Part shown: in pieces, positions 1 through 64,000 of the stretch
How the letters are laid out: every line of letters begins with the position of its first letter
Numbering within the stretch: the stretch's first letter is position 1
The notes under the pieces: model-generated
What the model was told of the DNA's origin: nothing
What the model saw: only the letters and a program-made list of their open reading frames with translations
Database searches by the model: none
Assembly: GCA_040755995.1 (NCBI GenBank)
Contig: JBFMAF010000055.1
Coordinates: 160,001-224,000, forward strand
From: Acidobacteriota bacterium
Lineage (GTDB): Bacteria > Acidobacteriota > CAIWXX01
Direction: 5' to 3'
Length of the DNA: 64,000 bases
Translations under genes and position numbers: made by a program

Positions 1-682
1 CATGGCTCCCTCGCGCCACCCCCAGAATGCCGCCCATCCCCTGTCTCTCCATCCACTTCGCGTCCCGCACCTCGCATCGCACTCCGGCGCGACGGCGCTG
101 GAGCTCGACGGCGCACCGCGCCAGATACCGGGGCGTGACAATCGAGGGGGGCTCGTTCACCAGGTCGCGCGCGTAACAGGCAGCCTCGCCGATGATCGTC
201 CCCAGCCGAATGGCCTCCCGCCGCTCCCTGCTCTTCCTCCCCACCAGCACACGCACCGACCGTATCTCTTTGCGCTCCTCGACCCTCCTGTAACGGTCGA
301 ACGTGTAGAGCGACAGTACGGCCATCTCGGCCAGCAGTGTCAATCGATCCGGGCTCATCGCCTTCGCATCCACTGCAAGAGTGCGGACGCCCGCATCCCT
401 CGCCTTTCTGCAACCCAGGAACACCGCCCGGCGTCCCTTCACGCCGTCAGGCGAGTCGCCTGCCACGACGATCACCTGAGCTTGAATCTTCCCGGAAGTT
501 TCGAAGATGGCCACATCCCCCGGCCGTCCCTTGAACATCTGCCTCGATAGCGCTCGCCTCAGGGCTCCATCCAACGCCCTGTCGATCGCCTCGACCTGCC
601 CTTTCCATCCGGTGTCGACGAACACAAGCAACCCATCGACTGCAGAAGCGATCGGGTTTTCCGTACCGATTTCAACCTTCAC
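1..682 (-). CDS. pepA: Leucyl aminopeptidase (peptidase M17), 5' part; runs off the left edge
   Basis: Not in the ORF track; translated by hand. GTG at 682 after GGAGGA, open frame to the window edge, contains ARDLVNEPPSIVTPRYLA and MERQGMGGILGVARGSH typical of PepA. Confidence 0.9.
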   Translation of the reverse strand, partial: MKVEIGTENPIASAVDGLLVFVDTGWKGQVEAIDRALDGALRRALSRQMFKGRPGDVAIFETSGKIQAQVIVVAGDSPDGVKGRRAVFLGCRKARDAGVRTLAVDAKAMSPDRLTLLAEMAVLSLYTFDRYRRVEERKEIRSVRVLVGRKSRERREAIRLGTIIGEAACYARDLVNEPPSIVTPRYLARCAVELQRRRAGVRCEVRDAKWMERQGMGGILGVARGSH

Positions 683-842
683 GTGCAATCCTCCGTCTTC
701 TCGCGCAATCCCACAGCATCATAGGTGCATTCGTGAACGTGGACGGATCGTTGTCCGCAGCCCCGTTCACGACCGCGATAAAGAAAGCGACCACGACCTT
801 CTCCACGAAACACCTGCGGGCACGGCAGGGACCGCGTCGATG

Positions 843-3236
843 TCACTCCATGACGGCATCGACCGTGGGCGCGGCAGGGGCCTTGGGCACCAGCGCCTCC
901 TTCAGCACCTCGCTGACTTCCTCGGTGAATATGAACGACATTTCTCTGCGGATCGGCGGGGGGATGTCATCGAGGTCCTTCCGGTTCTGAGCCGGCAGTA
1001 TGACCTTCCTGACGCCGGCACGCCTGGCCGCCAGCACCTTCTCCTTCACGCCGCCGATCGGCAGCACCGTGCCTCGCAGCGTGATCTCCCCCGTCATGGC
1101 TATGTCATGACGGACCGATTGGTTCGTCAAGGCGGAGATCATAGCCACTGCCATCGTGATGCCGGCCGACGGGCCGTCCTTGGGGATCGACCCCTCGGGG
1201 ATGTGAACGTGGATGTCGTGTTCTCCGAAGACCTGGTCCGGGATCTCGAATTCGGCGGCGTGCGTTCTCGAGAAGCTGAGAGCGGCGTGCGCCGACTCCT
1301 TCATGACTTCGCCGAGGTGGCCGGTGAGCAGGAGGCTTCCTTTGCCCTTCATCACAGTGGCCTCGATGAACAGCACGTCGCCGCCGGTCGCAGTCCATGC
1401 CAGGCCCGTCGCAACACCGACACGATCCTTCTTCATCGTCTCTTCGCGGAAGATGCGCGGCGGGCCGAGAAGCTTCTCGACGCGCGAACCGCTCAGGATC
1501 TTGGGCACCTCCTTGCCCTCGGCAATCCTGCGCGCCACCTTGCGACAGATCGATGCCACCTCGCGCTCGAAGTTCCGCAGCCCGGCCTCCCGCGTGTACT
1601 CACCGATAATCCGGCGCAGCGCCCCTTCTCCGAAGCGGAACGTGCCGGCCAGTATGCCGTTCTCCTGCATCTGCTTCGGGATGATATGGCGGTACCCGAT
1701 CTGTATCTTCTCCTCCTCGGTGTAGCCCGAAAGGAAGATCACCTCCATCCTGTCGCGGAACGCGGGATGGATCGGATCGAGGAGGTTGGCAGTAGTAATG
1801 AACATGACGTTGGACAGGTCGAAGGGGACGCCCAGATAGTGGTCACGGAAGCTGAAGTTCTGCTCGGGGTCGAGCACTTCCAGCAGCGCGGATGACGGGT
1901 CGCCGCGGAAATCGGCCCCGATCTTGTCCACCTCGTCCAGCATGAACACAGGGTTGCTCGATCCACAAGTGTGGATGCCCTGAACGATGCGGCCCGGCAT
2001 CGCCCCCACGTAGGTGCGCCTGTGCCCGCGGATCTCCGCTTCGTCGCGGACTCCACCGAGCGACATACGGTAGAACTTGCGCCCAAGCGCCCGGGCAATG
2101 GACCGGCCCAGCGATGTCTTGCCAACGCCGGGTGGACCAACGAAGCAGAGGATAGGCCCTTTCATCTTGTCCTTGAGCTTCCGGACCGCCAGGTACTCCA
2201 GGATCCGCTCCTTCACCTTCTCCAGGCCGTAGTGATCCTCGTCGAGGATCTTGTGCGCGGCGGCTATGTCCAGGTTGTCTTCCGTCTGGACGGACCACGG
2301 AAGGTCCACCATCCAGTCCAGGTAGTTGCGAATTGTGGCGGTCTCGGCCGAGTCCGGGTGCATCCTCTCCAGTTTCTTGATCTGCCTCTCGACCTCCTCC
2401 TCCACCGACGACGGCATCTTCGCCTTCGCCACCTTCTCGTGATAGTGCTTGATCTCCTCGGCCAGCTCGTTGCCCTCGCCCAGTTCCTGTTGGATCGCCT
2501 TGAGCTGCTGCCGCATGAAGTATTCCCGCTGCACCTTGTCCATCTCGCCTTTGGCTTGGGTGGAGATCTGTTGCTGGATCGTCAGCAGCTCCACCTCGCG
2601 ATTCAGAATGCTGTGCACCTTCTGAAGACGGTCGACGGGCGCGAGCACCTCCAGCACCTCCTGAGCCTCCGCGACCTTGAGCTCGAAGTTGGACGCAATC
2701 AAGTCGGCCAGCCGGCCGGGGTCCTCCATGTTCTGGACCACCACCTGGATCTCCGGCGATATCTGTTTGCCGAGGCTGGTGGCCCTGTCGAGAATAGCCT
2801 TGACATTCCTGACCAGAGCCATTGTCTGCATGTTTGCGCGGTCGACCTCCGGCTCGTTCAAGATCTCGAGGGCGCTCTCCATGTACTCCTTACTCATGTC
2901 TACCTGAGCGAGACTCGCGCGCGCCAACCCCTGAACCAGAACCCGGATGCGGTTGTCAGGCAGTTTCAGCATGCGCATGATCATCGCCACCGTCCCCACC
3001 TTGTAGATGTCTTCCTCGACCAGGTCCTCCTTCTCGCCCTCCCGCTGCGCGACCAAGAGGATCATACGGTTGTGAGTCAACGCCTGATCCACGGCCTTTA
3101 TCGACTTCTCACGGCTGACGTACAACGGGACGATCATGAAGGGAAACACCACGATGTCCCGCAGCGCCAGCAAGGGCAGCGCGGCCGGTATCTGGAGCTC
3201 CTGTTCCTTCCCTTCGTTCGCCTCTGATTCACCCAC
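843..3236 (-). CDS. lon: ATP-dependent Lon protease
   Basis: LON N-domain LPLLALRDIVVFP, Walker A GPPGVGKTS, catalytic PKDGPSAG and IGGVKEK. Confidence 0.98.
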   Translation of the reverse strand: MGESEANEGKEQELQIPAALPLLALRDIVVFPFMIVPLYVSREKSIKAVDQALTHNRMILLVAQREGEKEDLVEEDIYKVGTVAMIMRMLKLPDNRIRVLVQGLARASLAQVDMSKEYMESALEILNEPEVDRANMQTMALVRNVKAILDRATSLGKQISPEIQVVVQNMEDPGRLADLIASNFELKVAEAQEVLEVLAPVDRLQKVHSILNREVELLTIQQQISTQAKGEMDKVQREYFMRQQLKAIQQELGEGNELAEEIKHYHEKVAKAKMPSSVEEEVERQIKKLERMHPDSAETATIRNYLDWMVDLPWSVQTEDNLDIAAAHKILDEDHYGLEKVKERILEYLAVRKLKDKMKGPILCFVGPPGVGKTSLGRSIARALGRKFYRMSLGGVRDEAEIRGHRRTYVGAMPGRIVQGIHTCGSSNPVFMLDEVDKIGADFRGDPSSALLEVLDPEQNFSFRDHYLGVPFDLSNVMFITTANLLDPIHPAFRDRMEVIFLSGYTEEEKIQIGYRHIIPKQMQENGILAGTFRFGEGALRRIIGEYTREAGLRNFEREVASICRKVARRIAEGKEVPKILSGSRVEKLLGPPRIFREETMKKDRVGVATGLAWTATGGDVLFIEATVMKGKGSLLLTGHLGEVMKESAHAALSFSRTHAAEFEIPDQVFGEHDIHVHIPEGSIPKDGPSAGITMAVAMISALTNQSVRHDIAMTGEITLRGTVLPIGGVKEKVLAARRAGVRKVILPAQNRKDLDDIPPPIRREMSFIFTEEVSEVLKEALVPKAPAAPTVDAVME

Positions 3237-3251
3237 CTCACCACCTCCGTG

Positions 3252-3698
3252 TTATTCCTCTTCGACCGGCACCTCGATCTCAGATCCACGTCGATCCCTG
3301 ATGATCGGCAGCTTGACAGTCAGCACCCCGTCCTTCAGCCGCGCTGTCGTATTGCGCGCGTCGACAATCTGCGGCATGTGAACTACTTTCTCAAAGCGCC
3401 CGTGCGAGATCTCCATACAGTGAAAACATACGAGAGCGTTTTGCGGATAGCGCGTCGGACGCTTAAGGCCACGGACGAAAACCGCGTTCGAGCGAATCAG
3501 AACGCTGATCTCCCCACGCTCGATCCCGGGCAGGTCCACCCTGATGAACACATGCTCGCCCTTCTGAAAGACATCGGACGGCGGGTCCCACAAGCCGGCG
3601 GTGGATCCAGTAGGAGACTCCAGGAAGCGCTCGAAGAGACTGTTGATCTCTTGGTGGATCCTGGCGAGATGAGGGTACTGATAGACGCTCTTTGGCAT
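3252..3698 (-). CDS. Hsp20/alpha-crystallin small heat-shock protein
   Basis: VDLPG, EISHGRFEK, ARLKDGVLTVKLP; immediately upstream of lon. Confidence 0.93.
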   Translation of the reverse strand: MPKSVYQYPHLARIHQEINSLFERFLESPTGSTAGLWDPPSDVFQKGEHVFIRVDLPGIERGEISVLIRSNAVFVRGLKRPTRYPQNALVCFHCMEISHGRFEKVVHMPQIVDARNTTARLKDGVLTVKLPIIRDRRGSEIEVPVEEE

Positions 3699-3929
3699 TC
3701 AATGCCTCCGATCTCTTCGGCGGACGATACACGCGGGACCTGTCTCCAATGTCGCGACTCGGTTCATTCATTGCCTATTGTAACCGCGCCAGCGAACTCG
3801 AGGCAAGGAGGCCCGGCCCACCGAGCGCGTGCGCGCGTACGGGCCGGCAGCCTGGGTTCGTCCGAGGAAGACGCCAGCCTGACTCGAGCACTCGACGTCC
3901 AAGGCAGCACGTCCGAAGGATTCCTGCTG

Positions 3930-4421
3930 CTACCGCCTTCTCGACCCCTTGGCTCGGCCGCGCTTGCTGCCCGTGCGGAGCAATCCCTCGACCTCGGACA
4001 TGAACTCGCCCAGCGCCTTGAAACGCCGATAGACAGAGGCAAATCGAACGTATGCCACTTTGTCCAGCTTCTTCAGCTTCTCCATCAGGTACGCCCCGAT
4101 CTCCTTGGTGGAGATCTCCTTCTCCGGCTTCTCCTGCAACATCGATTCGACATTGTCGGCCAGGCGCTCGAGCTTGCCGGCTGCAATCGGGCGCTTCTCG
4201 CAGGCCTTCATGAGGCCGTGCAGAAGCTTCTGGCGGTCGAACGGTTCCCGGCGGCCATCCTTCTTCACGACCATGTACGGTATCTCCTCGATCCGCTCAT
4301 AGCTCGTGAATCGCCGCCCGCAGCCGAGGCACTCCCGCCGCCGGCGGATCGCGTCGCCTTCCTTGCTCTCCCGTGAGTCGACCACCTTGTCGTCCAGGCA
4401 TTCACAGAAGGGACATCTCAT
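3930..4421 (-). CDS. nrdR: Transcriptional repressor NrdR
   Basis: MRCPFC...[17 protein letters not shown] zinc ribbon, ATP cone [22 protein letters not shown]; start moved to ATG 4421. Confidence 0.97.
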
Positions 4422-4512
4422 CCGCCGGACCCCCCTTTCGAGTCTGCTCCATCTTACCACAAGTGTCGAAAGAATTGGATTTCGGGGTGCCCGGGCGACG
4501 CGTGCGTCGCCC

Positions 4513-5556
4513 CTACGGGGCGTTCGTCGGTTCCTCCTCCAGATCGCTCTCCCGCTGCCCCAGCTCCCGCACCTGTGATATGGAGAAGCCCTCGCGCGAC
4601 GCATAGTAGAGCCCGTGGACGATCGGCGGGAGAACCAGCAGGGCGTGGAGAACGATGGTTGTCGAGACGGCCAGATTCGGGTCGACTCCCCAAAGCTGGA
4701 CGAGGCCGATCTTCATGCCGGCATGGAAGCCGCCGACCATGCCTGGGGTCGGGATAGCGACTCCAAGCACGAGGATCGCCTGGACGGGGAAGGTGAGGAG
4801 GAACGGCAGGTCAATGCCAAAGGCCCGGATGCAGATCCAGATAGATGTGCAGATGCCGGTCCACAGGGCGAGCGAGTAGAAGCCGATGAGAAAGAACGTC
4901 CTGAAGTCGTGGTAGACATTCAGTCCTGCGACGAAAGATTTGAGAAAGTGCATGACCCGCCGGTACAGCCGGTCGGGCAGCACAGAGGCCAGGCGGCCGA
5001 AGAGCCGCATCGCGAGGTCGCTCCTCAGCTTCAACAGCACGATCGCGACAACCGCTGCGGCCGTGATGGCCAGAGCGATGAGCCCGACGCGGTGGACGGC
5101 AGAAAGCATCGCCTCGGACCCGCGCCGGGGTACATATGCCTCGAACAGGTAGTACACTTGCAGCAACACCAGGATCGCCAGCGTGTCTACGATGCGCTCG
5201 AGCACCACCGTGGCGAAAGCCGACGTCTTGCTGATCTTCTCCCTTATCCCCAGCAGCACCGGCCGGACAATCTCGCCCAGGCGTCCGGGGAACAGGAAGC
5301 TGATCATGAACCCGATCATCATGGAGGACATCAGAGGCGGGATCGGGATACGCTTGATCGGGGCAAGGAAGCACTGCCAGCGGACGGCTCGCAGGAGGAA
5401 CAATAGAGGCTGAAGAAGGACGACGAGAGCCAGAAGCCAGGGGTTGGCCGCCCCCATGTTCGTCGTCACATCTCTCCAGTTCGTACTTCGCAGGAAGAAA
5501 TAGAGCAGTACAACGGCCAACAGAAAGCCGATCAGCAGCTTCAGTTTGCCTTTCAT
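4513..5556 (-). CDS. Lysylphosphatidylglycerol-synthase TM-domain (flippase-like, UPF0104) membrane protein
   Basis: [32 protein letters not shown] motifs; many TM helices. Confidence 0.85.
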
Positions 5557-5772
5557 GATTCAGTCACCGTGTGAGGATGCGACAAGATTCCTGCGACCTG
5601 CGCGCTGTTCGGCCGGCTGTCCCACGGGGCCGGTGGGCACCGAGCTCCCGCGGCAGCGGTCTCGGCATCTCTGCACTCCGATCGGCCCGGCGACACCGAC
5701 CGTCCTCCATCCGACATGAGCGTATATTCTCTTCAGGTGCCAGGCGCGATTCTCAGTCGATCGGCAAGATGA

Positions 5773-6558
5773 TCAGTTGCCCTTGAAGCGGGGAGCGCGC
5801 TTCTCACGAAGTGCCGTCACCGCCTCGGCGTGGTCATGGCTGCAGAAGCATTGGAGCTGGAGGCGAGATTCGTTTTCGAGCGCCTGCGCCAGATCAGTGG
5901 AGGAGTTCGCAAAGACGGCCTGCTTGGCGAGGGCAACGGCTCGCGTAGGCCCGTCGGCGATCTCTCGTGCCAGCGTCAACGCCTCTTCCACCAATCGATC
6001 GGCAGGTCTCACGGCGCTCACCAGCCCGATACCCAGTGCTTCCTCGGCGGTCAGAACCGTGCCGCGCATGATCATTTCCACGGCACGGCCATGTCCGACG
6101 ATTCGGGGAAGGAAGAATGTGCCGCCGCCATCCGGGATCAACCCCATCTTTATGTAAGCGGACGACAACTTGACCTTCTCTGCCGCCATCCGAATGTCGC
6201 ATGCAAGGGCCAGGTCCAGCCCGGCGCCGGTGGCGAATCCGTTGATGGCTGCTACCACGGGTCGATCCAGGGTCGCGAGCGCCAGGATTATCGACTGATA
6301 CCTCTTCAGAAGAGCGCCGATGCGCGAGTCATCCGCCTCGTCGACGAGCGAGGACATCTCCTGGGCGTCCAGCCCGTAGCAAAAGGCCCTCCCATTCCCG
6401 GTCAGGACGACGGCGCGTACACCCCGGTCGTTCCGGACGTTCTCTATCACCTTCATCAGCTCGTTCAGCATGAGGTCGTTCAGAGCGTTGAACTCGCGAG
6501 GCCGGTTGAGTGAAATCTTGATCACGCTCTCCACGAATTCCAACGCGAGCGTCTGCAT
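5773..6558 (-). CDS. Enoyl-CoA hydratase/isomerase (crotonase) family
   Basis: LNRPREFNALN, GRAFCYGLD, AINGFATGAGLDLALACD, GLIPDGGG; alternative start 6567. Confidence 0.93.
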   Translation of the reverse strand: MQTLALEFVESVIKISLNRPREFNALNDLMLNELMKVIENVRNDRGVRAVVLTGNGRAFCYGLDAQEMSSLVDEADDSRIGALLKRYQSIILALATLDRPVVAAINGFATGAGLDLALACDIRMAAEKVKLSSAYIKMGLIPDGGGTFFLPRIVGHGRAVEMIMRGTVLTAEEALGIGLVSAVRPADRLVEEALTLAREIADGPTRAVALAKQAVFANSSTDLAQALENESRLQLQCFCSHDHAEAVTALREKRAPRFKGN

Positions 6559-6857
6559 AACCCACATCCCCCAAAAACGCGTATCCTAGCACCCGCTAGA
6601 AGAGGGTGTCAATCGATCGCGAGGCAATGGCAACGTGGCAATGACGATCAGACAGGGTCGTAGCCGTCAGCATTGCCGGCATCGACACCGCGACCGGCAC
6701 CACTTGATCCCATAGGACCGACGCTGAGTCCCCGGAAGGATACGGGACTGGCAGCCGTGGAGTACCTCGTGAGGGACGGAATGGCATGGTCCGCGGGTCC
6801 GCGGCGTTGCCGTGCCATTCAGGGGGTGATAGTATGCAGTCTGGAGGAACGAGAACG

Positions 6858-7814
6858 ATGGGCCATGCGGAGATGGCGACCCGGTTGCACCCATCGGCGA
6901 CGTCTCTGGTGCGATATGGTTGGGCCGCCACGATCTTCGCCACATGTGCCCTTCAGGGCTGCTCGGTCCGCCAGCTCGCCATAAGGTCCCTTGGTGACGC
7001 CCTCGCCGCAGGCGCCTCTACCTACGCGAGAGACGATGACCCCGAATTGGTCCGGGACGCACTTCCATTCGCCCTGAAGACGATCGAAGGAGTCCTGACC
7101 GAGAGCCCCAGGCACAGGGGACTGCTGGAGGCGGCGGCCAGCGGCTTCACCCAGTACGCATACGCTTTCGTCGAATGCGAGGCCGACTTCTCGGAGCATG
7201 CCGACCTGGCGCGGGCGACGGAGTTGAGACAGAGAGCCAGAAAGCTCTATCTTCGGGCCAGGGAATACGGATCGAGAGGCATCGAAGTCGGTCACCCGGC
7301 GTTCCGCCGGCTGCTGCAAGGGGACCGTGAACAGGCGTTGATGCAAGTTCGGAAAGAAGAAGTGGGGCTTCTGTACTGGACTGCCGCGGCGTGGGCCGCA
7401 ACCATTTCGATCTCCAAGGAGGATTCCGAGCTGACCGCAGATCTCTCCGTTGTCGAGGCGATGATGGAACGGGCGCTCGTCCTTGACGAGGGTTACGGGG
7501 GCGGGGTGATCCACGATTTCTTCATCGCTTACGAGGGCGGCCGGCCCGCTTCGGCCGGCGGCTCCGTAGACCGCGCTCGCGAACATCTGCAGAAAGCGAC
7601 GGCGCTTTCCAAAGGCCACCGCGCCGCTCCTTTGGTCACCTACGCCGAGACGGTGTGCGTCGGCACGCAGGACCGCGTGGAGTTCCAGAGGCTGCTGAAC
7701 GAAGCCCTCACACTGGACGTACAGCTCGATCCTGACCAGCGCCTCGCGAACTTGATCGCGCAGAAACGGGCCCGCTGGTTGTTGAGTTGCGCAGACGAGC
7801 TTTTCGTGGAGTAA
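6858..7814 (+). CDS. TRAP-associated TatT-family lipoprotein (TPAT T component)
   Basis: Lipobox-like LQGC; DDPELVRDALPFALKTIE, QYAYAF, RLANLIAQKRARWLL; directly upstream of dctP and dctQM; start uncertain (6858 or 6873). Confidence 0.85.
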   Translation: MGHAEMATRLHPSATSLVRYGWAATIFATCALQGCSVRQLAIRSLGDALAAGASTYARDDDPELVRDALPFALKTIEGVLTESPRHRGLLEAAASGFTQYAYAFVECEADFSEHADLARATELRQRARKLYLRAREYGSRGIEVGHPAFRRLLQGDREQALMQVRKEEVGLLYWTAAAWAATISISKEDSELTADLSVVEAMMERALVLDEGYGGGVIHDFFIAYEGGRPASAGGSVDRAREHLQKATALSKGHRAAPLVTYAETVCVGTQDRVEFQRLLNEALTLDVQLDPDQRLANLIAQKRARWLLSCADELFVE

Positions 7815-7823
7815 TTCAAGAAC

Positions 7824-8885
7824 ATGAGCAAGCCAAGCCAGATCGCGAGGGAGAAGCGTCCGGCAGGCATATGCGCGCGCATCGGGTTTCCGATCGCGGC
7901 ACTGTTCCTGCTTTGCGCCCCCGGGCGCGCACAGAACGTGCACATAAAGATGGCGACCATCGCCCCGAAAGGTTCTTCGTGGCACCTGATCCTGCAGGAG
8001 ATGGGAGAGCAATGGAAAGCGACCTCCGGCGGTCGCGTGACGCTCACGCTGTATCCTGGAGGCGTTGCTGGAGACGACGGCGACGTGGTCCGAAAGATGC
8101 GTCTCGGCACTATCGGGGCCGGCTTGCTCGCAAGCTCCGGACTGAGCAATATCGATCGATCCATACTCGCTCTTCAGGTGCCCATGATGTACTCCAGCTA
8201 TGAGGAAATCGACTACGTTCTTTCCAAGATGTCCCCGCAGTTCGACAAGGCGTTCGAGGACAAGGGCTTCGTCATCCTGAACTGGGTGAACGCGGGGTGG
8301 GTCCACTTCTTCACGAAGACGCCGGTGCGAACGCCGGATGACATGAAATCTCTGAAGATCTTCGCCTGGGCGGGGGACAACAGCACAGTCGAGCTGTGGA
8401 AATGGGCCGGGTTCAGCCCGATCCCCCTGCCTTCGACGGAGATCTCCACAGCGTTACAGACCGGCCTGGTTACTGCTCTTCCATCGCCGCCCCAGGCGGC
8501 GGTATTGCTGCAGTGGTACACTCACGCGAAGAACATGACTGACGTCAAGTGGGCGGTACTCATCGGGGCCACAGTGATCACGAAGACGGCCTGGGAGAAG
8601 ATCCCCGCTGACGTGAGGCCGGCCGTTCGCGATGCGGCGCGGGCAGCCGGCAAGCGGATGCAGGATGAGGTGCGGAAGCGCGATCAGCTCGATGTGGACG
8701 CTATGGTGAAGCGCGGCTTGAACGTGGTCCACCTGGATGCCGCCACTACCGACCTCTGGCGGCGGCAGGCGGAAGGGGCGTATCCGAGAATGCGCGACTC
8801 CTATGTCCCGGCACGCTACTTCGAGGAGGCACTCGGGTTCCGAGACGAACATCGCAAGGCCAGTATTCCGGGCAAGAACCCGTGA
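7824..8885 (+). CDS. dctP: TRAP transporter substrate-binding protein
   Basis: IKMATIAPKGSSW, YPGGVAGD, ISTALQTGLV. Confidence 0.9.
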   Translation: MSKPSQIAREKRPAGICARIGFPIAALFLLCAPGRAQNVHIKMATIAPKGSSWHLILQEMGEQWKATSGGRVTLTLYPGGVAGDDGDVVRKMRLGTIGAGLLASSGLSNIDRSILALQVPMMYSSYEEIDYVLSKMSPQFDKAFEDKGFVILNWVNAGWVHFFTKTPVRTPDDMKSLKIFAWAGDNSTVELWKWAGFSPIPLPSTEISTALQTGLVTALPSPPQAAVLLQWYTHAKNMTDVKWAVLIGATVITKTAWEKIPADVRPAVRDAARAAGKRMQDEVRKRDQLDVDAMVKRGLNVVHLDAATTDLWRRQAEGAYPRMRDSYVPARYFEEALGFRDEHRKASIPGKNP

Positions 8886-8921
8886 TACTACGGCACAGAT
8901 ACCCGCCCTTGCACCTGGCAT

Positions 8922-9009
8922 GGGACGCGGAGACACGGCGACACGGAGACGCGATAAAGCGGCCCAACACCGTTCTCCGCGTCTCCTCTTCACCGCGTCC
9001 CCGTGTCCG
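8922..9009. repeat. Intergenic short-repeat hairpin (GGAGACGCGG-like units and their complement)
   Basis: ggacgcggagacacggcgacacggagacgcg followed by complementary ctccgcgtctcc...ccgcgtccccgtgtcc; a related copy lies at about 39317. Confidence 0.6.
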
Positions 9010-9109
9010 TCGCGCAAGGCAGGGGCTTCATCCGGCAGAAAAAGGACAGGCCCATCGCGACCAACCGGGTATGGCCAGCCACTCCAATTCAGTAGGGGCT
9101 GAGTAGACG

Positions 9110-10939
9110 ATGGCGGCCGGCGAGCGTCTGAGGGCGATTGCGCGGGGCGCGGAGAACTGGATCCCGGCAATCGCGTTCGTGCTCGCGACCCTCCTCCCGC
9201 TCGTCGACGCCCTGGGCAGGCCTCTGAAGGGTTTTCATGTTCCGGGATCCGCCTCGTACATGCAGCAGCTCACCCTTTGGCTGGCGTTTCTTGGCGGGCT
9301 GCTCGCTGTCCGCGAAGGAAAGCACCTGACACTCTCGACCGCCGTCGCGAGGGGACAAGGACGGGGGCGGCGGCTCGCGGCCTTCTTCGCCTACGCGACG
9401 GCGAGCGCCGTCACTGCCGTGCTCGCCTACGCCAGCTACGGGATCGTAGTGGCGGACCGCCAGCAGGGCAGGCTGCTGCCGATAGGCATTCCCGAATGGG
9501 TCAGCGAGTGCATCATGCCGGTGGCCCTGGGCCTCATGGCGGCTCGCTTCGCCCTCCGCGCTTCCGAACGTCGTTGGGGCAAGATCCTGGCGTTCGCGGC
9601 CACGGCGGGCGTGCTGTGCATCGGGTTTGTTCCCTCAGCCTTCGCGCCCTATGTGCTGCCGCTGGCGGGGCTCGTCCTGCTGGCCGCCCTCCTCGGCACA
9701 CCCGTATATGTCGCCATGGGTGGAATCGCGCTCCTGCTCTTCTTCAGGGAGGGCACGCCCGTCTCGGCCGTCTCGGCCGAGATATATCGCCTCGTGGCGT
9801 CGCCGACGCTCCCGGCGATTCCTCTGCTCACCGCCTGCGGTTACGTGCTGGCCGAGTCGAGGGCATCGCATCGTCTGGTTCGCTTCTTCCACGCGCTTTT
9901 CGGATGGATGCCCGGCGGAGTCGCTGTGTTGGTGGCTGCGGTGTGCGCCGTCTTCACGACGTTCACGGGCGGATCTGGGGTGACGATCATCGCGCTCGGC
10001 GGATTGGTATATCCTATCCTGCGCGAGGATGGGTACTCGGAGGGATTCTCGCTGGGGCTCGTGACTGCGGCCGGCAGTCTCGGCCTCCTGTTTCCCCCGA
10101 GCCTGCCCGTGATACTCTACAGCGTGGTGGCCGGAGTCCCCGCCGACCTGCTCTATCTCGCCGGCCTCCTTCCAGGCACTCTTCTAGTGGTCCTCGTGGC
10201 CGTCTACGGCATCCACGTAGGCCGGAAGACTGCCCAGCGCGACACTGCGTTCTCGGCGAGAGAGCTGGTGGCCGCCGCGTGGGAGGCCAAGTGGGAGCTC
10301 TCAGTGCCCATTGTCGTGATCGTGCTGTTCATGAGCGGAGTCGCGTCCATGGTGGAGACCGCGGCCGCAGCCTGCGCTTATGCGATCGTGATCGAGTGCT
10401 TCATCAAGAGGGATCTGCATCTCACGCGCGATCTGCCGAGGGTGCTGGTGAAGGCAGGCGCGCTTGTGGGCGCAGTGCTGATCCTGTTGAGCACGGCCAT
10501 GGGCCTGACGAGCTACCTCGTCGATGCACAGGTGCCGGACCGCCTTCTCGATGGTGTAACGGCCCACATCCACTCGCCCCTGCTCTTTCTGCTCGTGCTG
10601 AACGTCATTCTGCTGATTCTCGGGAGCGTGATCGAGATCTACTCGGCCATCGTGATCCTGACCCCGCTGATAGCTCCGCTGGGGGTTGCATACGGAGTAG
10701 ACCCGGTCCATCTGGGCGTCATCTTCCTGGCAAACCTCGAGCTGGGATTCCTGTTCCCGCCGGTAGGCCTCAACCTGTTCCTCTCATCGTCACGCTTCGG
10801 GAAACCGCTGCCGATGCTCTACCGGCACGTGCTCCCGTTTCTCCTGATCCTCGGCGTCGGGGTCCTGCTGATAACGTACCTGCCGGAGATGACCCTGGCG
10901 TTGTTGAGGCTTCTGGGCAAACACCCGCCCGCAGGTTGA
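9110..10939 (+). CDS. Fused TRAP permease DctQ-DctM
   Basis: N-terminal DctQ-like AVREGKHL; DctM motifs AIPLLTACGYVL, AGSLGLLFPPS, DPVHLGVIFLANLELGFLFPPVGLNLF. Confidence 0.92.
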   Translation: MAAGERLRAIARGAENWIPAIAFVLATLLPLVDALGRPLKGFHVPGSASYMQQLTLWLAFLGGLLAVREGKHLTLSTAVARGQGRGRRLAAFFAYATASAVTAVLAYASYGIVVADRQQGRLLPIGIPEWVSECIMPVALGLMAARFALRASERRWGKILAFAATAGVLCIGFVPSAFAPYVLPLAGLVLLAALLGTPVYVAMGGIALLLFFREGTPVSAVSAEIYRLVASPTLPAIPLLTACGYVLAESRASHRLVRFFHALFGWMPGGVAVLVAAVCAVFTTFTGGSGVTIIALGGLVYPILREDGYSEGFSLGLVTAAGSLGLLFPPSLPVILYSVVAGVPADLLYLAGLLPGTLLVVLVAVYGIHVGRKTAQRDTAFSARELVAAAWEAKWELSVPIVVIVLFMSGVASMVETAAAACAYAIVIECFIKRDLHLTRDLPRVLVKAGALVGAVLILLSTAMGLTSYLVDAQVPDRLLDGVTAHIHSPLLFLLVLNVILLILGSVIEIYSAIVILTPLIAPLGVAYGVDPVHLGVIFLANLELGFLFPPVGLNLFLSSSRFGKPLPMLYRHVLPFLLILGVGVLLITYLPEMTLALLRLLGKHPPAG

Positions 10940-11010
10940 GGCCTGTCCGACGCCGGCCTGCCTGGCCGGCGAGCGCCAAGGGACTCCCATCGGAACATGG
11001 GACGGCTGAC

Positions 11011-11039
11011 TTGACTGCCCGAGCCGTCCATTCTATTAT
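11011..11039 (+). promoter_or_regulatory. Candidate sigma-70 promoter upstream of ferredoxin
   Basis: TTGACT-17 bp-TATTAT. Confidence 0.5.
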
Positions 11040-11204
11040 CACTGCCTTTTGGAGGATTTTGGCTCGTGACTGCTGACGATCGACCGAAGGACGCACTGGG
11101 CGCTGCCGCCGTACAGCACACATTGCGGCGCGACAAGGCAGATGGAGCGGGCGGAGTCTGCGCCCGCTGGGAATAATAGTCACAACCAACCCAAAGGAGA
11201 GGAA

Positions 11205-11453
11205 ATGGCTCTGAAGATTTTCGAGGAGTGCATCAACTGTGGGGCGTGTGAGCCGGTCTGCCCGAACAAGGCGATCGCAGAGGGCGATCCGATCTACACG
11301 ATCGACCCGGACCTGTGCACCGAGTGCGAAGGGTTCCACGACGAGAAGCAGTGCGTCACGGTATGCCCGGTCGACTGCATACATGAGGACCCCGATCACG
11401 TTGAGAGCAAGGAAGAGCTGCTGGCGAAGAAGGTGCGGATCCACGGCTCCTAG
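11205..11453 (+). CDS. YfhL-type 2x[4Fe-4S] ferredoxin
   Basis: CINCGACEPVCP and CTECEGFHDEKQCVTVCPVDC; RBS AAGGAG. Confidence 0.95.
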   Translation: MALKIFEECINCGACEPVCPNKAIAEGDPIYTIDPDLCTECEGFHDEKQCVTVCPVDCIHEDPDHVESKEELLAKKVRIHGS

Positions 11454-11700
11454 ATCCGCGTCCTCCCCATTACTCAAGTCCCAAGGCGGCCGCCGTTGCC
11501 TTGGGATGAAGGCTTCTGAGAGCTCCTCTCGCTTGCCGCGAACAGGGGCGAGGAGGAGACCGCGGGGCGCAGGCTCCGACCGCGACCAGTGTGCTCCGCG
11601 TTCGGGCGGCCGCACAGTACGTTCCACGAACGAATGCCGGCGGCAGCGCCGTCACGATGGTGAACGGCCCACGCGTTCTTGAGCGGCTAAGTCTCCCCTC

Positions 11701-13041
11701 TCATGCTCCCAGCACTCTCGACATGGCCCGCACCAGGCACATGACGAGCTCCTCTGACTCAGACTCCGAGATCACGAACGGCGGGCCCAGGAGTATGCAT
11801 TCGCCCTCTCGATCGGCCAGCGCCAGCGAGCTGGGGTAGACGACAAGACCCTCATCGAGACAGGCCCGCGTCAACCGCTCCGCGACTTCATCGGCGGCAT
11901 CGAAGGGCTGCATGATGCCGCGATCCTTGAAGATGTCCACAGCCATCATCAAACCTACACCTCGGATGTTCGCCCCGAGATGAGGGTGCTCACCCGCGAG
12001 ATCGCTCAGCAGTCCCCGCAAGAATGAGCCGGCCCTATCTGCGCGCGCTATCAGACCGTCCCGCTCGACTATCTCCAGCACCTTGCACGCGGTCGCGCAG
12101 CTCAGCGGATTGGCGGCGAATGTGAAGTTGTTGATGAACGCACCGCTGCCCGCCTCGAAGGCGGCATACACCCTCTCGCTCACCAGCAGCGCCGCGAGTG
12201 GAGTGTAGCCCGAAGTGATCCCCTTGCCGAGTATGCAGATGTCCGGCAGTGCATCGAAGTGCGATGTGGCGAGGAATCGTCCGGTTCGCCCGGTGCCGCA
12301 CATGATCTCGTCCGCGATCAACACGACGCGGTGGCGCGCGCAGATCTCGGCGACCAGCTTCAGGTAGCCGCGCGGCGGAATGATCACTCCCCCGGACGAG
12401 CCCGTGACGGTCTCGGCGATGAAACAGGAGACGTTCTCCGGGCCCGCCCGCAGGATTTCCCGCTCGAGCTGCCTCGCGCAGTACAGATCGCAGGACGGGT
12501 AGGAGAGATGGTAGGGGCAGGAGGCGCAGTGAGGCAGTGCGATCTTGGGTGAGGCGAAGAGATAGGGTGCATAGTGTCGCCTTCGTCCGGCGTTGCCGCC
12601 GGCCGACAGGCAGGCCAGTGTGTTGCCGTGGTAGCTGGGTTGCCGGCCGATCACGAGCGACTTGCCGCGCTCTCCGCATTCTACGTGAAACTGCCGGGCC
12701 ATCTTGATGGCGGTCTCGACAGCCTCGCTTCCGCTCGACACAAAGTACGCGTATGGCAGATGGGGACTCCCCATTCGTGCGAGCCTCTCGGCCAGTTCGA
12801 TTTGTGGATCGTGCGTGAATCGGGCGATTGGGGCGAAGGCGAGCGTCTCGGCCTGCCGCCGGACGTGCTCCGCGACCTCGCGGCTCCCGTGACCGATGGA
12901 ACAGACGAGAGCCCCCCCGGCGCCGTCCAGGTATCGCTTACCACTGCGGTCGTACAGATAGACGCCGTCGCCGCGGCAGAGAACCGGATAGTCCCTGTGC
13001 AGGTTTCGATAGAAAACGTGGTCGCCCTGTCTCGTACCCAT
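11701..13041 (-). CDS. Class III PLP-dependent aminotransferase
   Basis: SGSEAVETAIKMAR, SYHGNT, LIADEIMCGTGRTG, GKGITSGY. Confidence 0.93.
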   Translation of the reverse strand: MGTRQGDHVFYRNLHRDYPVLCRGDGVYLYDRSGKRYLDGAGGALVCSIGHGSREVAEHVRRQAETLAFAPIARFTHDPQIELAERLARMGSPHLPYAYFVSSGSEAVETAIKMARQFHVECGERGKSLVIGRQPSYHGNTLACLSAGGNAGRRRHYAPYLFASPKIALPHCASCPYHLSYPSCDLYCARQLEREILRAGPENVSCFIAETVTGSSGGVIIPPRGYLKLVAEICARHRVVLIADEIMCGTGRTGRFLATSHFDALPDICILGKGITSGYTPLAALLVSERVYAAFEAGSGAFINNFTFAANPLSCATACKVLEIVERDGLIARADRAGSFLRGLLSDLAGEHPHLGANIRGVGLMMAVDIFKDRGIMQPFDAADEVAERLTRACLDEGLVVYPSSLALADREGECILLGPPFVISESESEELVMCLVRAMSRVLGA

Positions 13042-13163
13042 GTGACCCTCTCAGTCCTTCATGTATTGCCAGCGAGGCGCGGCCTCAGACCGATGAATCA
13101 TGACCCGCTCCGCCGTACCCAGGCCGAAGGTCGTACCCGACTGGGGCCGCAATCGTGTTCATG

Positions 13164-14258
13164 CTACCCCTGCGTGACGCAGTCGGCGCTGGCGGCGGTG
13201 TGGAATCGTCTGCGCAGTTCATTCATGTTGAAGTCGCGATAAACGGGATGTACGCGGTTGGTGAGCAGCACGGCGATCAGCTCCCGATCGGGGTCGATCG
13301 CCACGCTCGTTCCGGTTGTGCCCCACATCGCGACGGCTCGTGGAGAAAGGGCCGGTCCGGCAACCGAATTGCGTGCCGTCTGCAGCTGAAATCCGATCGT
13401 ACGATGGTCCTCGTGCTCGCCGCCGAGATTGCGGATGAACAGGGCTGCTTCGTCGCCGCGGAGGAGCCTTTCGGGCTTCAGCAGTTCGGTCGCAATGGCA
13501 TGCACGTCGCGCGCGGCTCCGAAGAGCCCTGCGTTGCCCGAGGCACCTCCGAGGGTGAAGGCGTTGTGGTCGTGCACCTGCCCCCGGATGATCGCCTGCC
13601 GGAATCCCGGGTAGTTGGCGGCCCGCACACCGCACTTGTTTCGTTCGAACACGTTTCCCCTCTCGGTTGCCGCGATCCGGGGCAGGAATTCCACCGGCGG
13701 GTTGAACATGCACGTGGTCAGACCCAGCGGTGTCGCGACAAGGTCTCGGAAGAGCGTCTGGACGGTCGAGCTCGTCGCATGCTCGATTATGCGGCTGAGC
13801 TGGATGTAGCCGAGGCAGCTGTAAACGGTGTCCGTGCCGGGCCTGTACCGCAAGCCGATTCTGTCCAGCCCCCTGAACATCTCCTTCCGTTCCTCGCCGA
13901 AGAGATACAGCGGCTCCCAGTCGGGCAGGCCGGACGTGTGTGTCAGGAGCTGCAGGATCGTGATGTCCCGCCGGCCCTCCCACTCGTAGGCCGGCAGGTA
14001 TCGGCGTACTGGATCGTTCACATTGATGTGGCGGTTTCGGTGGAGCAGCAGTGCGAGGATTGAACTGGATAGAGGTTTGGTCAGAGACGCCAGATCGTAG
14101 ATCGTCGCTGCGTCTGCCTCGACCAATTCAGGCTCGACACACGCGTGTCCACGGGCTCTTTCCTCAATCACGGATCCGGATCGCGCGACGATGTAAGAGC
14201 AAGAGGGCAGGTGACCTTGCTCAAGCGCCTCGTCCAGCACGGCCGATGCTTGCGACAT
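13164..14258 (-). CDS. Serine hydrolase, beta-lactamase (AmpC-like) fold
   Basis: SxxK in YDLASLTK, LLTHTSGL, YSCLGY, GQVHDHNA, LLTNRVHP. Confidence 0.88.
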   Translation of the reverse strand: MSQASAVLDEALEQGHLPSCSYIVARSGSVIEERARGHACVEPELVEADAATIYDLASLTKPLSSSILALLLHRNRHINVNDPVRRYLPAYEWEGRRDITILQLLTHTSGLPDWEPLYLFGEERKEMFRGLDRIGLRYRPGTDTVYSCLGYIQLSRIIEHATSSTVQTLFRDLVATPLGLTTCMFNPPVEFLPRIAATERGNVFERNKCGVRAANYPGFRQAIIRGQVHDHNAFTLGGASGNAGLFGAARDVHAIATELLKPERLLRGDEAALFIRNLGGEHEDHRTIGFQLQTARNSVAGPALSPRAVAMWGTTGTSVAIDPDRELIAVLLTNRVHPVYRDFNMNELRRRFHTAASADCVTQG

Positions 14259-14385
14259 ACCGGGATTCTTACCAGACTCCGGCGAATTTGCAAACGGACC
14301 GGGGGACAGCAGACTTCGCCCACCCGGCAATCCGTCTCTGGCGATGCATTGCCTTGCGCCGAATGGGCTAGCATAATACTGCTGT

Positions 14386-15453
14386 ATGGATCTGAGCCTC
14401 TTCGATTACGACCTGCCGGCTGACAGGATCGCGCAGGTGCCGTTGCCGAGGCGGGACGCCTCGCGGATGATCGTGCTGCGCGAAGGACGCATCGAGGACA
14501 GGTTGTTCGAGGATCTCCCGTCGTTGCTCGGCGCCGATGACCTCGTCGTCCTGAACGAGAGCCGCGTCTTCCCGGCGCGCCTCCGGGACGGCAACCGAGA
14601 GATCCTGTTCCTCAGGCCCGTTGGGGACGGACCGAGGTGGGAGGCGCTCTGCAGACCGGCGAGGCGCTTCTCGCCCGGCCGCACGTTGACGATGCGCGGG
14701 ATCACGGTAGCAGTGGAGCGTACGGTCGAGGGCGTCGGCAAACGGGTGCTTCGAATCCCTGAAGGGCTGGATCTGATGGTGGAGCTGGAGAGGCTGGGGG
14801 AGCCGCCGCTGCCGCCGTACATTCTGAGAGACGACGATCCACTGATGAGACGCATGGACCTCGAACGCTACCAGGCCATCTTCGCAGCGAACACCGGATC
14901 GGCGGCGGCTCCAACCGCCGGCCTGCACTTCACAGAAGGCATGCTGGCGAGAATCCGGTCCACCTGCCGGATCGCGCACCTCACGCTGCACGTGTCGAAC
15001 GCCACATTTCAGCCGATCCGTACGCGGCGGATCGAGGAGCACCGGCTGGAGCCTGAGGAGTACGTTATAGGTGAGGACGTCGTCAGGGAGATCGAGCGTG
15101 CGCGGATCAGGAACGGGCGTGTGGTCGCGGTGGGGACGACGGTGGTGCGGGCCCTGGAGAGCGCTGCGGCCGTAGGCGCGCTCGAGCATGGGCCCGGGAG
15201 CGCCTCCGCATACATCACGCCGGGCTATAGGTTCCGCGTCGTCGACGCCCTGTTGACGAACTTCCACCAACCGCGTTCCTCACTGCTCGTGCTGGTGTCA
15301 GCCTTCGCAGGAATCGACTCGATCCGAGCTGCCTATGGTCATGCACTCGGCGCCGGCTACCGTTTCTTGAGCTACGGCGACTGCATGTTTGTCTGCCGGG
15401 CGGATTCCCGCGACCTACCGGCTGCACATCGCGACATGAGTCGCGAGGTCTAG
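14386..15453 (+). CDS. queA: S-adenosylmethionine:tRNA ribosyltransferase-isomerase
   Basis: FDYDLPADRIAQ, PLPPYI, AAPTAGLHF, LLTNFHQPRS, YRFLSYGD. Confidence 0.97.
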   Translation: MDLSLFDYDLPADRIAQVPLPRRDASRMIVLREGRIEDRLFEDLPSLLGADDLVVLNESRVFPARLRDGNREILFLRPVGDGPRWEALCRPARRFSPGRTLTMRGITVAVERTVEGVGKRVLRIPEGLDLMVELERLGEPPLPPYILRDDDPLMRRMDLERYQAIFAANTGSAAAPTAGLHFTEGMLARIRSTCRIAHLTLHVSNATFQPIRTRRIEEHRLEPEEYVIGEDVVREIERARIRNGRVVAVGTTVVRALESAAAVGALEHGPGSASAYITPGYRFRVVDALLTNFHQPRSSLLVLVSAFAGIDSIRAAYGHALGAGYRFLSYGDCMFVCRADSRDLPAAHRDMSREV

Positions 15454-15513
15454 CGGGTGGTGATGTCGGGCTTTCGGCCCGCGTCGCGAGAGCGGCACCG
15501 GAAGAACGACAAA

Positions 15514-17595
15514 CTACTCCGCTTGATGTGTCACCGGGGACCGCGTAGTCCCTTTTTCACCGGTCTTGCGGTGCTCCCTTCGAAGCTTGCGTGAGCCGTT
15601 CTCTGCGCCCTCGGATGGCTGGGTCTGTCCGTGTTTCCGCTGCAGCTTTGGCTTCGGCTCTTTGCCCGCCCTCGGATACGCCGTCTGCGTAGTCTCATCC
15701 GGTTCGGAGCCCTCGCCGGCAACATCCGGGGACCCATATCCCTGGCCTGGATCGACGTATCCGAGTCCGGCCAGGGCAGCCACGTCTTCGGGGGAGGCGT
15801 TGACCTGGGTGGGTGGGGAGGCCGGTGCAAGGGACGCCTGGGTCTTGGCCCACAGCAAGTAGAGCTGATGCATGTAGCCGACGCGGAGCTCTCTTTCTTC
15901 CGCGACGTCGATTTTCTCGACCGGGTCGTCGGCAAGTTCGTAGAGTTCCCTTCTGTCGCCGTAGGCGGTGTACAGGTACCTGTACCCGTCGTCCATCACT
16001 CCATACGCTGGCGTATCGCCGGTTGTGCGCGTGAAGAGAGGCACATGTGCGAGTGATTCTCCACGGATAGCCGGAACCAGGCTCCGCCCCTGGAACGCGC
16101 CGGCCTGGGCATGAGCGTGTGCGAGCCCGGCCATGGTGGCGGCCACATCGATGATCCCGACGGGGTCGCCAACCGAACGGTATCCGGGAGAGGATGGCAG
16201 ATGCATCATGAGCGGGATTCTGGATGCTTCCTGGTAGAGCGTTTCGTTGTGGCCAAAGAAATCGTGCTCTCCGAGGGCCTCACCGTGGTCACCGAGCAGA
16301 AACAGCACGGTCCTTTCAAGGAGCTTCTGGGATCGCAGGTACTCCAGTAGCCGCCCGACCTCCGAGTCTACGTAGGACAGGTTCTCATCGTATCGGTGCG
16401 CAAGATAGCTCGAATCTTCGGGGGTCAAGGCCAGCTTGCCCGTGTTGACGAGCGTGAACAGATCGTCTGTCTGATTGTTGTCCTTGAGCGGTCCCGGGTA
16501 CCCGCCGGAGAATTTCCCGTAGAAGGGAGGAGGGGGACGGAGCGGACCGTGAGGCTCACGAAAGTGCAAGTACAGGAAGAACCTCTTGTCGGAGTGCGCG
16601 CGGAGCCAGTCGATTCCTGCATCGGCGACCTCGACGGCATCCACGACCCCCTTCCCGCCTGGTCGCTTGTACAGCTCCGATACCGTGTCGAAGCCACGCT
16701 CATAACCGTAGAGGGACGACGCATTGGGAGACGCAGTGATGAGACCGGTCTCCCATCCGGCTTCCTGCAGCACCTGGGCGATCGTCCGAGTATCGGGGCC
16801 GAGTCCATAGCCCTTCCGCACTGATCCGTGCCGGTCAGGGTACTCGGAGGTCAGCAGCGACCCAACCGATGCCTGCGTATAGACTGCTTCGCAGTAAGCA
16901 TTCTGGAACACCACCGAGTCCGCCGCGAAGCGATCGATGTTCGGTGTGGTATGCCCCCCGTATCCGTAACAGCCGAAGCGGTCTCGACGCGCGGCATCCA
17001 GCAGGACGATCATGAAGCTTGGTCCGGCGTCGGATGGGGCGCCGCCGCCCATCGTCGATCCGCTCGCGGCGGATGTCGAGACTGGCGAGGCACTGGAACG
17101 TCCTTCGACCCTGGGGTTGACCCAGATGCCCGTTGCCGGTTCGTTGTCTTCTGACTGGACCTTCAGCGTAACCCTCACGATTCCGCGTATTCGAGGCAAC
17201 GAAACTCGAATATTCTTCCGGAGACCGACGCGCCTGAGCAAGCGTCCGGTCCACCCATCTCTGTAGACCTGCACCGCATCTTTCTCGTCTTCGGTCCGCA
17301 CGGTTACCACGTACTCCGGAACGGGGCCTTTCGACGGGCCGTCGGGTGGCTCCGACCCTATTCCGAAAGCCAGCACCGAGTCCGCATCCAGCTTGATGTA
17401 GTACGAGATGGATGTTCCAGCCTTCTGGAAGATCTTGACGAACCCCGCGCTCACCGTGGTCTCCGGGCGCGCGTCGGCGGGCCCGTCCAATTCGGCCACG
17501 TCCACGTTCCTGCCCAGGTCGTAGACCTCGACTGCCTCCCGCCGCCCGCAGGCACTCAATGTGAGCGCCAAGATCACCACCACATACTTCCACAT
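15514..17595 (-). CDS. Sulfatase/alkaline-phosphatase-superfamily lipoprotein
   Basis: Lipobox LSAC; LLDAARRD, TPNIDRFA, HFREPH, GDHGE, RIPL; lacks the canonical CxPxR. Confidence 0.85.
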   Translation of the reverse strand: MWKYVVVILALTLSACGRREAVEVYDLGRNVDVAELDGPADARPETTVSAGFVKIFQKAGTSISYYIKLDADSVLAFGIGSEPPDGPSKGPVPEYVVTVRTEDEKDAVQVYRDGWTGRLLRRVGLRKNIRVSLPRIRGIVRVTLKVQSEDNEPATGIWVNPRVEGRSSASPVSTSAASGSTMGGGAPSDAGPSFMIVLLDAARRDRFGCYGYGGHTTPNIDRFAADSVVFQNAYCEAVYTQASVGSLLTSEYPDRHGSVRKGYGLGPDTRTIAQVLQEAGWETGLITASPNASSLYGYERGFDTVSELYKRPGGKGVVDAVEVADAGIDWLRAHSDKRFFLYLHFREPHGPLRPPPPFYGKFSGGYPGPLKDNNQTDDLFTLVNTGKLALTPEDSSYLAHRYDENLSYVDSEVGRLLEYLRSQKLLERTVLFLLGDHGEALGEHDFFGHNETLYQEASRIPLMMHLPSSPGYRSVGDPVGIIDVAATMAGLAHAHAQAGAFQGRSLVPAIRGESLAHVPLFTRTTGDTPAYGVMDDGYRYLYTAYGDRRELYELADDPVEKIDVAEERELRVGYMHQLYLLWAKTQASLAPASPPTQVNASPEDVAALAGLGYVDPGQGYGSPDVAGEGSEPDETTQTAYPRAGKEPKPKLQRKHGQTQPSEGAENGSRKLRREHRKTGEKGTTRSPVTHQAE

Positions 17596-18178
17596 GGCGG
17601 CCAGACCCTACCACACGGGATTCGGGGCGTCAATGCGAGGGAGGAGGAGGAGGAGTTGGGGAGAAGGAGAGTTGGGGCGGTATGCGGAATCCAAGGGGAT
17701 GCACCCGCGAGATGGCGGGATTCGAACCGGCAGCGACGTGGGTCCGGCCGTTGTAAAGGATGGCGACTGGGATTCGCCCACACAGTTCTCCGCGTGTCCG
17801 CGGGTTGTGGTGTGACAGATATGCCCATGGTAGAATCGGATCGTAGAATGACAATCAGTGCTCGAACCGTCGTCCGCGGCTGTGTGGGATGGTTCTTGCT
17901 GGCGTTTGGGGTCGCGGTACTCTCAACCTGCAGTGAGAAACCTGCGTGGGCGGCCCTGGCGGGGATACTGCTGGCTGCCTTGATAAGCGAGGTCCACGCC
18001 CAGGGACGATCCGCGGTACTGGCAGACTCGTGGGAGCCGTACTGCCACATCAAGGAACAGCACGCACGCTTCGGGTTCGGACTCCACCCGTGCGGTCCGG
18101 GCGTCACGGTGACACAATCTACCGCCCGACCTGCCGGCAACGGAGCTGGGCTCACCAAACCGATAGGTGGAGTGACGG

Positions 18179-19204
18179 ATGCTCAGGATCGATAGCCGGG
18201 CCCTTGCCGCCCTGTACCTCCTGGCCGTTCTGCCGGCCGGAGCTGCTCTGCATGTGTACCTGTGGAAGAGCGAAACCGCGTGGGAAGATGTCTACTATGC
18301 CTGGGTGGAAGGGCATCGCATCCTGGTGATGGAGAATCCATACGCCCGGATTCTGGATGGTGACATGCGGGAGAATCGTAAGTATGCCACGTACTTCCCG
18401 CTATTCTACGAGCTGTCATCGCTCGCACAGTTGGCCGGATTACGCCAGTACGGGCAGTGGATCGCTTTGTGGCGTTTCGCGTTCCTACTCTTCGACATGG
18501 GCATCACGGTTCTGATGTTCTATATCCCCTACCAGCGCAGGATGCCGTCACTGGCGGTCTTCGGCACCATGTTCTGGCTGTTCAACCGATGGACGTTGCA
18601 TGTCACGGAAGTGGCACACATCGACTTCATTCCGATCCTCTTCCTGCTGTGGTCATTGGCGCTGTTCGGGACACATCGTCGCTGGGCATTGCTGCTGATC
18701 AGCCTTTCTCTGGGGATGAAGCAGATCGCAATATTCGTAGTACCCCTCTACCTCATCTGGGTTTGGCAGGATACGCGCGAGAGCCAACTGAAGGAGGTCT
18801 TGAAGGCGGGTGCCCTGATCGCATCCGTTCCGGCGTTGGCATCCCTTCCGTTCATCATCTGGAACATGAGAGCTTTCGTCCTGTCCATCCTGTTCTCTGT
18901 GACCCGGAGTCCAGAGGGACATTTCGGCGTCATGTCAGTAGACACCTACCTGGGTCTCGATGGATTCCTGGCCAGACTGCCCATGCTCGGTCTGCTTGCG
19001 CTGTCGTACTGGCTCGTCTGGCGCCGAACGGTCGGCATGTACACTGCCGTTCTCTTGGTCTTGGCAGCTTTCACCGGCTTCAACCCGGTGCTGTTCCGAG
19101 TCTACCTGGCGTGGTTGACTCCTTTCCTCCCGTTGGCGGTGTGTGACTCCACCCCCCCAGGGATGCTGGGGGCCTCGACCTCTGAAAGAGTTGCGTCCTC
19201 CTGA
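18179..19204 (+). CDS. GT-C fold membrane glycosyltransferase (GT87-like)
   Basis: EDVYY, NPY, YATYFPLFY, HIDFIP, GMKQ; polytopic. Confidence 0.7.
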   Translation: MLRIDSRALAALYLLAVLPAGAALHVYLWKSETAWEDVYYAWVEGHRILVMENPYARILDGDMRENRKYATYFPLFYELSSLAQLAGLRQYGQWIALWRFAFLLFDMGITVLMFYIPYQRRMPSLAVFGTMFWLFNRWTLHVTEVAHIDFIPILFLLWSLALFGTHRRWALLLISLSLGMKQIAIFVVPLYLIWVWQDTRESQLKEVLKAGALIASVPALASLPFIIWNMRAFVLSILFSVTRSPEGHFGVMSVDTYLGLDGFLARLPMLGLLALSYWLVWRRTVGMYTAVLLVLAAFTGFNPVLFRVYLAWLTPFLPLAVCDSTPPGMLGASTSERVASS

Positions 19205-19303
19205 AGGGATGCCACACCGCGGCGCGCCTCGATCACACCAGCCGGGGGCGCCTCGGCTCGACATGACCTTCCCACTCTGTGCGGATCAGCGATAAGCCAG
19301 TCC

Positions 19304-21418
19304 ATGAGATCGGGGGCTCAATCAGCGCCACGTGCCGTGGACGAGTCGTCGCCTCCCGCGGTGCTCGAACGAACCACGCTGGCTGCGCTTGTGCTGCTGA
19401 GCGCAGCATGCGTGCTCGTGACTACCTTCCGGGATCTCGACTCGGATCTGTTCTGGCACCTCAAGTGCGGATACGACATCCTCGATTCCGGCTCGATCGG
19501 TCGCGTCGACGTGTATTCCTACACCGCGACAGGCGCCAGTTTCATCAATCATGAGTGGCTGAGCGAGGTTTTCCTGGCCCTCCTGCACTGGCTCGGCGGA
19601 TTCGACGCCATCGTGATCGCCAAGGCGTTCATCTGCGCCTGTCTCTTGCTGATGGTCGCCCGGGGCGCGCAAGCGCGAGGTGCGGGAGGAATCTCGATTG
19701 CATGGTGCGCGCTATACGCACTGCTTCTCTCGCGCTGGCGTCTCTTCGCGAAGCCCGAGTTGGCGGCCTTCTACTTCGTTCTCTTGTTCGACACGATCGC
19801 CACGCAGTACCTGCGCAGGGGGGATCGCAGGTACCTGGCATGGCTTCCACCGCTCGCGCTCGTGTGGGCCAACACGCACCTCTATGTTGCGGTCGGCATC
19901 CTGGTCCTGTTGATCCATGCGATAGGGGAGGCTGTTGGCCGCGGGTTTCTGGGAAGGGACGGGGGCCGCGGTAGTCCTCGCTTCCTAGGGCTCATTGCAG
20001 CCGCCTGCGCGGCCGTCAGCCTCATCAACCCGCTCGGGCCGCGCCTCTACCTGCCTGCGATTCAGATCTATACATCTTCGTCTCTGCGTCTGTCGATGGT
20101 GATGGAGTGGATGCCGCCCACGTATTCGGGATTCCCGCTCTTCTTCCTTCTCGCAATCCCGGCAACTTGCATTCTGCTCGTCACGCTCCGCCGCGCACCA
20201 CTCCAGGACGTGGCGCTCTGGGCCGGGACCATGGTGCTTGCATTCCGGTCCTGCCGGCACATCGAGCTCTTCGCGCTCGTCTCCGCCCCTATTCTCGCGC
20301 GGCAGCTCGGGTGGGCACTGGACGGCCTGAAGCGCTGGACTGCCCGCGTGCTGCCTGCCATTCGCCCTTCTTCCGACCCGAAGCTGCGCCTCCTGCTGTT
20401 CGCCGCAACTCTGCTCTGGGCGGTCACCACGCTGCTTTCGCATCATCACAGTCTGCTCCATCAAGACGCCAGTCGCCAGTTCATCTTCGGCACGGGGCTC
20501 GACCGCCGCGCGATCCCCGATGCCACTGTGGACCTCGTCGAGTCCCGTGCGCTGAAGGGGCCTCTGTACAACAGTTACGATTTGGGTGGCTACCTGATCT
20601 GGCGTTGCGTGCCGCGCCTCAAGGTGTTCATCGACGGCCGCCACACGATGTACGAAGGGCTTCTGGAATGGATCGAGACTCACAGGGCACGTGAGATGCT
20701 CGATCACTTCGGAATCCAGTTGGCGATAGTGAGCTACCGCGATCCACTTGCTCTTGCGGCGCTGCGGGCGGACCCCCGCTTTCGGCTAGTGTGCTACGAC
20801 GACGCCTCCATGCTTTTCCTGCGGTCTCCGACTCCGGAAGGCACTGTCATTCCGTATCGGTATCTTCGTCCCGAGGACCTCTCGTTCTCGTGGTTCGGGG
20901 AGCTGAGCGCGGAGGCGCGCGAGGCCGCGCATCTGGAGGCGCGCAGGGCCGTCCGTGAAGCCCCGGGCTCCTCCCGCGCCTGGGCTCTGCTGGGTCGCAT
21001 CTCTCGGCGCACTGGTGATCGACCCGAGGCGGTCGATGCTCTCCTGAGGGCTGTGCGGCTCGATCCGTCCAACATGCCGCTCCGCAACGAGCTGGGGACT
21101 GCCTACATGGAGGCGGGGCTGCTGGTGGATGCGTTGGAGCAGTTCCGCGAGGCCGCAGCGATGAATCCTGGTGCCGCATCCTCCTACCACAACCAGGGCC
21201 TGGTGCTATACAGGCTGGGTGAGGATGCGGCCGCTCTGCGGGCCTTCAAACAGGCTGTGCGGTGCGAAGGACACTCGGAGGAGGCCTATTTGTTCCTGGG
21301 ACTGCTGGAGCAAGACCGTGCGGCCGCCCGCAGCGCCCTCCTGCATTTCCTGCGGACGTCCACCGACTCCGGTCTCCGGCGCCAGGCCGAGCAACGCCTC
21401 AAGGAGCTGGATCACTGA
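19304..21418 (+). CDS. Polytopic membrane protein (GT-C-like) with C-terminal TPR repeats
   Basis: DSDLFWHLKCG, HEWLSEV, WANTH, MEWMP, FIDGR; several TPR-like helical repeats at the C-terminus. Confidence 0.7.
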   Translation: MRSGAQSAPRAVDESSPPAVLERTTLAALVLLSAACVLVTTFRDLDSDLFWHLKCGYDILDSGSIGRVDVYSYTATGASFINHEWLSEVFLALLHWLGGFDAIVIAKAFICACLLLMVARGAQARGAGGISIAWCALYALLLSRWRLFAKPELAAFYFVLLFDTIATQYLRRGDRRYLAWLPPLALVWANTHLYVAVGILVLLIHAIGEAVGRGFLGRDGGRGSPRFLGLIAAACAAVSLINPLGPRLYLPAIQIYTSSSLRLSMVMEWMPPTYSGFPLFFLLAIPATCILLVTLRRAPLQDVALWAGTMVLAFRSCRHIELFALVSAPILARQLGWALDGLKRWTARVLPAIRPSSDPKLRLLLFAATLLWAVTTLLSHHHSLLHQDASRQFIFGTGLDRRAIPDATVDLVESRALKGPLYNSYDLGGYLIWRCVPRLKVFIDGRHTMYEGLLEWIETHRAREMLDHFGIQLAIVSYRDPLALAALRADPRFRLVCYDDASMLFLRSPTPEGTVIPYRYLRPEDLSFSWFGELSAEAREAAHLEARRAVREAPGSSRAWALLGRISRRTGDRPEAVDALLRAVRLDPSNMPLRNELGTAYMEAGLLVDALEQFREAAAMNPGAASSYHNQGLVLYRLGEDAAALRAFKQAVRCEGHSEEAYLFLGLLEQDRAAARSALLHFLRTSTDSGLRRQAEQRLKELDH

Positions 21419-21516
21419 CGCGATCGGCGCACCATGCCCTGGCACCCCCCGGCGTCCTGACGCGTGGCACGATGGGGGTTTTTGCATCGCCTCTCGCTCA
21501 GGAGTAGGATGCCCGG

Positions 21517-23913
21517 ATGCTGCTCTACGTTCTCGTGCTCATCTCGGGCTTCTCCAGCCTGATCTACGAGATCGTCTGGATGAGGGCCTTGTCGCTCATC
21601 TACGGCAACACTGCTTACGCCACCGGAATGATTCTGGCGCTGTTCATGGGCGGGATGGCAGCGGGAGCATTCGCATTCGGCCGATCCGAAGTCGAGAGAC
21701 CGGTCCGGCTGTATGGGGTCTTGGAGGGGATAGTAGGAGTCTGGGGGCTGTGTGGGACCCTGCTTCTCGACCATGTCCAGCAGTGGTACGTCGGGGTGTC
21801 GGGGGTCTACGGGCTCGAGACTGCAGTTCGATCTCTGATGCTCGCCGCTCTGATCCTGCCTCCGACATTCCTCATGGGCGCCAGCCTTCCGCTTCTTCTC
21901 AGGGCCCGGATGGACTTCGAGCGACGCGGGATGATCGGCGGTTTGATATACGGGATCAATACGGTCGGTGGGCTCCTGGGCACCCTGTTCTCCGGCTTCT
22001 GGTCCATCCCGTGGGTCGGCCTGCGCACCACGGTGCTGGTGGCCGTGACGGGCAACGTAGTCGTCTGCGCGGCCGCTCTGGCATATCGCGAGGTTTCTAG
22101 GCCGCGGCAGGCAAGCGCTTCAGGGGGCACGCTGCCGCCAGCCCGGGACCTGCTGCTGGCGTTCTTCTTGTGTGGCGCTTCGTCGCTCTCGCTCGAAGTG
22201 TACTGGACCCGCATCCTGGTGCTGGAGATCGGGAGCTCCGTGTACGCGTACAGCCTGCTGCTCGCCACCTTCCTGCTGGGAGTGGGACTCGGCAGCATCC
22301 TCGGGGGTTTCGTTGCGGATCACATGAGGAGTGGGTTGCGAATGACCCTGGCATGCCTGGAAGTGGGGCTGGCGTTGTCGGTCTTCCTGCAGTACAAGCT
22401 CATCGCCGGGTTCGCGATGAGGACCGGCGCGATCGATGCGTTCTTGTCGCCGCTGGGGCCGTTCGCCGCGCAGAGCCTCGCTCTCCTTCTCAACACCGCT
22501 CAGTTCGTGATCGTCCCAACTGCCATCATGGGAGCGTCGTTTCCGATTCTGCTCAGAGTAGCAGCGGTGCGGCCCGGAGCCGAGCAGAGAGAGGCCGGGA
22601 ACCTGTATCTTGCCAACACGGCGGGAGGCGTTCTCGGCGCTCTGATGTCCAGCTTTCTCGTCCTGCAGTTACTGGGCGCGCATCACGGCATGTACCTTGC
22701 CACCATCTTGAACCTGGCCGCTGCGGTCTGCCTGATGCGAGGACAGCCGGGGAGGAGGGCGCTGTACAGCGCCGTGGCAGTGGCGCTCGTGATCGATGGG
22801 GTGCTCTGGTGGTCCCCGAGCATCCTTCTGCGGAGCTACCTTCTGACTCCTGCGTCCGGCCGGCGGCTGGTCTCGTTTGCCGAGGACGCCAGCGCGACGG
22901 TGACGGTGGAGGAGGTGCAGACTGTGCCTCCGTGGCGCTCCGTCAGCGTGAACGGAGTGAATGTCGCGGGGACGGCTCCCGATCTGCTCGACATCCAGTC
23001 CCTTCAAGGACACCTCCCGCTGCTCCTCGCCGACACTCCACGCACCGTCCTCCACATCGGATTCGGGAGCGGCGGGACGGCGCACGCCGTGTCGACCCAC
23101 GGTGTGACAGAGATCCGAGTTGCCGAGATCTCACCCGCGGTGGTGGGCCAGGCAAGCAGGTTCTTCCGAGACGTGAACCGCGGTGTCTTCGACGACCCTC
23201 GCCTTTCCTTCTGGTACGGAGACGGGCGCAACTATCTTCTGAGATCGAACGAGACCTTCGACGTGATTCTGTCAGATTCCATCCATCCTCGCTACAGCGG
23301 GAATGGAAGCCTGTACACCGAGGAGTACTATGAGCTGTGCCGGTCGCGCCTCGCCGAGGGTGGCGTGGTGTCCCAGTGGCTGCCCCTCTACACTCTGACC
23401 CCGAACAACTTCAAGATGATCCTGCGGGCGTTCGTCGACGTCTTTCCGTCCACGACAGTGTGGTACGTACATTCCACGGTCAATCCCTTCACAGTAGTCA
23501 TAGGGAAGAAGCGACGCGGACCTCCGATTCAGCTGCACAACCTCATCCTGGCCCTTCGTCGCCCCGCCGTGAGCAAAAACCTCGCCGAACGTGGTCACGC
23601 CGACCCGATCAGAATCCTCAGCTACTTCGTCGCCGGTGGCCCGAGGCTGGCGTCTCTGCTCTCAACCGTACCACCCCACCGGGATGATCGCCCGCTGGTG
23701 GAGTACGAGTCGGGGCGGCTGGTCGGGAGGGAGACGTGGTACGACAACTTCGAGTTCCTGCGCACCGCTCTGGGACCGGTCACGGAGTCCATCGACTGGA
23801 CCGGAATCGGCGGGCGGGACGCAGCCGAAATCGCCCTGGAGATCGACTCACATCGCGTGCGAGCAATCCTGGAAGACCAGAGCAAGCTCCTCCGGGGCCG
23901 AGCCTACTATTAG
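21517..23913 (+). CDS. Fused MFS-like membrane domain / spermidine-synthase-like SAM-dependent transferase
   Basis: Duplicated TM module SGFSSLIYEIVW and GASSLSLEVYW; VLHIGFGSGGT, GDGRNYL, DVILSDS, LYTEEYY. Confidence 0.85.
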   Translation: MLLYVLVLISGFSSLIYEIVWMRALSLIYGNTAYATGMILALFMGGMAAGAFAFGRSEVERPVRLYGVLEGIVGVWGLCGTLLLDHVQQWYVGVSGVYGLETAVRSLMLAALILPPTFLMGASLPLLLRARMDFERRGMIGGLIYGINTVGGLLGTLFSGFWSIPWVGLRTTVLVAVTGNVVVCAAALAYREVSRPRQASASGGTLPPARDLLLAFFLCGASSLSLEVYWTRILVLEIGSSVYAYSLLLATFLLGVGLGSILGGFVADHMRSGLRMTLACLEVGLALSVFLQYKLIAGFAMRTGAIDAFLSPLGPFAAQSLALLLNTAQFVIVPTAIMGASFPILLRVAAVRPGAEQREAGNLYLANTAGGVLGALMSSFLVLQLLGAHHGMYLATILNLAAAVCLMRGQPGRRALYSAVAVALVIDGVLWWSPSILLRSYLLTPASGRRLVSFAEDASATVTVEEVQTVPPWRSVSVNGVNVAGTAPDLLDIQSLQGHLPLLLADTPRTVLHIGFGSGGTAHAVSTHGVTEIRVAEISPAVVGQASRFFRDVNRGVFDDPRLSFWYGDGRNYLLRSNETFDVILSDSIHPRYSGNGSLYTEEYYELCRSRLAEGGVVSQWLPLYTLTPNNFKMILRAFVDVFPSTTVWYVHSTVNPFTVVIGKKRRGPPIQLHNLILALRRPAVSKNLAERGHADPIRILSYFVAGGPRLASLLSTVPPHRDDRPLVEYESGRLVGRETWYDNFEFLRTALGPVTESIDWTGIGGRDAAEIALEIDSHRVRAILEDQSKLLRGRAYY

Positions 23914-23977
23914 CAAGGCGCGGCATCGGACGGACAAAGCATGCGAGGCCGCTCTGGCCGCGCGTCTCGTCCCCCCC

Positions 23978-24010
23978 AAAAAAAAGCAGCCCACGTTGCC
24001 GTGGGCTGCT
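23978..24010 (-). terminator. Rho-independent terminator of the pilin gene
   Basis: Minus strand GCAGCCCAC-loop-GTGGGCTGC followed by T8, 20 nt after the pilin stop. Confidence 0.85.
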
Positions 24011-24030
24011 GCGAAGCGCGAGAAACTGCT

Positions 24031-24498
24031 CTACTTCTGTGCAGGCGACCAGGAGAACTGGCCGTCCGAGAAGTAGATGTCGTAGTAGAACGATTTGTTG
24101 TCGTACTCGCCGGTGGCTGCACCACTAGTGGTCCTGTCACGGCCGAAGCTGTAGAGAGAATAGGAGAAACCGCCGGTGCCGAATGCGCCAGACTGCAGGT
24201 AGTTCAGGTCCGTCCGCCAGCCATCAAGGGTCGGGATTACCTTGATGTAGAAGGGCACGAAAAACACCTTGTTCAGAGCAGTGTTCACCGTGCCGGTAGT
24301 GCCTGGGCAACTCGCTTCGTCGACGATGTACTCTTCAATCGCCGTCCCGATGTTACGGATGTCGCCAGAAGTCCTCTTCTGCTTGCCGCGCTGAATGGCC
24401 GTGATCAAGTTCGGAATCGCGATCGCTGCGATGATTCCGATGATCGCTACGACGATCAGCAACTCAACGAGCGTGAACCCCTTTTGCCTTTTCGCCAT
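24031..24498 (-). CDS. Type IV pilin / GspG-like prepilin
   Basis: Class III signal MAKRQKG|FTLVELLIVVAIIGIIAAIAIP; RBS GGAGGT. Confidence 0.92.
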   Translation of the reverse strand: MAKRQKGFTLVELLIVVAIIGIIAAIAIPNLITAIQRGKQKRTSGDIRNIGTAIEEYIVDEASCPGTTGTVNTALNKVFFVPFYIKVIPTLDGWRTDLNYLQSGAFGTGGFSYSLYSFGRDRTTSGAATGEYDNKSFYYDIYFSDGQFSWSPAQK

Positions 24499-24537
24499 GC
24501 TTTCACCTCCATTTGTTTGATGGCACACATCCTTCCT

Positions 24538-24553
24538 TGCAAGACCAGTGCCA
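24538..24553 (-). promoter_or_regulatory. Sigma-54 (RpoN) -24/-12 promoter of the pilin gene
   Basis: Minus strand TGGCAC-TGGTC-TTGCA, full consensus, about 40 nt upstream of the ATG. Confidence 0.88.
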
Positions 24554-24798
24554 GGTAACTCCACGTGGTCAAGCCCTCCAAGGTCTGGAAATCAAAGCGT
24601 TTCCATCATGGCCTGCCTGGACGGAGAGACAAAAATTGTCACCTATTCGGCCAAGATTTGTACCTGAACACAGGCCCGGCGTTCGGCAGCGTAGCCATTC
24701 CCGATACCGCTCCCAGTCGGTGGCGAGTACGGGGATGGACCTCCAGCCTCGGGGGTACGATAAAACCGCGTGGGTCTGAGGCGTAACCTCGCTGGCCT

Positions 24799-24826
24799 CC
24801 GAGTCGGAGTCGGAGTCGGAGTCGGA
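24799..24826. repeat. Short tandem hexamer repeat (GAGTCG)n
   Basis: gagtcggagtcggagtcggagtcgga in the pilin-GT2 intergenic region. Confidence 0.6.
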
Positions 24827-24935
24827 TGGCATACTTGGACAGCGGCACTGAGAGTATGATAGACGTTACGCATGCGGGCACGAGTGGAACCAGAGGTTCG
24901 CCAGCCAGGTCCACGCGATCTCGCGAGGCCCGACG

Positions 24936-25922
24936 ATGAGTAAGCCGCTGATCACGATCGTGGTCCCTTGCTACAATGAGAGACATGTGTTTCCTCTCCT
25001 GCGCGAGGCCCTGTTGGAGCTGGCTCAGGGCCTGTCCCCGCGCTACGATGTGGAGTTCCTGATAGTCGATGACGGCAGCGACGATGGAAGCTGGGAGCAG
25101 ATCCTGGCCTTCGCCGGTGAAGATCAGAGGGTGAAAGCGATCTCACTGACACGCAACTTCGGGCACCAGGCGGCGTTGACCTGCGGCTACGATTTCGCGC
25201 AGGGGGATGCAGTGGTTACCATGGATGCGGACCTTCAGGATCCCCCCGAGGTGGTGCACGACTTGGTACGGGAGTGGGAGAAGGGCTACGACGTCGTGTA
25301 CGCCGTGCGCGTGCGGCGAGAAGGGGAGAGCAGGTTCAAGTGCTGGACTGCATCCGTTTTCTACAGGATGATCAGGGTGCTCGGACAGACTGGCGCGCCC
25401 CCCGACTCGGGTGACTTCCGCCTGATGAGCAAGAGAAGCGTGGCTGCATTCAGAACACTTCGAGAGAGGCACCGCTACATCAGAGGCCTCGTCGGCTGGC
25501 TCGGCTTCCGTGCTTCCATCGTGAAGTATCAGAGGAAGCCCAGACCCGCTGGTATGACAAAGTACACTTTGTCACGCATGATCCAGTTTGCGGTGGATGC
25601 CATCGTTTCGTCAAGCACCGTCCCCCTCAGGCTCGCCTATTTCCTGGCGCTTTTCTCCGCCCTGCCGTTCCTCGCGTACCTCTGCTACGCCGTCTTCATG
25701 CGCCTGTTTTTCAATGTGCCGTTGGTTCCCGGCTGGAGCAGTCTCATCCTGTCTGTCATCATCCTGGGCGCCATAATACTCTTTTCTATGGGCATCATGG
25801 GAGAATACGTCGGTCGAATCTACGAACAGTCCAAGAACCGGCCTCTGTATCTTGTCCGCTCCAACGAGGAGCCCTCACATGGGGAATCCGCCGAGAGTGG
25901 AGAACCAGCGCCCCGAGTTTGA
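24936..25922 (+). CDS. GT2 polyprenol-phosphate glycosyltransferase (GtrB/ArnC/DPM1-like)
   Basis: VVPCYNE, VDDGSDD, RNFGHQAA, MDADLQDPPE, GDFRLM, GEYVGRIYEQSKNRPLY; two C-terminal TMs. Confidence 0.93.
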   Translation: MSKPLITIVVPCYNERHVFPLLREALLELAQGLSPRYDVEFLIVDDGSDDGSWEQILAFAGEDQRVKAISLTRNFGHQAALTCGYDFAQGDAVVTMDADLQDPPEVVHDLVREWEKGYDVVYAVRVRREGESRFKCWTASVFYRMIRVLGQTGAPPDSGDFRLMSKRSVAAFRTLRERHRYIRGLVGWLGFRASIVKYQRKPRPAGMTKYTLSRMIQFAVDAIVSSSTVPLRLAYFLALFSALPFLAYLCYAVFMRLFFNVPLVPGWSSLILSVIILGAIILFSMGIMGEYVGRIYEQSKNRPLYLVRSNEEPSHGESAESGEPAPRV

Positions 25923-26628
25923 TGCCTTCGCCGAGGGTTACTCGGCCGGCATGGAAAACCCTGTCAAGCGGCTGGCCGGAAAAGGGACCGAGCAGTTCAT
26001 GGACGTGAAGACAAGATGGTTGTCTCGGTACCTCAGGAAGTGCCCCGTGGACTCCACCATCGAGGACGACACGAGGTTGTTGGATTACGGTTGCGGCACT
26101 GGAGAGCTGCTTGCCAGTCTGCAGAGGCGCGGCTTTCGAGGTCACCTCGAAGGGTGCGATATTTCCGGAGAGATGCTGAAGGAAGCCGCCAGGCGGCTCG
26201 GCGCGAGCTCGAAGATCGTGCTCCACCATGTCGCTCGCGGGAGCCCCGGCGTTCCGTCCGACTCGTTCGATCTGGTGACCATGTGCGCGGTTCTACATCA
26301 TCTGCCGCACTCCGATGAGGATGCTGCGATACAGGACATCGCAAGGGTGCTCAGGCCGGGCGGCAGAGCCGTCATATTTGAGCACAACCCATGGAATCCA
26401 GTCACGCGTTGGGTTGTCAGCCGGACGCCGATCGATCGCAACGCCGTGCTGCGCACGGCTGGAGACGTGCAGAGGCTGCTGCGTTCATCCGGCCTCACCT
26501 GCGTTCGCCTCGACTACCTGCTTTTCTTCCCTCCGCGACTGCCGTGGTTGGCACCGCTCGAGCGTCTTCTACGCCGGGTTCCACTCGGGGGGCAGTACGT
26601 GCTCGTCGGCAAGAAGCCGATGGCATAG
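25879..26628 (+). CDS. Class I SAM-dependent methyltransferase
   Basis: LLDYGCGTG, DISGEML, VLHHL, VLRPGG, FEHNPWNP. Confidence 0.9.
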   Translation: MGNPPRVENQRPEFDAFAEGYSAGMENPVKRLAGKGTEQFMDVKTRWLSRYLRKCPVDSTIEDDTRLLDYGCGTGELLASLQRRGFRGHLEGCDISGEMLKEAARRLGASSKIVLHHVARGSPGVPSDSFDLVTMCAVLHHLPHSDEDAAIQDIARVLRPGGRAVIFEHNPWNPVTRWVVSRTPIDRNAVLRTAGDVQRLLRSSGLTCVRLDYLLFFPPRLPWLAPLERLLRRVPLGGQYVLVGKKPMA

Positions 26629-27010
26629 ATCGATCCGGGCGGATCGGTCACACCGCGCCCCGCGTTCGATTTCGCGCCCAGTCCGCTGCGAACTGCGAAT
26701 GGCGGGCAACGATGGTAGCGCGTGGTCCGAGCTTGAAGCAGCAAAGTGCACCTGCCGCCACAGATACGGCGAGCACAGCTGCAGCCACCAGGGTTCGCGA
26801 GGATTTCAGGCCACCGATCACTGTGTACAGCATCACAAGGCCAAACCGGGGTGAACCTCCGAATCGCTTCGTCGGGCCGGATTGAATGATACCCCGCAGG
26901 GCGTCTCAACCCCTGCCTGTCCTGCGAATCACCGTATCCCCGGCTGAAGCACACTGGCGCCCAGCACGGACTTCGTGAGATGATGCGCGCTGCGAAAGGA
27001 GCATAGGGAC

Positions 27011-28165
27011 ATGCACGGACTCACGAAGGAGAACCTGGAGTATCGCGCCAGGGCGCGCGAGATTGCCGAGAAGGTCGCGCGCCCAATCGCCGCAGAGCTG
27101 GATCGCACCGGCGAGTATCCCTGGGCGTTGATCAAGGCTCTGCACGAGCAGGGACTGATGGGAGTCTGGATACCCAGAGAGTACGGCGGCGCCGGAGCCG
27201 GCGTGCTGAACCTCTGCCTGATAGTTGAAGAAATCAGTCGCGCGTGCGGCGGCATGGGCGTGACGTACGCCGTCAACGCTCTGGGCTCGTTCCCGATCAT
27301 CCTCGGCGGGACCGAAGAGCAGAAGAAGAAATACCTTCCGGATATCGCCGGCGGAAAAAGCCTCATCGCATTCGGGTTGTCGGAAAAGCTCGCGGGCTCG
27401 GACGCGGGCAGCCTCAAGGCCCGGGCCGTCAAGGGCAGCGGCTCCTACGCGCTCACCGGCGAGAAGAAGTGGAACACGAACGCCAACGCCGCCTCGATAT
27501 ACACCGTCTTTGCATCCACCAACCCCGACCGCGGCACGCGAGGAATAAGCGCATTCATCGTGGAGAAGGGGACGCCCGGATTCGAGATCGGCAAGCGCGA
27601 GGACCTGATGGGCATCCGGTGCGTCCCGGTCCATGAGCTGCACTTCAAGGAGTGCCGCGTTCCCGAAGCGAATCTGCTTGGAGGCAAGGAGGGCGTGGGC
27701 TTCGCGCACGCGATGATGACGCTGGACCGGGCACGGCCGGGCGTGGCCGCGCAAGCCGTGGGACTTGCGCAGGGCGCTCTCGAGCTCGCCTTGAAGTACA
27801 CGAAGGAACGCGAGCAGTTCGGGCAGTCGGTCGCCTCGTTCCAGGCGATCCAATTCACGCTGGCAGACATGGCCACACAGGTCGAAGCCGCGCGGCAGAT
27901 CGTGTACGCCGCAGCCAGAGCGATCGATTCCGGGGCGAGCGGCGTCGGCAGGCTCGCCGCCATGGCGAAGGTTTTCGCCACGGACACCGCGATGCGCGTC
28001 ACCACCGAGGCCGTGCAGCTCTTCGGCGGCTACGGGTACTGCCGAGACTACCCGATCGAGAAATACATGCGCGATGCCAAGATCACGCAGATCTACGAGG
28101 GAACGAACCAGATACAGCGAGTCGTGATAGGGCGGAGCCTGATCAAAGAAGGAGTCCTGACCTAG
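27011..28165 (+). CDS. Acyl-CoA dehydrogenase
   Basis: FGLSEKLAGSDA, REQFGQ, QLFGGYGY, MRDAKITQIYEGTNQIQR. Confidence 0.96.
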   Translation: MHGLTKENLEYRARAREIAEKVARPIAAELDRTGEYPWALIKALHEQGLMGVWIPREYGGAGAGVLNLCLIVEEISRACGGMGVTYAVNALGSFPIILGGTEEQKKKYLPDIAGGKSLIAFGLSEKLAGSDAGSLKARAVKGSGSYALTGEKKWNTNANAASIYTVFASTNPDRGTRGISAFIVEKGTPGFEIGKREDLMGIRCVPVHELHFKECRVPEANLLGGKEGVGFAHAMMTLDRARPGVAAQAVGLAQGALELALKYTKEREQFGQSVASFQAIQFTLADMATQVEAARQIVYAAARAIDSGASGVGRLAAMAKVFATDTAMRVTTEAVQLFGGYGYCRDYPIEKYMRDAKITQIYEGTNQIQRVVIGRSLIKEGVLT

Positions 28166-28183
28166 ACGGCTCGAGGCGATATC

Positions 28184-28813
28184 TCAGTCGAGCAACCCGA
28201 CGCTGCGCGGCGGCCAGTATCGGAAGAACGCCTTGCCGTAGATGTATTTCTGAGGCACCTGCCAGCCAGCCCGGCTGTCGTTGGAGCCGTTCCGGTGATC
28301 TCCCAGCACCCAATAGTGTCCCATCTGAACTCGCACCGGGCTCAAGGTCTCGTGCTCGCGATACCGCCGCGGCACGTAGAGGTCGCGGAACTTCTCCCCA
28401 TTCACGTACACATATCCGTCATCGACCTCTACGGTGTCGCCGGGAAGTCCGATCACCCGTTTGATGAATGACTTGCTCGGATCCAGCGGGTAGTAGAAGA
28501 CCACGATGTCTCCTCGCTGGATGTTGCTCACGCGGTATACGAACAGGTTGACGATGATGCGCTGGCCTGACTCCAACGTCGGCAGCATGCTGGTCCCTTC
28601 GACCGTGAAAGGGCGCGCCACGTAGAGCAGTATCAGAACGCAGAGCGCCGCTGCGACTCCTACGTCCTTCGCAAGGAGCGAGATCTCGTGCCGCAGGCGC
28701 GTCCACCGGCTGACATGCGGCTGCTGGGCTTCTTCCACGCCCTGCGGCCGTGCGACTGCAGCCGATTCCTGCGGCTCGATTCCCTCGCCCAACCTCTGAA
28801 GCCCTCTCCCCAA
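28184..28813 (-). CDS. lepB: Signal peptidase I
   Basis: GTSMLPTL (Ser), FIKRVIGLPGD (Lys), GDHRNGSNDSR; start uncertain. Confidence 0.93.
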   Translation of the reverse strand: MGRGLQRLGEGIEPQESAAVARPQGVEEAQQPHVSRWTRLRHEISLLAKDVGVAAALCVLILLYVARPFTVEGTSMLPTLESGQRIIVNLFVYRVSNIQRGDIVVFYYPLDPSKSFIKRVIGLPGDTVEVDDGYVYVNGEKFRDLYVPRRYREHETLSPVRVQMGHYWVLGDHRNGSNDSRAGWQVPQKYIYGKAFFRYWPPRSVGLLD

Positions 28814-28814
28814 C

Positions 28815-31223
28815 TTACCTGAACGTGAACTTGTACGGGAAGAATATCCTCACAGGCTTGCCGTTTCGAACCGCCGGCTTGTACCTCCACTTCAGCACAG
28901 CATCGGCCACAGCCTTGTCGAGCACAGCGCCGCCGGATTCCTGGATGTCGACCCTGTCGACGACACCGGATTCGTTCACGAAGATCTTCACCAGGACCGA
29001 CCCGGAGAGCTCCTTGGGAGCGCCTTTCGGCTTGGAAGGCTGATCTCCTGTAAGGAGTTTCCGATCGAACTTGATGTCGGGCGAAAGGGGGAACGGACCC
29101 TTGTCGTCGGCCGCCGTGGGCTTGGCCGGAATCACCGGTTTGGGCGGCGGCGGCACAGGCTCCAGCTTGCCAGCCACATCTGTCTGCTTGCCCGATCTCA
29201 CGGCAGGTTGCCCGACCCACTTGATGTACCCCTGCTTGGACAGTTCCAGCACATGCTTGCCGGGACGCAGCTTGTTGATGACCTTGGGAGTCACACCGGC
29301 GTTCTTTCCGTCGAGCATGATCGTGGCACCCGCAGGATCGGAAGTGACCTTAAGCGCCCCCACTGTCTCGGCCTGGGTTTGCTCCCGCAATGCAAACTGC
29401 ATCACCTGGTTCTGACCCGCCCCGATCGCGAAGTCCCTGGTCTCCTCGGCGAGGTCATACCCTTTCAGTTCGAAGCGCAAGTTGTAGGTGCCGAATGGAA
29501 GAGAGCTGAGCGTCAGCGGCGTGGCTCCGCGCATCTCACCGTTCACGAAAACGGACGCGCCCTCGGGTGTCGTATGCAGCTCCAATGTCCCCACGGCCGG
29601 CTGAACCGGTGTCGCCGGTTGAGGCTGCACCTGAGCCGGTTGAGTCTGCGGAGGAGGCGCCGGCTGGGGAGCCGGTGAGGGCTGCTGTCTGCTGAAGACC
29701 CAGTAGCCGAGCACACCCACTCCGACCAGGAGCACCAGGACCACGGCCAGGACGAACAGCCGCGAGTAGCTGGCGGGCCGGCGCTCAGGGGCTGCGGGCG
29801 GCTGGATGACAGCCGGCGGCACCTGATCTGCTGTCGGCATCAGGTCCACGGCGACCGTGGGCATTTCCTGTGGCTGCTCGGCCCGAGCGACCTGGCGCTC
29901 GGCCGGCCCGGCCGCAGGCCCCATCGGCGGGATCTGCTGTATCTCGGGCGTCGGCACTCTCACAGGTGGTTGCACCACTGTCGGAATGTCAACGTGCTCC
30001 TGCGCCATCGTCGGCACATCCAGGGCGACGGTTGCCTGGACCTCTTCTCCCGCCCCCAGAGGCCGTTCGCCGGTGTCGGCAGCGGGGCTGCCAATGGCGA
30101 TCGTCGCCTGAACCCGCGGTGCCGTGTCGTTGCTGACCTGCTGTTGCGGCGTCTCTGATGGGCCGATCTGTTTCTGCAATTGCGAAGTGATGACGTCCGG
30201 CGGCTCCTCGCGAGGCAGCAGGACGGTGGCGCCGGGAGGCGGGGGAGGTGGAGGCGGAGCGGGCGGGAGAGACGGTGGAGTAGGAGCAGCCTTGGGCGGC
30301 TTCACCAATGTCCGTTCCGCCGTCGCCAGACCCACACCCCGCTTTGGCTCGAGCGCCGCCTGCATGAAGCTCTCGAACGACTGGGTCGTCTCCCGCTGGC
30401 AATCCCAGAGCGCCCGCACGAAGTCCTCGCCCTTCTGGAACCGCTTCTCACGATCCTTGGACAGGGCCTTCTGGAAAACAGATGTCCAACGTTCAGGCAG
30501 CAACCCGAGGTCGTCAAGGTTCTCCACCGATGCGGGGTCGGCATGAACGATCTTGTACAATATCGCAGTGACGGTATCCCCCGGGAACGGCCGCTTGCCC
30601 GTGAGCAGCTCGAACGCCATCGTGGCGAGGGAGAACAGGTCGCTGCGCCCGTCCACAGTCTCACCGAGTGATTGCTCGGGCGACATGTAGCTGGGCGTCC
30701 CGAGGAGGACTCCGGGCTTGGTCAGATCCGCGTCACCGAACTTGCCGATCCCGAAATCCATCACCTTGATGCGATTGTTGTTGTGGACCAGAACGTTGCT
30801 CGGCTTTATGTCCCTGTGAACCACGCCTTTGGAATGCGCATAGTCCAGGGCACTGGCGATCTGGGCCACCATCACGATCACGTCCTGGTGCCTGAATTCC
30901 GTGGCATCTTCGATCAGCTTTGACAGAGGCACGCCGGCGATGTACTCGAAGGCGAGGAACGGCATGCCGGACTCCTCGCCGATATCGTAGATCGTGATGA
31001 TGTTGGGGTGCGACAGCGTCCCCGCGATGCGGGCCTCATTATAGAAGCGCTCCAGGAAACTCTGGTACTGCTCAGTCCCAATCTCCACATCCACGCGGAT
31101 GGTCTTTATGGCCAGGTGCCGCTTGATCAGCGGGTCGAAGGCCTTGAAGACGGCTCCCATTGCACCCAGACCGATCTTCTCTACGATCTGGTAGCGTCCG
31201 ATTCGTTCTGGCAGCTTCTCCAT
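28815..31223 (-). CDS. Hanks-type Ser/Thr kinase with TM helix, two PEGA domains and C-terminal TonB_C domain
   Basis: GLGAMG, AIK, HRDIKPSN, DFG, YMSPE; Pro-rich linker; TM; TTPEGASVFVNG and SDPAGATIMLDG (PEGA); LDKAVADAVLKWRYKPAVRNGKPV (TonB_C). Confidence 0.92.
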   Translation of the reverse strand: MEKLPERIGRYQIVEKIGLGAMGAVFKAFDPLIKRHLAIKTIRVDVEIGTEQYQSFLERFYNEARIAGTLSHPNIITIYDIGEESGMPFLAFEYIAGVPLSKLIEDATEFRHQDVIVMVAQIASALDYAHSKGVVHRDIKPSNVLVHNNNRIKVMDFGIGKFGDADLTKPGVLLGTPSYMSPEQSLGETVDGRSDLFSLATMAFELLTGKRPFPGDTVTAILYKIVHADPASVENLDDLGLLPERWTSVFQKALSKDREKRFQKGEDFVRALWDCQRETTQSFESFMQAALEPKRGVGLATAERTLVKPPKAAPTPPSLPPAPPPPPPPPGATVLLPREEPPDVITSQLQKQIGPSETPQQQVSNDTAPRVQATIAIGSPAADTGERPLGAGEEVQATVALDVPTMAQEHVDIPTVVQPPVRVPTPEIQQIPPMGPAAGPAERQVARAEQPQEMPTVAVDLMPTADQVPPAVIQPPAAPERRPASYSRLFVLAVVLVLLVGVGVLGYWVFSRQQPSPAPQPAPPPQTQPAQVQPQPATPVQPAVGTLELHTTPEGASVFVNGEMRGATPLTLSSLPFGTYNLRFELKGYDLAEETRDFAIGAGQNQVMQFALREQTQAETVGALKVTSDPAGATIMLDGKNAGVTPKVINKLRPGKHVLELSKQGYIKWVGQPAVRSGKQTDVAGKLEPVPPPPKPVIPAKPTAADDKGPFPLSPDIKFDRKLLTGDQPSKPKGAPKELSGSVLVKIFVNESGVVDRVDIQESGGAVLDKAVADAVLKWRYKPAVRNGKPVRIFFPYKFTFR

Positions 31224-31245
31224 AGGAATGTCAGTAAACCACATC

Positions 31246-31274
31246 ATCGTAGCCAACGAGGTACGCGAAGTCAA
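31246..31274 (-). promoter_or_regulatory. Candidate sigma-70 promoter of the kinase-lepB operon
   Basis: TTGACT-17 bp-TACGAT on the minus strand. Confidence 0.6.
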
Positions 31275-31276
31275 GG

Positions 31277-31429
31277 CGAGTACGCGATGCGGAAGTCGAT
31301 GACGATTCTCTGGGCCTCGTTGCCTCGCTGGATCTGAACCCGCAAGAGGCGCGTATCCTCCTCCAACTCCTGCTCGCGAGCGGCTTCACCGATCCGGTGC
31401 GCATCCAGGAGCAGTTCGCCATCCGGTGA
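31277..31429 (+). pseudogene. C-terminal fragment of a type II L-asparaginase
   Basis: Hand translation RDAEVDDDSLGLVASLDLNPQEARILLQLLLASGFTDPVRIQEQFAIR*, matching the AnsB C-terminal LNPQKARxLLQL pattern; no start. Confidence 0.8.
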
Positions 31430-31497
31430 ACGGCGCGCTGACGCCTGTCAGCACCTGGCGAGTCGTCGCGCCTCGACGCGCACGGCAGGGCGGCCGA

Positions 31498-32874
31498 CTA
31501 TCTCGGCACCCGCGCAGCCGCCGGCGCCTCGAATGCACCGATATCGAACCGTGCAGTTCCGTCGCCGTCACCGTCCAGCGGCCTTGGGTTCGCGTCATAG
31601 TCGGAAGCCGGCGCCTTCGTGGCCGAGCCCATGTCGATGGCGGGTGAATCCGGGTCGAGATGGAAATTGCCTTTGGCAGGATCGACCAGCAGTGGATCCG
31701 CCTCCACGTAGGCGGTTCCGCGCACCTCGCCCTCCTCTCCCATGAAGCGATTGATGAGGTTGTGGTCCACCTTGACGGCCTTGTTGTACAGTGAAGCCGC
31801 GACGGCGATCTGAAACGCCGAATTCTGGCTGCAGATGTTGTTCCTGATGATGCTGCCGGATTTCAGGTCGGGGTTCTGGCAGGTGATGCCTCCACCCCAG
31901 GGGTGGCCGTTGCTCCAGAGCGTGTTGTTGACGATCTCGATGCGTCGCATGGGGCGCGAGGCCGCGGCGCCGTAGTCTGAAACCTCGATCCCATAAATCG
32001 GATTCCGATAGATGATGTTGTTGTAGATTCGGATGATCTCGAGCAGGCCGCCCATTTCTGACGCCAGGGACATGCCGCAGCTATCGCTCTCTTTGACGTC
32101 GTGGATGACGTTTCGATAGACGTCGATGTGGTGAGTGCGCCGTTCCCAGGCGTCCAGGTAGATCCCAACGTCGGAGGTGTGGTGGACGTTGTTGCCAAAA
32201 ACCTTCCCGTACGACGACCCGTCCTTGATGCAGATTCCCTCCTTGTCCGGCGTGTCATGGACATGGTTGTTCCTGACCTCGAACTGTCTCGTCTGTGCGA
32301 CGGAGATGGCCTCCTGCTGCCCGCCGGAGCATGCCTTCGACACGTCGTTCCCGTCGACGATCACATACGAGCACGTCCAGACGCCGATCCCGCACGAGGC
32401 GGTGTTGGAGGTGATGTTCTTCTGGATGATGATCCTGCTGCAGTTGTCGGCATTGATGCCGTAATAGCTCGAGTTCGTGACCGTGAGTCCGGAGACTGTG
32501 ACGTACCTCTTCCCTTCCATATGAAACAGCCCCACGTACTCGGGCACATCGATACCTTTCCCGTCGATCACGGCCTTTTCCCCGGCGTAGGATGAGTACG
32601 TGATCCGATGGCTCTCGTCCGTTCCAGAGCCCTTTGCCTCGACTCTTTCCCTGTACGTGCCGGCTCTGATGTAGACAGTGTCGCCGGCGACCATCGTGTC
32701 GGCCGCCTTCTGAATCGTGCGCCAGGGACTCGCCAGCGTTCCCGGGTTTGAGTCGTTGCCCGTAGTGGCCACGTAGTACACGGTGCCCTCTGGAGCCGCG
32801 ACACAGACGGGCACAATCAGCGACAGGTAGCAGGCAGCGGCGCCAAGGGCGACGGTCAGTGTCTTGCAGTGCAT
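31498..32874 (-). CDS. Secreted right-handed beta-helix (pectin-lyase-like fold) protein
   Basis: Signal peptide; YYVATTGNDSNPGTLASPWRTIQKA, GDTVYIRAGTY, Asn ladders, DSPAIDMG...DIGAFE; RBS AGGAGG. Confidence 0.88.
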   Translation of the reverse strand: MHCKTLTVALGAAACYLSLIVPVCVAAPEGTVYYVATTGNDSNPGTLASPWRTIQKAADTMVAGDTVYIRAGTYRERVEAKGSGTDESHRITYSSYAGEKAVIDGKGIDVPEYVGLFHMEGKRYVTVSGLTVTNSSYYGINADNCSRIIIQKNITSNTASCGIGVWTCSYVIVDGNDVSKACSGGQQEAISVAQTRQFEVRNNHVHDTPDKEGICIKDGSSYGKVFGNNVHHTSDVGIYLDAWERRTHHIDVYRNVIHDVKESDSCGMSLASEMGGLLEIIRIYNNIIYRNPIYGIEVSDYGAAASRPMRRIEIVNNTLWSNGHPWGGGITCQNPDLKSGSIIRNNICSQNSAFQIAVAASLYNKAVKVDHNLINRFMGEEGEVRGTAYVEADPLLVDPAKGNFHLDPDSPAIDMGSATKAPASDYDANPRPLDGDGDGTARFDIGAFEAPAAARVPR

Positions 32875-32974
32875 GGTCAACCTCCTGGTTGGGTTCATCC
32901 AATCCATCCTATGCAACGACCGACGGGGCAGAATCCCCTCATCGGATCAAACACGAAGAAACCCGCGCCTCTCC

Positions 32975-33199
32975 TCACTTGGCCATAAGCAGGAGCCATG
33001 GCGTCCCCACCAGCAGATACACGGCGAGGTTGAAGGCTGTGGTGACGGCGCCCATCTTGTAGAGCTCACTCTGTGTCAGATACCCGCTCCCCGCGAAAAT
33101 GACGTTCGCGCTGGAACCCTGGGGCGTGATGGTGGAGAAGTGGTTGCTGGCGAAGAGCAAGGCGTAGGTCAGGGGCGCGAGCGGCACGCACGCATCCAC
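32975..33199 (-). pseudogene. C-terminal fragment of a DASS/SLC13 anion permease
   Basis: FASNHFSTITPQGSSANVIFAGSGYLTQSELYKMG...VGTPW resembles the last hairpin and TM of CitT/TtdT-type permeases; only 74 aa. Confidence 0.75.
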
Positions 33200-33203
33200 T
33201 CAT

Positions 33204-33233
33204 TTGCAGGGGTCCCCGGATTTGCAGTATAAA
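33204..33233 (+). promoter_or_regulatory. Candidate sigma-70 promoter of accA
   Basis: TTGCAG-18 bp-TATAAA. Confidence 0.45.
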
Positions 33234-33317
33234 GTCTTGGCACCGGACACGGGACGACTGCTCAGTTGGACGCTGCCGTCGCAACCCAGACACAGGTGAG
33301 GGAGACTGGACAAGGTC

Positions 33318-34271
33318 ATGGCCATCGAAGGACTTGAGTTCGAGGAGGAACTGATCCGGCTCCGCAAGGAGATCGCCGCGGCCAGGGCCGCCGGCCCACA
33401 GGCCGATGTCCGGCGCGAGGAGCTGACGAAACAGCACGACATTCTGGCCCGGCAGATCTTCGGCAAGCTGACCCCCTGGCAGGTCACGCAGGTGGCCCGC
33501 CACGCCCTCCGCCCCCACACCCTCGACCACATCTCGATGATCTTCGACGGGTTCTCGGAGATCCACGGTGATCGAAACTTTGGTGATGACCCCGCGATCG
33601 TGGGTGGCATGGCTTTCTTTCGCGGCGAGCCCGTGGTAGTTGTCGGTCATCAGAAGGGGCGCGACACGCGTCAGAGGGTCTACCGCAACTTCGGGCAGCC
33701 TCGACCGGAAGGCTATCGCAAGGCGCTTCGAATCATGAAGTTCGCCGAGAAGTTCTCTCGGCCGATCATCTCGATCGTGGACACCCCGGGTGCCTTCCCG
33801 GGGATCGAGGCAGAGGAGCGCGGTCAGGCCGAGGCCATCGCGAGGAATCTGCGCGACATGAGCCGTCTCAGAGTCCCGATCGTGGTGGTGGTGACGGGCG
33901 AGGGCGGGAGTGGCGGGGCGCTGGCCATCGCGGTCGGGGATCGCGTGCTCATGTTCGAGTACTCCATCTACTCGGTGATTTCGCCCGAGGGGTGTGCGGC
34001 GATCTTGTGGAGGGACAGCGGGCAGGCTCAGGCGGCCGCCGAGCAGCTCGGCCTCACCGCCGACCGCCTGCTCGCGCTCAAGCTGATCGATCAGATTCTG
34101 CCTGAGCCGTCGGGGGGCGCGCACGCGGATCCGCGCGGTGCCGCGGCGATCGTGGGAGATGCCATCGCCGAGAGCCTGAAGAAGCTCAAGGGGATCAAGC
34201 CGGCGAAGCTGGTGGAGCAGAGGCACGAGAAGTTCCGGCGCATGGGCATCTTCACGATCGTCGGTGAGTGA
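33318..34271 (+). CDS. accA: Acetyl-CoA carboxylase carboxyltransferase alpha subunit
   Basis: GHQKGRDT, PEGYRKALR, DTPGAFPGIEAEERGQAEAIA, GEGGSGGALA. Confidence 0.98.
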   Translation: MAIEGLEFEEELIRLRKEIAAARAAGPQADVRREELTKQHDILARQIFGKLTPWQVTQVARHALRPHTLDHISMIFDGFSEIHGDRNFGDDPAIVGGMAFFRGEPVVVVGHQKGRDTRQRVYRNFGQPRPEGYRKALRIMKFAEKFSRPIISIVDTPGAFPGIEAEERGQAEAIARNLRDMSRLRVPIVVVVTGEGGSGGALAIAVGDRVLMFEYSIYSVISPEGCAAILWRDSGQAQAAAEQLGLTADRLLALKLIDQILPEPSGGAHADPRGAAAIVGDAIAESLKKLKGIKPAKLVEQRHEKFRRMGIFTIVGE

Positions 34272-34819
34272 TGATCGTCGGGCAGAAGGTGCGGCTGCGA
34301 GCCATCGAGCGCGAGGACATTCCTGCGTTCGTGAAATGGTTCAACGACCCCGAGGTCCGTCAGTTCTTGAAGATGTTCGAGCCGATGAGCAAGGCCAAGG
34401 AAGAGCGATGGTTCGAGACGCAGCTGGAATCGCGCGACCAGTTCATCTTCGCAATCGAGGCGGCTGCCGATGGGCGATGGGTTCACATCGGAAACACCGG
34501 CCTGATGCAGATCGACTGGAAGAACCGGACGGCGGTTTTCGGCATCGTACTCGGCGAGAAGAACCTGTGGGGGAGGGGCTACGGCACCGAGGCGACGCGG
34601 CTCACGCTGCAGTACGCATTTCATCAGCTCAATCTGCACCGGGTCGAGCTCGACGTCTTCGACTACAACCCGCGCGCCGTCCGCTGCTACGAACGTGTAG
34701 GCTTCAAGCACGAGGGAGTTCGCCGCCAGGCCTTCTTCAATGCGGGACGCTACCACGACGTGCTTCGGATGGGCATCCTGCATGACGAGCTCCGGGACGA
34801 GGCCGGTGGTGCGGGCTAG
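34271..34819 (+). CDS. GNAT N-acetyltransferase (RimJ/RimL-like)
   Basis: LWGRGYGTEA, LNLHRVEL, NPRAVRCYERVGF; coupled to accA stop (TGATG). Confidence 0.92.
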   Translation: MIVGQKVRLRAIEREDIPAFVKWFNDPEVRQFLKMFEPMSKAKEERWFETQLESRDQFIFAIEAAADGRWVHIGNTGLMQIDWKNRTAVFGIVLGEKNLWGRGYGTEATRLTLQYAFHQLNLHRVELDVFDYNPRAVRCYERVGFKHEGVRRQAFFNAGRYHDVLRMGILHDELRDEAGGAG

Positions 34820-34926
34820 TCGCAGCCTACAGCGCCGGTCGAGTGCAGATTCATACGACTGACCCACCGCACGCTCGAGGCGCCGTCGTGGCTTCGCTCG
34901 TTCCTCGCCTCCTCGCGTCACCTTCC

Positions 34927-34955
34927 TTGACAATTGCGCGTGACGGACATATTTT
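34927..34955 (+). promoter_or_regulatory. Candidate sigma-70 promoter of the sensor kinase
   Basis: TTGACA-17 bp-TATTTT. Confidence 0.55.
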
Positions 34956-35097
34956 GACGTGGAGCGTACCCACGTGGAGACCGTGAGCTTGACAGTTCCA
35001 CCGTCGATCCCGGCAACGGGCCACGCTGGTTGTGTTGCCAGGGGAATGGTCCGTGCTGAGATCGACCAGTCGCCTGCCGAGCGCGTGGAGGAGCGAC

Positions 35098-36765
35098 GTG
35101 GATAGGAGTCCAGAAAGTCCCTACCGCCGGCTGAGACGGCAGATGCTTCAGGTGCTGCTGCTCTTCGGGCTTGCTCCGCTGTTCGCAATCGGAGTCACGG
35201 GCTACATGGCCCAACGACAGCAGGTCGAGACCGGCATGCGGGATGTGCTGCAGGCAATGGTGAAGAACAGGAAAGCCACAGTGGAGCTTTTCCTTGAGGA
35301 GAAACTCAGAGAGCTGGAGCTGGCCGCGGAGTCCATGTCCGTTGCAGAGCTTTCGAAACCCGCTGTGCTCGAAGCGCTGCGTGACCGCATGCGGCGGGAA
35401 AGAGGCGGAATCGTCGACCTCGGCCTGATCGATGAAACGGGGCGGCACGTGGCCTACGTCGGACCTTACAGCCTGCTCGGCGTCAACTACCGCGATCAGG
35501 CGTGGTTCCAACAGGTCATGGTGCTTGGCCGTTACGAGAGCGACGTGTTCCTCGGCTTCAGACGATTTCCCCACATGGTCATGGCCGTGAAGAAGCGTGA
35601 AGGAGGCCACGATTTCATCCTTCGCGCGACGATCGACACCGACCTCCTCAGCGCCCTCGTGCGCGAGGGAGGGCTCGAGTCGCAAGCTGACGTTTTCATT
35701 TTGAACCGCGCCGGCGAGTATCAAACACAGTATTCGGATGACCACCGGTTGATGGAAAAAGCCGACCTGGGTGCTGTGCCGCTGCATTCAGGGGTGCGCA
35801 TCGTGGAGGGCCGGCAGCGCAGCCGCCACGAGTTCATCGCCACGGCATGGCTGCACGGCGAATCCTGGGTGTTGGTGGCGCGGAAGCAAATGCCGGGCGC
35901 CCTCTCGCTTGCTTTCTCTCAGCCCGGCGTCCTCCTGGTCCTCGTGCTCAGCGCCCTGCTCGTGCCCGTGCTCTCGGTGCTGGTCGTGCGCGTGCGGCTC
36001 CAACAGATAAAGACCCTGGAAGCTGAGCGAGGGGCGCTCTACGAGTCTGTCGCCCAGTCCGAGAAGATGGCAGCCATCGGCAGGCTTGCTGCAACCGTCG
36101 CGCACGAGATCAACAATCCTCTCGCGATCATCCAGGCACAGGTCGGCGTCCTGCTCGACTACCTGGAGGACAACCCCGACTCGCAGTCCGCCAAGGAGTT
36201 CCGCGAGAGGCTCAAGAAGATCGAGGGGCAGGTCGACCGAGGCCGGAAAGTCACCCACCGCCTCCTCGGCTTCTCCCGCCGCATCGGACCCGACATCGAG
36301 CCGGTGGACGTTCAGGCTGCTCTGGAGGAGGCGGTCGGCTTCGTGGAGAAAGAGGCCGAAGCCGCAGGCACGCGATTCGTTCGCAACTACGAACCGGATA
36401 TCCCAATCATCCGCAGCAGCCTGGCCCAGATGCAACAGGTGTTTCTCAACCTGGTCAACAATGCAATCGACGCGATGGGACACCAGGGTCAGATCCGGCT
36501 CTCGATCAGACCGGCACACCAGGGTGTCGAAGTCCAGGTCGCCGACAACGGTCCCGGGATCAGCCCAAAGGACCTGGAGAAGGTATTTCAGCCGTTTTTC
36601 TCCACGAAGGGCGGCGGCGGCAGCCACAGTGGGCTTGGACTTGCTATATGCAAAGAGGCCATGCAGAATCTGGGAGGCAAGATCGCTGTCGAGAGCGCCT
36701 TGGGAAAGGGGACAACCTTCACCCTGTGGTTCCCCGTGGATATTCAGGCCGCTCAGGGTCGCTAG
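35098..36765 (+). CDS. Membrane sensor histidine kinase (Cache-like periplasmic domain, NtrB-type core)
   Basis: Two TMs; AHEINNPL, QQVFLNLVNNA, DNGPGI, FQPFFSTK, GLGL; GTG start after GGAGG. Confidence 0.93.
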   Translation: MDRSPESPYRRLRRQMLQVLLLFGLAPLFAIGVTGYMAQRQQVETGMRDVLQAMVKNRKATVELFLEEKLRELELAAESMSVAELSKPAVLEALRDRMRRERGGIVDLGLIDETGRHVAYVGPYSLLGVNYRDQAWFQQVMVLGRYESDVFLGFRRFPHMVMAVKKREGGHDFILRATIDTDLLSALVREGGLESQADVFILNRAGEYQTQYSDDHRLMEKADLGAVPLHSGVRIVEGRQRSRHEFIATAWLHGESWVLVARKQMPGALSLAFSQPGVLLVLVLSALLVPVLSVLVVRVRLQQIKTLEAERGALYESVAQSEKMAAIGRLAATVAHEINNPLAIIQAQVGVLLDYLEDNPDSQSAKEFRERLKKIEGQVDRGRKVTHRLLGFSRRIGPDIEPVDVQAALEEAVGFVEKEAEAAGTRFVRNYEPDIPIIRSSLAQMQQVFLNLVNNAIDAMGHQGQIRLSIRPAHQGVEVQVADNGPGISPKDLEKVFQPFFSTKGGGGSHSGLGLAICKEAMQNLGGKIAVESALGKGTTFTLWFPVDIQAAQGR

Positions 36766-36837
36766 GCAAGCCCGTCGAAGGGGCATCCTCGTGACGGCGG
36801 GCTTCGCCAAGGAGCCCTGCGGACACCCATTGGTACC

Positions 36838-39315
36838 ATGAACATCAGTAGTGTGGTCAGGAAGGCGCTCGATCGCCTGACACGGCGGCCGTCAGCCGTC
36901 AAAGTGACCACGAGCCGGGGCGCGCGGTTCAGGCTCATGTACGAGCGCTTTCGGGAGATCCTCAGCCTCAACGACACCACCCTGCAGCTCATCGCCGACA
37001 TCGAAGACCGAGTCTCCGGACGGAGGCCGTTCTCACTGGACACGGTGGTCAGGCGCGTCCGAAAGGCAACCCTGGAGGTCTTCGTCATGGTAAAAAACCT
37101 CAATCAGATCGCCGGCAATCGATACGGCGAACTGTACGAGACGCTCCGGAAGCTCAACGCTGCGCTTGAAGCCGCGTTCCCACAGGAACGCCAGGCCGAG
37201 AGCGGACCTCTGGTGGTCCCCGTCGAGCGATTGCAGGCTCCAGACGCGCAGCTAGCCGGAAGCAAGATGGCGAACCTCGGCGAGGTTCGCAACGAGGTCG
37301 GGCTGCCGGTTCCACCGGGTTTCGTCATCACCACGAACGCATTCGTGAGGTTCATGTCGGAAAACGAGCTCTGGGAGCGCGCCCAGCGCCTCGAATCGCT
37401 CCTTGAAACTCACGGAGCGCAGGCTCTCGCGGAGGCTTGCAGAGAAGTGCAGAGAGCTATCATGGACTCGCCGGTCCCGACTGAGCTCGCCGCTGCCATC
37501 CTCGACGCTTATGCGAGGCTCTACGACGGCGCCAGCGTGCCCGTAGCGATGCGGTCCAGCGCCGTGGGAGAAGACACCGCGAACTCGCATGCCGGGCAAT
37601 ACCGCACCGAGATCAACGTATCTCGAGATCGGTTGCTGGACGCCTACCGGTCGATAGTGGCGAGCACCTACGGTCCGAGCGCGGTGTCTTATCGATTCGA
37701 GCGTGGACTGACGGCCTACGAGGCGACCATGGCGGTCGGTTGCATCCGCATGGTGCAGCCCCGCTGCAGCGGGATCATGTTCTCTCGCGCATACGAAGAG
37801 AGGTCGGCCGATCGCGTCGTCGTCAGCGCCACAGGCGGTCTTGCCGCGGGTGTGGCTTCGGGGGAGGAGGGGGCCGAGGAGATCCTGATCGAGGCGGGCC
37901 GGCCACAGGCCCCACCCCGGTGCTCCCTGTCCGACTCCGACCTGGACTGGCTCGCACAAACCGCCCGCAGGCTCGAGTCGCACTTCGGCTCACCACAAGA
38001 CATCGAATGGGCCATCGATCCGGACGGCACGCGCTACGTCCTCCAGACCCGGCCCATGGTTCTGCCCGATATCATCGATGCGGAATCGCAGGCGGACGAT
38101 CGCGAGGCGATCCTTGCCGGCGGCCGGCCGGCCTTCTACGGCGCAGGCAATGGACCGGTCTTCATGGTCAAAACGGAGGAGGATCTCGATCGGTTCCCTG
38201 ATGGAGCCGTGTTGGTGGCACGCCACTCTTCCCCGACCTTCTCGCGAGTGATGCGCCGCTGCGCGGCGATCGTTACGGACATCGGATCGCCGACGGGCCA
38301 CATGGCCATCCTGGCGCGCGAGTTCGGCGTGCCGGCGATCGTGGGATTGGATGGCGCCACGCGTCTGTTGCAAGATCGCTCCTGGGTGACGGTCGACGCG
38401 ACACGCTGCCGGATCTATGAGGGCGTCGTCAGCATGCCCGCTCCGGTTCGCGATGAGCGTCGATCGCTGGCCGGCTCACCCGCGGTCCATGCGCTTCGCC
38501 GGATCGCGGAACTGGTCACGCCTTTGCGGCTGACTGATCCGTCCGGCCCCAGCTTCACGCCGGCCGGTTGCCAGTCGCTGCACGATGTCACAAGGTTCGT
38601 GCACGAAAGTGTATTTCGAGTCATGTTCCACTACGGGGAGCTGGCGGCGAGCGACAAGCAGTGCTCGGTGCGGCTCGAAGCGCGGCTCCCGATCCAGGTG
38701 CTCATCTTCGACGTCGGTGGAGGTATTGCGCAGGAGGCTCCGCACTCCGATCGAGTTCGCTTCGAGGAACTCTCATCGCTGCCCATCAAGGCCTTCCTCG
38801 GCGGGATGCTCGACGAGCGGATTCGGTGGGACCAGCCGCGGCCGGTCTCGGGGCGCGGCTTTCTGTCGGTGCTGGGCGAGAGCATGATCGGGCCTCCGCC
38901 GGAGGTGAGGCGCGTCGGAGGCCCCTCGTACGCCGTCATCTCCGATCAGTACATGAACTTCAGCACCAAGGCCGGATACCATTTCTCGACTGTGGACAGC
39001 TATTGCGGCGAGAGCCTGAACAAGAACTACGTGCATTTCCGCTTCGCCGGCGGCGGCGCCGACGACCAACGTCGCACGCGCCGGGTCCGGTTCCTCCAGA
39101 CGGTGCTCGCCTCACTTGAATTCCATGTGGAGACCAGAGGGGACGTGCTGGTCGGGCGGCTCGAGAAGTACGACCAGGAGACGATCTGCGCGAGGCTCGC
39201 CCAGCTAGGCCGGCTCACGATGGTCGCCCGCCAGATGGACATGCTCATGGACTCAGAGGCGAGCGCCGACTACTTCGCCCGCGCGTTCCTGGCGGGGGAG
39301 ATGGAGCGGTTCTAG
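36838..39315 (+). CDS. PEP-synthase/dikinase-like protein (ATP-grasp plus phospho-His swivel plus atypical C-domain)
   Basis: GSKMANLGE, VPPGFVIT, RSSAVGED, QDIEW, LQTRP, GSPTGHMAILAREFGVP. Confidence 0.88.
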   Translation: MNISSVVRKALDRLTRRPSAVKVTTSRGARFRLMYERFREILSLNDTTLQLIADIEDRVSGRRPFSLDTVVRRVRKATLEVFVMVKNLNQIAGNRYGELYETLRKLNAALEAAFPQERQAESGPLVVPVERLQAPDAQLAGSKMANLGEVRNEVGLPVPPGFVITTNAFVRFMSENELWERAQRLESLLETHGAQALAEACREVQRAIMDSPVPTELAAAILDAYARLYDGASVPVAMRSSAVGEDTANSHAGQYRTEINVSRDRLLDAYRSIVASTYGPSAVSYRFERGLTAYEATMAVGCIRMVQPRCSGIMFSRAYEERSADRVVVSATGGLAAGVASGEEGAEEILIEAGRPQAPPRCSLSDSDLDWLAQTARRLESHFGSPQDIEWAIDPDGTRYVLQTRPMVLPDIIDAESQADDREAILAGGRPAFYGAGNGPVFMVKTEEDLDRFPDGAVLVARHSSPTFSRVMRRCAAIVTDIGSPTGHMAILAREFGVPAIVGLDGATRLLQDRSWVTVDATRCRIYEGVVSMPAPVRDERRSLAGSPAVHALRRIAELVTPLRLTDPSGPSFTPAGCQSLHDVTRFVHESVFRVMFHYGELAASDKQCSVRLEARLPIQVLIFDVGGGIAQEAPHSDRVRFEELSSLPIKAFLGGMLDERIRWDQPRPVSGRGFLSVLGESMIGPPPEVRRVGGPSYAVISDQYMNFSTKAGYHFSTVDSYCGESLNKNYVHFRFAGGGADDQRRTRRVRFLQTVLASLEFHVETRGDVLVGRLEKYDQETICARLAQLGRLTMVARQMDMLMDSEASADYFARAFLAGEMERF

Positions 39316-39316
39316 G

Positions 39317-39390
39317 AGGAGACGCGGTGACGCAGAGACGCGGTGACCCAACAACTTCCGTGTGGCCGTTTCGCCGCCCTCGTCTCTTCA
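39317..39390. repeat. GAGACGCGGTGAC short repeat, same family as 8922-9009
   Basis: ggagacgcggtgacgcagagacgcggtgac directly after the stop codon. Confidence 0.5.
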
Positions 39391-39521
39391 ACCTGCGACC
39401 CGTCGCAACCTGTCGCACGCAGAGCGTAGCTCCGCTCAGGGGCGGAAGTCAGCCAATGCCCAGGTTGGCACAGCGCCTCCGCGCCCCTCGCGCGTTCAAG
39501 GTTACCGTCCGAGTCAAGTTG

Positions 39522-40805
39522 CTACCGATCAAACTGCGATTGCGCGACCGGAGCGACGGGCGCCGGCAACGCTGAGAAATCCACGCCGAGATCCTTCCCA
39601 TCGGACGCTTTTCCTTTGGCAGGGCTGACCGGGCTCAACGTATAGTCACCACCTGTGGGATTGGTGAACAACGGATCGGCCAAGAGGCAATTCGCGCCGT
39701 AGCCCGGATGCTTGGCCTGGAATTCGCTCAGGCTCAGCACGTCGTAGTACGGAAACGTGTGCGTCTCACTCAGATCCCCCCAACTCACGATCGCGTCCGG
39801 CTCGCCGGCATTGAAGAACAGGTTGTATAGATACTCGTTGTCGATCGGTCCGTACAGCCTCTCGATCAGCGGATCGCGATCCGTCGTGGTGCTGCTTCCG
39901 ATCACCAACGGCACGTTGCTCGTTCCCCCGGCGCCTCCGACCACGCAGATGTTGTCTCGCACTCGCGAGTGAGCGCTGGGGATGCAGAAGCCCTCGGAGC
40001 CGGGCTTCGAGCCAGTGAGGTTGCTCGTCCCTTCATAGATGTAGACCGCGCCGCCCGAAGGCTCCACGATCGTGTTGTGTACAACCTTGGTGCCGATTCC
40101 ACCGTAGAAGGTGATACCCCACGCTTCTTTGACACCGTTGTTGAAGGTCAGGTTGTTCAGGATCCGGTTCAGGTCGCCGCGTTTGATGCGTATGGGCGCT
40201 TCGTCGCTGTACGAGACGACGTTGTTCAGGATGAAGTTGCGGTGGCTCACGACCAGGTGCATCCCGGCATCGTTGTGGTGAATCACGTTGTTCGCGAACA
40301 CGCAGTTCTGCGCTCCGTACCCCGTCCGCGTCAGCGGAAACGCCTTTATTGCGGCTCCGTGCGCAACCGCTGTCCCCTCGCCGCCATAGGCCCCGGTCAG
40401 CTCGAACCCATGGATCTTGATGTACTGCACCCCAGCCAGGTCGAAACACGCGTAGCTCGGGGAGTCGATCACCACGCGGTCATCGTCGTATGCCAGGAAC
40501 TTGATCATCTTGCCGCGCTGACCGGATTTCCTGACAGACACCATCTCGCTGTATGTCCCCTCCTTCACGAAGATCATCGTGCCGGGGCGGGCGCGGTCCG
40601 CCGCCGCCTGTATGCTGCACAATGGTGCACTCTCAGTACCCGAGTTGTCGTCACTGCAGGACGGACAGTTGACGTCGACGAAGATGACCTGCGGCGGGAC
40701 CGCGTCCACAGCGAAACCATTGCCGCTGGAGTCCGCCGCCTGGTCCGCCCAGACGAAGGACAGGCCAAGCCCCATGAGAAGACACAAGACGAATGCCGTG
40801 CGCAC
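39522..40805 (-). CDS. Secreted right-handed beta-helix protein
   Basis: Signal peptide; SDDNSGTESAPLCSIQAA, VKEGTYSE, Asn ladders, ADPLF...SPAKGKASDGKDLG. Confidence 0.85.
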   Translation of the reverse strand: MRTAFVLCLLMGLGLSFVWADQAADSSGNGFAVDAVPPQVIFVDVNCPSCSDDNSGTESAPLCSIQAAADRARPGTMIFVKEGTYSEMVSVRKSGQRGKMIKFLAYDDDRVVIDSPSYACFDLAGVQYIKIHGFELTGAYGGEGTAVAHGAAIKAFPLTRTGYGAQNCVFANNVIHHNDAGMHLVVSHRNFILNNVVSYSDEAPIRIKRGDLNRILNNLTFNNGVKEAWGITFYGGIGTKVVHNTIVEPSGGAVYIYEGTSNLTGSKPGSEGFCIPSAHSRVRDNICVVGGAGGTSNVPLVIGSSTTTDRDPLIERLYGPIDNEYLYNLFFNAGEPDAIVSWGDLSETHTFPYYDVLSLSEFQAKHPGYGANCLLADPLFTNPTGGDYTLSPVSPAKGKASDGKDLGVDFSALPAPVAPVAQSQFDR

Positions 40806-40820
40806 GGCGCCGTGGTTACG

Positions 40821-41333
40821 ATGTGCATCGATTCGCTAAAAGCCCACTTTCATCGGATGACGCTCGACTCGCTAGACATGCCTGGCGAGACCCTGTTGTG
40901 GGCGTGGCGCGCAGTGGCATTTCAATCGGATCTCGAAAGACAAGGAAAGACGGCCGCGCCGGGCGTCACCGTTCCCGATGAATACAGCAGCTATGAGCTA
41001 TACCACATCAGAAGTGATGACTTCCTCAAGCCTAGCGGTCCCCTGCACTCTCAGGGCGTGCACGACGGAGATGTCTTTGTTCTGCTCCACAGGCACAGGG
41101 ATCTTGAGGCAACCCTCGGTTTTCTGCGAGCTCAGCGATTCCCGGTGACCGTCCCTCTTCGCGTGCCTGACACCAAGGTATTGCTGACTCTCGCAGAGAA
41201 TGATCAGCTCCGAGAACCACCGCGTGCAAAGGAAGGCCGCTCAGCGTTAGTATTGCGGAGAGCTGTCCGTGCCATTCCTTATGCGGGACCGGCGCTCGAA
41301 GCACTCCTGTTAGGACGAGAAAGTGACGAGTGA
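40821..41333 (+). CDS. Hypothetical integron cassette protein, possibly 5'-truncated
   Basis: Open frame ending 13 nt before attC 41346; no recognisable motif. Confidence 0.5.
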   Translation: MCIDSLKAHFHRMTLDSLDMPGETLLWAWRAVAFQSDLERQGKTAAPGVTVPDEYSSYELYHIRSDDFLKPSGPLHSQGVHDGDVFVLLHRHRDLEATLGFLRAQRFPVTVPLRVPDTKVLLTLAENDQLREPPRAKEGRSALVLRRAVRAIPYAGPALEALLLGRESDE

Positions 41334-41345
41334 AATTGACCAGGG

Positions 41346-41406
41346 GGCTAACCAGCCGCTCCACACGGACTCGGCTTCGCCGAGCCGGTGAGCGGAACCG
41401 TTATGC
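41346..41406 (+). mobile_element. Integron attC site
   Basis: R'' GGCTAAC, L'' GCTCCACA (extra C), central TCGGC-TTC-GCCGA hairpin, L' GGTGAGC, R' GTTATGC. Confidence 0.92.
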
Positions 41407-41763
41407 CGCAGCGCGTCTTCCCTCGCGCTTCCGGGCGCGTGTGGATCGGTGAGGGGAGGGGATGGCAACGTCCAGTAGAGCATCGGGATGTGCCGCAGCT
41501 ACCCGAAGCAGTACCTTTGCTGGGCCTTCCGGCTGGCGACGCCGTTGTTCCCAGTTCTGCAGGGTGTCGACACTGATGCCAAGGAGTGCCGCAAACTTCG
41601 CCTGGCTCAGGCGAAACCGCCCCCGGAGGGCGGCCACGTCGGGCGTCCCTCGAGCGAGGACATCCGTGCCGCGTGTGACGCGCGACGGCTTCAACGTTCC
41701 AGCTTCAATCTCCTTCATCTGGCGAACGCTTTCTACCAATTGCTCGAACAGTTCCTTCTTCAT
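41401..41763 (-). CDS. HigA-like XRE HTH antitoxin
   Basis: LSQAKFAALLGISVDTLQNWEQRRRQPEGPAKVLL. Confidence 0.92.
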   Translation of the reverse strand: MKKELFEQLVESVRQMKEIEAGTLKPSRVTRGTDVLARGTPDVAALRGRFRLSQAKFAALLGISVDTLQNWEQRRRQPEGPAKVLLRVAAAHPDALLDVAIPSPHRSTRARKREGRRAAA

Positions 41764-41767
41764 GTAC

Positions 41768-42088
41768 TCAGCTCTCCTTCTCGGCTGCGACCAGACTGCG
41801 CAGCACCCTCAGTTCCTCCGGGCGGAGATCCGACCGCACGTTCTTGGGGTACAGGAACAGAAGGCACAAGCGTGTCGCCGAGCCCATCCAGTAGTAGATC
41901 ACGCGCGCCCCGCCACGCTTTCCGCGGCCGCTCAGGCGCCAGCGCAGCTTTCTCAGGCCACCAGAGCGGGGAATCACTGGTCCGGCATCGGGTCGCAAGA
42001 CCAGGTAGAGTTGCAGCTGCCGGTACTCCTCATCAGACAGCCGTTCAACGACCTGCCTGGTGAAGACCGGTGTTTCGATCAACTCCAT
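41768..42088 (-). CDS. HigB/RelE-family toxin
   Basis: IETPVF, GPVIPRSGGLRKLRW, GKRGGARVIYY. Confidence 0.92.
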   Translation of the reverse strand: MELIETPVFTRQVVERLSDEEYRQLQLYLVLRPDAGPVIPRSGGLRKLRWRLSGRGKRGGARVIYYWMGSATRLCLLFLYPKNVRSDLRPEELRVLRSLVAAEKES

Positions 42089-42094
42089 GCAAGA

Positions 42095-42123
42095 AGTATA
42101 CGCCAACGACGTACGGTCGTCAA
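42095..42123 (-). promoter_or_regulatory. TA promoter, probably leaderless, with overlapping inverted repeat
   Basis: TTGACG-17 bp-TATACT, 6 nt before ATG; GTACG...CGTAT inverted repeat in the spacer. Confidence 0.85.
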
Positions 42124-42131
42124 CACCGCGT

Positions 42132-42224
42132 GCATGACTCGCTGTTCCACCTGCCGCCGCGCTCTTCAGCCGTGGTATCGTGCCCCAGTCGTCAGCGGCG
42201 GCGCAGGTGAACAGCACGTTCGCC
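42132..42224 (+). mobile_element. Integron attC site
   Basis: R'' GCATGAC (pairs with cassette start GTTATGC), L'' GTTCCACC, L' GGTGAAC, R' GTTCGCC. Confidence 0.85.
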
Positions 42225-42266
42225 TGCGAGCACTGCCGCAAGTGATCTCACGAGACCGCCTGTGCC

Positions 42267-42295
42267 TTGATTCTGACCAAACTTATGGTCATAAT
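42267..42295 (+). promoter_or_regulatory. TA promoter with palindromic operator
   Basis: TTGATT-17 bp-CATAAT; TGACCA-N6-TGGTCA palindrome in the spacer; ATG 8 nt downstream. Confidence 0.8.
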
Positions 42296-42303
42296 GCTGC
42301 TGG

Positions 42304-42642
42304 ATGGCGAAGAGGAAGCCGGCGTTCGAGATTGTCTACCGGCCGGAGACGGTACGCCATCTAGACGCGATCCCGGCGAAGCATCTCAGCCTGATCCGGG
42401 AAACGATCGAGGAACAGTTGTCACATGAGCCGTTCAACGAAACGACCAATCGGAAGCCGCTCCTTCGGCAGTCTCCATTCGGGGAGAACATCTGGGAAAT
42501 TCGCTTCGGCCCGCAGAATCGGTATCGGGTGTTCTACTGTTCGGATCCGGATGTGCCTCACCGGGTGCTCGTTGAGGCAATCGGAATCAAGGATCGAAAC
42601 CGGCTCATGGTCGGCGGCCGGGAGGTGAAGTATGAGAGCTAG
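42304..42642 (+). CDS. RelE/ParE-superfamily toxin
   Basis: FEIVY, WEIRFGPQNRYRVFY, VLVEAIGIKDRN; overlaps a Phd gene. Confidence 0.8.
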   Translation: MAKRKPAFEIVYRPETVRHLDAIPAKHLSLIRETIEEQLSHEPFNETTNRKPLLRQSPFGENIWEIRFGPQNRYRVFYCSDPDVPHRVLVEAIGIKDRNRLMVGGREVKYES

Positions 42643-42949
42643 CGTGGCTCAGGCCAAGGCGCGCTTCAGCGAGATGATCGAGGCCGCGCGCGGTGGCGAG
42701 CCCGTGATCGTGACGCGGCACGGTGAGCCGGTCGTTGCGCTCGTGCCGGTGCCGCAGGATCCCGACGACCAGGAGCGTTTTCTGCTGGCACACAACCCGA
42801 TCTTTCGCAGCATCCTCGAGGAGTCGCGCGGCAGCGGTAACCCGATCCCGCACGAGGAATTCTGGAAGCTGGTAGCGAGACGTCGTGCTGTCGGTCAAGC
42901 CGAACAAAGGCCTTCCAGCCGCCGGCGCACAAAGACGCGCCGCGGTTGA
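42632..42949 (+). CDS. Phd/YefM-family antitoxin
   Basis: SVAQAKARFSEMIEAARGGEPVIVTRHGEPVVALVP. Confidence 0.92.
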   Translation: MRASVAQAKARFSEMIEAARGGEPVIVTRHGEPVVALVPVPQDPDDQERFLLAHNPIFRSILEESRGSGNPIPHEEFWKLVARRRAVGQAEQRPSSRRRTKTRRG

Positions 42950-42964
42950 AGGCCTGCGCTAGGC
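42899..42964 (+). mobile_element. Integron attC site (R' variant GCTAGGC)
   Basis: GCCGAAC...CTTCCAGC-CGGCGC-loop-GCGCCG-GTTGAAG...GCTAGGC. Confidence 0.8.
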
Positions 42965-42980
42965 GCCTATCGGCGGAGCG

Positions 42981-43532
42981 ATGGGACTAGACGACATCTA
43001 CAACTACTTCCGTGCCTATGACAAGGACACCTTCGGCGTCTTCGCGTGCCAAGGTAGCGAGCCATCCGAAGCGGATATCGCAGCTTTCGAACGCGTCTGT
43101 GGCTTTAGACTGCCCGAGGAATTCCGAGAGTTCACGAAGTCGTCGCTTGGCGGTCTATACATGGAGGCCCGAGAGCAGTTCTGGCCTAGGCCGAAGGCCT
43201 ACGACGTGGGACCATTCTGGTCGTTCCTCTACGGAGTCAAGGTATTCGGTATTGCCGCAGACATCCCTGAGTGGCTCGACCTCCGGGTTCAGCATCGGGC
43301 CATGGGCGATGATGGCTACCCCCACTTGGTCCCGTTCCTTCAAGTGCAGGGTGATGCCAACCGCTACTGCTTCGATGCCCGTGGGCGTGTCATCTACTGG
43401 GACCACGAAGAGCCTGACGAGGAGAAAGAGGTGGCCCTCTCCTTCTCGGACCTGCTGCTACGAGAGATCCACGATCTCGAAGATCGCACCGGCAGGAAGA
43501 AGCGGGGCGAAGACAAACAGGGCGGGGCCTAG
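42981..43532 (+). CDS. SMI1/KNR4 (SUKH-like) immunity-family protein, cassette-borne
   Basis: SEADIAAFERVCGFRLPEEFREF, YCFD, VIYWDHE, SFSDLL. Confidence 0.88.
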   Translation: MGLDDIYNYFRAYDKDTFGVFACQGSEPSEADIAAFERVCGFRLPEEFREFTKSSLGGLYMEAREQFWPRPKAYDVGPFWSFLYGVKVFGIAADIPEWLDLRVQHRAMGDDGYPHLVPFLQVQGDANRYCFDARGRVIYWDHEEPDEEKEVALSFSDLLLREIHDLEDRTGRKKRGEDKQGGA

Positions 43533-43653
43533 CAAGCGGATGCAGCTGACGAAGCTCAGGGCGGCACTTGTACGGCGAGCTGAGGCGCCGCTCTGTGCCC
43601 CGCCCGCCGGACGGACGGGGGCACCGCGTCGCAGTTGATCCGCGGTGTTATTG
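43527..43653 (+). mobile_element. Integron attC site (R'' variant GCCTAGC)
   Basis: GCCTAGC-AAGCG-GATGCAGC-TGAC...GCAGTTGATC-CGCGGT-GTTATTG. Confidence 0.88.
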
Positions 43654-43666
43654 CGCGAGCACACGG

Positions 43667-43786
43667 ATGAGGCTCATATGGGGGCCACCGACTCCACCGG
43701 CGGAGACGGATGATCCGGCAGAAGCGGGATGGCAGCTGGTACGCGAACCGGCGCCAGACATGTTCGTTGTCGTCGGGAGATGGTGA
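43667..43786 (+). pseudogene. 5' stub of a truncated cassette gene
   Basis: ATG 20 nt after the attC crossover; MRLIWGPPTPP...GWQLVREPAP then early stop; no closing attC. Confidence 0.45.
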
Positions 43787-43879
43787 AATGGCCGGTCGAG
43801 TGAACGTGACGGCGGTTGCAGGGTCTGGCATCGCCCCTGGCAACGCGACGCGGCTGACGCCCTCCAAAGGAGGTCTCGC

Positions 43880-45328
43880 ATGAAACGCGCAGCGCTCAGC
43901 TCCTTGGCTCTTATTCTATTGGTGACGGTCATCATTACAGCGGACACGCCCCTGGCCATACCGCGCGGGTGCGAGGCCGTCCAATACTACAGAGTGCGTC
44001 TGAAATTGAAGACGGCCTCCGGGGTTGCGAGCGTCGAGCTGCGCGACACGGGCAGGCTGATCACGGCCCGCCAGATCACTGTCTCGGGAGACCTCCGCAA
44101 GCACGGCGTCTCGCTTCGGGGAATCTGGGTCGGACCGAAGACATCGGGGACTCAAGTGGCGATCATAGCGGATTATGCCGTGAAGGCCACGGAGATCGCG
44201 ACTCCGCTCCCATGCATCTACCGGGGGAGCGGCGAGGGTCCTGCGACGCTCCAGGTCTACAATGTGCTGGCGGGAGGGGTCGAGCTCATCCGGACGTATC
44301 AGTTCAGCTGGCCCGAATCCCAGCGGTTCGAGATGGACCTCAGCTCGGTCGCGTCTTCCGCACCTCTCAGCGGCACGCCTCCGCGGATCGAGCCCCAGAA
44401 GATGATATGGGCTTTCTACTATCCATGGTACGACATCCCCTGGGACACCACGATTCTCTCCGACCGCCCCGCGGGCGGTTACTATGACTCGGACGATCCC
44501 GCGATCATCGCGAGGCACGTCAATCAGGCGAAGCTGGCGGGAGTCGACGGATTCCTTTCGTCCTGGTGGGGGCCGGGAAGCCAGACCGATGAGAATCTTG
44601 CAAAACTCCTGGACGAAGGCGACAAGAAGAACTTCAAAGTGATGATCAACTTCGAGCTGCTCACGACTGATGAAGACGGGGATGTCGTGCCGAGGGAGAA
44701 GAGCGAGATCGTCGCCTGGCTCAAGTATGCGATCACGGAGTACGGCAATCACCCCGCCTACATGAGGGTGGATGGCAAGCCCGTTTTCGTGATGTGGGCT
44801 TCGCAGGCGGTGCCGGCCTCAACATGGAGAGAGGTCCTCGAGATACTGCGCTCGACCGGTCGCGAGGCGGCGCTAATCGCCGAGTTCAACTCGCCCTGGC
44901 CCAAGCTCGACACCCTCGACGTGTTCGCCGGAATGCACACCTACAATGTGGTGAACTTCGTGGACAGCATCGAGAAGGTGCCGACGGATCTCGCCGGGGT
45001 CTACTCGAGAACGCGCCGGGTAGTCCACAACTTCCCGCTGCTGATGGAAACTCCGGAGCCGCGCATCTGGGCCGCCACGGTGCAGCCCGGCTACGATGAT
45101 CATCTCATCCCGGGGCGCACGGCCCCGATTCTGGACCGCGCGAGCGGAGAATTCTACCGGGCCACGTTCAAGGCGGCCACCGAGAGCGACCCCGACTGGC
45201 TCTTCATCACCTCGTGGAATGAATGGTGGGAACATACGTACATCGAGCCAAGCCGGAAGTACGGGCAGACCTACCTGGAGATGACCCGCGAGATGTCAGA
45301 TGCGCGGAAGGCTGCCTCCGGACACTGA
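43880..45328 (+). CDS. Secreted GH99-like glycoside hydrolase
   Basis: Signal peptide; AFYYPWY, GVDGFLSSWWG, VQPGYDD, ITSWNEWWEHTYIEPS. Confidence 0.82.
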   Translation: MKRAALSSLALILLVTVIITADTPLAIPRGCEAVQYYRVRLKLKTASGVASVELRDTGRLITARQITVSGDLRKHGVSLRGIWVGPKTSGTQVAIIADYAVKATEIATPLPCIYRGSGEGPATLQVYNVLAGGVELIRTYQFSWPESQRFEMDLSSVASSAPLSGTPPRIEPQKMIWAFYYPWYDIPWDTTILSDRPAGGYYDSDDPAIIARHVNQAKLAGVDGFLSSWWGPGSQTDENLAKLLDEGDKKNFKVMINFELLTTDEDGDVVPREKSEIVAWLKYAITEYGNHPAYMRVDGKPVFVMWASQAVPASTWREVLEILRSTGREAALIAEFNSPWPKLDTLDVFAGMHTYNVVNFVDSIEKVPTDLAGVYSRTRRVVHNFPLLMETPEPRIWAATVQPGYDDHLIPGRTAPILDRASGEFYRATFKAATESDPDWLFITSWNEWWEHTYIEPSRKYGQTYLEMTREMSDARKAASGH

Positions 45329-45354
45329 CGGCTATGGCTGGCCGGAGATGTCGA

Positions 45355-45446
45355 CGGTTGTCAGAGGCGGTTATCGGCAGGCGGCCGCCGATCGTCCTGT
45401 CGCCTGGCTGTCAACCGACAACCGACAACTGACAACTGCCCACCGT
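45355..45446. repeat. Heptamer tandem repeat (CAACYGA)n with complementary arm
   Basis: caaccga caaccga caactga caactgc preceded by cggttgtcag/cggttatcgg, between convergent genes. Confidence 0.6.
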
Positions 45447-46448
45447 TCACTTCGCCGGCTTCTCGATCAGTCTCCTGATCATGTCGCCTGGGATCGTCCC
45501 TGCCAGCGTCACGCTATCGTCGTCACGATCGACTTCGAACGCGCGAATGGCGGAGACCATATCCGGGTTCTTCTCTTGCACGGCGAGTCGCCAGAAGGCG
45601 AGGACTCCGCGCAGCGTGTCCTCCAGCAGCTTCAGCGCCTCCTCGTCGGTCGAGACGCCGGTTGCCGAGAAATCGAGCTCTTCGCCTCGGAACGTCACCG
45701 ATGCTGCAAAGCACGACACCGGCTTGAATGCCGCAGCAAGCCCGGCCGCAGGGCTATCCGCGGAAGATGCAGTGTCCCGCGTCCCGAATCTGTGATCCTG
45801 TGCCAACTGCTTGGCGTCGACCAGCGCCCAGGCGGTTGAATTCACGTCTACGCGTTCAAGCTGTCGTCCGAGGCCCACGCCTGAACGGAAGCCGGAGCTG
45901 CCGCGCGCGTGATCCGCGAGCGCCTGCAGAACGGCGTCCTCGGTCCCTGCCACCAGGAGTCGCGATTCCACGAACGCGACCGCACCGCGCACATCCTTGC
46001 CTTCGACTTTGCAGTGCGTGTCCTTCTCAGGAAGGCGGTAGTATGTGCCGCCGGGCGCCGTCTGCTTCAACGCACCGCGCGCCTCCAGTGCCGCCGCCAG
46101 TCTACCTGCATCGAATCGCCCTTCTGCCGCGATGAGGGCCCGCACCTCTTGCTTCTTTCCCGCCAGCGGCGCCAGCGCCACGACCAGGAGATCGACGTCA
46201 TCTGCTGGCTTCAGACCCGCATCGCGCAGAAACGAGTCGGCCTCACCGCCGGATGCGATGCGATCGGTCTCCGAGATGAATTGCGCGCAAAGCGGATTCG
46301 CGCGCATCTCGGCGATCCGCACCATGCCGACCGTTGCTGCATCGGCCGGAACCAGCGAGAGAGCGTCGGCACTGCCGCCAGCCGACGCCGGAAGAGGCAG
46401 CACCAGTGCCAGGGCCGCGATCCCGAGTACCGCTAGACTTGTTTTCAT
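45447..46448 (-). CDS. Exported hypothetical protein
   Basis: Signal peptide, ALSLVPADA; coupled to the ABC permease. Confidence 0.8.
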   Translation of the reverse strand: MKTSLAVLGIAALALVLPLPASAGGSADALSLVPADAATVGMVRIAEMRANPLCAQFISETDRIASGGEADSFLRDAGLKPADDVDLLVVALAPLAGKKQEVRALIAAEGRFDAGRLAAALEARGALKQTAPGGTYYRLPEKDTHCKVEGKDVRGAVAFVESRLLVAGTEDAVLQALADHARGSSGFRSGVGLGRQLERVDVNSTAWALVDAKQLAQDHRFGTRDTASSADSPAAGLAAAFKPVSCFAASVTFRGEELDFSATGVSTDEEALKLLEDTLRGVLAFWRLAVQEKNPDMVSAIRAFEVDRDDDSVTLAGTIPGDMIRRLIEKPAK

Positions 46449-47302
46449 CAGAAGTCCTTTCTCTCAAAAAGCCACGCGGCCAGGGCGAGACAGCCCAGGC
46501 CGAACGCGGCTGTGGACGCGAACGGAAGGAACGAAACCGCATCGGCGATCCTCACGGATCCATCGGGGCCTCCGACCAACATGACTACGGCCTTGCCCAT
46601 CTCGCTGGTCTTGGGGCAGATCCAGTAGAGCGCATGCACCAGAGTCGCCTTCCACTCCGAGGAAACCAACGCGGCGATCTTATCGTGGGCGACGAGGATC
46701 GCCGAGAAAAAAAAGATGCCGTACGCGGTCATGATAGAAACCGCCGTTGATGACGTGACAACGCCGACGAGAAACACAAACGCCAGCAGCGTGGCGGTCG
46801 TGAAAAGGATCACCAGCCCGCCCAGCAGAAAGCGCGGGTGTACGACGTGGGTCTTCCAGATCACGATGAGCCAGATGCTGCCGAGGAGGTAGACGATGTT
46901 CGCCGCGGCGAGGAGAAGACCGGCGGTGTAGCGGAACAAGAGCAGCCGCACGCGGCCGACGGGCCGGGAAAGATACAGATCGATTGTGCCCTTGTCCTGG
47001 AGCCGCGGCACGAGGTGCGCCGTGGCGAAGATCGCCAGAAACGTGCCGACCAGGTAGAGGAACGCCGAGAACCCGGACTCGAAGCCGAGCACCAGTTTGT
47101 CCACATCCACTCGTGCCCGGCCCATGTGGACCTCCTGGCCGAACAGCTTCACGCCCGCGAGCGCACCGTCGACTATGTCGAGATTGACGGCCATTGCGAA
47201 TATCAGGATGAACAGCGATGACAGCACAAAATAGGCGAGCAGCGTCCAGCGCGCCGCAGCCTCGCGAAACACGTCCTCGACGCTGGCAGCAAGCGCCCTC
47301 AT
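46448..47302 (-). CDS. ABC-2-type permease
   Basis: GTIDLYLSRPVGR, six TMs, FERKDF C-terminus. Confidence 0.88.
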   Translation of the reverse strand: MRALAASVEDVFREAAARWTLLAYFVLSSLFILIFAMAVNLDIVDGALAGVKLFGQEVHMGRARVDVDKLVLGFESGFSAFLYLVGTFLAIFATAHLVPRLQDKGTIDLYLSRPVGRVRLLLFRYTAGLLLAAANIVYLLGSIWLIVIWKTHVVHPRFLLGGLVILFTTATLLAFVFLVGVVTSSTAVSIMTAYGIFFFSAILVAHDKIAALVSSEWKATLVHALYWICPKTSEMGKAVVMLVGGPDGSVRIADAVSFLPFASTAAFGLGCLALAAWLFERKDF

Positions 47303-48252
47303 GACACCGGCCCTCCCTTCTCGCCGTTCTCCATCCGGACCAGGTCGACGAAGACATCCTCGAGCGTCGATCGCAGCGGCGACAGCTCCGAGATTTCAGC
47401 CCCGCGCGCTCTGGCGCGATCGACCAGCATGTTCAGGTGCGCTACGTCGCGCACGGTCAGCAGGAAATGACCGTTGCGCCTGTCGACCACCGCCCCCGTC
47501 TCACGGAATGCGCCTTCGAGAGCATCATCCAGCGGGGACGCCACCAGCTTGTACGCCGAACGCTTCTCGGTGAGATCGTCTATGCGACCCTGAGCCACTA
47601 TCTTCCCCTGCCTGAGAATCGCCACGCGGTCGCATGTCAGCTCGATCTCGGACAGCAGATGCGAGTTCAACAGCACGGTCTTGCCTGCCTGCGCCTGCTC
47701 GCGCAGCAGCTCCCGTATCTCGCGGCGCCCGACCGGGTCGACGCCGTCGGTCGGCTCGTCCAACAACAGCACTTGGGGCTCGTGAACGAGCGCCGCCGCC
47801 AGGCCGAGGCGCTGGGTCATCCCCTTGGAGAACTTCTTCACCTTGACGTCGAGCCAGTCGGCGATGCGGAGCCTTTCGAGCAGCATCGGGATGCGACGCT
47901 TCAGCGTCGCGCTGTTTGCGTCGGACATGCGTCCAAGGATCGTCAGCGTCTGGCGCGCTGTCAAGTACCCCGGGAACCGATGGCCTTCCGGCAGATAGCC
48001 GACGCGGCGCCGGCTCTCGGGATCGCTGACCCGCCGCCCGAGCACCTCGGCCTGGCCTCGCGTGGGCCGCGTGAGCCCGAGCATTATTTTGACCGCAGTA
48101 GTCTTGCCGGCTCCGTTCGGGCCCAGCAGCCCGAACAGCTCGCCCGGCCTCACCTCGAGGTCAATCCCGTCCAGTGCCGCCACGCGCCTTGACCGAAGGC
48201 GGGACTGGTAGATCTTCTGTAGCCCTGTGGCTCGAATCGCTGCGTCTATCAT
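47299..48252 (-). CDS. ABC transporter ATP-binding protein
   Basis: GPNGAGKT, FSKGM, LLLDEPT, SH. Confidence 0.95.
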   Translation of the reverse strand: MIDAAIRATGLQKIYQSRLRSRRVAALDGIDLEVRPGELFGLLGPNGAGKTTAVKIMLGLTRPTRGQAEVLGRRVSDPESRRRVGYLPEGHRFPGYLTARQTLTILGRMSDANSATLKRRIPMLLERLRIADWLDVKVKKFSKGMTQRLGLAAALVHEPQVLLLDEPTDGVDPVGRREIRELLREQAQAGKTVLLNSHLLSEIELTCDRVAILRQGKIVAQGRIDDLTEKRSAYKLVASPLDDALEGAFRETGAVVDRRNGHFLLTVRDVAHLNMLVDRARARGAEISELSPLRSTLEDVFVDLVRMENGEKGGPVS

Positions 48253-48446
48253 CTCCCCCCATTATACGCGCTTCTGGTCCTCGGGGTTCCCTGGAGGCGA
48301 ACTGCGCCCCGGACCCCGAAGACCCTTGTGTCGCAATGGATCTCTTCTAAACCGGTCATCGCACCCAGACGCACCCATCGTGTAGAATTGCCCGTCGAGC
48401 CGACGCGCAAACGAGAAGATTGTGCGACGCGACCAGCGATGCTGCG

Positions 48447-50417
<1,971 letters not shown>

Positions 50418-50629
50418 CCCGCGCGTCAGTCGCGTTCCTGGTCCGGCACCCACAGTCGCCGACTGCTGCCAGGGCGACGCCTCAGCCGGATCGAGCCTCG
50501 CGCTGCTGATCGTGTGGCAGAACAGGATCTCAGACAGGAATCGCGAGATCTGGGCCCGCATCCTCGATGTCACGCGCTAGAAGCGCCTCGGACCGACCAA
50601 GTCCTCCCGTCCCAGGCCGAGGGCCGGTG

Positions 50630-50872
50630 CTCATACCAGACCGGCGTCGCATGACCCGCTGGTTCCAGCTGTTCGCCAGCAAGGTGGAGGGCCTGCGGGA
50701 TGCCAGAGAGGATGGCGGCCTGCGGTTTCTGAGCTTCCTGTCCAAGGAACTGATCCCCTATATCGACAGCCGCCACCGGACGACTGCGCACCGGACGATG
50801 TACGGCCAGTCAGCCGGCGGCCAATTCGCCCTATTCTCCCTGTTGACCGAGCCCGAGGTTTTTGACGCGTAG
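50630..50872 (+). pseudogene. Internal fragment of an IroE/BesA-like alpha/beta hydrolase
   Basis: FLSFLSKELIPYIDSRHRT, YGQSAGGQFAL (GxSxGG), stops at PEVFDA*. Confidence 0.75.
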
Positions 50873-50993
50873 GAAGAGTCATAGTAGTTTGGGCGAGAAT
50901 CGAGACTGGATTACGACAGTGCCGAAGGGAAAAGCGCCGAAGAGCCCGGAATGCTATGGCAACATGAATTCTGCGGGTCAGTCGGGAAACAAC

Positions 50994-51992
50994 ATGAGGC
51001 AGTGGGTCGCGCGGCACGACACGGCAGTATTCCTGATCGTGACCTACGGCATTTCCTGGCCGCTGTGGTTTGTCTCGGGCACGCTCACGCGAACTCCGAT
51101 CCGCGCCCCAGATCTATCCTGGCTTGTGGCCCAGATCGGAGTCTTCGCGCCCGCATTCGCCGGCATGGTGGTCGGTGCGTGTGTCGGCCCCGGCGGGGTG
51201 CGGCGGGGGCTGCGGCTTTTGGCCCTCGTGTACGCACCGGCCGCGGCGCTCGGCCTCTGGATCGCGACTCGCGGCTTCCCGTCGTTCGTTGCGCTCAACG
51301 CACGCGCAACCTGGACCGTGATCGCTTTCGCCGCATGGGCTCTGGCCTGGGTCAGCGCGGGGCCGGACCGCCTGATCCCGTGGCCTGGCCAATCGGCTCG
51401 TCGCGCGCAGATAGCCCTGTGGTCCGTCGGTTGCGTGCTTGTGCCGGCCGGCCTGTTTCTGGCTGCCTGGGTGATGACAGCCAGCTCGGGCGGCGGGAAA
51501 GCCACGATCCCGCCGATGCCGGTGCGCGAGCTGACGCCGTCCGGCCTGCTGGCGGCTCTCGCCGTCAACCTCGTCTACGGTGGATCGCTCGGCGAAGAGC
51601 CCGGGTGGCGCGGCGCATGGCTTCCACGGCTGCTGCGAGCTCACAATCCGCTCGCGGCGAGCCTGATCATCAGCTTCTGGTGGGCTCTCTGGCATGCGCC
51701 GATCGACTTCGCACAAGGCTTCGGCCTTTCCGGCATTGGTGCGCTTGGAATCCGGCAGGTCTGGACGCTGCCCGTTGCCATAATCTTCACCTGGGTCACG
51801 TTGCGTGCGGGCGGCAGCCTTCTGCCGCCGATCCTCCTGCATGCGACTCTCAACGCAATTCCCGATTTCGCTCTCGGCGAGCCAGCGCACTACGAGAGCG
51901 CGCTCGGCCTTTTTCTCGTATTTCTCGTGGCCGCTGTTGTTGCGGCGGCAATCTTCGATTCGCGTCTCAGGAACTCACCACGCAATGGCTGA
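50994..51992 (+). CDS. CPBP (CAAX/Abi) intramembrane metalloprotease
   Basis: GEEPGWRG, WALWH, LLHATLN. Confidence 0.9.
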   Translation: MRQWVARHDTAVFLIVTYGISWPLWFVSGTLTRTPIRAPDLSWLVAQIGVFAPAFAGMVVGACVGPGGVRRGLRLLALVYAPAAALGLWIATRGFPSFVALNARATWTVIAFAAWALAWVSAGPDRLIPWPGQSARRAQIALWSVGCVLVPAGLFLAAWVMTASSGGGKATIPPMPVRELTPSGLLAALAVNLVYGGSLGEEPGWRGAWLPRLLRAHNPLAASLIISFWWALWHAPIDFAQGFGLSGIGALGIRQVWTLPVAIIFTWVTLRAGGSLLPPILLHATLNAIPDFALGEPAHYESALGLFLVFLVAAVVAAAIFDSRLRNSPRNG

Positions 51993-52130
51993 CCGCCACC
52001 AGCCGAATCGCTCACTGGGTAGCCGGGGCCTTCTCTTCCTGGCCGCGCCGCCGGCCGACCCGGTGGAGAGCCTCAGGCACGAATAGAGCCGGTCGAAGGG
52101 GCGCCAGGTCTGCAGCGGCCCCGCCGGGCG

Positions 52131-52526
52131 TCAGGCCTCCCCGACTACTGCGTCGACCTCAATTTCGACAAGCCAGTCCGGATCGACGAACCGGACCACT
52201 TGCATGATGGTACACACCGGTCGGATTTCGCCAAAATACTTCCCGTGCACCTCGGCAACCGCTCGCCAGTCATCGATGCGGGTCAACAGGATTCGCGTTC
52301 GAATGACGTCCTGAAGGCCTGCACCGAGTCGCTCGAGAGCTGCACTGGCGATTTCGAAGCATCGGGCCGCTTGGGTGGCGGGGTCGTCATGCCCCACTGT
52401 CTTGCCATCCGGTCCGAGGGGAGCTGTCCCGGCGATTGCGATGAACTCACCGATACGAACCGCTCTGGAAATTCCAACAATAGGCTCGTACGGGCTGCCG
52501 GTGGACACACACTGACGAGAGCTCAT
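52131..52526 (-). CDS. RidA/YjgF family protein, cassette-like
   Basis: GSPYEPIVGISRAVR, DVIRTR, HGKYFGEIRP, LVEIEVDA. Confidence 0.93.
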   Translation of the reverse strand: MSSRQCVSTGSPYEPIVGISRAVRIGEFIAIAGTAPLGPDGKTVGHDDPATQAARCFEIASAALERLGAGLQDVIRTRILLTRIDDWRAVAEVHGKYFGEIRPVCTIMQVVRFVDPDWLVEIEVDAVVGEA

Positions 52527-52537
52527 TCAACACCTCC

Positions 52538-52599
52538 GTCTGACGTCGACCACGAAAGGTCCCCACGACACCTGACGCTGCTGCGAGCGCGGGTCAGGC
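52538..52599 (-). mobile_element. Degenerate attC remnant
   Basis: Minus strand GCCTGAC...GCAGC...GTCAGAC; outer boxes pair with neighbouring cassette ends but inner arms are poor. Confidence 0.4.
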
Positions 52600-52673
52600 C
52601 GCCGATGGTTCTGAAGGGGATTCCCACGTGCTCCGCTATCTCGAGTCGTTTTCTGGGCAATGGCACAGCTAGG

Positions 52674-53138
52674 TCACTCCTGCGCCCCCGTATCGCCTCG
52701 GCTCCGTAGCGACAGCGCCAGACCGACGATCATCACGGCGAGGAGTACGAGATTCGCCACGGTGCCTGGTGGTGTTCCGGTTCTGGCAATGGGCAAGAAA
52801 TGAAGAATCAGTTTTCTGCTCAAGTGCTCCAGCAAGAGCAGAGCAAACATGAAGGGAATCACGGAGCGATATCGAACCAAGACCAACATACACATCGAGC
52901 AGATCACGAAGTGGGCGAGCCCCCAAATCGCGAAAAGAGAGACCACCGTCTGTGCCGCGGAGGACGTGAATGTGTCAAGGGGGATGCCGTCGGCGGAGCT
53001 CGCTACAAGGTAGCCATTGAAGATGGCATTCAGGCTCATGGCCACCTTCATCAACACCATCAGGGCAAAAAGCCAGAGCGCGATCTTGTAACCTCGATAC
53101 GTATTATCGAGGTGCTGGGGAAGAAGCTGGTTGAACAT
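52674..53138 (-). CDS. Hypothetical 4-TM cassette protein
   Basis: RBS AAAGGA; follows attC R' GTTAGGC; hydrophobic helices. Confidence 0.8.
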   Translation of the reverse strand: MFNQLLPQHLDNTYRGYKIALWLFALMVLMKVAMSLNAIFNGYLVASSADGIPLDTFTSSAAQTVVSLFAIWGLAHFVICSMCMLVLVRYRSVIPFMFALLLLEHLSRKLILHFLPIARTGTPPGTVANLVLLAVMIVGLALSLRSRGDTGAQE

Positions 53139-53177
53139 GGCAGTTCCTTTCGTGACGGGGAGAGTCTTCTACACGAT

Positions 53178-53243
53178 GCCTAACGCTCCGCATCGGTCTC
53201 GCCGCCTTCCGGCGTTGGCGTTGGCCGCACGCCGTTGTTGGGG
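53178..53243 (-). mobile_element. Integron attC site
   Basis: Minus strand CCCCAAC-AACGG-CGTGCGGC...ACCGATG-CGGAGC-GTTAGGC. Confidence 0.75.
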
Positions 53244-53413
53244 CGCACGGGTCGTGATAGATCTCCAGTACCTCCCGGCCTACGATACGATCGGGACGCT
53301 GGTCTTGTTCCACAAGAGCTCATCCCTCGAACCGAAGTACGCGCTCGTCAGGACCTCCCCTCCGGAGTCGACGGCTGAGTCGGTGGCCTAGCGACTGCCA
53401 GGCCGCCAGCGCA

Positions 53414-53790
53414 TCACACCCAGTATACTAACTTGTATGCCACCCAGAAGCAGGCGAAGCAGATGCCGACAATTCCGCTGACGCAGAGCGCGAGGACTGG
53501 TGCGAGGCGGCGGTCGAGTTCGGGGACCTTCGCGCGAGAGTAGTTGCGGAGGAAGACTGCGTAGGCCACCAAGGCGAGGAATATCCCGGCGATCACGTCG
53601 GAAACGTAGTGCTGCTTGGTGAACAGTGTGGATATCGCGACGAGCGAAGCGCACAACATTGCGACGAGTCCAAGTGTGCGATGCACGCGATAGCAGGCCA
53701 GTGCTGACACGAAGGAGTGCGCGACGTGGAGGGAATGAAGGCAGTTATATGGCGGGTCGGCGTCGTAGAGGAACCCTCTCCTGCGAGTCC
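53414..53790 (-). pseudogene. C-terminal part of a PAP2-superfamily membrane phosphatase/phosphotransferase
   Basis: DPPYNCLHSLHVA and TKQHYVSDVIAG; N-terminal half absent. Confidence 0.7.
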
Positions 53791-53835
53791 ATGAGGCAGA
53801 CCACCTCCGCGCGCGCTTCCGGTCTGCTGCAAACA

Positions 53836-54564
53836 CTACTCCTGCACATCAACCGGGATCCTGAAGTCGTCGTCGCTCAGGGGTATGTTGACCTCGATAC
53901 TGGCAACCGTCGCCGTCTGCGTCCCGTCCTGGCGACCCGGGTAGACGAAGCTGCGAGGGAAGAGGATTCCCCCGGCAGGTTCGAAATCCGAGAAGGCGCG
54001 CTCCATGTGGTAATCATTCCCGCCCACGACGATGTCAGACGCTGCCCTGCGGACCAGAAAGGCATCGCCATCTACGTAGTACGTCATCTTCGCCCCGAGC
54101 GGCAGTGAGACGGCCAGTTTGTGCATCTCGGTCCCGCCGGCAACCTCCGAGCCGAGGTGCTCGTATGGGTAGTCGAAGAACGCTGGAATGAACCAGGCGA
54201 TGTCGACCTCGAAATCCTTCAGCTCGTCATCTGGTATGAGCCGGGGGCGGAAAGACGCGCCGGTCTGTCCGGTGGGGTCCTTCAGGAGACATCCGCGTGT
54301 GCCATCGAAGACGGTGATCCGGGTGCGGATCTTGTTCGGCCGTCTTATTTCGCAGAAGATGGGTGCCGCTCCGTGATCCGGATAGACTATGCCGATGCGC
54401 AAGGTTCGCAGAGCCCTGATCGTCTCCATCCCGCCCATGGCCTTCGCGCACAGCGCCACGATCTGATCGGCGCGGGCGGATGGTTGCCCCGCCGCCGGCC
54501 ATCGGCTCGAGGCAAGTGCGACGACAAGCCCCGCAGCAAGCCAGCAACCGCCGTGATCACGCAT
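53836..54564 (-). CDS. Exported hypothetical protein
   Basis: RBS GGAGGAG, signal-like N-terminus, AMGGME..L.TL and INIPLSDDDF as in LolA-like-fold exported proteins. Confidence 0.7.
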   Translation of the reverse strand: MRDHGGCWLAAGLVVALASSRWPAAGQPSARADQIVALCAKAMGGMETIRALRTLRIGIVYPDHGAAPIFCEIRRPNKIRTRITVFDGTRGCLLKDPTGQTGASFRPRLIPDDELKDFEVDIAWFIPAFFDYPYEHLGSEVAGGTEMHKLAVSLPLGAKMTYYVDGDAFLVRRAASDIVVGGNDYHMERAFSDFEPAGGILFPRSFVYPGRQDGTQTATVASIEVNIPLSDDDFRIPVDVQE

Positions 54565-54846
54565 CGCTCCTCCCCTGATGGTTGCCCACTGTTTCCCTAC
54601 AACCTGCCAGATTGTATGCCAGCGTTTTCGATCGGGCATCACTGGGACCGTGTCTTGAGGTTTCACTTTCCCACGAGATGCGGATTCCTGCCCCGGAGCT
54701 CGAAATGTCATGTGTGTCTCCGGCGACGCCTTGGGCATGGGTCGCTGCAGCCAAGCGTACATGCTCCGGTTGTCTCCGATCCGAGACGATGGCACGTCGC
54801 CGCCCGGGTACTCTTGTGTGGCTCAACAAACCGCCTTTCGATCAGA

Positions 54847-55554
54847 TCACGCGGAATGGGACGCAGCTGAGCGCTCGCTCAGGATCGCCACAACGCGCAT
54901 CATCCCTGCGTTCAGCACAGGGCTCCGTGCGGTCTCCTCGCGCAGCTGCTTCACCGCTGTCGACACGGCCGCCGGGGTCCTGCCGCAGCGACGTGCGATC
55001 GCAGAGACCCCCAACGATGAGAACCGGCGCAGCGCATAGCAGACCAGTCTCCTCTGTCGACGCGGCGTCTCTGCGCTGAAGACGTCCCTCACGGCGGCCT
55101 CAACGGCCTCCGGCGGCGGCGCACCGTGTCGTGCCAGGTGCCTCGCTTCCTGCTTGGCCCTCTGAAGACGGCTCAGGTGAACACACCGTAGTTTCCAAGT
55201 TCCGTCTCGCAGAATCCAGACGTGAGTAAACTCGTATTCCCCACCCACGTCCTGTTCATCGGCATGGCCGACTACTTTCAGTTCCCCGATGGTTATACAG
55301 GCGTGTTCGCAGAGCATCCAGGAGTTTGTTACGGTCGATTGGAATCGGCGAAGGCGAATCACTCGGCTGGTTAAATCGGCAATGGCCTGAGCCTCGGTGA
55401 GTCTGCCGCCTGATGAGCCTGTCAGACAATACTCGTCATCCAGTATTTCGCCCACCACGCCGGCATCGACAGAGCTCATGCCCCGCTCCAGGGCGTTCTC
55501 GCGGTTCAGCACTTCGTCAAGAGCCCTCTTGTTGGCAGGAACTGTCTCATTCAT
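54847..55554 (-). CDS. NTF2-like/DUF4440 cassette protein fused in frame to an HTH tail (probable chimera)
   Basis: ILDDEYCLTGSSG...FTHVWILRDGTWKL then YALRRFSSLGVSAIARRCGRTPAAVSTAV. Confidence 0.65.
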   Translation of the reverse strand: MNETVPANKRALDEVLNRENALERGMSSVDAGVVGEILDDEYCLTGSSGGRLTEAQAIADLTSRVIRLRRFQSTVTNSWMLCEHACITIGELKVVGHADEQDVGGEYEFTHVWILRDGTWKLRCVHLSRLQRAKQEARHLARHGAPPPEAVEAAVRDVFSAETPRRQRRLVCYALRRFSSLGVSAIARRCGRTPAAVSTAVKQLREETARSPVLNAGMMRVVAILSERSAASHSA

Positions 55555-55595
55555 GAAGATGCCTGCTTCGCTCGGGCAGAATGCCGAACCATGTT

Positions 55596-55653
55596 GCCCA
55601 ACGGCCGCCGTCAGTCGCCGCCGAAGGCTGCAGGCTGCCTGCCGTTGTTCGGC
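55596..55653 (-). mobile_element. Integron attC site
   Basis: Minus strand GCCGAAC-AACGG-CAGGCAGC...GCC-TTC-GGC...ACTGACG-GCGGCC-GTTGGGC. Confidence 0.8.
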
Positions 55654-56225
55654 GGCGCCCCCACCGCCCTTTTCGGGGGGCCGAAGTATCGATGTGTGCG
55701 ATGCCGATACGCCTCATAAGCTTCTCCGTAGAGGCGTCCGAGAAGCTCCTCTTCGAGCGGCAGGCAGAGACGGTAACTCAGCCAGAAAACCAGCGCCAGC
55801 AGGAGAACCATTGCCGACCCGCGAACCAACCCGAGGCCCACCAACACGAGAGCCCAACCAACGAACAGCGGGTTCCGGCTCCACCTGTAGATTCCCTCGG
55901 TCACCAGACGCGTGGTATCCAAACCGAACTGGCGCTTGAAACCAAACACGCACGTCGCGCTCAAGTATACCGCCGTCCCCGCAGCAATCAAGGCTATCCC
56001 GCCACCAATGGCCACAGGCCTGAGAAGGCTGAAGTGCCAGGTCGGTTCCACGGCGGCGAGCACTACGAGGCCGAAATGAATCCAGTAGAACGCCATCGCC
56101 GCCGCCACCGTCTGGATGCTGGCACGCAGACGACTCCGGTACTCTGGCCCCAGCCGGCGCCCGATCACCACGCCCAGCACCAACATCAGCGCCAGTCCGA
56201 AGATGAATATCCAAAAAACGGTCAC
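55611..56225 (-). CDS. Isoprenylcysteine carboxylmethyltransferase / PEMT family, cassette-borne
   Basis: LVTEGIYRWSRNP, EEELLGRLYGEAYEAYR; bounded by GTTCGGC and GCCGAAC. Confidence 0.9.
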   Translation of the reverse strand: MTVFWIFIFGLALMLVLGVVIGRRLGPEYRSRLRASIQTVAAAMAFYWIHFGLVVLAAVEPTWHFSLLRPVAIGGGIALIAAGTAVYLSATCVFGFKRQFGLDTTRLVTEGIYRWSRNPLFVGWALVLVGLGLVRGSAMVLLLALVFWLSYRLCLPLEEELLGRLYGEAYEAYRHRTHRYFGPPKRAVGAPPNNGRQPAAFGGD

Positions 56226-56249
56226 GCCGACCTCACAGCGACTCAAGCG

Positions 56250-56280
56250 GCCGAACGATCATTAGATGGACGTACGAATT
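56250..56280 (-). mobile_element. Cassette-array start: lone GTTCGGC core, possible attI
   Basis: GTTCGGC is the exact complement of the downstream R'' GCCGAAC but has no attC arms upstream. Confidence 0.45.
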
Positions 56281-56364
56281 CTCCCGCGTTTGCCGGTGTT
56301 GAGCGGTTTGAGTGGTCTCTTGGGTTCCTCTTGTTCCAGATCGTATGTCCTTGCGTTTGTCGAA

Positions 56365-56393
56365 ATCGTGCCCCATCCGAGAGGTCTTGTCAA
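56365..56393 (-). promoter_or_regulatory. Candidate Pc-like promoter facing the cassettes
   Basis: TTGACA-17 bp-CACGAT about 110 nt upstream of the first core site. Confidence 0.45.
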
Positions 56394-56813
56394 CACTCGT
56401 TGGCGTGCACGGGCGCGCCCCGACGAGGGAACTGGGTGAATCAGATTCAGGCGAGATCGGCTGGAGCGAAAGACGATGCTCTGTGCCGTCCGGCCGCCTA
56501 GCTACGAGGCCGCTCGTTTCTGTCGGCTTCTCATTCGTCGGCAGCGTCACGATCAACCTGCGGAACGCGATCCGGTACCTCCGCAGGCGCGTGTGACCTG
56601 CGCCGCGCCCGCCTACGGCTTCCTCGGGCTGGACCCTCTCATGCGACATGAGAGAGATCGCCATCCATCTCGATTGTGGTGGCACGTCCCATGGCGCAGC
56701 GTTCTCCGTCAGCAACCGCTGAGTATCGAGCGTAGGCTGGAATTCGTTCTCCAAATCGGGCGGCAATCGTTAAGAGTGTCCTGAAGGGCCGGTGGGCTCG
56801 TCCACCGTGGCCT

Positions 56814-57770
56814 TCAACGCCCGAGCAGAGCGAATACCAAGGGAATGCCGATGAGACTCAGAACGATGTTCATGAAGGCGACTGCGGATGCCATCTCACC
56901 CTCGCACTTGTACCTTGTCGCAAAGACCGTGCCCAGCACGGCCGACGGCATGCAGGCGACGAGGACCAGGACGCGACGTTCGAGCGGGTCGATGCCGTAG
57001 ACAATCGCCTGTCCATAGGCCATGAGGGGCTCGATGACTAGTTGGAGCAGAACGGAAATCACGAGCATCGGGAAGAGCCCTTGAGGCGACTTCACCTCCA
57101 TCTGGAGCCCGAGGATCAGGCAGCTCAGGGCTGCGAGCGCGCCGCTGATCATCTGGAACGCCTGGAGGACAGGCTGGAGCAGGGGGGCGTCCAGCGGCGG
57201 GCGGAGCGTTCCCAGTACCAGGCCCAGGGCGACGGCGAGGAAGATCGGTGAGCGCACGTAGCGGAGTGCTGCGTCCTTCAAGCTCGTGCGCTCGTGCTCC
57301 CACTCCCCGAACTGCATGGCCACAATCGGGCAGATCGTGAAGATAGGCAGGCCTACGGCCACCTCGCTGATGAGGATGGCGTAGGTCAGAGCCTCCGGGT
57401 TGTCCGGGAAAGCGAACTGGACGATCGGGTAGCCCAGGAGAGAGCTGGAGCCGAATGAGGAGACAATCATGAGAGCGCCGGTCCTGGGGCGGGAGAAGTG
57501 CATCATGCCCGCCAGCCAATGGGCCGCGGCCAGGTTCACGCACCCGGCCACGAACATGGCCAGAACCGCGAGCAGGTGCCTGCTGCTCGGAGGATGCTGG
57601 ATGAGCTGCGAGAAGATCACGACGGGCAAGACCGCCTGTGTGAGGAGCCTGGCGAAGACCTCTGCGTCCTGCTTCCGGAGCACGCCGCGATTCCTCAGCA
57701 GAGCCGAGAAGCCCACGACCAAGGCGAACGCGAGCACCGTGACGGCGATCTGAAGATGTCCTGTCAGCAT
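56814..57770 (-). CDS. AEC (auxin efflux carrier) family transporter
   Basis: LPVVIFS, SSFGSSSLLGYP, SPIFLAV, CMPSAV; about 10 TMs. Confidence 0.9.
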   Translation of the reverse strand: MLTGHLQIAVTVLAFALVVGFSALLRNRGVLRKQDAEVFARLLTQAVLPVVIFSQLIQHPPSSRHLLAVLAMFVAGCVNLAAAHWLAGMMHFSRPRTGALMIVSSFGSSSLLGYPIVQFAFPDNPEALTYAILISEVAVGLPIFTICPIVAMQFGEWEHERTSLKDAALRYVRSPIFLAVALGLVLGTLRPPLDAPLLQPVLQAFQMISGALAALSCLILGLQMEVKSPQGLFPMLVISVLLQLVIEPLMAYGQAIVYGIDPLERRVLVLVACMPSAVLGTVFATRYKCEGEMASAVAFMNIVLSLIGIPLVFALLGR

Positions 57771-57810
57771 GGCCTGCGCACGAGATCCTAAGGTGAGACG
57801 CAGGTCCGCG

Positions 57811-58014
57811 TCAAACCCCGAGAGTATTCCGTGTTTGACGCTCCCACCGGGATTGGTACTCGTGAAGTGTCTGTGCGAACTGGTCAAGCGAGTTGAGGCA
57901 CAACATGTTGGCATCGATGGCAAAAGCATAGAACGTCTCGCTCGGATGGTCGCGGGCGAAACGCTCAATGCTGGAACGGCAGTAGTCGAGAAGCTTGTCA
58001 ACCTCGAACGCCAT
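57811..58014 (-). pseudogene. N-terminal fragment, DUF4303-like
   Basis: IERFARDHPSETFYAFAID...LCLNS; only 67 codons. Confidence 0.5.
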
Positions 58015-58029
58015 TATTGTCCCGGACCC

Positions 58030-58087
58030 TTGACAAGCAACAAGACTGTTGCTATCCTGGAAGTCGAGTAGCAACAGAATTGTTGCT
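58030..58087 (+). promoter_or_regulatory. Sigma-70 promoter with two palindromic operator-like sites
   Basis: TTGACA-17 bp-TATCCT; AGCAACA-N4-TGTTGCT at 58036-58053 and at 58070-58087. Confidence 0.88.
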
Positions 58088-58132
58088 TCTGATGCGATCC
58101 ATGGGAGACGTCATCGATAGGAGGTTCATGCG

Positions 58133-59359
58133 ATGGCAACTCGAAGCATTGCGGGTGGCGTGCCGGAACCGGAGGAGTTGATCGGCCGGCAGCACACAAT
58201 CGAGTTTATCTGGGAGCAACTGGCTGCCAACAACGTCCTATTGGTCGCTCCGAGGAGGTTTGGTAAGACAGGGGTCATGGGGCACCTGTTGAAACGTCCC
58301 CGCTCCGGGTACCTTCCCATTTACCTCGATGTCGAAGAACTTGAAGATCCCGATCGCTTTGCCGCCGCCCTGATCGCTGCGCTTCTGGAGCAGAGTGAAC
58401 TGCGGGCGCTTGTTTGTGGAATCAAGGGCCTTCCGACGAGGGTTGTGGACTTCATCAGCGGGCACATTGGGCACGTCAAGGCCGATGTATTCGAGATTGA
58501 ACTGAAGGACGTTGTGAAGGATTCCTGGGGTGTTGTGACTCGTACCCTGGTGCTTGAGATGGAGAAGGCAACTGAAACGGTCCTCTTCGTCATTGATGAG
58601 TTTCCGCAGTTTGTTGAGAACCTCGGTCGTAAACACGGGGACGACTCCGCGAGGCAGTTCCTCCAATGGTTCCGGTCACTTCGGATGCATCAGAAGGATC
58701 GTCTGCGTCGCTACCGCTTTGTGCTGGGCGGTTCGACAGGCATCGACATGATCTTGCGTCGCCTCGACGTACCCGACAAGCTGAACGACTTCTTTCGTGT
58801 CCCCATTGAAGCTCTCAGTCCTGAAGCGGCGAAGGACCTCCTGAACAATCTCGCCATGAGTTACGATGTCCGTTTCACGGATGAAGGGCGCGCGGTTCTC
58901 TTCGAGTTAATCTCTCCGCCCGTTCCCTACTTCCTCCAATTGCTGGCCTCACAGATTCGGATGGATGAGAAGCTGAAGGGGAAAGAGCTTACGGCGGATG
59001 ACGTCCGTGACGTCTACTCCCGTCGTCTTCTCGGCCCTACCTGCCGTGCCTACTTCGATTATTACCACAGGCGCCTCAAACGCTATGGCGCGCCTGGTGA
59101 ACGTGCGGCGTTGGCCATCCTGCAGGAGATCTCAAGCGCGCCAGGGGGACGCGTTTCGAACAGCATGCTCTACGACGTCTATCGCAAGACCCGCAAGCGA
59201 GGGGCGTCCAATTTCGAATTCGACGATATCATGGCCGACCTGGAAACGGACTGGTATGTTCTGCTCGATACGAAAACCAACGAGTACGGCTTCCTGCTGA
59301 ATGTGATCAGGGACTGGTGGCAACGCTTCCACCGAACGCTTCGCGTGAAGGGAAAGTAG
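58133..59359 (+). CDS. P-loop AAA+ ATPase (archaeal-ATPase/STAND-related) with probable C-terminal wHTH
   Basis: LIGR, LLVAPRRFGKT, LFVIDEFP, GGSTG, PYFLQL; RBS AGGAGG. Confidence 0.88.
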   Translation: MATRSIAGGVPEPEELIGRQHTIEFIWEQLAANNVLLVAPRRFGKTGVMGHLLKRPRSGYLPIYLDVEELEDPDRFAAALIAALLEQSELRALVCGIKGLPTRVVDFISGHIGHVKADVFEIELKDVVKDSWGVVTRTLVLEMEKATETVLFVIDEFPQFVENLGRKHGDDSARQFLQWFRSLRMHQKDRLRRYRFVLGGSTGIDMILRRLDVPDKLNDFFRVPIEALSPEAAKDLLNNLAMSYDVRFTDEGRAVLFELISPPVPYFLQLLASQIRMDEKLKGKELTADDVRDVYSRRLLGPTCRAYFDYYHRRLKRYGAPGERAALAILQEISSAPGGRVSNSMLYDVYRKTRKRGASNFEFDDIMADLETDWYVLLDTKTNEYGFLLNVIRDWWQRFHRTLRVKGK

Positions 59360-59370
59360 CAGGCGACTCG

Positions 59371-61899
59371 ATGGCGTACGCGCGACTGGCATACGACCCT
59401 TGGGAGATTCCACCAGAGGAGCGCAGGGCCACTCTTGTAGGACGCGAAGCGTTGCTACAGCAACTTCTGTCGGCTGTCCGTGAGCAAGAGGGTCATCGGA
59501 CCATTCAACACTATCTGCTGCTGGGACCCCGTGGGATAGGCAAGACAACGGTTCTGCTCACCTTGCGCGACCGAGTTCGCGAAGATCCACATCTATCGAA
59601 GCGCTGGTTCTGCGTCCAGCTTCGCGAGGAGGAGTATTTCATCCGCACGTTGCGGGACCTGTTGGACCTCACACTACAGGCACTAGCGAGCGATGAGAAC
59701 CTGCCCGAAGCGTCTGATCTCGCGCAACGGGTGCACGACGAACATGACGGCGAAAGGAGCCGCGCGATTGCAGTCGATGGGCTGCGCACCATTTCCAAGA
59801 TGCACGACAAACGGATACTGCTCCTCATCGACAACTTCGACCAGGTCTTCCCCCGGACCCCTACTGGTCGCAGGAAGACGCGTTCGGCCCAGAACGAGTA
59901 CCGAGCCTTTCGCAAACTCCTCAGCGGCGAGAGTTCCATCATGGTCATCGGAGCTTCGGTCTGCCTCTTCGAGGAAATCGCCGCCTACGACCAGGCGTTC
60001 TTCAATTTCTTCTGTCCCGTCGACATTCCGAATCTGACTGACGATGAGATCTGCGAGCTTCTACGGAAGCGAGCCGAGGCGGATGCGAACCCCGGGTTTG
60101 TGCAGAACTTCGAGGAGGTCAAAGACAAGGTACGGGCAATCACGTACATCACCGGCGGCAACCCACGCCTGGTCCTGATGCTTTACGACGTGCTTCGCCA
60201 GCGCGAGATGCTGCCCGTAGTTCAGGCCCTCCGCGAGACCGTCGGCAGCCTCACCCCCATGCTCAAGCACGTCCTGGACGACATGCCCCGCCAGCAAAGC
60301 AAGACGCTCGATGCCCTTGTACGTCTTGGAGGCGCCGCCTCGCCTAGCAACATTTCCAGGTTGGCGCGCCTGCCGCTCAACGTGGTGACTGCCCAGTTGG
60401 GCCGACTGAGGGATGCCAGATTCGTATCGGTTGAGGGCCAGGGAAAGGGGAAGCCTGCGACCTACCGGGTCTCGGACCCGATGTTCCGAACCTGGTACCA
60501 GATGCGCTACCTTCGGCCGGCTGGACGGCGCATCGAGCTCTTCGTCGAGTTCCTTCGTGTCTGGTTCTCAGTGGAAGATCGCAGGCGATTCCTGGAAGAG
60601 CGCTGGCAGCAATTCCAGACTTGTGTTGACGGTGGCCCCCATGCACGCCTCGCCGAAGTCAGTCTCGGAATCGAGTACTTCGCAGCGAGTCTGGAGGACC
60701 AGCATGAACGTCGGGCGCAGTTCGAGCGGCTCGCCGACGGTGTGTTCGAGGCAGGACGCAGCCAGCAGGCGGCGCGCCTACTTGCAGAATTCGCAACCCC
60801 CGCCGCCATGTCGGAAGCGAGCTATGAAGCGACGGGATACCGCATGTTGGGTGACAGGCTCATTGACAAAGGAGACCTCGCAAGAGCTATCGAGACCTAC
60901 AGTGCAGCGCTGGAAAGGGATCCGCAGAACGTGGAAGCCCGCATCTGTCTGGGGCTTTCATTAGGGCGCTCTGGAGATCATTCAAGGGCCAAGGAAGAGT
61001 TGGACAAGGTGATTAGTAACCCAGCCCTTCGGAATGGCACTCTCTCGAGCGCGCTCCTCAACCGGGCCGTCGCCGAGTGGGCCTTGGGTGACCGGGAGGG
61101 CGCGATTGCCGATTACACTGCTGTAGTGGAGCTGCCAGGGGCAGCGCCCGGGCAGGTGGCCACAGCGCTCGTCGGGCGGGGTTTGGCCAAGCAAGCCTTG
61201 GGTAACGATCACGGAGCCGTATTCGACTACACGGCTGCAGTGGAGCTGCCGGAGGCCTCAGCCAAGCACGTGGCCCTCGCACTCGCCAGCCGGGCTCACG
61301 CCAAGAGGGTCTTGCGCGACACCCAGGGGGCGATTGGGGACTACACAGGCGTCGCGGAGTTGCCGGGCGCCACGCTGGAGCAGATCGCCCAAGCGCTGCT
61401 CGCGCGGGGTGTTGCGCTAGCGCAACTTGGCAGGAGGACGGATGCGATTCGAGATTTCGAGCGGTGCACGGAACTCAAGACCGATGCTGATTCTGTTTAC
61501 AGAGCGTTTGCCTTGCAGATGAAGGCTTACTTGACGGACGGCGGACTCCAAGAGGCGACAGAATGTATTTCAAGACTGCATAAGATCGAACCGGAGAGTG
61601 CGCCGTTGGAGGAGCGCCTCGAAGCCAGGGTGAGGGCGATCATCAGTGCCGGGCGCGAGCACTCGCTCGATTCCGCATCGACGGTCCTTGAGGCAGCGAT
61701 GCACCACGATCCGGATGCCATCCGTGAACATCTGGCGTTCCTGCAGCCAGCCATCGAGCTGGCCAGAACGGGCAGTGAGCAGGTCATTGCCGCATTGCCG
61801 GACCAGGAGCGTGAGCTCGCGAAACAGATTGCGGCGGTCCTTGTCCGAAAGGCAGGCCAAGACGGTACTCTGGACCCGAACAGCGAGAAGCAGCCGTAA
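59371..61899 (+). CDS. AAA+ ATPase - winged HTH - TPR repeat protein
   Basis: LVGRE, LLGPRGIGKT, LLLIDNFD, GGNPR, wHTH (SPSNISRLAR...QLGRL...YRVSDPMF), TPR-like repeats. Confidence 0.88.
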   Translation: MAYARLAYDPWEIPPEERRATLVGREALLQQLLSAVREQEGHRTIQHYLLLGPRGIGKTTVLLTLRDRVREDPHLSKRWFCVQLREEEYFIRTLRDLLDLTLQALASDENLPEASDLAQRVHDEHDGERSRAIAVDGLRTISKMHDKRILLLIDNFDQVFPRTPTGRRKTRSAQNEYRAFRKLLSGESSIMVIGASVCLFEEIAAYDQAFFNFFCPVDIPNLTDDEICELLRKRAEADANPGFVQNFEEVKDKVRAITYITGGNPRLVLMLYDVLRQREMLPVVQALRETVGSLTPMLKHVLDDMPRQQSKTLDALVRLGGAASPSNISRLARLPLNVVTAQLGRLRDARFVSVEGQGKGKPATYRVSDPMFRTWYQMRYLRPAGRRIELFVEFLRVWFSVEDRRRFLEERWQQFQTCVDGGPHARLAEVSLGIEYFAASLEDQHERRAQFERLADGVFEAGRSQQAARLLAEFATPAAMSEASYEATGYRMLGDRLIDKGDLARAIETYSAALERDPQNVEARICLGLSLGRSGDHSRAKEELDKVISNPALRNGTLSSALLNRAVAEWALGDREGAIADYTAVVELPGAAPGQVATALVGRGLAKQALGNDHGAVFDYTAAVELPEASAKHVALALASRAHAKRVLRDTQGAIGDYTGVAELPGATLEQIAQALLARGVALAQLGRRTDAIRDFERCTELKTDADSVYRAFALQMKAYLTDGGLQEATECISRLHKIEPESAPLEERLEARVRAIISAGREHSLDSASTVLEAAMHHDPDAIREHLAFLQPAIELARTGSEQVIAALPDQERELAKQIAAVLVRKAGQDGTLDPNSEKQP

Positions 61900-61912
61900 G
61901 AGCCACTAGGCA

Positions 61913-62610
61913 TTGGCACGGAAGGTGCCGACGGGGTGGTTTCGGCAGTCTTGGATCCGCTCAATCCTGGTTCAGCGGTTGATCGCGGTTCCCTTCAAGC
62001 AACTCTACTCACCGAACGGGATGCAGTGGCTCCGGCCCCTGGCACTGGAGCGAGATGACCGGCAGGCGATCGACAGCGAGCTCAGGCTCCTCGATTCAAT
62101 CGAGCACGAGATTCGCGAGATGGAGCAGACACTCATTCAAGCAGCATGGCAGGAGGATCGAGCTCGACTGTTGATGACGCTGTCCGGGATCGACTTCTGC
62201 GGTGCTCAGTCACTGATGGCGACGATGGGAAATCTCAGGCGGTTCGAGGACGGGGACCACTTCGCAAGTTATCTCGGGTTGGTGCCGTCGACGCGGGCGT
62301 CGGCAGATCACTGTTACCACGGGCCGATCACGAAGCAGGGGCGGAGTCATACCCGATGGATGTTGATTCAGGCCGCACAGCACGTGGCCGATCATCCCGG
62401 GACCGTTGGGACAGTTCTTCCGGCGGCTGCTCAAGAAGAAGAATCGTAACATCGCCGCCGTGGCGGTGGCGAGGAAGCTGGGCGTGATCGCGTACCACAT
62501 GCTCAAGAACAACGAGCCCTACCGGTACGCACTGCCGGATTCAACCGGGCAAGAGCCGGCGCAACTCCGATCCCAGGCGACAGGCCAAAGGCGTCTGCGA
62601 AGAGGAGACC
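61913..62610 (+). mobile_element. IS110-family transposase remnant (5'-truncated, frameshifted)
   Basis: LMTLSGI, RF..GDHFASYLGLVP, GPITKQG, frameshift near 62405 into KKKNRNIAAVAVARKL; DEDD N-domain missing. Confidence 0.88.
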
Positions 62611-62693
62611 AGCGCTGGGGGCCACCACGCCCCCCAGTGGCCGATCACCAGAGCTGCAATCCTCAGAGGTATTCGTTGGGCCCCGCCCCACTT

Positions 62694-63197
62694 CTAGAAG
62701 TAGACGATCTCGCCAGTGGGGATGTAGCACCTGATGTAGGACCGCGTGCTTTCCGGGAATCGGTCGCTGAGAGGATGAAGCCGTTCCTCGATGACCGGGC
62801 CGAGATCTACGCGGGTCGGTACCTGTACCGCGAATTCGCGAATGCCGTAACTGTCTCGGGTGTAGTCACGTATCAGGGTGAGCTCGCCGTTCCTGACCAG
62901 GATTGTCATTCCGATCGGGGTGCCTTCCACGGAGCCGACTGTTGTGGAAAGGCCGAAAGAACCCCTGCCCGAGAGATACACATCGAGGAAGCGTTGGCGC
63001 TGAGCAGACTCGGATGAGGTTGACAGACGTTCAATGGCCGGATCATGAAGGGCAGCGGGTGTTCGGAAGGTACGATGGTATAGACCCTTGGCCGGGCCGT
63101 AGAACTGCGTGGCAGAGACGAGCACCAGGAAGAGAGCTGCTAGTAGGACCGCAGAAACGGCGAGGAGGATTCGGTATGACTTCGGGAGGGCTGCCAT
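62694..63197 (-). CDS. Hypothetical membrane-anchored cassette protein
   Basis: Starts just after attC R' GTTAGGC; followed by lone R''-like GCCCAAC at 62675-62681. Confidence 0.75.
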   Translation of the reverse strand: MAALPKSYRILLAVSAVLLAALFLVLVSATQFYGPAKGLYHRTFRTPAALHDPAIERLSTSSESAQRQRFLDVYLSGRGSFGLSTTVGSVEGTPIGMTILVRNGELTLIRDYTRDSYGIREFAVQVPTRVDLGPVIEERLHPLSDRFPESTRSYIRCYIPTGEIVYF

Positions 63198-63210
63198 GTA
63201 TGCCTGCGCG

Positions 63211-63289
63211 GCCTAACGGATAAGGAGTTCAGCGGCGGCAGGGCTGGCCGCAGGCCAGACCTGACGTCCGCTGAAACGACGTGTCAGCC
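63211..63289 (-). mobile_element. Integron attC site
   Basis: Minus strand GGCTGAC-ACGTC-GTTTCAGC...CTGGCC-TGC-GGCCAG...GCTGAAC-TCCTTATCC-GTTAGGC. Confidence 0.85.
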
Positions 63290-63811
63290 GACACGAGACG
63301 GACCGTCGGATGCGAGATTCGCAGCGACCCACGCTGCCTCGTTCGTGCCGGGTGTGAAGGAAAGATGCGGCTCGTCGGCATCCGGAGCTTCGAAGCGACG
63401 AGCGAGCTCGAGAAGCACCGCTTCGGTCACGCGCGGTCGCACCAATGTTGCCTCGTTCTCGCGCAATCGGCTGAGCGCCAGCGAGAGCGGTGCGTCGACG
63501 TAGACGACGAGACACTTCACCCCAAATCCGCTCGCAAGAGCACGATAGTCGTCGCGGAGAAAGCGAAAACAGTTTGTGTCGTCGACTACCACCGGGGCGC
63601 CGCGGGCGACCACATCCTCGGCTTTGCGAAGAGCTGTCTGGTGCGCCTCGGCCCAGACGGCGTCAGGGACGCCTAGACCGCCGTGGAGTCCCCGTCTCTC
63701 GTTGATGGCGTCGAGGCTCACGAGCACCGCACCCGTACGAGATGCGATGGCGCGAGCCAGAGTCGACTTACCCGCGAACGCGAGGCCGCAAAGCAGATAG
63801 ATACACACCAT
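63284..63811 (-). CDS. AAA_33-type P-loop kinase, cassette-borne
   Basis: LLCGLAFAGKST, VSLD, VVVDDTN, RFEAP; stop lies in R''. Confidence 0.88.
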   Translation of the reverse strand: MVCIYLLCGLAFAGKSTLARAIASRTGAVLVSLDAINERRGLHGGLGVPDAVWAEAHQTALRKAEDVVARGAPVVVDDTNCFRFLRDDYRALASGFGVKCLVVYVDAPLSLALSRLRENEATLVRPRVTEAVLLELARRFEAPDADEPHLSFTPGTNEAAWVAANLASDGPSRVG

Positions 63812-63823
63812 GGTGAGCGTGTC

Positions 63824-63842
63824 GGCTAACGGCTTGTTAGCC
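63824..63842 (-). mobile_element. Collapsed attC or attI-like simple site
   Basis: GGCTAAC-AAGCC-GTTAGCC perfect 7-bp inverted repeat at the cassette start. Confidence 0.6.
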
Positions 63843-63928
63843 GCTGGCCTCATACGAAGACCTTCTCCGGAAACGAGTTGTGAGGCACCGTTCTCTGCAG
63901 CCTCCCCTTCGAACCGCTGACACGGCAG

Positions 63929-64000
63929 CTACCTCCCTGGGGCAGTTCAACGCGGATGCTCTGCTGCGAGCCCGCGGTGACGTCAATGACCTGGTCGAAC
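63929..64000 (-). CDS. C-terminus of a gene entering from the right edge
   Basis: FDQVIDVTAGSQQSIRVELPQGR*, beta-strand pattern like a PEGA/Ig-like domain end. Confidence 0.4.

Follow-up and report, generated by a model that had tools for sequence, protein, structure and literature searches.

Archaeal Orc1/Cdc6 proteins (S. solfataricus Orc1-1/Orc1-3, structure 2qby) combine an AAA+ core, a lid and a C-terminal winged helix, and occur as side-by-side paralogues with specific dyad DNA sites beside the gene. A tandem pair of ATPase genes, ORF1 and ORF2, in a 64,000-nt stretch of an Acidobacteriota genome (hereafter, the window) shares these traits and both proteins match the fold; however, the sequence likeness is marginal (E 0.0099), ORF2 adds a TPR array and a C-terminal domain and has D-N in its Walker B, the DNA sites of the pair overlap a predicted promoter, and its distribution is sparse, accessory and also bacterial, with no replication context. 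The best structural matches of ORF1 are PF01637-type archaeal ATPases of unknown function (PABY2304, 2qen; SSO1545, 2fna), which have the same size and domain order but for which neither a paralogous TPR partner nor an operator has been described (our literature search found no paper on PABY2304). ORF2 shares the order of NOD, arm and TPR with the STAND-TPR NTPases (PH0952, 6mfv; MalT; Avs3/Avs); unlike these, it has neither an N- or C-terminal effector nor a DNA-binding domain there, its Walker B reads D-N, its C-terminal domain is conserved, it is obligately paired with a stand-alone paralogous ATPase, and forms without TPRs exist. The likeness to STAND/Avs receptors drawn in the initial annotation is limited to the NOD and TPR architecture; PADLOC gave no Avs match for ORF1 or ORF2.

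Further partial likenesses come from conflict systems and a provirus, as far as the available parts of their descriptions go. In the Orc/CDC6 theme (PMC10853773), active and Walker-B-degenerate Orc/CDC6-like paralogues likewise share one operon; set against that description, the ORF1–ORF2 loci differ in that they have no KAP NTPase or third gene, ORF1 is not fused to a STAND, TIR or pentapeptide part, and ORF2 has a TPR array and C-terminal domain. The iSTAND component of MoxR-vWA ternary conflict systems (PMC7159879) also joins an impaired STAND-like protein to a separate active AAA+ ATPase, but its partner is described as MoxR plus a vWA protein with effectors, whereas the partner of ORF2 is a paralogue without vWA or effectors. 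SNJ2 Orf8 (PMC10123103), likened here by description, is an Orc1/Cdc6-like AAA+ protein of a small module with signal-dependent transcription control and palindromic operators, and sets a precedent for signal-activated control of transcription by an Orc1/Cdc6 homologue; the described module is nevertheless proviral and of three genes, with a separate wHTH repressor and no paralogous partner or TPR.

The two genes (Table 1) are intact, co-oriented and 11 nt apart (59360-59370), with the sizes and motifs that the initial annotation gave, and its description of ORF2 as having a winged helix, TPR repeats and a Walker B without the catalytic Glu also stood. ORF1 is a stand-alone ORC/Cdc6-like AAA+ ATPase with a lid and a C-terminal winged helix, as seen in its AF2 model (pLDDT 81.6); Foldseek placed 2qen and 2fna at the top (E about 1e-9; TM 0.54-0.65 over about 400 columns), followed by DNA-bound archaeal Orc1/Cdc6, and all Pfam, NCBIfam and PADLOC models remained below cut-off, with sub-threshold Pfam AAA matches. 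Its Walker B (D155 and E156, invariant among the 32 sequences of alignment A1) is, judged by the D-E motif, hydrolysis-competent. For ORF2, an alternative GTG start at 59317 would give 860 aa; the ATG is preferred because it agrees with the N-termini of homologues. N155 is invariant and its Walker B reads [DE]N in 30/30 family sequences, so that ORF2 is probably an ATP binder with poor hydrolytic activity.

The AF2 model of ORF2 (pLDDT 86.1) comprises an AAA+ core, a lid, a winged helix and a helical-repeat array of helix pairs; its top Foldseek match was 6mfv, then Avs3 (8dgc), with Orc1/Cdc6 also found. Pfam returned AAA_16 (4.5e-13) and, above cut-offs, TPR_2 (2.1e-17), TPR_8 and TPR_1, whereas ATPase_2 (21.4 bits) fell below its cut-off of 33.2 and was not reached by ORF1 either; some ORF2 homologues exceed the nSTAND1 cut-off. 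The HTH_20 match of the winged helix is weak (residues 319-354), but MarR_2 and HTH_20 are above cut-off in homologue P0238, and the region also matches the HTH of Csa3. Homologues range from 505 to 1382 aa with the length of the TPR array, which is missing from short forms and is 42-48% identical to nearest relatives in the window's protein, against 71-75% for the NOD. The C-terminal domain (motif about R-L-x-F-L-x-P-A...L-P-x-E-E-R...I-A; near-invariant F790, P793, L806, L809, P810 and A817) is retained in TPR-less homologues of 505-552 aa. As first noted, no effector is visible and no named system is recognised: Pfam, NCBIfam and PADLOC profiles found no nuclease, TIR, SIR2 or TM domain in either protein, nor in four long ORF2 homologues scanned, and matched no named system.

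Table 1. Features of the ORF1–ORF2 locus (window coordinates).
Feature	Residues	Position	Strand	Remarks
Predicted sigma-70-like promoter		58030-58058	+	-35 TTGACA 58030-58035; 17-nt spacer; -10 TATCCT 58053-58058
Putative operator O1		58036-58053	.	AGCAACA-AGAC-TGTTGCT; fills -35/-10 spacer
Putative operator O2		58070-58087	.	AGCAACA-GAAT-TGTTGCT; just 3' of -10
Candidate RBS		58119-58124	+	AGGAGG, 8 nt 5' of ORF1 ATG; read off sequence
ORF1		58133-59359	+	408 aa; intact, first of pair
ORF1 Walker A	39-46	58247-58270	+	APRRFGKT
ORF1 Walker B	154-158	58592-58606	+	IDEFP
ORF1 winged-helix region		about 59090-59302	+	C-terminal
ORF2		59371-61899	+	842 aa from ATG at 59371; intact
ORF2 NOD	1-400	59371-60570	+	ATPase-lid-winged helix; paralogous to ORF1
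ORF2 Walker A	52-59	59524-59547	+	GPRGIGKT
ORF2 Walker B	153-157	59827-59841	+	IDNFD; invariant Asn155
ORF2 winged helix	307-367	60289-60471	+	
ORF2 arm helices and TPR array	401-740	60571-61590	+	Variable; putative sensor or scaffold
ORF2 C-terminal helical domain	741-830	61591-61860	+	Conserved
IS110 relic		61913-62449		Match to Transposase_20 only, within 178-aa frame

Profile alignment (hhalign, A1 against A2: probability 94.4%, E 9.4e-8, 331 columns; ORF1 16-396 with ORF2 22-399) identifies ORF1 as a paralogue of the N-terminal ~400 residues of ORF2. Linkage of the pair proved to be conserved: in a set of 80 loci that spans many bacterial phyla as well as archaea of Methanosarcinales/ANME, an ORF2 homologue lies directly 3' of ORF1 on the same strand in 77, and the other three end at a contig edge (in six loci, L016, L024, L031, L034, L041 and L042, the ORF1 match is only partial). 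A reverse search from ORF2 in 121 genomes of the phylum found ORF1 upstream in six of eight loci; genome G067 has two ORF2-like genes without ORF1 upstream. Neither a third conserved gene (the next-best cluster occurs in eight loci, at scattered positions) nor a conserved small ORF accompanies the pair. Across 61 loci (1830 pairs), divergence of ORF1 tracks that of ORF2 with r = 0.97, and inside each of the two groups with 0.96 and 0.99; the two genes are strictly co-inherited, with an equal divergence rate.

Complex prediction with custom alignments was made on the TPR-less homologous pair of locus L010, whose proteins share 57% and 53% identity with ORF1 and ORF2 of the window, in place of the window's own pair, and reached an ipSAE of 0.65 (runs 0.64-0.67) against 0.00 for the best of three controls, a mark attained by 116/157 solved complexes and 2/215 mismatched pairs; at least 72% of contacts agreed between runs, with partner pLDDT of at least 80. 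The predicted interface involves R4, G8 and P11 of the family-invariant ORF1 N-terminus together with R41/R42, although part of the score may be due to likeness to solved AAA+ assemblies. Given the paralogy, the co-evolution and the predicted complex, the hetero-oligomer envisaged in the initial annotation is favoured.

Upstream of ORF1, a consensus scan predicted a promoter with 10/12 consensus matches and a TG; promoter, transcription start and repression are deduced here from consensus and position. The palindrome AGCAACA-N4-TGTTGCT occurs twice in the window (0.10 expected), with 34 nt from the start of O1 to that of O2, and at up to one mismatch has no further site in the 7.74 Mb genome. 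Among 79 loci, archaeal ones included, 66 have its core, AACA-N4-TGTT, within -150 to +10 of ORF1 (background, 12 matches in 1,163,640 nt), and 38 have at least two copies; the strict core is missing from 13/79, several of which have one-base variants. Spacing is fixed across loci at 32-34 nt or 16 nt (32-34 nt in 22/24 adjacent site pairs of group A), and the -35/O1/-10/O2 layout is kept in all 11 aligned group-A upstream regions, which have TTGACA (TTGAAA in one) and a TAnnnT -10 at the same place. These conserved sites on the operon's own promoter lend support to the earlier idea that the winged helices provide the output. The palindrome type by itself is not diagnostic, since similar tandem CAACA-N4-TGTTG palindromes also lie at unrelated XRE/Cro-CI-type switch regions in phage contigs. 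Judged by the perfect symmetry, the binder would more likely be a symmetric dimer than a heterodimer, and a host factor encoded elsewhere might conceivably bind instead.

We give about an even chance to the reading that the two operators, ORF1 and ORF2 together make up a self-contained module encoding a self-repressing two-subunit ATP switch of the ORC/Cdc6-STAND lineage. ORF1 and ORF2 would form a heteromer via their ATPase domains, with the conserved N-terminal strand of ORF1 docking on the edge of the ORF2 sheet and its P-loop Arg-Arg at the interface, and one or both subunits may bind the palindromes through their winged helices. With O1 occupying the -35/-10 spacer and O2 lying over the start region, a protein bound there would keep the operon repressed, in a loop of negative autoregulation. 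A protein or ligand signal received by the TPR array and conserved C-terminal domain of ORF2 could then alter nucleotide state, oligomeric state and DNA binding, and hydrolysis by ORF1 may reset the switch. Given that the module has no enzymatic effector, we expect its output to act on DNA, by binding, occupancy or remodelling, or else to consist in de-repression alone. A switch with no target but itself is, however, without evident purpose, its output being missing, and this counts against our preferred reading.

An effector-less or split Avs-like antiphage STAND system seems to us doubtful, although several observations fit it. In such a system the TPR array would recognise a protein of the phage, the pair would oligomerise, and abortive infection would follow from ORF1, from consumption of ATP or from occupancy of DNA, with the operators serving only to keep a toxic system low. 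Apart from the NOD-TPR architecture and the fold matches to Avs3 and NLRs, distribution is patchy: true orthologues were not found in two same-family genomes, only weak relatives occur in 2/38 same-phylum genomes and ORF2-like genes in 7/121, and Acidobacteriota members fall in two separate clades of the family tree. The TPRs are variable in number and their region evolves faster than the NOD, G+C over ORF1 is lower (0.55-0.57) than in the surroundings (0.61-0.65), and toxic modules are commonly under tight autoregulation, as would apply here. The available account of the Orc/CDC6 theme (PMC10853773) moreover describes a defence-linked pairing of an active with a Walker-B-disrupted protein. 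Against this stand the absence of any significant PADLOC match (best E 0.002-0.01), of an effector in the proteins scanned and of longer, fused ORF1 forms with one (weak evidence), the strong and equal constraint on both proteins, retention of the rest of the module in TPR-less forms, and tree clades that largely track phyla, with local synteny shared by related archaea. The defence or conflict role first proposed also found no support in context, where the initial annotation had itself named a lack of enrichment near defence or mobile genes as speaking against it: only 14/249 nearest-neighbour ORFs, in 11/74 loci, have Pfam domains of the TA, methylase, transposase or TIR type, the remainder being mostly housekeeping or metabolic, and no relative was found in viral contigs. 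As for the window itself, the IS110 relic was confirmed, and of the supposedly decayed neighbours, checked in part, a PAP2 frame (53414-53836) matched only the C-terminal part of its profile. Integron cassettes, by contrast, were not confirmed: the window has no tyrosine recombinase match (the nearest, a 124-aa fragment at G000:C55:238483-238740, lies about 14.5 kb past its end), no attC site in a crude scan of R''/R' cores and arm complementarity, and no repeated cassette boundary in a repeat search, all of these being weak tests.

Could the pair instead be a signal-responsive transcription factor of the MalT/LAL/PH0952 type, with distant targets and own-promoter sites as the autoregulatory part of a regulon? 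The top fold match of ORF2 is a STAND-TPR protein described as a predicted transcription factor (PH0952; PMC6468293), its winged helix is of MarR/ArsR type, the promoter palindromes are conserved, and, as SNJ2 Orf8 exemplifies, Orc1/Cdc6 homologues are able to regulate transcription (PMC10123103). We nonetheless judge it distinctly unlikely, as O1 and O2 are the only full palindrome sites (up to one mismatch; control 0) in 7,735,285 bases, additional 16-nt matches in five other genomes, where the operon palindromes were recovered, stayed at control level (four inspected were single copies with no paired site nearby), no neighbouring target genes are conserved, and a separate terminal DNA-binding effector domain of the MalT/PH0952 kind is missing. 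Sites immediately upstream of the initiator gene are typical of archaeal origins, and palindromes here lie immediately 5' of an initiator-like gene; with the fold and weak profile likeness to Orc1-1/Orc1-3 on origin DNA, the deep conservation of the motif across domains and OapC adjoining the pair in one archaeal locus, this might point to a cis-acting ORC-like initiator or maintenance module, its paralogues assembling where a cryptic or domesticated element would have its origin or a partition-like site. We hold this to be highly improbable: the palindromes coincide exactly with the spacer and start region of the predicted promoter, helicase, integrase or other replicon genes are not conserved nearby, and the loci are chromosomal, amid housekeeping genes, with no viral or plasmid-like context found.

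As to what the proposed switch does for its hosts, we see sensing of mobile elements or conflict and switching in response to a stress or physiological signal as equally possible, each short of an even chance; some other role is unlikely, and a selfish, addiction-like module would be a slim prospect. Newly found here are the paired palindromes on the operon promoter and the core shared upstream of ORF1 across domains, and the pair with this conserved palindrome on its own promoter, scattered through bacteria and archaea, points to an undescribed self-regulating switch.

The two adjacent ATPase genes of the window (ORF1 and ORF2), together with two palindromes (O1 and O2) on their predicted promoter, form an undescribed module that is common to bacteria and archaea and is of the ORC/Cdc6–STAND kind of ATP switch; its conserved cis element, that is, the palindromes on the module's own promoter, is new in this analysis. 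The initial annotation had described two intact, co-oriented frames with characteristic ATPase motifs, and both are present as described, with an ATG for ORF2 that agrees with the N-termini of aligned homologues.

Features of the module and its surroundings (window coordinates)
Feature	Position	Strand	Details
PAP2 frame	53414-53836	-	140 aa; matches PAP2_3 profile positions 108-189 of 190 only
Minus-strand frame	57811-58074	-	87 aa; overlaps the promoter and O1/O2 region
-35 element	58030-58035		TTGACA; predicted sigma-70-like promoter upstream of ORF1 (consensus scan)
O1	58036-58053		AGCAACA-AGAC-TGTTGCT; exactly fills the -35/-10 spacer
-10 element	58053-58058		TATCCT; same predicted promoter
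O2	58070-58087		AGCAACA-GAAT-TGTTGCT; just downstream of the -10 element
ORF1	58133-59359	+	408 aa; APRRFGKT, residues 39-46; IDEFP, residues 154-158
ORF1-ORF2 gap	59360-59370		11 nt
ORF2	59371 (ATG)-61899	+	842 aa; GPRGIGKT, residues 52-59; IDNFD, residues 153-157
IS110 remnant	61913-62449	+	178-aa frame directly after ORF2; Transposase_20 C-terminal domain only (1.1e-20)
Frame overlapping the IS110 remnant	62406-63017	+	no family match

A scan of one genome per species returned 101 relatives, from which 80 loci were kept, all from metagenome-assembled genomes. An ORF2 homologue lies directly downstream of ORF1 on the same strand in 77 of the 80, the locus edge falling within or just after ORF1 in the three exceptions (L018, L039 and L056), so that the conserved linkage named as a check in the initial annotation is borne out. 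The reverse search, from ORF2 across 121 sampled genomes belonging to the window's phylum (E <= 1e-30), found eight loci in seven genomes, with ORF1 immediately upstream in six (the window included) and missing upstream of the two weakest, both in genome G067. Over 61 loci, the pairwise identities of ORF1 track those of the ORF2 NOD (that is, residues 1-400, the ATPase, lid and winged helix) with r = 0.97 (0.96 and 0.99 within the two major groups) and with equal mean divergence, which indicates that the two genes were co-inherited without swapping of partners. When all flanking ORFs of the 80 loci were clustered, no third conserved gene emerged, the next cluster reaching eight loci at scattered positions. 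A stop-to-stop search around the module likewise gave no small conserved ORFs; the recurring small-ORF 'clusters' proved to be the ORF2 tail, its antisense shadow or translated operator DNA. The pair thus appears, from these comparisons, to be an obligate unit.

Some loci depart from the standard arrangement. The ORF1 match is partial or split in six (L016, L024, L031, L034, L041 and L042), all with ORF2 present, and in L016 about 1.5 kb separates the two; decay, insertion or misassembly may account for them. The two ORF2-like genes of G067 (L130 on C72 and L131 on C57; 767 and 826 aa, respectively) encode a Walker B E-N, TPRs and a similar C-terminal motif, and adjoin an Hsp70-like gene in one case and a TonB-C-like gene in the other; they may represent a sister subfamily with a different partner.

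AlphaFold2 models (pLDDT 81.6 for ORF1 and 86.1 for ORF2) place an AAA+ core, a helical lid and a winged helix in both proteins, followed in ORF2 by arm helices, a TPR array (approximately residues 401-740) and a C-terminal helical domain (approximately 741-830). STAND NTPases were reportedly defined by Leipe et al. in 2004 by a core of nucleotide-binding domain, helical domain and winged helix. The same three parts make up the STAND NOD as set out in the portion of PMC6468293 consulted, and both models contain them in strand order, lid helices and winged helix, with structural matches to CED-4, plant NLRs, 6mfv and Avs3. The STAND-type repeat sensor that follows the arm is present in ORF2 and absent from ORF1 and from some ORF2 homologues. 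By fold, both proteins have the ORC/Cdc6-type arrangement of AAA+ core, lid and C-terminal winged helix. In each model a number of helices separate core strands two and three (ORF1 73-145, ORF2 94-145), which may or may not correspond to the helical insert that initiators carry between strand 2 and helix 2. The top Foldseek matches of ORF1 are uncharacterised archaeal ATPases (2qen and 2fna, E approximately 1e-9), followed by archaeal Orc1/Cdc6 (2qby, 1w5t, 2v1u and 1fnn, E 5e-8 to 1e-6) and then eukaryotic ORC, RFC, CED-4 and plant NLRs, and its sequence profile matches a single chain, Orc1/Cdc6 2qby_A (E 0.0099). For ORF2 the top match is the STAND-TPR protein 6mfv (PH0952), then TPR proteins, Avs3 and Orc1/Cdc6 (2qby and 2v1u). 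One homologous protein (P0238) passes the Pfam ORC-CDC6-like threshold (33 versus 27 bits) over the P-loop part only. Profile–profile alignment joins ORF1 16-396 to ORF2 22-399 (probability 94.4%, E 9.4e-8, 331 columns), which shows ORF1 to be a paralogue of the first approximately 400 residues of ORF2.

The two ATPases differ at Walker B. The D-E pair is invariant in 32 ORF1 homologues, whereas the second position is an invariant Asn after D or E in 30 of 30 ORF2 homologues, in which protein the Walker A motif GPRGIGKT is intact. Given this [DE]N signature and the general AAA+ mechanism, ORF2 is very likely a nucleotide binder with poor hydrolysis. ORF2 has no HTH-like region apart from the winged helix of its NOD (residues 307-367), which is of MarR/ArsR/Csa3-HTH type by profile matches and gives a weak Pfam HTH_20 signal at residues 319-354. 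Pfam otherwise recognises AAA_16 (4.5e-13) and, above cut-off, TPR_2, TPR_8 and TPR_1 (residues approximately 488-702 and beyond) in ORF2, and for ORF1 returns AAA matches below threshold and no TPR. The C-terminal domain is kept even in ORF2 homologues of 505-552 aa that have no TPR, and the long homologues (up to 1,382 aa) differ by extra TPRs; precomputed OmpA and LytR_C labels on the latter were rejected as repeat artefacts (25-50-residue pieces within TPRs, with no passing stretch). Neither ORF1, ORF2 nor the long homologues scanned contain a domain beyond ATPase, winged helix and TPR, or an effector domain at either end. No longer fused forms of ORF1 were found, which is weak evidence; of seven ORF1 homologues checked, four with N-terminal extensions, none was informative except P0364 (612 aa), where an AbiEi_4 antitoxin-type wHTH (1.6e-13) precedes the ATPase as either a true fusion or a merged gene call.

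The absence of a visible effector and of a named system, remarked on in the initial annotation, holds in PADLOC, NCBIfam and Pfam scans, which gave no specific or system-level match for either protein. ORF1 reaches no model of the three collections (zero PADLOC families) and ORF2 only the generic AAA_16 and TPR models, its best PADLOC matches being mad8 (E 0.0022) and Csa3 (E 0.0026); for PF01637 (ATPase_2), ORF2 scores 21.4 bits against a gathering threshold of 33.2 and ORF1 is unlisted. Some ORF2 homologues pass nSTAND1, ORC-CDC6-like and MarR_2, some homologues carry precomputed PF01637 matches, and the ESM Atlas gave generic 'ATP-binding protein' clusters only. The module thus appears, at the level of sequence, to lie outside every curated family tested.

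We predicted the complex on the natural TPR-less pair of a related locus (L010; 57% and 53% identical to the window's proteins), using custom alignments. This pair reached an ipSAE of 0.65 (0.64-0.67 between runs) against 0.00 for the best of three controls. In calibration, 116 of 157 solved complexes attained this mark, as did 2 of 215 mismatched pairs. Contacts agree between runs to at least 72%, with a partner pLDDT of 80 or more. The predicted interface sets ORF1 N-terminal residues 4-12 (with invariant R4, G8 and P11) against the strand preceding the ORF2 P-loop and takes in R41/R42 of the ORF1 P-loop, and the ORF2 C-terminal domain is absent from the confident contacts. Binding of ORF1 to ORF2 is supported by this model, short of proof given the custom alignments and the good representation of AAA+ assemblies among solved structures. 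Paralogy, co-divergence and the predicted complex of a homologous pair together favour the earlier suggestion of a hetero-oligomer.

The palindromes are a conserved part of the module. The window has two occurrences of their 16-nt core, where 0.10 would be expected, and an AACA-N4-TGTT core lies within -150 to +10 of ORF1 in 66 of the 79 loci with enough upstream DNA (at least two copies in 38 of the 66), compared with 12 occurrences in the remaining 1,163,640 nt of those loci; several of the 13 loci without the strict core have one-base variants. The palindrome flanks vary by clade (AGCAACA/AACAACA in the window's group, GCGCAACA in the second bacterial group and ATATAACA in archaea). The spacing between sites is also fixed by group, at 32-34 nt for 22 of the 24 adjacent pairs in the window's group and at 16 nt for 16 of the 18 in the second. 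In the window's group, the order -35, O1, -10, O2 is kept in all 11 aligned upstream regions, and the DNA further upstream is not conserved. The minus-strand frame across this region has no Pfam family, is not conserved in related loci and is probably not a gene. Because ORF1 and ORF2 are the sole conserved adjoining genes and each encodes a winged helix, binding of the two proteins to the palindromes, with repression of the module's promoter as the result, is the simplest inference; the conserved sites on that promoter lend support to the proposal that winged helices would serve as the output.

Palindromes of this type also occur in viruses. A two-site scan of viral contigs yielded 31 stretches (L093-L123), none of them with ORF1 or ORF2 relatives (tblastn, E <= 1); tandem CAACA-N4-TGTTG palindromes lie there next to a TTGACA -35. 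In the example examined (L094, 2719-3274), the palindromes are flanked by a divergent pair of HTH genes of XRE/Cro-CI type, and the region resembles a phage lysis–lysogeny switch that has the operator core of the module. The idea that the module targets phage operators was dropped on these grounds and, since unrelated XRE proteins share this core in Cro/CI-type switches, the motif type alone is not diagnostic.

The family is large, and the module is widespread but sparse. Among 1.84 billion cluster representatives (50% identity), the ORF1 profile finds 3,581 at E <= 0.001, 1,880 at E <= 1e-10 and 653 at E <= 1e-30, and both proteins have hundreds of metagenomic homologues labelled only 'hypothetical' or 'TPR repeat protein'. 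Carriers among the 80 loci include Acidobacteriota, Verrucomicrobiota, Planctomycetota, Lentisphaerota, Chloroflexota, Gemmatimonadota, Latescibacterota, KSB1, Aminicenantes, Omnitrophota and other bacteria, as well as the archaeal Methanosarcinales, Methanoperedens and ANME. The window's genome (99.84% complete) has a single copy; a search of two genomes from its family gave no orthologue, and distant relatives (25-29% identity) were the only ones in same-phylum genomes, in 2 of 38. A quick maximum-likelihood tree of ORF1 groups mostly by phylum, with a few odd labels and with Acidobacteriota in two separate clades. No ORF1 relatives were found in viral contigs.

Around the module, the nearest flanking ORFs (up to two per side; 249 ORFs from 74 loci, scanned with Pfam) mainly have housekeeping or metabolic functions (MutS/MutL, sigma-54, KARI, ClpB, carbamoyl-phosphate synthase, argininosuccinate synthase, efflux pumps and glycosidases). 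Defence- or mobile-like genes account for 14 of the 249, in 11 of the 74 loci, by a rough by-eye count without a matched control (ParE, PIN, UPF0175, SocA, DUF3800, two methylases, two IS200-like, a serine recombinase, a TIR fragment, SIR2, a PDDEXK ATPase and PNKP). By this rough count, the defence-island signature that the initial annotation had set as a test is absent, and enrichment of defence genes near the pair is not borne out. Related archaea have flanks partly in common. In an ANME-2/Methanosarcinales locus (L067, 1111-1524, + strand) the pair is directly preceded by a gene for OapC (origin-associated protein), and a DNA primase large subunit gene lies nearby in another locus (L076), which may be chance.

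Within the window, the IS110 relic is real, and the possibly truncated PAP2 gene, judged by its partial profile match, fits the remark on decayed neighbours. The integron cassettes were not confirmed, with no tyrosine recombinase in the window, no attC-like sites in a crude scan of its whole length and no repeated cassette-boundary element, although these are weak tests. The contig's only Phage_integrase match is a tyrosine-recombinase fragment (G000:C55:238483-238740, - strand; 124-aa frame, profile positions 95-168) approximately 14.5 kb past the window end. Scans of the window for tRNA and Rfam families gave nothing. G+C falls to 0.55-0.57 over ORF1 (58000-59500) from 0.61-0.65 in the surrounding 20 kb, which is compatible with foreign origin or family-specific composition.

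Nearly every prokaryotic STAND studied so far is, to our knowledge, one protein that includes its own effector. The closest theme already described is that of operons reported by Aravind's group, which combine Orc/CDC6 and KAP NTPases (PMC10853773) and which, in the part of that work consulted, contain an active copy and a second copy with intact Walker A and disrupted Walker B, with effector fusions. ORF2 resembles this second copy; unlike in those operons, no effector is present here, the degenerate copy bears the TPRs and C-terminal domain, and no linked KAP NTPase occurs among the 249 neighbours. An impaired STAND working with a separate active AAA+ has an analogy in the iSTAND of MoxR-vWA systems, as presented in the consulted sections of PMC7159879. 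In its proposed working, the module resembles both an Orc1/Cdc6 pair on dyad DNA and a STAND switch with a TPR sensor; the effector domain that STANDs have at a protein end is absent from it. PH0952 and MalT are described in the same portion of PMC6468293 as STAND-TPR transcription factors with a separate DNA-binding domain; unlike these and LAL proteins, ORF2 has no separate terminal DNA-binding domain of LuxR or ArsR type. We found no description of the pair or its operator in the literature searched; sections 5 and 15 of a 2026 survey of 589 STAND clades (PMC13581612) do not mention paired paralogues, and 'two-gene', 'operon', 'paralog' and 'Cdc6' are all absent from its main text. The family may be present in the supplementary tables of PMC13581612, PMC7159879 and PMC10853773, which were outside the scope of this search.

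We propose a mechanistic frame that we consider to have an even chance of being correct. ORF1 and ORF2 would assemble as a heteromer, and one or both winged helices would occupy O1 and O2 and thereby keep the operon repressed. A signal taken up by the TPR array and the C-terminal domain of ORF2, the subunit impaired in hydrolysis, would change its nucleotide state, the oligomerisation and the binding to DNA, and the ORF1 ATPase would reset the switch. As no enzymatic effector was found in the family, the output is expected to be DNA-directed or purely regulatory. For the biological role, a conflict or defence sensor can be suggested tentatively, and a stress or physiological switch is a similarly tentative suggestion. 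The candidate defence or conflict system of the initial annotation retains its intact, conserved pair and loses its contextual support; an Avs-like defence system is possible, against which stand that missing context and, for Avs membership itself, the lack of a match to the PADLOC model of a known defence family.

Two rivals concern what the pair does on DNA. A transcription factor with a wider regulon would have a precedent in SNJ2 Orf8, an Orc1/Cdc6 homologue that, according to the part of PMC10123103 consulted, can serve as a signal-activated transcription regulator. In the 7,735,285-base genome of the window, the 18-nt palindrome with up to one mismatch occurs only as O1 and O2 (control, 0). 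In five other carrier genomes the operon sites were recovered, additional 16-nt matches were at the level of a reversed-pattern control, and the four such matches fetched were all single copies, with no paired site near. An ORC-like cis-acting initiator would accord with the fold, but the sites overlap the predicted promoter and no replicon genes lie nearby. We consider it unlikely, if conceivable, that the module is an ancient, cross-domain 'mini-ORC', in which an active and a degenerate Orc/Cdc6-like protein would sit as a heteromer on their own palindromes and, upon triggering of the TPR/C-terminal sensor, leave or spread to act on DNA directly (for example, blocking replication or transcription of an invader or the host). 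If true, the module would act in immunity or stress as a switch devoid of enzyme domains, the ATP-driven DNA-binding assembly being its own effector.

STAND and ORC/Cdc6-like ATPases are at the basis of processes from innate immunity and apoptosis to the control of transcription and the licensing of replication. The module represents a large family without a curated model or name, in which the job would be divided between an active ATPase and a hydrolysis-impaired, sensor-bearing paralogue and in which the pair's own DNA site is conserved from Acidobacteriota to ANME archaea. A defence role, if the module has one, would be exercised without an enzymatic effector. With two proteins and one 60-bp DNA fragment, it may offer a compact system for the coupling of ligand sensing, nucleotide state and DNA binding in asymmetric AAA+ heteromers, and it bears on the kinship of ORC-like initiators and STAND switches.
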